From assembly GCA_041178085.1 (NCBI GenBank), contig JBEGVZ010000115.1:1-12013 (forward strand): a stretch of DNA of 12,013 nucleotides. The letters run 5' to 3'. Below are positions 1-12,013 of the stretch, one piece after another. This DNA is from Pseudomonadota bacterium (GTDB lineage Bacteria > Bdellovibrionota_B > Oligoflexia > Oligoflexales > RGVZ01). The translations under genes were made by a program, and so were the position numbers. Every line of letters starts with the position of its first letter. The first letter of the stretch is position 1. The notes below the pieces were generated by a model. It saw only the letters and a list, made by a program, of their open reading frames with translations, was not told the origin of the DNA and searched no databases.

Positions 1-772
1 GCAGGAAAAAGTTCAAAATCGGAATCGTGGCAATCCCCGCGAAAAGGCGCCACGCACCGACCGGTGTGCCTTCTCTCGCACGCTCGCGATACTCGAGCAT
101 CACGCTCATCAACATCGCGCCGCCGGCAAGGGCCAGACAAAATGGAAGTGACTCCAGAGTCCACTCAAGAGCGATGCCGCCAGTCAATGCTCCGGACATT
201 TCAACCAGCCCGGAAAAAATACTTCCGGCCAGCGCTGCGGGGAGGGACCAGCCCAGCGACTGGAAGCAAAGGACCAAAAGTGCTCCCTCAGCAATGTTTT
301 GCACGGAAAGACCAACCTGCAAGACAAGCGCTTCGGAAAGGCGTGTTCCGGCCATGGAGGAGCCTGCGCCCATGCCCTCGGGAAAATTGTGGAGGATGAT
401 CGCCGCAGCAAACATCCATCGAGCCGAGTTCAGGTGCGGCTCAGAGTGCTGGTCACCTACGCGCCCATGCATCGCACGCTCGACAAAGGAATGCGCAATC
501 CAAAGGAAACCGACTCCGCAAAGGAAACCGCCGACCACAAGCGACAACCCTTTTGGGTGATTTGCAGGGTTTTGAAGGGCTTCCAAAAGATTCGGTCCGA
601 CCAGGCTGAATGCGACAGCCGAAAGCATGACGCCAAGCGCCACATCGACGGAAGCACGCAAATCCCGCATGTGACGGGAGTGACCTAACACGGGGGCGAG
701 CAACGCTCCGGCAGACGTTGCCAGGAGAGAAATTAGCCCGCCAATCATGGCGCTGGTAATAAGAGGCGTCAT
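1..772 (-). CDS. ZIP-family (ZupT/GufA-like) divalent metal transporter, 3' end outside the window
   Basis: Manual translation from ATG 772 (GGAG ~8 nt upstream) stays open to the window edge: MTPLITSAMIGGLISLLATSAGALL...GVMLSAVAFSLV...AIILHNFPEGMGAG...GLSVQNIAEGALL...GLVEMSGA...LAGGAMLM. It has multiple hydrophobic segments and the paired HNxPEG / QNxxEG metal-site motifs of ZIP TM4/TM5. It is absent from the ORF track because there is no stop in the window. Confidence 0.93.
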   Translation of the reverse strand, partial: MTPLITSAMIGGLISLLATSAGALLAPVLGHSRHMRDLRASVDVALGVMLSAVAFSLVGPNLLEALQNPANHPKGLSLVVGGFLCGVGFLWIAHSFVERAMHGRVGDQHSEPHLNSARWMFAAAIILHNFPEGMGAGSSMAGTRLSEALVLQVGLSVQNIAEGALLVLCFQSLGWSLPAALAGSIFSGLVEMSGALTGGIALEWTLESLPFCLALAGGAMLMSVMLEYRERAREGTPVGAWRLFAGIATIPILNFFL

Positions 773-960
773 GGCCCGACTCCAGATCTTCTCTAAAGAT
801 TATCGCCAGAATCAGGAGCCGGCTTGAAGACTTAAAATTTATTCAAATAAATTCAGGATGTTACCAGAAAAACCCACTTGGCGGGGATTGCGCCCCATGG
901 GTCCACCGAATCTGAACGTGGCGCTCGCGCCCAAAGCAGCAGCCTGGAAAGGCCTCGGCT

Positions 961-1695
961 CTAATGGGCGACACCTGAAGCGCTGCGTGTTTGTCGGCGG
1001 ACAATCTCCAGCGCTGATTTAGCTAATTCGACGCGACGTGTCTCGGTCGCAAGCCCTTGCTCAGCCGCAACAAAATCAATCAACTCGTCGAGGTATTCCT
1101 CACGACTCGCAAACCTCTGCTCGGTCAAATGCCTGACTGCCTCCCAGCGAAACGTCCGGTAGTGCAGTTCGACTTTAGCGCGGTCAACGCGCTTTTCAGC
1201 CAATTTGACAGCAGTTTCGCGAGCCTTGATCTGCAAACGGAAATAGGTGTCGGCCGCCACACGTTCGCCAGCCATCACCCGCAGCCTGATCAGTCCCATC
1301 TCCTCATACACAAGGAGGGATTCCGCCTGTAACCCGCTGATGGCACCATCCAGCTGCGCGATATCCCGCTCCCAGAGGGCTTTTCTAAGTTCAATCTCAC
1401 TGATCGCCTTGCCAGAACCAAGCCGGTTGAGCATTTCGACCTGGGTATTACGGTTGACCCGGTTCTTGGCGACTGTCTGTGACTCACCGAAGTAGTGCTC
1501 AAGCAACTCACGACGGATGAACATTTCTTCCTGGGTCCCGACCGACATCATTTCCGCCTCGCCTAAAAACAGGCCCTCGACGGTAAGGGATGGGATCTCA
1601 GGAAACGGCGGTGGCACCTGCCGCCCAGCCCCGGGATTATCGTCCGGAGCTGCCTGAACTGATGCCGCCAGGATGATAAACCCGGCAAAAGTCAT
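961..1695 (-). CDS. Secreted alpha-helical hypothetical protein with two HlyD/TolC-like helical-hairpin motifs
   Basis: ORF 961..1803. The start at 1695 (alternative 1746) gives a signal-peptide-like MTFAGFIILAASVQA, then a Pro-rich linker and amphipathic helices with two turn motifs (LNRLGSGKAISEIELRKA; VRHLTEQRFASREEYLDE). Confidence 0.7.
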   Translation of the reverse strand: MTFAGFIILAASVQAAPDDNPGAGRQVPPPFPEIPSLTVEGLFLGEAEMMSVGTQEEMFIRRELLEHYFGESQTVAKNRVNRNTQVEMLNRLGSGKAISEIELRKALWERDIAQLDGAISGLQAESLLVYEEMGLIRLRVMAGERVAADTYFRLQIKARETAVKLAEKRVDRAKVELHYRTFRWEAVRHLTEQRFASREEYLDELIDFVAAEQGLATETRRVELAKSALEIVRRQTRSASGVAH

Positions 1696-1717
1696 GACAG
1701 ATACGAAGGGATTGCGA

Positions 1718-1734
1718 TTGGCAGCCAATTTGCA
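1718..1734 (+). promoter_or_regulatory. Sigma-54 (-24/-12) promoter, probably for the 1828..2271 gene
   Basis: TTGGCAGCCAATTTGCA compared with consensus YTGGCACG-N4-TTGCW. GG 1720-21 and GC 1732-33 have the exact spacing; predicted TSS ~1745. Confidence 0.55.
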
Positions 1735-1827
1735 GATTTGTTTCATGCAGGACCCAATCAAGGCGGTTCGCGGAGTTTCTATACTAATAAACAAAAATGT
1801 CAAATTTTATTAAATAGGATGACATAT

Positions 1828-2271
1828 ATGAAGTTTATTAAAACTATTAAAGCGCCCGCATGGTCGGCTACAGTACTGTATTTATTTAGCTTTTACCCGG
1901 CTCTAGGCGCTCCGAAAGACTGTCCGGTTTCGCACCGGATGAGCCTCGACATGGTACTGGACGATAAAGACTTGCTGGGAAGCCTGAACGAGGAAAGCCG
2001 CGCTGGCCTCAATCAATGGGCAGCTGGAAAAATTGACCGCTTTGCGGCGAATTGCAGCGGCGAAGCTGCGATGGAGCACTACGGCATGGACGTCCGAAAT
2101 GGGCTGCGTCGACTTGTGTGGGATCTGGAGGCAGGACAATGGCATCACACGCGCTGGCTCCGCCGCCATGGCGTGATCACAACCACCCAGTTAAGCGAAC
2201 TCTTTAAAATTTCGCTCTCGGCTGATGCCAACGCAAATGCGCGGGCAGCACTGAAAATCCTGAATCCCTGA
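1828..2271 (+). CDS. Secreted hypothetical protein (147 aa), two Cys, one helical-hairpin-like motif
   Basis: ORF 1738..2271. ATG 1828 has AGGA 8 nt upstream. The N-terminus MKFIKTIKAPAWSATVLYLFSFYPALGA looks like a signal peptide. Contains HTRWLRRHGVITTTQLSEL. Confidence 0.65.
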   Translation: MKFIKTIKAPAWSATVLYLFSFYPALGAPKDCPVSHRMSLDMVLDDKDLLGSLNEESRAGLNQWAAGKIDRFAANCSGEAAMEHYGMDVRNGLRRLVWDLEAGQWHHTRWLRRHGVITTTQLSELFKISLSADANANARAALKILNP

Positions 2272-2289
2272 CTCCTGAGCTGGGCTCTC

Positions 2290-2751
2290 TCAGGGTTTCA
2301 TCCTTGCGACCAGGCGATCCAGGGCGTCAGCAAAGCGCTTCTTGGCCCGGTCATTAAAAGGTGGGGGTCCCCCCCCAGAAGACATCCCTGTCATGTTGCC
2401 ACTGCGCAGCTCTTGCATGAGGTTGCGCGTGGCGAGCAGCTCGCCAATCGATGCCTGATCAAAAACCGTACCCTGGGCGCTCAAGCCCGTGGCCCCGCGG
2501 GCAACGATGCGCTCTGCAAGGGGCACATCCGATGTGATTACCAGGTCGCCCCCGCCGACGTGCTCGGCGATGTGGTCATCCGCGGCATCAAATCCACCGG
2601 GAACACACACACCAGTAAACAGCTTTCCGGGCGGGATTCGAGGTTGGGAATTGCCAACGACCACAACCGGCAACCCCCGACGCGCTGCAGCTGCGAATAC
2701 GAGCTCCCTGACCACACCGGGACAGCCATCATTGTCAATCCAGATGCGCAT
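2290..2751 (-). CDS. yaiI: YaiI/YqxD family protein (UPF0178, DUF188; PIN-like fold)
   Basis: MRIWIDNDGCP, GFDAADDHI, GDLVITSDVPLA, LATRNLMQELR, GGPPPF...FADALDR are characteristic family motifs. Confidence 0.93.
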   Translation of the reverse strand: MRIWIDNDGCPGVVRELVFAAAARRGLPVVVVGNSQPRIPPGKLFTGVCVPGGFDAADDHIAEHVGGGDLVITSDVPLAERIVARGATGLSAQGTVFDQASIGELLATRNLMQELRSGNMTGMSSGGGPPPFNDRAKKRFADALDRLVARMKP

Positions 2752-2919
2752 TCAAACCCCCCGTTCTGGCAGGGATTTGCATAATTTGATTGTAGAAATC
2801 ACGACATTCCATTAGAAAGCGGCGTTACCTCGCCTTGCGATTCTCCTGCCAGAAATGACTCCGGCACAACGCTGACCAAGCTACAACATTGCGGGCAATA
2901 ACAACACCAAAGGACAAAA

Positions 2920-4284
2920 GTGGTACTCAAACTCATCCAAAAACTGACCAGGTCAAACCCGGAGGCAGACGCCACCCAACCGGCACAAGCCGTGACGGGT
3001 AATTTTGACCAACTCGGGCTCATCGAGCCAATCCTCCGAGCCGTAAAGGCCGAAGGCTACGAATCTCCGACTCCGATCCAGCATCAATCCATCCCGCCCA
3101 TCCTTGACGGCCGTGACCTCCTTGGTTGCGCCCAAACGGGAACGGGCAAGACAGCCGCGTTTGCACTGCCAATCCTGCAGCGGCTTTCCGGACAACCCGC
3201 CAGAAACCACAGGATCCAGGCTCTGGTGCTTGCACCGACCAGGGAACTCGCCCTGCAGATCGGGGAAAGCTTCAAAGCCTATGGCAAGCACTTGCCACTC
3301 AGGACAACCGTCGTATTCGGTGGGGTCGGCATCGAACCACAGATCAGCAACATCAAACGCGGTGTGGACGTGCTGGTTGCAACTCCCGGCCGGTTGATGG
3401 ACTTGATGGAACGTGGTGTCGTCACTTTCCAACACCTGTCTGTCCTCGTTCTTGACGAAGCCGACAGGATGCTCGACATGGGCTTCATCAACGACATACG
3501 CCGCATCTTGAAAGTCCTGCCAGTGCGCCGGCAGAACCTGCTTTTTTCAGCCACCATTCCAAAGGAAGTCCAGGGCCTGATTGATGACATCCTGAAGAAC
3601 CCGGTCAGGGTACAGGTCACGCCGGTCTCTTCAACAAGCGAGCAAGTAGAGCAAAGGGCTTACCTGGTCGGACGCGCAGACAAGAGAAAACTTCTGCTCC
3701 ACATTCTCGATACAGAAAATGTGACGCGCGCCCTGGTCTTCACCCGGACGAAGCACAACGCCAACAAACTGGAACAATTCCTGATGGAATCCGGGATCGA
3801 GGCCGCAGCAATCCACGGAAACAAATCGCAGAGTGCGCGCCAGCGGGCACTTGAAGGGTTCCGGAGCGGCAAGGTACGCATTCTTGTTGCCAGTGACATT
3901 GCAGCCCGTGGCATCGACATCGATGGAATCTCCCACGTGATCAACTTTGAGATGCCGAACGAACCAGAGACCTACGTTCACCGAATCGGACGCACCGGCA
4001 GGGCAGAAGCACGCGGAGTTGCGCTTTCATTCTGCGACCTCGAGGAACAGACTTATCTGGCCACCATTGAGCGAATGACGCGCAAAGACATTCCCCTCGT
4101 GAAAGACCATCCGTTCACCTCCGGCGCGAACGCGCCCGTGCCGCCAAGGCAGCAGCGTGGCGGCGGTGGACGTCCCGGACGCAGACCGACAGGCGGTGGA
4201 CCATCGGCGAATCGAGGCCCTCGCTCAAGCAGGCGTGGTGGTGGTTTCAAGCCAAACAGGCAGCGGAGCGCACCGCGTGACTGA
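2920..4284 (+). CDS. rhlE: DEAD-box RNA helicase, RhlE-like
   Basis: Q motif [49 protein letters not shown], and an Arg/Gly-rich tail. GTG start has AGGA upstream. Confidence 0.93.
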
Positions 4285-5686
4285 AGTTTCTACCACCGGA
4301 GCGTCGTTCAATGACCTCAAGATCCCGGCAAAACTGAAGCAAGTGATTGCCGAACTTGGTTACGAGAAAATGACGGCTATCCAAGAGCAGGCCATTCCGG
4401 TCCTGCTCAGTGGTCGCGACATCATTGCAAAGTCAAAGACTGGCAGCGGCAAGACCGTGGCCTTCAGCGTTCCTCTTCTGTCAAAAGTTGAACCCGCGAC
4501 GCGGACCGTACAAGCGCTGGTCCTTTGCCCGACGCGGGAACTTTGTGCGCAGGTTGCACGGGAGACCCGGCGACTTGCGCGGAATTATCCGGGATTTCAT
4601 GTACTCATCATTTCCGGCGGGCAATTCATTGCACCGCAGATCAGCGCCCTCGAAAAAGGCGCCCATGTCGCCGTCGGAACACCAGGACGGGTCCTCGACC
4701 TGATCCAGCGCAAAAAACTTGTCCTGGCGAAGACGAAGCTGATCGTTCTGGATGAGGCGGACCGGATGCTCGACATGGGTTTCCAGGAAGACATGGAAGA
4801 GATCCTTTCAGCATTGCCGCGTGGTTGCCAGACTGCACTTTTCTCTGCAACCTATCCCGATACAATCGGTGAGATGAGCGCGCGTTATCAAAGAAATCCC
4901 GTAAAAGTCACCATCGAGGACGGCGGGAATGATGCGCCGTCCATCGAACAACGATTCCATCCCGCAGATTACGAAAAAAAAGCAGACGCCCTGGCTGCTG
5001 TGATCAAACACTATGCTCCATCATCGGCGATCGTCTTCACCAACCTGAAGGCCGTGGCCAGCGAAGTCGCTTCTTCGCTGAAGCAGGCCGGGGTCAGTGC
5101 GGCTGCCTTGCACGGTGACCTGGAACAGTTTGAACGGGACCAGGTGATGGCGCGCTTCAGGAATCGCAGCACGCGAATTCTGGTGGCAACGGATGTCGCT
5201 GCACGTGGCATCGATGTGGACCAGGTGGAGATGGTCGTCAATTACGACTGCCCGTCAAAGCCGGATGTCTATGTCCACCGCATCGGCCGCACGGGTCGGG
5301 CTGGAAAAACCGGGCTTGCCGTGACGCTGGTGACCGCGAAAGAACAGCACAAGCTGGCATATATCGGGGAATACACTTCCACCCAGCCATCATTGACGAA
5401 GTTGCCCTCCACTGCGGAAAAATCGGCGAAACCTTCATCCGGTGCAACGGAAATGGAAACGATCTCCATCTCTGCCGGCAGGAAGGATAAACTCCGCCCA
5501 GGAGATATCCTCGGTGCGTTGACTGGTGAAGCAGGCGGACTCTCAGGATCAGACGTCGGAAAGATTGAAATCCAGGACCGCATTTCCTACGTGGCAGTGC
5601 GCAAGGAAGTTGCCAGCCACGCGCTAAAAAGCCTTGAGTCCGGCAAGATCAAGGGACGCACGTTCCGCGTGACCCTGTTGAAATAA
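4277..5686 (+). CDS. dbpA: DEAD-box RNA helicase DbpA (23S rRNA-dependent)
   Basis: [39 protein letters not shown], and the C-terminal DbpA RNA-binding domain [20 protein letters not shown]...GKIKGR. The likely start is GTG 4277 (GGAG at 4265-68), overlapping the rhlE stop by 8 nt (GTGACTGA). Confidence 0.95.
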
Positions 5687-5729
5687 TCTGCGCCACACCT
5701 CGCTTGTTTCATCATCACAACATCAGAAA

Positions 5730-5745
5730 TGGCACGCCGCCTGCA
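5730..5745 (+). promoter_or_regulatory. Sigma-54 (-24/-12) promoter with predicted +1 at 5756, the first base of the group II-type RNA
   Basis: TGGCACGCCGCCTGCA compared with TGGCACG-N4-TTGCW has one mismatch. GG is at 5731-32 and GC at 5743-44; placing C5744 at -12 puts +1 at G5756. Confidence 0.72.
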
Positions 5746-5755
5746 TTACCCATTT

Positions 5756-6605
5756 GTGTGTTTGGAACGCAGCGATGCTGGCCAAACACTCTAGCGGGTG
5801 AGAGTCCCGCCGGTGGAGTCGTCCAGATGCCACTGTAGCCGTGGCCGCTGCCTGTGCGGGTGACTGTACAGGCAGAAGCCGGCTGAAATAACCCCCGTGA
5901 GTTCGTATGGGGGAGGGCGAACTGACAGGTTGTAGCGTGAGCGAACCTTTAAGCCCGACGCAGACCCTGCAGATAACGGATTGCAGGATGCGGGAACGTG
6001 CCGAGCCTGACTCGAAGGGAAGAAACTCCCCGAGGGTGCCAAACCAGGCGAAGGCCATTGCGGAGAACGAAGAACTGGACACGAGCAGTTCTCCGGTGTT
6101 CCACGGGTGGACAGGATGACATGTCAGGAAAGAGTGTTGGTGAAAGCACGGAAGTACTTGCAACGCCTTGGCGTTCTCCAACGCCCGGGCAGGCAAGCCA
6201 GGAAAAGCTCTCGTCGATTGAGGCTCCGGCTTTGGTTGGCGGCGGCGAAACCCGGTGAGTTCCTGCAAGTATGGCAGATGAGGTCGCGAAGCAATACGTG
6301 GCGAGACACTACAACTCGTTGCGTGCGAGGACCTCTGGGGTAGGCGGAGTGGGCGTCTTCACTGGTGCCCGAAACCCGTCGTGTGGCGGTCCGGAGTTCT
6401 AGATCCCGGACTAATGGCAGAGGCAAACTTTGGTCGATACCGCGTATGCTGGAGAATGCTTGAGCGGCGTTGACCACAAGAAAGGCCCTGCTGTGACAGC
6501 CAGCCCTGCAGCCGTACCGGGGAAAACCCAACGTACGGAATCGTCAAGAGGGTGGCGGAAACCTGAATGCCCCGAGAGGGGTCGCCAGGGGACCACCACC
6601 CGAAC
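5756..6605 (+). ncRNA. ORF-less group II intron-type ribozyme RNA (IIB-like), domains I-VI, ~850 nt
   Basis: 5' GTGTG (GUGYG). DI: GCGGG-TGAGAGT-CCCGC 5794-5810; 12-bp stem with GTGA tetraloop 5848-5875 followed by AAGC; long-range pair CCAAACACTCT 5782-92 / AGAGTGTTGG 6131-40. DII: TACTTGCA 6155-62 / TGCAAGTA 6264-71. DIII: GAGGTC 6280-85 / GACCTC 6330-35 with an inner stem. DIV is short (~6337-6507) and has no RT ORF. DV has the AGC triad at 6510-12. DVI has a GAGA tetraloop and a probable 3' end at ...CCCGAAC 6605. Confidence 0.88.
6508..6542 (+). other. Group II catalytic domain V hairpin
   Basis: GCAGCCGTACCGGGGAAAACCCAACGTACGGAATC: AGC triad, CCGTAC 6512-17 / GTACGG 6533-38 stem, AC bulge 6531-32, short GGG/CCC upper stem with a GAAA-type loop. 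Confidence 0.9.
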
Positions 6606-6622
6606 TTGGCGTTTGAAGACTT

Positions 6623-7750
6623 TTAGTTGATTCCAAGGACACGCGCTGTCCACGCAGCACCATAGATCTTTTTGAGGGACTCGCGCATCGGTGCATGGGC
6701 TTGATCGTTGCGCATCAAGTCAAGGATCTTTCTTGCACGCTGATTGGCAGCGCTGTTGAAAAATCCCTTTTCCACACCTTTCGTGATTGACCACTCATGC
6801 GCTATCTCTGCCAGCATGGCAAATACCGCAACTCCCTGCTTGTTAGAGAGGTAGGCTGGCTCCTGTTGAGCCAGGGCATGCATCATCGCGGCATTGTAGT
6901 AGAGAAACTCCACCCCGCCAGCACCCATGCCCTCTGAGCTTCCTCGTTCGATTCCAAATATCTCTTCCGTCAGGTATGCCCGCCATTCATCGACAATGTT
7001 CTCACCCAACACCTGCGTCGGCCGCGATGCGATGTAGGTTCCGTAATACATCCCCGACTTGAAGGGAATGAACTCTGCGACGTCCCGCGTCAGTATCCGC
7101 GGCTCCGGGAAGTGGGCACCCTTGCCGTCCTGGAAGTAAACGAACTTCGAACCTGGCTTCGTATTCTCATGGAGCATGAAGTGCTGGGTCTCATGGACGT
7201 CCGTTGCAGGATCACCCGAACCCAAATAAGGTGACCGGGTGTATTGCATGACCTCGCAATAAAACCGTGAATAACGCCTGGCGTCACAAGCTCTTCCCGT
7301 CGACGGGACATCCACCATCTCGATCTCTTTTTGCCATGCGAACATGGTCGTGCTGTTTGAACTCGCTGCGACAAGGCGAATGGTACGTGACAAAGGCTGG
7401 CTGGAAAGGGACGAGGAGCTACTTGCAACCAGTTTCATGGTAAACCCGGCAGCGGCTGACACCTCTTCAGAAAGCTGGAAAATGCTCCGTTCGCCGTTCG
7501 CGGAAACCAGATTGAGCTGGGTGCCAGTGGCAGCCTCACAGACTCCATCGCCAGAGCAAAACCACATCTTGTCGTGAGACTTCGGGACTGAAGCCTGTAG
7601 AAGAATCCTGCCACCAGAAGAACCCATCACGTGGACGAAAATCTGATCCGCATTCGAGTTCTTGAACTGCGAGGAATCATGCAGTCCGGACCCGCAAGCA
7701 CCCAGGCCAAGAGCCAGAATGAAAACGTGAACTGGCAACAATTTCCGCAT
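6623..7750 (-). CDS. Lipoprotein with a putative gluzincin-type zinc metallopeptidase domain (HExxH)
   Basis: Likely start ATG 7750: MRKLLPVHVFILALGLGA-C (lipobox). Small N-terminal domain with a Cys pair, Ser-rich linkers, then VHETQH and a downstream DEWRAY helix that could supply a third Zn ligand. Confidence 0.75.
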   Translation of the reverse strand: MRKLLPVHVFILALGLGACGSGLHDSSQFKNSNADQIFVHVMGSSGGRILLQASVPKSHDKMWFCSGDGVCEAATGTQLNLVSANGERSIFQLSEEVSAAAGFTMKLVASSSSSLSSQPLSRTIRLVAASSNSTTMFAWQKEIEMVDVPSTGRACDARRYSRFYCEVMQYTRSPYLGSGDPATDVHETQHFMLHENTKPGSKFVYFQDGKGAHFPEPRILTRDVAEFIPFKSGMYYGTYIASRPTQVLGENIVDEWRAYLTEEIFGIERGSSEGMGAGGVEFLYYNAAMMHALAQQEPAYLSNKQGVAVFAMLAEIAHEWSITKGVEKGFFNSAANQRARKILDLMRNDQAHAPMRESLKKIYGAAWTARVLGIN

Positions 7751-7810
7751 TTTGACCTGCCCCCGTTTAAGAGAAGACACCGAATAGACGGACTTATTGG
7801 GGGTCCAACA

Positions 7811-7826
7811 AGCAAATCGAGTGCCA
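7811..7826 (-). promoter_or_regulatory. Sigma-54 (-24/-12) promoter for the lipoprotein gene
   Basis: The minus strand reads TGGCACTCGATTTGCT, a near-consensus match with exact spacing. Predicted TSS ~7800, about 50 nt before ATG 7750. Confidence 0.75.
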
Positions 7827-7851
7827 CTGCAGGGTCAGCCAAGATGTCCTA

Positions 7852-7864
7852 TAACATTATGTAA
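7852..7864 (-). promoter_or_regulatory. Possible IHF-like site upstream of the sigma-54 promoter
   Basis: Minus strand TTACATAATGTTA within an AT-rich patch loosely resembles WATCAANNNNTTR and lies ~50-65 nt upstream of the predicted TSS. The match is degenerate. Confidence 0.3.
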
Positions 7865-7953
7865 TTACTATGTTTTTAAGGTTGGCGATGAAGTGAAAAC
7901 TGGGGACGAATGCACAATGTGGAAAAAATTGTCTGTTTGATCGACACCCGGGC

Positions 7954-9594
7954 TTAGCCGCGGGCTACCTGCTCAACGTGATCGAGGTATTCGTCGTAGC
8001 GGCCTTCGTAAACACGAAGGTGACCGTGGTCGATCTCAAAAACACGGTTGGCAATCGCACGCAGGAAATAGCGGTCGTGGCTGACAATCATGATTGTCCC
8101 ATCAAAGTCCTTGAGGGCATTGAGAAGGATTTCACGGGAATCGATGTCGAGGTGGTTGGTTGGCTCGTCAAGGACCAGGAAATTGACTGGCTGCGACAGG
8201 ATACAAGCCAGCATCACACGGCTTTTCTCCCCCCCGGAGAGCATCTTGATTTTCTTGTCGCTGTCATCTCCCGAGAACAGGAAAGCACCGAGCAAGTTCT
8301 TGACCCAGCCGACGGACGCATTGGGTACACGGGATGAAACTTCCTCAAAGATGGTCTTCTCGGGATCAAGCAAGTCACAGGAGTACTGACTGAAGTAACC
8401 GACATTAACGCTTGCCCCGATAGAACACGCACCAAGTGACGGCTTGGCCTGGCCGGTGATAATCTTCAGCAGGGTGCTCTTGCCCGCTCCGTTCACACCC
8501 GTCACGGCGATCTTGTTCAAGCGCTGCACGACCCCAGTAAGGCCACTAAACACGGGGTGGATTCCACCTTCTGGCGTTGGCCACTCCTTGCACAGGTTTT
8601 CCATCTTAACGACATCGTTGCCACTGCGCGGGACCGGCGCGAATTCAAATTTGATCTTCCGCGCCTCGGGCGGGAGTTCAATGCGATCGATTTTCTCAAG
8701 TTTCTTCACGCGCGACTGGACCTGGGCGGCGTGGGATGCGCGCGCAGCAAAGCGGGCAATGAACTCTTCCTCTTTCGCCAGCATATCGGACTGGCGTTTG
8801 GCGGCGGCTTCAAGTTGCTGGCGACGGACCTCACGTTCACGGAGGTAAAAGTCGTAATTTCCGCTGTAGGTCGTGATGGCCTTGTTGGCGATCTCGACCG
8901 TGCGCTTGCATACGCGATTCATGAACTCACGGTCGTGGGATGTCATGACCAGTGAGCCCTTGAAGTCCTTCAGCCACTTCTCCATCCACATGATCGACTC
9001 AAGGTCGAGGTGGTTGGTGGGCTCATCCATCAAAAGGACATCTGGATTAAGAAGAAGGATCTGCGCCAGGGCGATGCGCATCTTCCAGCCCCCGGAAAAA
9101 GACTCTACGGGGCGATGCCACTTGCTGGCGTCGATGCCAAGGCCGGTCAGGACCTCTTGGGCCCGGGACTCCAGGTCATACCCGCCCCGTTGCTGAAATT
9201 CCATCTGGGCTTCACCAAACCGCTCCATGAGACGGTTCATCTCGTCGTCACTGAGGGGATTTGTGGCACATTCCTCAAGACGCTTTTCCATCTGCGCAAT
9301 TTCCTGCGCCAGCTGGGAAACCCGCCCTGCACCCGCAAGGGTTTCTTCAAGAGCGGAGCGACCGGCCATCTCACCGACGTCCTGCGAAAAGTATCCCACC
9401 AGAACACCGGGGTCGATCGACACAGTCCCGTCATCCGGTGTGTCGAGGCCCGCGATCAGTTCGAATATGGTTGTCTTGCCGGCCCCGTTTGGACCGACCA
9501 GGCCGATCTTGTCGTCTGGCCTGACCATGAAACCGGCACCCTGGTAAAGAACCCGGTCACCGAATCGCTTCGTAATGTTTGATAAATGGATCAT
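7954..9594 (-). CDS. ABC-F family ribosome-associated ATPase (two ABC domains, no transmembrane segments)
   Basis: GPNGAGKT / FSGGWKMRIALA / LLMDEPTNHLD / SHDR, then GVNGAGKS / LSGGEKSRV / VLDEPTNHLD / SHDR, with the linker FIARFAARASHAAQVQSRVKKLEK. Confidence 0.95.
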   Translation of the reverse strand: MIHLSNITKRFGDRVLYQGAGFMVRPDDKIGLVGPNGAGKTTIFELIAGLDTPDDGTVSIDPGVLVGYFSQDVGEMAGRSALEETLAGAGRVSQLAQEIAQMEKRLEECATNPLSDDEMNRLMERFGEAQMEFQQRGGYDLESRAQEVLTGLGIDASKWHRPVESFSGGWKMRIALAQILLLNPDVLLMDEPTNHLDLESIMWMEKWLKDFKGSLVMTSHDREFMNRVCKRTVEIANKAITTYSGNYDFYLREREVRRQQLEAAAKRQSDMLAKEEEFIARFAARASHAAQVQSRVKKLEKIDRIELPPEARKIKFEFAPVPRSGNDVVKMENLCKEWPTPEGGIHPVFSGLTGVVQRLNKIAVTGVNGAGKSTLLKIITGQAKPSLGACSIGASVNVGYFSQYSCDLLDPEKTIFEEVSSRVPNASVGWVKNLLGAFLFSGDDSDKKIKMLSGGEKSRVMLACILSQPVNFLVLDEPTNHLDIDSREILLNALKDFDGTIMIVSHDRYFLRAIANRVFEIDHGHLRVYEGRYDEYLDHVEQVARG

Positions 9595-9648
9595 GCGCCG
9601 GGAGTACTTAACCGGAAATCAGGATGTCCTCAAGCCCGGAGCATGGGT

Positions 9649-9654
9649 TATACT
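9649..9654 (+). promoter_or_regulatory. Sigma-70-type -10 box TATACT, 6 nt before ATG 9661 (possible leaderless transcript)
   Basis: TATACT-CGCACA-ATG with no Shine-Dalgarno sequence and no convincing -35. Confidence 0.45.
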
Positions 9655-9660
9655 CGCACA

Positions 9661-10722
9661 ATGAAAAAAATCCTTCGATCCCAATCAATTATCGTCCCGC
9701 TGGGGGCTTTCGTCTGCGCTCTTGCGGGGTCCACTGGACTGGCCTCCTCTGACCTGGAATCCGAATCCCGGCGCCTGTCTTACTATGAAATCTGCATGAA
9801 CCCCGGCACTGATGCCGAGCGGGCCACGGTCGAGGTCATGAACTGGCGGGCTGGTTACGACATGAGGACCCGGGATGAACGGACCTGCAAAGGCGCCGCA
9901 GATGGCTTGAAGAAACTGCACCATTTGAAGCTGCACCGTGAACCATTCGATCCCTGGTGGGAGCTTTCCTCGCTCTTTCCGGTATCGACCATCCCAAGCC
10001 TTCGTGCGCTGTCCGGTTCCCACAACAAGTTCGTGGACTTAAAGCCGCTCACGACCCTGACCCAGCTGGACACCCTGATCATGTGGGATAACCTGATTGA
10101 GGACTTGACCCCTCTGTCCGGCCTTAAGAACCTGCGCATGCTTTTGATGACCAAGAACCGGATCAAGACGATTGAACCCCTGGCGAAGCTCGCCGCCCTG
10201 AAAGATTTGTCGGTATCTGAAAACCAGATCGCTGACCTTGAACCCGTCCGGAACCTGCGCCAACTGGATAGCCTGGCCTTTGACGCCAACCAGATCGAAT
10301 CTCTTGAACCGGTCTCTGGCCTCACAAGGATGAACTATTTTTACGCCGGGAAGAACAAGGTGCGCGACCTGCGTCCACTTTCTGCGATGCAGGCAATGCA
10401 TCTGGCATCCCTCGGTGAAAACGAGATCGAGGACTTGACCGGCCTGGAGAACATGCAAGTAATCGATGCCCTTGACCTGCACAGCAACAAGGTGAAAGAC
10501 ATCAGCCTGCTTGCCAGATTGAAAACGCTCCGCTGGCTCGACCTTCGCAATAACTTCGTGGAAGACTACTCGGCGCTGGCTGGCCTTCGGGACTTGAAGC
10601 ATCTTTACATCGAAGGCAACCCGAGCGAAGTCCTGCCACCAGAGGTCCTCGGGCTTATGGAAGAGCATGTCAATTCCAAGGGCGATTGGATCAAGCTTGA
10701 GGTCGATGTCTTGAAGGAGTGA
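9661..10722 (+). CDS. Secreted leucine-rich-repeat protein (internalin/SDS22-like 22-aa repeats)
   Basis: Signal-like MKKILRSQSIIVPLGAFVCALAGSTGLA, a two-Cys N-cap, and about 10 repeats of LxxLxLxxNxIxDLxPLxxLxx ending LKHLYIEGNP. Start 9661 is preferred over 9586, which overlaps the ABC-F start. Confidence 0.9.
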   Translation: MKKILRSQSIIVPLGAFVCALAGSTGLASSDLESESRRLSYYEICMNPGTDAERATVEVMNWRAGYDMRTRDERTCKGAADGLKKLHHLKLHREPFDPWWELSSLFPVSTIPSLRALSGSHNKFVDLKPLTTLTQLDTLIMWDNLIEDLTPLSGLKNLRMLLMTKNRIKTIEPLAKLAALKDLSVSENQIADLEPVRNLRQLDSLAFDANQIESLEPVSGLTRMNYFYAGKNKVRDLRPLSAMQAMHLASLGENEIEDLTGLENMQVIDALDLHSNKVKDISLLARLKTLRWLDLRNNFVEDYSALAGLRDLKHLYIEGNPSEVLPPEVLGLMEEHVNSKGDWIKLEVDVLKE

Positions 10723-10753
10723 GTCTTGCAATGTGGGTCACGGGAGGTGGCCC

Positions 10754-11200
10754 ATGCCAGACCTGACAGTCCGCGACCTGATCAGCAACCGCACTTTGTA
10801 TACCGTGTTCCCGGAAGACAGCCTGCAGGTTGTCAACCAAATCATGTATGACAACCGCATCCGGCACCTTCCGGTCGTCGATCGAGATGACGGGTCTCTT
10901 GTTGGGCTTATCACCCATCGTGACCTGGTCAAGCACGGCTTGTTCGCAACAGATGAACTGCCCGCTTATGCAGAAGATGACCTTCTGGCGAAGACAAAGG
11001 TCAATTTCATCATGGTTCGCGACGTCGAGACGATTGATATTGAAGCTGACATCCGCGACGCGGCGGCAACTCTTCTGGACAACAAGTTTGGTTGCCTCCC
11101 AGTCATGGAAGGAAATGTCCTGACGGGCATCATCACGGAATCAGACTTTGTGGAATTTGTCCGTACACAGGCGGGATGGCCTGCGCGTCGCACGGCGTGA
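10754..11200 (+). CDS. Stand-alone CBS-pair protein (AcuB/HPP-like)
   Basis: GGGAGGT SD before ATG 10754. Motifs VRDLIS, MYDNRIRHLPVVD, LVGLITHRDL, KFGCLPVME, LTGIITESDF. Confidence 0.9.
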   Translation: MPDLTVRDLISNRTLYTVFPEDSLQVVNQIMYDNRIRHLPVVDRDDGSLVGLITHRDLVKHGLFATDELPAYAEDDLLAKTKVNFIMVRDVETIDIEADIRDAAATLLDNKFGCLPVMEGNVLTGIITESDFVEFVRTQAGWPARRTA

Positions 11201-12013
11201 CCCACGCACGACTGCCGGCAAGCCCAGCAGGACGAGCATGAACAGGTCAATGCCGCGACCGGATGCCGGGCCAACGGCAGCCGTGCAGCCCCATACATTC
11301 GTCGTGGGAGCCACATTCTCTGCAATCACCAGAGGATCGGCGATCGAGAGCGTGCGTGACGACCGGTCAAGTCCGCGCGCCAGACTTGCCTGTTCAATCT
11401 GGTTGCGGAATGTGCCATCGAAGAGGTTGGCATCCGCCACCAGCATTGCCACACCAAAGTCGCCGAAACTAGCGGCGGACGGCAAAAGATCGATCGCGCC
11501 GAGAACAAGCCGCACGAGGTCAGAGGTCGCAATTCCGCCCTCCTTTAAATCCCACAGCATGCCACTGATCAGCTGTCCTTTCTGATGCGCAGCAGCCGCA
11601 AGGTATTCCGAGGATCCGTAGGTCAAATCATTGTCGGCCGTGCGTAAACAGGCATTTGTGTAACAGGTTCGCCCGCCACCCGGGCAAATCCCCCGACCCA
11701 TGCAGGGTGAATCCTGCTGCATCATGACGAAAAAGTCCGACAGCCCCTCATGCAGGGACAGCGGCTCGCCCCGTCCCGCATAGTCTGTTACGGTCGCAAC
11801 CACAACATGATGACCCAGTTCGTGCCCGACCACCCCGGCATCGAAATGAAGGTCCTTCAAATTGATACCGTCACCCTCGGCAACCCTGATCGCGGGCGTT
11901 CCGAACTCGCTGTCTGACGGCATATAAAACGCGTTTGATTTCTGCGAGCAAGCCTGACCGGGAACACAGGGGCAGTCGTCGCCCGTGCATTCGCCTACCC
12001 TGACCCGGATCGC
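11141..12013 (-). CDS. M4/M36-like (thermolysin/fungalysin-type) zinc metalloprotease, 5' part outside the window, with C-terminal Cys+TM+basic anchor
   Basis: The frame stays open upstream of 11923 to the edge: AIRVRVGECTGDDCPCVPGQACSQKSNAFYMP. NAFY, GHELGH, LHEGLSDFF (~20 aa later), CLR and HQKGQLISGMLWDL are present. The tail is WGCTAA...LFMLVLLGLPAVVRGSRRATRR. Confidence 0.85.
   Translation of the reverse strand, partial: AIRVRVGECTGDDCPCVPGQACSQKSNAFYMPSDSEFGTPAIRVAEGDGINLKDLHFDAGVVGHELGHHVVVATVTDYAGRGEPLSLHEGLSDFFVMMQQDSPCMGRGICPGGGRTCYTNACLRTADNDLTYGSSEYLAAAAHQKGQLISGMLWDLKEGGIATSDLVRLVLGAIDLLPSAASFGDFGVAMLVADANLFDGTFRNQIEQASLARGLDRSSRTLSIADPLVIAENVAPTTNVWGCTAAVGPASGRGIDLFMLVLLGLPAVVRGSRRATRRPSRLCTDKFHKV

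Follow-up and report, generated by a model that had tools for sequence, protein, structure and literature searches.

The window analysed here, a stretch of 12,013 nt, contains a group II-derived RNA lying between a dbpA-type DEAD-box helicase gene and a convergent open reading frame (ORF). The features of the locus, with coordinates, strand and basis of assignment, are as follows.

4157 to 5686, plus strand: upstream dbpA-type DEAD-box helicase gene, from the ORF list and a protein domain (start codon provisional).
5730 to 5745, plus strand: sigma-54 (-24/-12) promoter motif, from the motif spacing and the same motif in family copies.
5756 to 5765, plus strand: predicted 10-nt 5' mini-exon (leader), with IBS1 at 5760-5765 forming 6 Watson-Crick pairs with EBS1; +1 placed by the promoter spacing.
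5766 to 5767, plus strand: predicted scissile region, with no GU; 5765/5766 by the EBS1 register, 5766/5767 by alignment to mobile relatives.
5769 to 6150, plus strand: domain 1 (D1), with closing helix 5773-5779/6145-6150, from an Rfam group-II-D1D4-4 match and folding.
6039 to 6044, plus strand: EBS1 (CCAAAC), in the loop region of a hairpin closed by 6005-6008/6046-6049; top partner of the leader, the same loop pairing with the 5' exon in relatives.
6109, plus strand: putative EBS3 (G), its register set by eye where mobile relatives covary with the first base of the 3' exon.
6154 to 6272, plus strand: domain 2 (D2), from folding.
6273 to 6275, plus strand: putative J2/3 linker GGC, so named from its place between D2 and D3.
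6276 to 6338, plus strand: domain 3 (D3), approximate limits, with stem 6280-6285/6330-6335, from folding.
6344 to 6505, plus strand: domain 4 (D4) region, folded and without a maturase ORF, from the ORF list, a protein profile search and folding.
6509 to 6541, plus strand: domain 5 (D5), with AGC triad at 6510-6512, GAAA loop and AAC bulge, shaped as the D5 of mobile relatives.
6550 to 6601, plus strand: domain 6 (D6), with the branch-position A6598 paired to U6553, from folding.
6602 to 6609, plus strand: GAAC (old 3' splice site) and a conserved TTGG tail; 6605-6608 can pair with 6545-6548, burying the site.
6623 to 7780, minus strand: convergent ORF without a Pfam match, in the same ~2.3-kb insertion as the RNA gene.

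The tertiary element names EBS, IBS and J2/3 are assigned here in what we take to be their usual sense. As an earlier sequence-only reading of this DNA had noted, only 17 nt separate the RNA from the convergent gene, which ends at 6623, 17 nt past 6605.

The promoter motif, TGGCACGCCGCCTGCA at 5730-5745, carries GG and GC ten bases apart, and counting from C5744 as -12 places the predicted +1 on G5756; both this position and the exact -24/-12 spacing claimed by the sequence-only reading were confirmed by position count. Motifs were judged against what we take to be the sigma-54 and sigma-70 consensus sequences. The strict motif is expected 0.04 times in shuffled windows (both strands) and was observed twice, the second match lying on the minus strand at 7811-7826. 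Because the looser core TGGCAC-N6-TGC is barely commoner in the genome (50 occurrences) than the same core at wrong spacings (32-48), a single match is weak evidence. The window's genome (G000) encodes rpoN and has six strong sigma-54 activator matches. Within the window's genus, conservation begins exactly at the first base of the promoter, with none upstream of the motif, so that no conserved activator site appears to travel with it. We found no terminator after dbpA or after D6 in the window, and read-through is therefore possible there.

Occurrence in related bacteria

In the first search (41 relatives), the RNA was present in 12 of 21 other genomes of the window's taxonomic family and in 0 of 19 outside it. 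Patterns taken from inside the RNA, used to avoid circularity with respect to the promoter, matched 106 loci in GTDB genomes and 15 in metagenomes, and DNA searches, in which two candidates per genome were scored, covered a further 401 and 201 genomes. The resulting distribution is patchy, with carriers making up 13 of 22 genomes in the taxonomic family (the window's included), 22 of 401 and 8 of 201. Named records with the RNA are mostly Oligoflexales, Pseudobdellovibrionaceae, Bdellovibrionales, Oligoflexia or Bacteriovoracaceae. The majority of carriers are metagenome bins, and no cultured one was identified among them. Three loci (L189, L063 and L088) were dropped as chance matches in other sequence, and two patterns run against viral contigs gave no match.

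An RNA-only profile yielded 62 distinct copies of the RNA family, 44 of which served as representatives at below 85% identity (mean identity 54%). In trees, the sigma-54 copies fall into four clades on long branches, and a branch with 100/100 support separates the RNA family from mobile introns; the order of the deep sigma-54 branches is not resolved in these trees and monophyly is not shown, and the copies are to be read as kin, not as independent. The RNA is single-copy in G000, and several carriers have two copies per genome. No RVT_1 match was found in G000 (96% complete); such a match is present in 2 of the 13 carrier genomes of the taxonomic family and absent from G008 (8 contigs, 97% complete).

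Two predicted promoter types in a common register

The sigma-54 motif stands upstream of 50 of the 62 family copies, 48 times in its strict form and twice in a looser one (GG-N10-GC), and 12 copies are without it. Among these 50, the -12 C lies 23-26 nt from an anchor G in the RNA, the -24 and -12 bases are conserved at 98-100% with the spacer free to vary, and the predicted +1 base is unconstrained (T 17, G 14, A 11, C 8). None of the 63 mobile relatives, acidobacterial and other, recovered by the same promoter-independent search carries the motif, nor does any of the 19 other RF02003 matches inspected in the class, which are ordinary introns. In the first relative search, ten matches, the window's own included, extend back exactly to 5730, and the motif is in register at 14 of 14 5' ends among the matches listed. 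Furthermore, promoter spacers in the window's genus are near-identical between copies at different sites, suggesting that the promoter moves with the unit. The sequence-only reading had proposed to look for the motif in front of homologues at unrelated loci; its recurrence in 50 of 62 copies supports that reading's central suggestion, namely that this is a domesticated group II-derived RNA transcribed independently from a promoter of its own.

Nine of the 12 copies lacking the motif form one clade (support 100/99; six genomes). All nine have a T(G/A)A-N6-TCA box, seven at -58 and five at -80 from the anchor, the chance of such a box being ~0.01 each, by shuffle, for one 22-nt window. One source gives TTGAT-N4-ATCAA as the FNR box and -41.5 as the centre of class II sites (PMC7349173). 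For a start 10 nt before the anchor, a box at -58 has its centre at -41.5 and leaves an 8-nt leader; since it thus puts +1 ten bases before the anchor, the start register appears common to this clade and the sigma-54 copies. No sigma-70 -10 or -35 element of the clade is strong by itself (shuffle fractions 0.012-0.44). Two clade copies (L241 and L242) have a Crp-family gene immediately upstream, and Crp-family genes occur in 5 of 5 clade genomes tested, with rpoN still present in four of these five. Judging from these sequences, the clade apparently uses an FNR/CRP-activated sigma-70 promoter, and the family appears to have switched promoter type while the start stayed in register. Three copies (L231, L232 and L245) have neither promoter type. 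Because the sigma-54 motif is conserved at a fixed distance and the FNR/CRP-type boxes keep the same register, we regard the RNA as almost certainly a stand-alone, promoter-driven, group II-derived gene and not a promoter-targeting intron. The true start site, placed by promoter spacing, and the activity of the promoter are inferred.

A short leader that pairs with EBS1

In the mobile relatives, the intron starts two bases before a conserved GCAG (GT in 54, TT in 8 and CT in 1 of 63), and the flanks rejoin into recognisable targets, for example domain 5 or the 5' end of another intron. A hairpin loop in D1 pairs with the exon directly before this boundary in 41 of 53 rows of mobile relatives, which identifies it as EBS1. 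In the window, the intron-start position maps to A5767 and EBS1 to 6039-6044. When the 11 bases before the boundary were scanned against all columns for Watson-Crick pairing, the EBS1 loop ranked first, with at least 4 such pairs to the leader in 44 of 44 representatives; a G-U-permissive scan did not single out the EBS1 site. Leader and EBS1 form at least 5 bp in 59 of the 62 copies, and in 52 of the 62 this pairing stops within 0-1 nt of the boundary. Pairs between a copy's own leader and loop average 5.91, against 4.16 +/- 0.17 after permutation, with 0 of 2000 permutations reaching so high a value. The complementary words differ between lineages in a compensatory manner (e.g. L001, L013, L107, L227, L228, L230 and L232). 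Measured from the sigma-54 +1, the exon is 8-12 nt long in 48 of 50 copies, and its 10 nt in the window would leave little room for IBS2. The core of the leader is nearly invariant (G in 60 of 60, last U in 60 of 60), whereas the mobile relatives vary EBS1 freely. At the position of the 5' GU the window has AC, and GT is found in 0 of 62 family copies as opposed to 54 of 63 relatives.

These results change the 5' end assumed by the sequence-only reading, in which GTGTG at 5756 opened the intron fold, +1 was the first intron base and there was no 5' exon. GTGTG at 5756 is ruled out as the intron start by the relatives' boundary, by the EBS1 register and by the lack of GT in all 62 copies. Because the boundary maps to A5767 and the leader pairs with EBS1, GTGTG is instead part of the mini-exon, and +1 would open a 10-nt exon-like leader (5756-5765). 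The RNA is not exon-less, since this leader carries IBS1, and its transcript would start 8-12 nt before the splice-site position. With a leader in that place, the exon junction that the sequence-only reading had named, CCCATTT joined to TTGGCG, is the wrong one.

Two further candidates for these elements were set aside. A loop at ~6079, considered as EBS1, is absent from the top partners in both leader-partner scans, and the CCAAACAC segment at 5782, a candidate alpha loop or partner for the leader, turned out to be a nested helix of D1 and pairs more weakly with the leader.

Core elements kept and splicing elements lost

The window matches the Rfam model group-II-D1D4-4 at 5792-5940 (84 bits, E 1e-17), with no other Rfam match up to E = 1 and none to the D5/D6 model Intron_gpII. 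The 850 nt are predicted to fold more stably than each of 20 shuffled versions (z -6.5), in the six-domain group II order D1-D6. The consensus fold of 25 full-length copies predicts 130 pairs, 82 of them with change on both sides, and includes two spurious helices involving promoter DNA. The sequence-only reading had described a complete group II fold; a D1-D6 fold does follow the promoter, but the branch position is paired and the Rfam D5/D6 model does not match. Its description of the RNA as ORF-less stands, as D4, at ~160 nt, holds no reverse transcriptase.

The D5 triad is AGC in 37 and CGC in 3 of 52 copies, with its central G in 49 of 52; the 12 non-canonical triads are AGG (5), CGG (3), AAC (3) and GGC (1), three of them without the central G. 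The linker between D2 and D3 is GGC in 50 of 55 copies. Triad, bulge, D5 loop and linker thus stay conserved among representatives that average 54% identity. The branch position is paired in 48 of 51 copies and is an A in only 37, as opposed to a bulged A in 10 of the 11 distinct D6 sequences of relatives. At the 3' end, the window's genus alone retains AC, and there the TTGG that comes next can pair below D6; copies outside the genus do not conserve this end, and 25 of 45 of them have a U-rich run after D6. TTGG on both sides of the RNA was considered as a target-site duplication and rejected, the 3' TTGG being explained by the pairing below D6 and the window having ATGG on the left. Overall, the family keeps the catalytic core and has lost the 5' GU, the branch-point A, the maturase gene and, for the most part, the 3' splice site.

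Neighbourhood and movement of the unit

The segment 5690-7950, comprising the RNA gene and the convergent ORF, is absent between dbpA and an ABC-F gene in two genomes (G002 and G004), and a third (G006) has other sequence after dbpA. The unit does not usually neighbour the helicase gene; five genomes of the window's genus carry it downstream of hpf, and it occupies at least three different sites in that genus. In the stretches compared, no promoter motif was found at the empty hpf and TPM sites of G000 or at the empty dbpA sites of G002, G004 and G006. The empty alleles do not correspond to ligated exons, as the empty sites are without both promoter and leader. As empty sites are without the motif and spacers are near-identical across sites, the unit appears to move or duplicate as DNA together with its promoter.

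Copies change locus, a behaviour rarer in host genes than in mobile elements, and we counted this, together with the patchy distribution, against the explanation favoured below.

Among flanking proteins (46 picked by hand, namely 41 of 63 listed and five second neighbours, plus 44 of 53, with no background control), Pfam matches comprised CBS (12), Hsp20 (5), baeRF (5), sigma-54 activator (5), phosphoribosyltransferase (4), Usp (2), HPF (2), Crp (2) and OsmC (1). Regulons for low oxygen and dormancy typically include such genes. Downstream of D6, a gene on the same strand (Hsp20, CBS or SDR) begins after 2-55 nt in several copies; the window's RNA and many other copies are followed by a convergent gene.

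RNA-library contigs

We found 23 sequencing runs holding part of 5500-6900, 17 of them recorded as RNA, and compared four: three RNA runs, each from a different study, and one whose kind is not on record. The RNA contigs cover only bins 5710-6618, in pieces of 628, 192 and 144 nt at 0-1 differences; beyond these bins the three RNA runs gave only short helicase-motif matches from other organisms. One contig of the fourth run extends over 4748-7700 with 73 differences, which rules out an assembly error as the source of the arrangement in the window. The runs, selected because they contain the RNA stretch, come largely from related strains or copies, and their contigs give no ends, strand or level; that they lie on the RNA gene and not on dbpA or the convergent ORF is thus a weak hint of an independent transcript. 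No joint linking 5765/5766 to 6605/6606 is listed among the RNA contigs, itself a weak observation.

Discussion

On balance, these data are best explained by an ORF-less group II ribozyme gene with a regulated promoter, whose RNA removes its own leader by hydrolysis and then persists as a linear ribozyme. In this model, the gene's own regulated promoter, sigma-54 in most copies, would transcribe an RNA of ~850 nt that starts 8-12 nt before the old 5' splice site and so carries a minimal 5' exon, little more than IBS1. EBS1 would dock this leader in the active site, where the RNA, with water as the nucleophile, would most likely cut off the triphosphorylated leader and leave a linear 5'-monophosphate ribozyme whose guide is free. 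It would no longer ligate exons, form lariats or retrohome. Hydrolysis, limited to the first step, is suggested because the branch nucleophile is lost while the core and the docked leader are kept. If the gene is indeed stand-alone, we consider self-cleavage quite likely. The RNA is probably made under low-oxygen or dormancy stress; we infer this induction, like the hydrolytic cleavage, from the comparative data.

Several alternatives share the promoter-driven gene and differ in what its RNA does. Action on targets outside the RNA is predicted with low confidence. In its fullest form, which we put forward only tentatively, the RNA would be a host-regulated multiple-turnover endonuclease ribozyme, produced when oxygen is low or in dormancy and self-activated by removal of its 10-nt leader, whose freed EBS1 guides cleavage or end-joining of cellular or phage RNA, or of single-stranded DNA, bearing the conserved UGUUYG-like word. 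A fixed outside target would yield a near-invariant leader core, and the invariance observed, where mobile relatives vary EBS1, fits this reading. The 23S rRNA was considered as a trans target and set aside: both leader words occur in two 23S genes, at 6 sites in L261 and 5 in L262 (with flanks), about the chance level for 5-6-mers, with no formal null.

It seems unlikely that the RNA is promoter-driven but catalytically silent, a scaffold or protein-binding particle in which the leader stays docked permanently on EBS1. The absence of the 5' GU from 62 of 62 copies, the altered triads (12 of 52, including three AAC) and the lack of a reverse transcriptase (RT) partner in 11 of 13 carriers would all fit such a particle, and protein contact might account for the near-invariant leader core. 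Against it, triad, bulge, tetraloop and linker have been conserved at a mean identity of 54%, and in 52 of 62 copies only 0-1 nt lie between the end of IBS1 and the ancestral splice position, a geometry that only catalysis should need.

A hydrolytic cis-splicing intron in the manner of C.te.I1 would join the 10-nt exon either to a 3' exon or to the mRNA of a stress gene lying downstream, whose expression it would thereby control. The same-strand Hsp20, CBS or SDR genes 2-55 nt after D6 would suit this arrangement, the window's genus keeps the 3' GAAC and a putative EBS3, and hydrolytic two-step splicing is documented (PMC4024640). We nevertheless find the proposal decidedly unlikely: the AC end is not conserved outside the genus, often giving way to a U-run, the tail within the genus folds back to pair with the base of D6, a convergent gene comes next in the window and in many copies, and, more weakly, the RNA contigs contain no 5765/5766-6605/6606 joint.

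The sequence-only reading had offered as its own alternative a mobile ORF-less lineage that inserts at sigma-54 starts, with RT supplied in trans. Its ancestors are indeed mobile ORF-less introns, several carriers have two copies per genome and the window's genus at least three sites, but such a lineage is very improbable here. The empty hpf, TPM and dbpA sites have no promoter motif in the stretches compared; the promoter travels with the unit, with near-identical spacers at different loci; the branch A is gone, 11 of 13 carriers have no RT, and in one clade a different type of promoter stands in this register. An ordinary decaying intron read through from dbpA behind a chance promoter-like match is hardly credible, despite the missing terminator between dbpA and the RNA and a looser motif that is not enriched genome-wide, given a motif at fixed register in 50 of 62 copies at many loci, compensatory change throughout, and RNA contigs on the RNA gene and none on dbpA, itself not the usual neighbour.

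The closest known systems are the mobile ORF-less introns of Acidobacteriota (RF02003), which share with the family the D1-D5 architecture, an unusual D5, the EBS1 hairpin and the lack of an ORF, the relatives being ~750 nt long. Unlike the family, from which the 100/100 branch divides them, they start with GT/TT-GCA, have a bulged A and an AC end, vary EBS1 with their targets and carry no promoter motif. Two reports describe a lost branch A and hydrolytic splicing for C.te.I1 of Clostridium tetani and for IIB1 introns in fungal rRNA whose 5' splice sites are shifted (PMC4024640, PMC4424553). As portrayed there, they resemble the family in being ORF-less, in keeping IBS1 without the branch A, in having no cognate IEP in the genome and in their hydrolytic first step, which in the family is predicted only; they interrupt a host transcript, keep GUGYG and ligate real exons. 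The family, unlike C.te.I1, is intergenic, with a ~10-nt 5' exon from its own promoter, the GU gone and the 3' splice site mostly lost.

HYERs are ORF-less class IIC hydrolytic ribozymes of 0.4-0.6 kb, for which the source consulted describes neither an own promoter nor a mini-exon (PMC11754743). On that description they and the family are both ORF-less, EBS-guided group II RNAs with hydrolysis as the likely reaction. Class IIC EBS1 pairing comprises 4 bp (PMC4024640), and the family, with its 850 nt, large D1 matching RF02003 and 6-7 bp EBS1, is therefore not of the HYER class IIC. Circularly permuted (CP) group II RNAs, as outlined in PMC8637638, begin with D5-D6, keep the branch A and form circles of 15-86 nt; like the family they are conserved large bacterial group II derivatives with very short exon sequence, whereas the family has the order D1-D6 and has lost the branch A. 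The same text describes the lariat-capping (LC) ribozyme, of group I descent, which branches and caps mRNA (PMC8637638); on that account it is a parallel in how it works, an intron reduced to one-step 5'-end processing (in the family, predicted), with no homology. The family is thus set apart from mobile self-splicing introns by the GU, branch A, IEP and empty allele, from CP ribozymes by domain order and from HYERs by class, the last by published description only. Our literature search, which did not extend to supplement lists of candidate RNAs or most subscription journals, found no description of this RNA family.

Taken together, the RNA is a real, conserved, promoter-driven, group II-derived gene of Bdellovibrio-like bacteria, probably with a new job, likely performed under stress. 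It shows how a selfish intron can become a host gene, one that persists without RT across several deep Bdellovibrionota-type lineages. Should it act as a compact, hydrolytic, IIB-like ribozyme that needs no protein and is guided by 6-7 nt, it would also be of interest as a tool. If the RNA did prove to be a trans endonuclease, it would be a bacterial trans-acting group II descendant and a living parallel to the step that gave rise to the spliceosomal RNAs. On its conserved features, the family is a candidate new class of large bacterial catalytic RNA that may be under stress control.

Insertion of the RNA gene together with a convergent ORF

The RNA gene and the adjoining convergent ORF make up a single insertion of about 2.3 kb, which carries two sigma-54 promoter motifs that face each other. 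The features of the window concerned are as follows.

2920-5686, + strand: two tandem DEAD-box helicase genes, directly upstream of the RNA gene
6623-7780, - strand: convergent ORF of 385 aa, adjoining the RNA gene
7811-7826, - strand: second sigma-54 motif, upstream of the convergent ORF

The second motif is nearer to the consensus than that of the RNA gene itself. A Pfam scan of the 385-aa product gave no match, and in a further genome (G019) a homologue of this ORF lies at another place, where no RNA gene adjoins it. DEAD-box helicases of the kind encoded upstream can act as chaperones in the folding of group II RNAs; comparison of the loci across genomes showed that dbpA is not a conserved neighbour of the RNA gene.

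Between the hpf stop codon and the hpf terminator, members of the window's genus share a non-coding stretch, about 130 nt long, that is conserved (G000:C26, about 51680-51810, in the window's own genome; also in loci L011, L009 and L007). An Rfam scan of this stretch in L011, with E-values up to 0.1, gave no match.

ORF-less group II introns of Acidobacteriota

The Acidobacteriota harbour a lineage of ORF-less, multi-copy group II introns of about 750 nt, seen at loci L045, L047, L068, L098 and L101 and at some 60 further loci from the GTDB pattern search. Their 5' end reads GTGCA, and their insertion sites lie in other group II introns, either in domain 5 or at the 5' end, and in palindromes. 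The two introns tested in full against Rfam Intron_gpII, L045 and L068, gave no match.

Surroundings and divergent members of the family

In the window's genus, clustered, short palindromic REP-like repeats directly adjoin some family copies (flanks of L007, L027, L179 and L192). RNA-processing or ribosome-rescue genes were each seen beside one copy:

L249, 1625-2041: archease gene
L250, 2252-3004: beta-CASP nuclease gene
L224, 966-1358: RF-1 domain protein gene

Two copies, from records titled Streptomyces griseus (L120) and Polynucleobacter (L111), group among the Bdellovibrionota-type copies, and the titles or bins of these records are probably wrong. At L049, two RNA copies lie in tandem at a spacing of 1470 nt, and both carry a sigma-54 motif of their own. 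An Hsp20 gene and a CBS gene come after them, and a Usp gene lies in divergent orientation. Three further copies (L231, L232 and L245), in which neither a sigma-54 nor an FNR/CRP-type promoter was found, carry an AAC catalytic triad in domain 5 and a divergent domain 6 region, and retain the pairing between the predicted leader and EBS1 (8, 8 and 5 bp, respectively).
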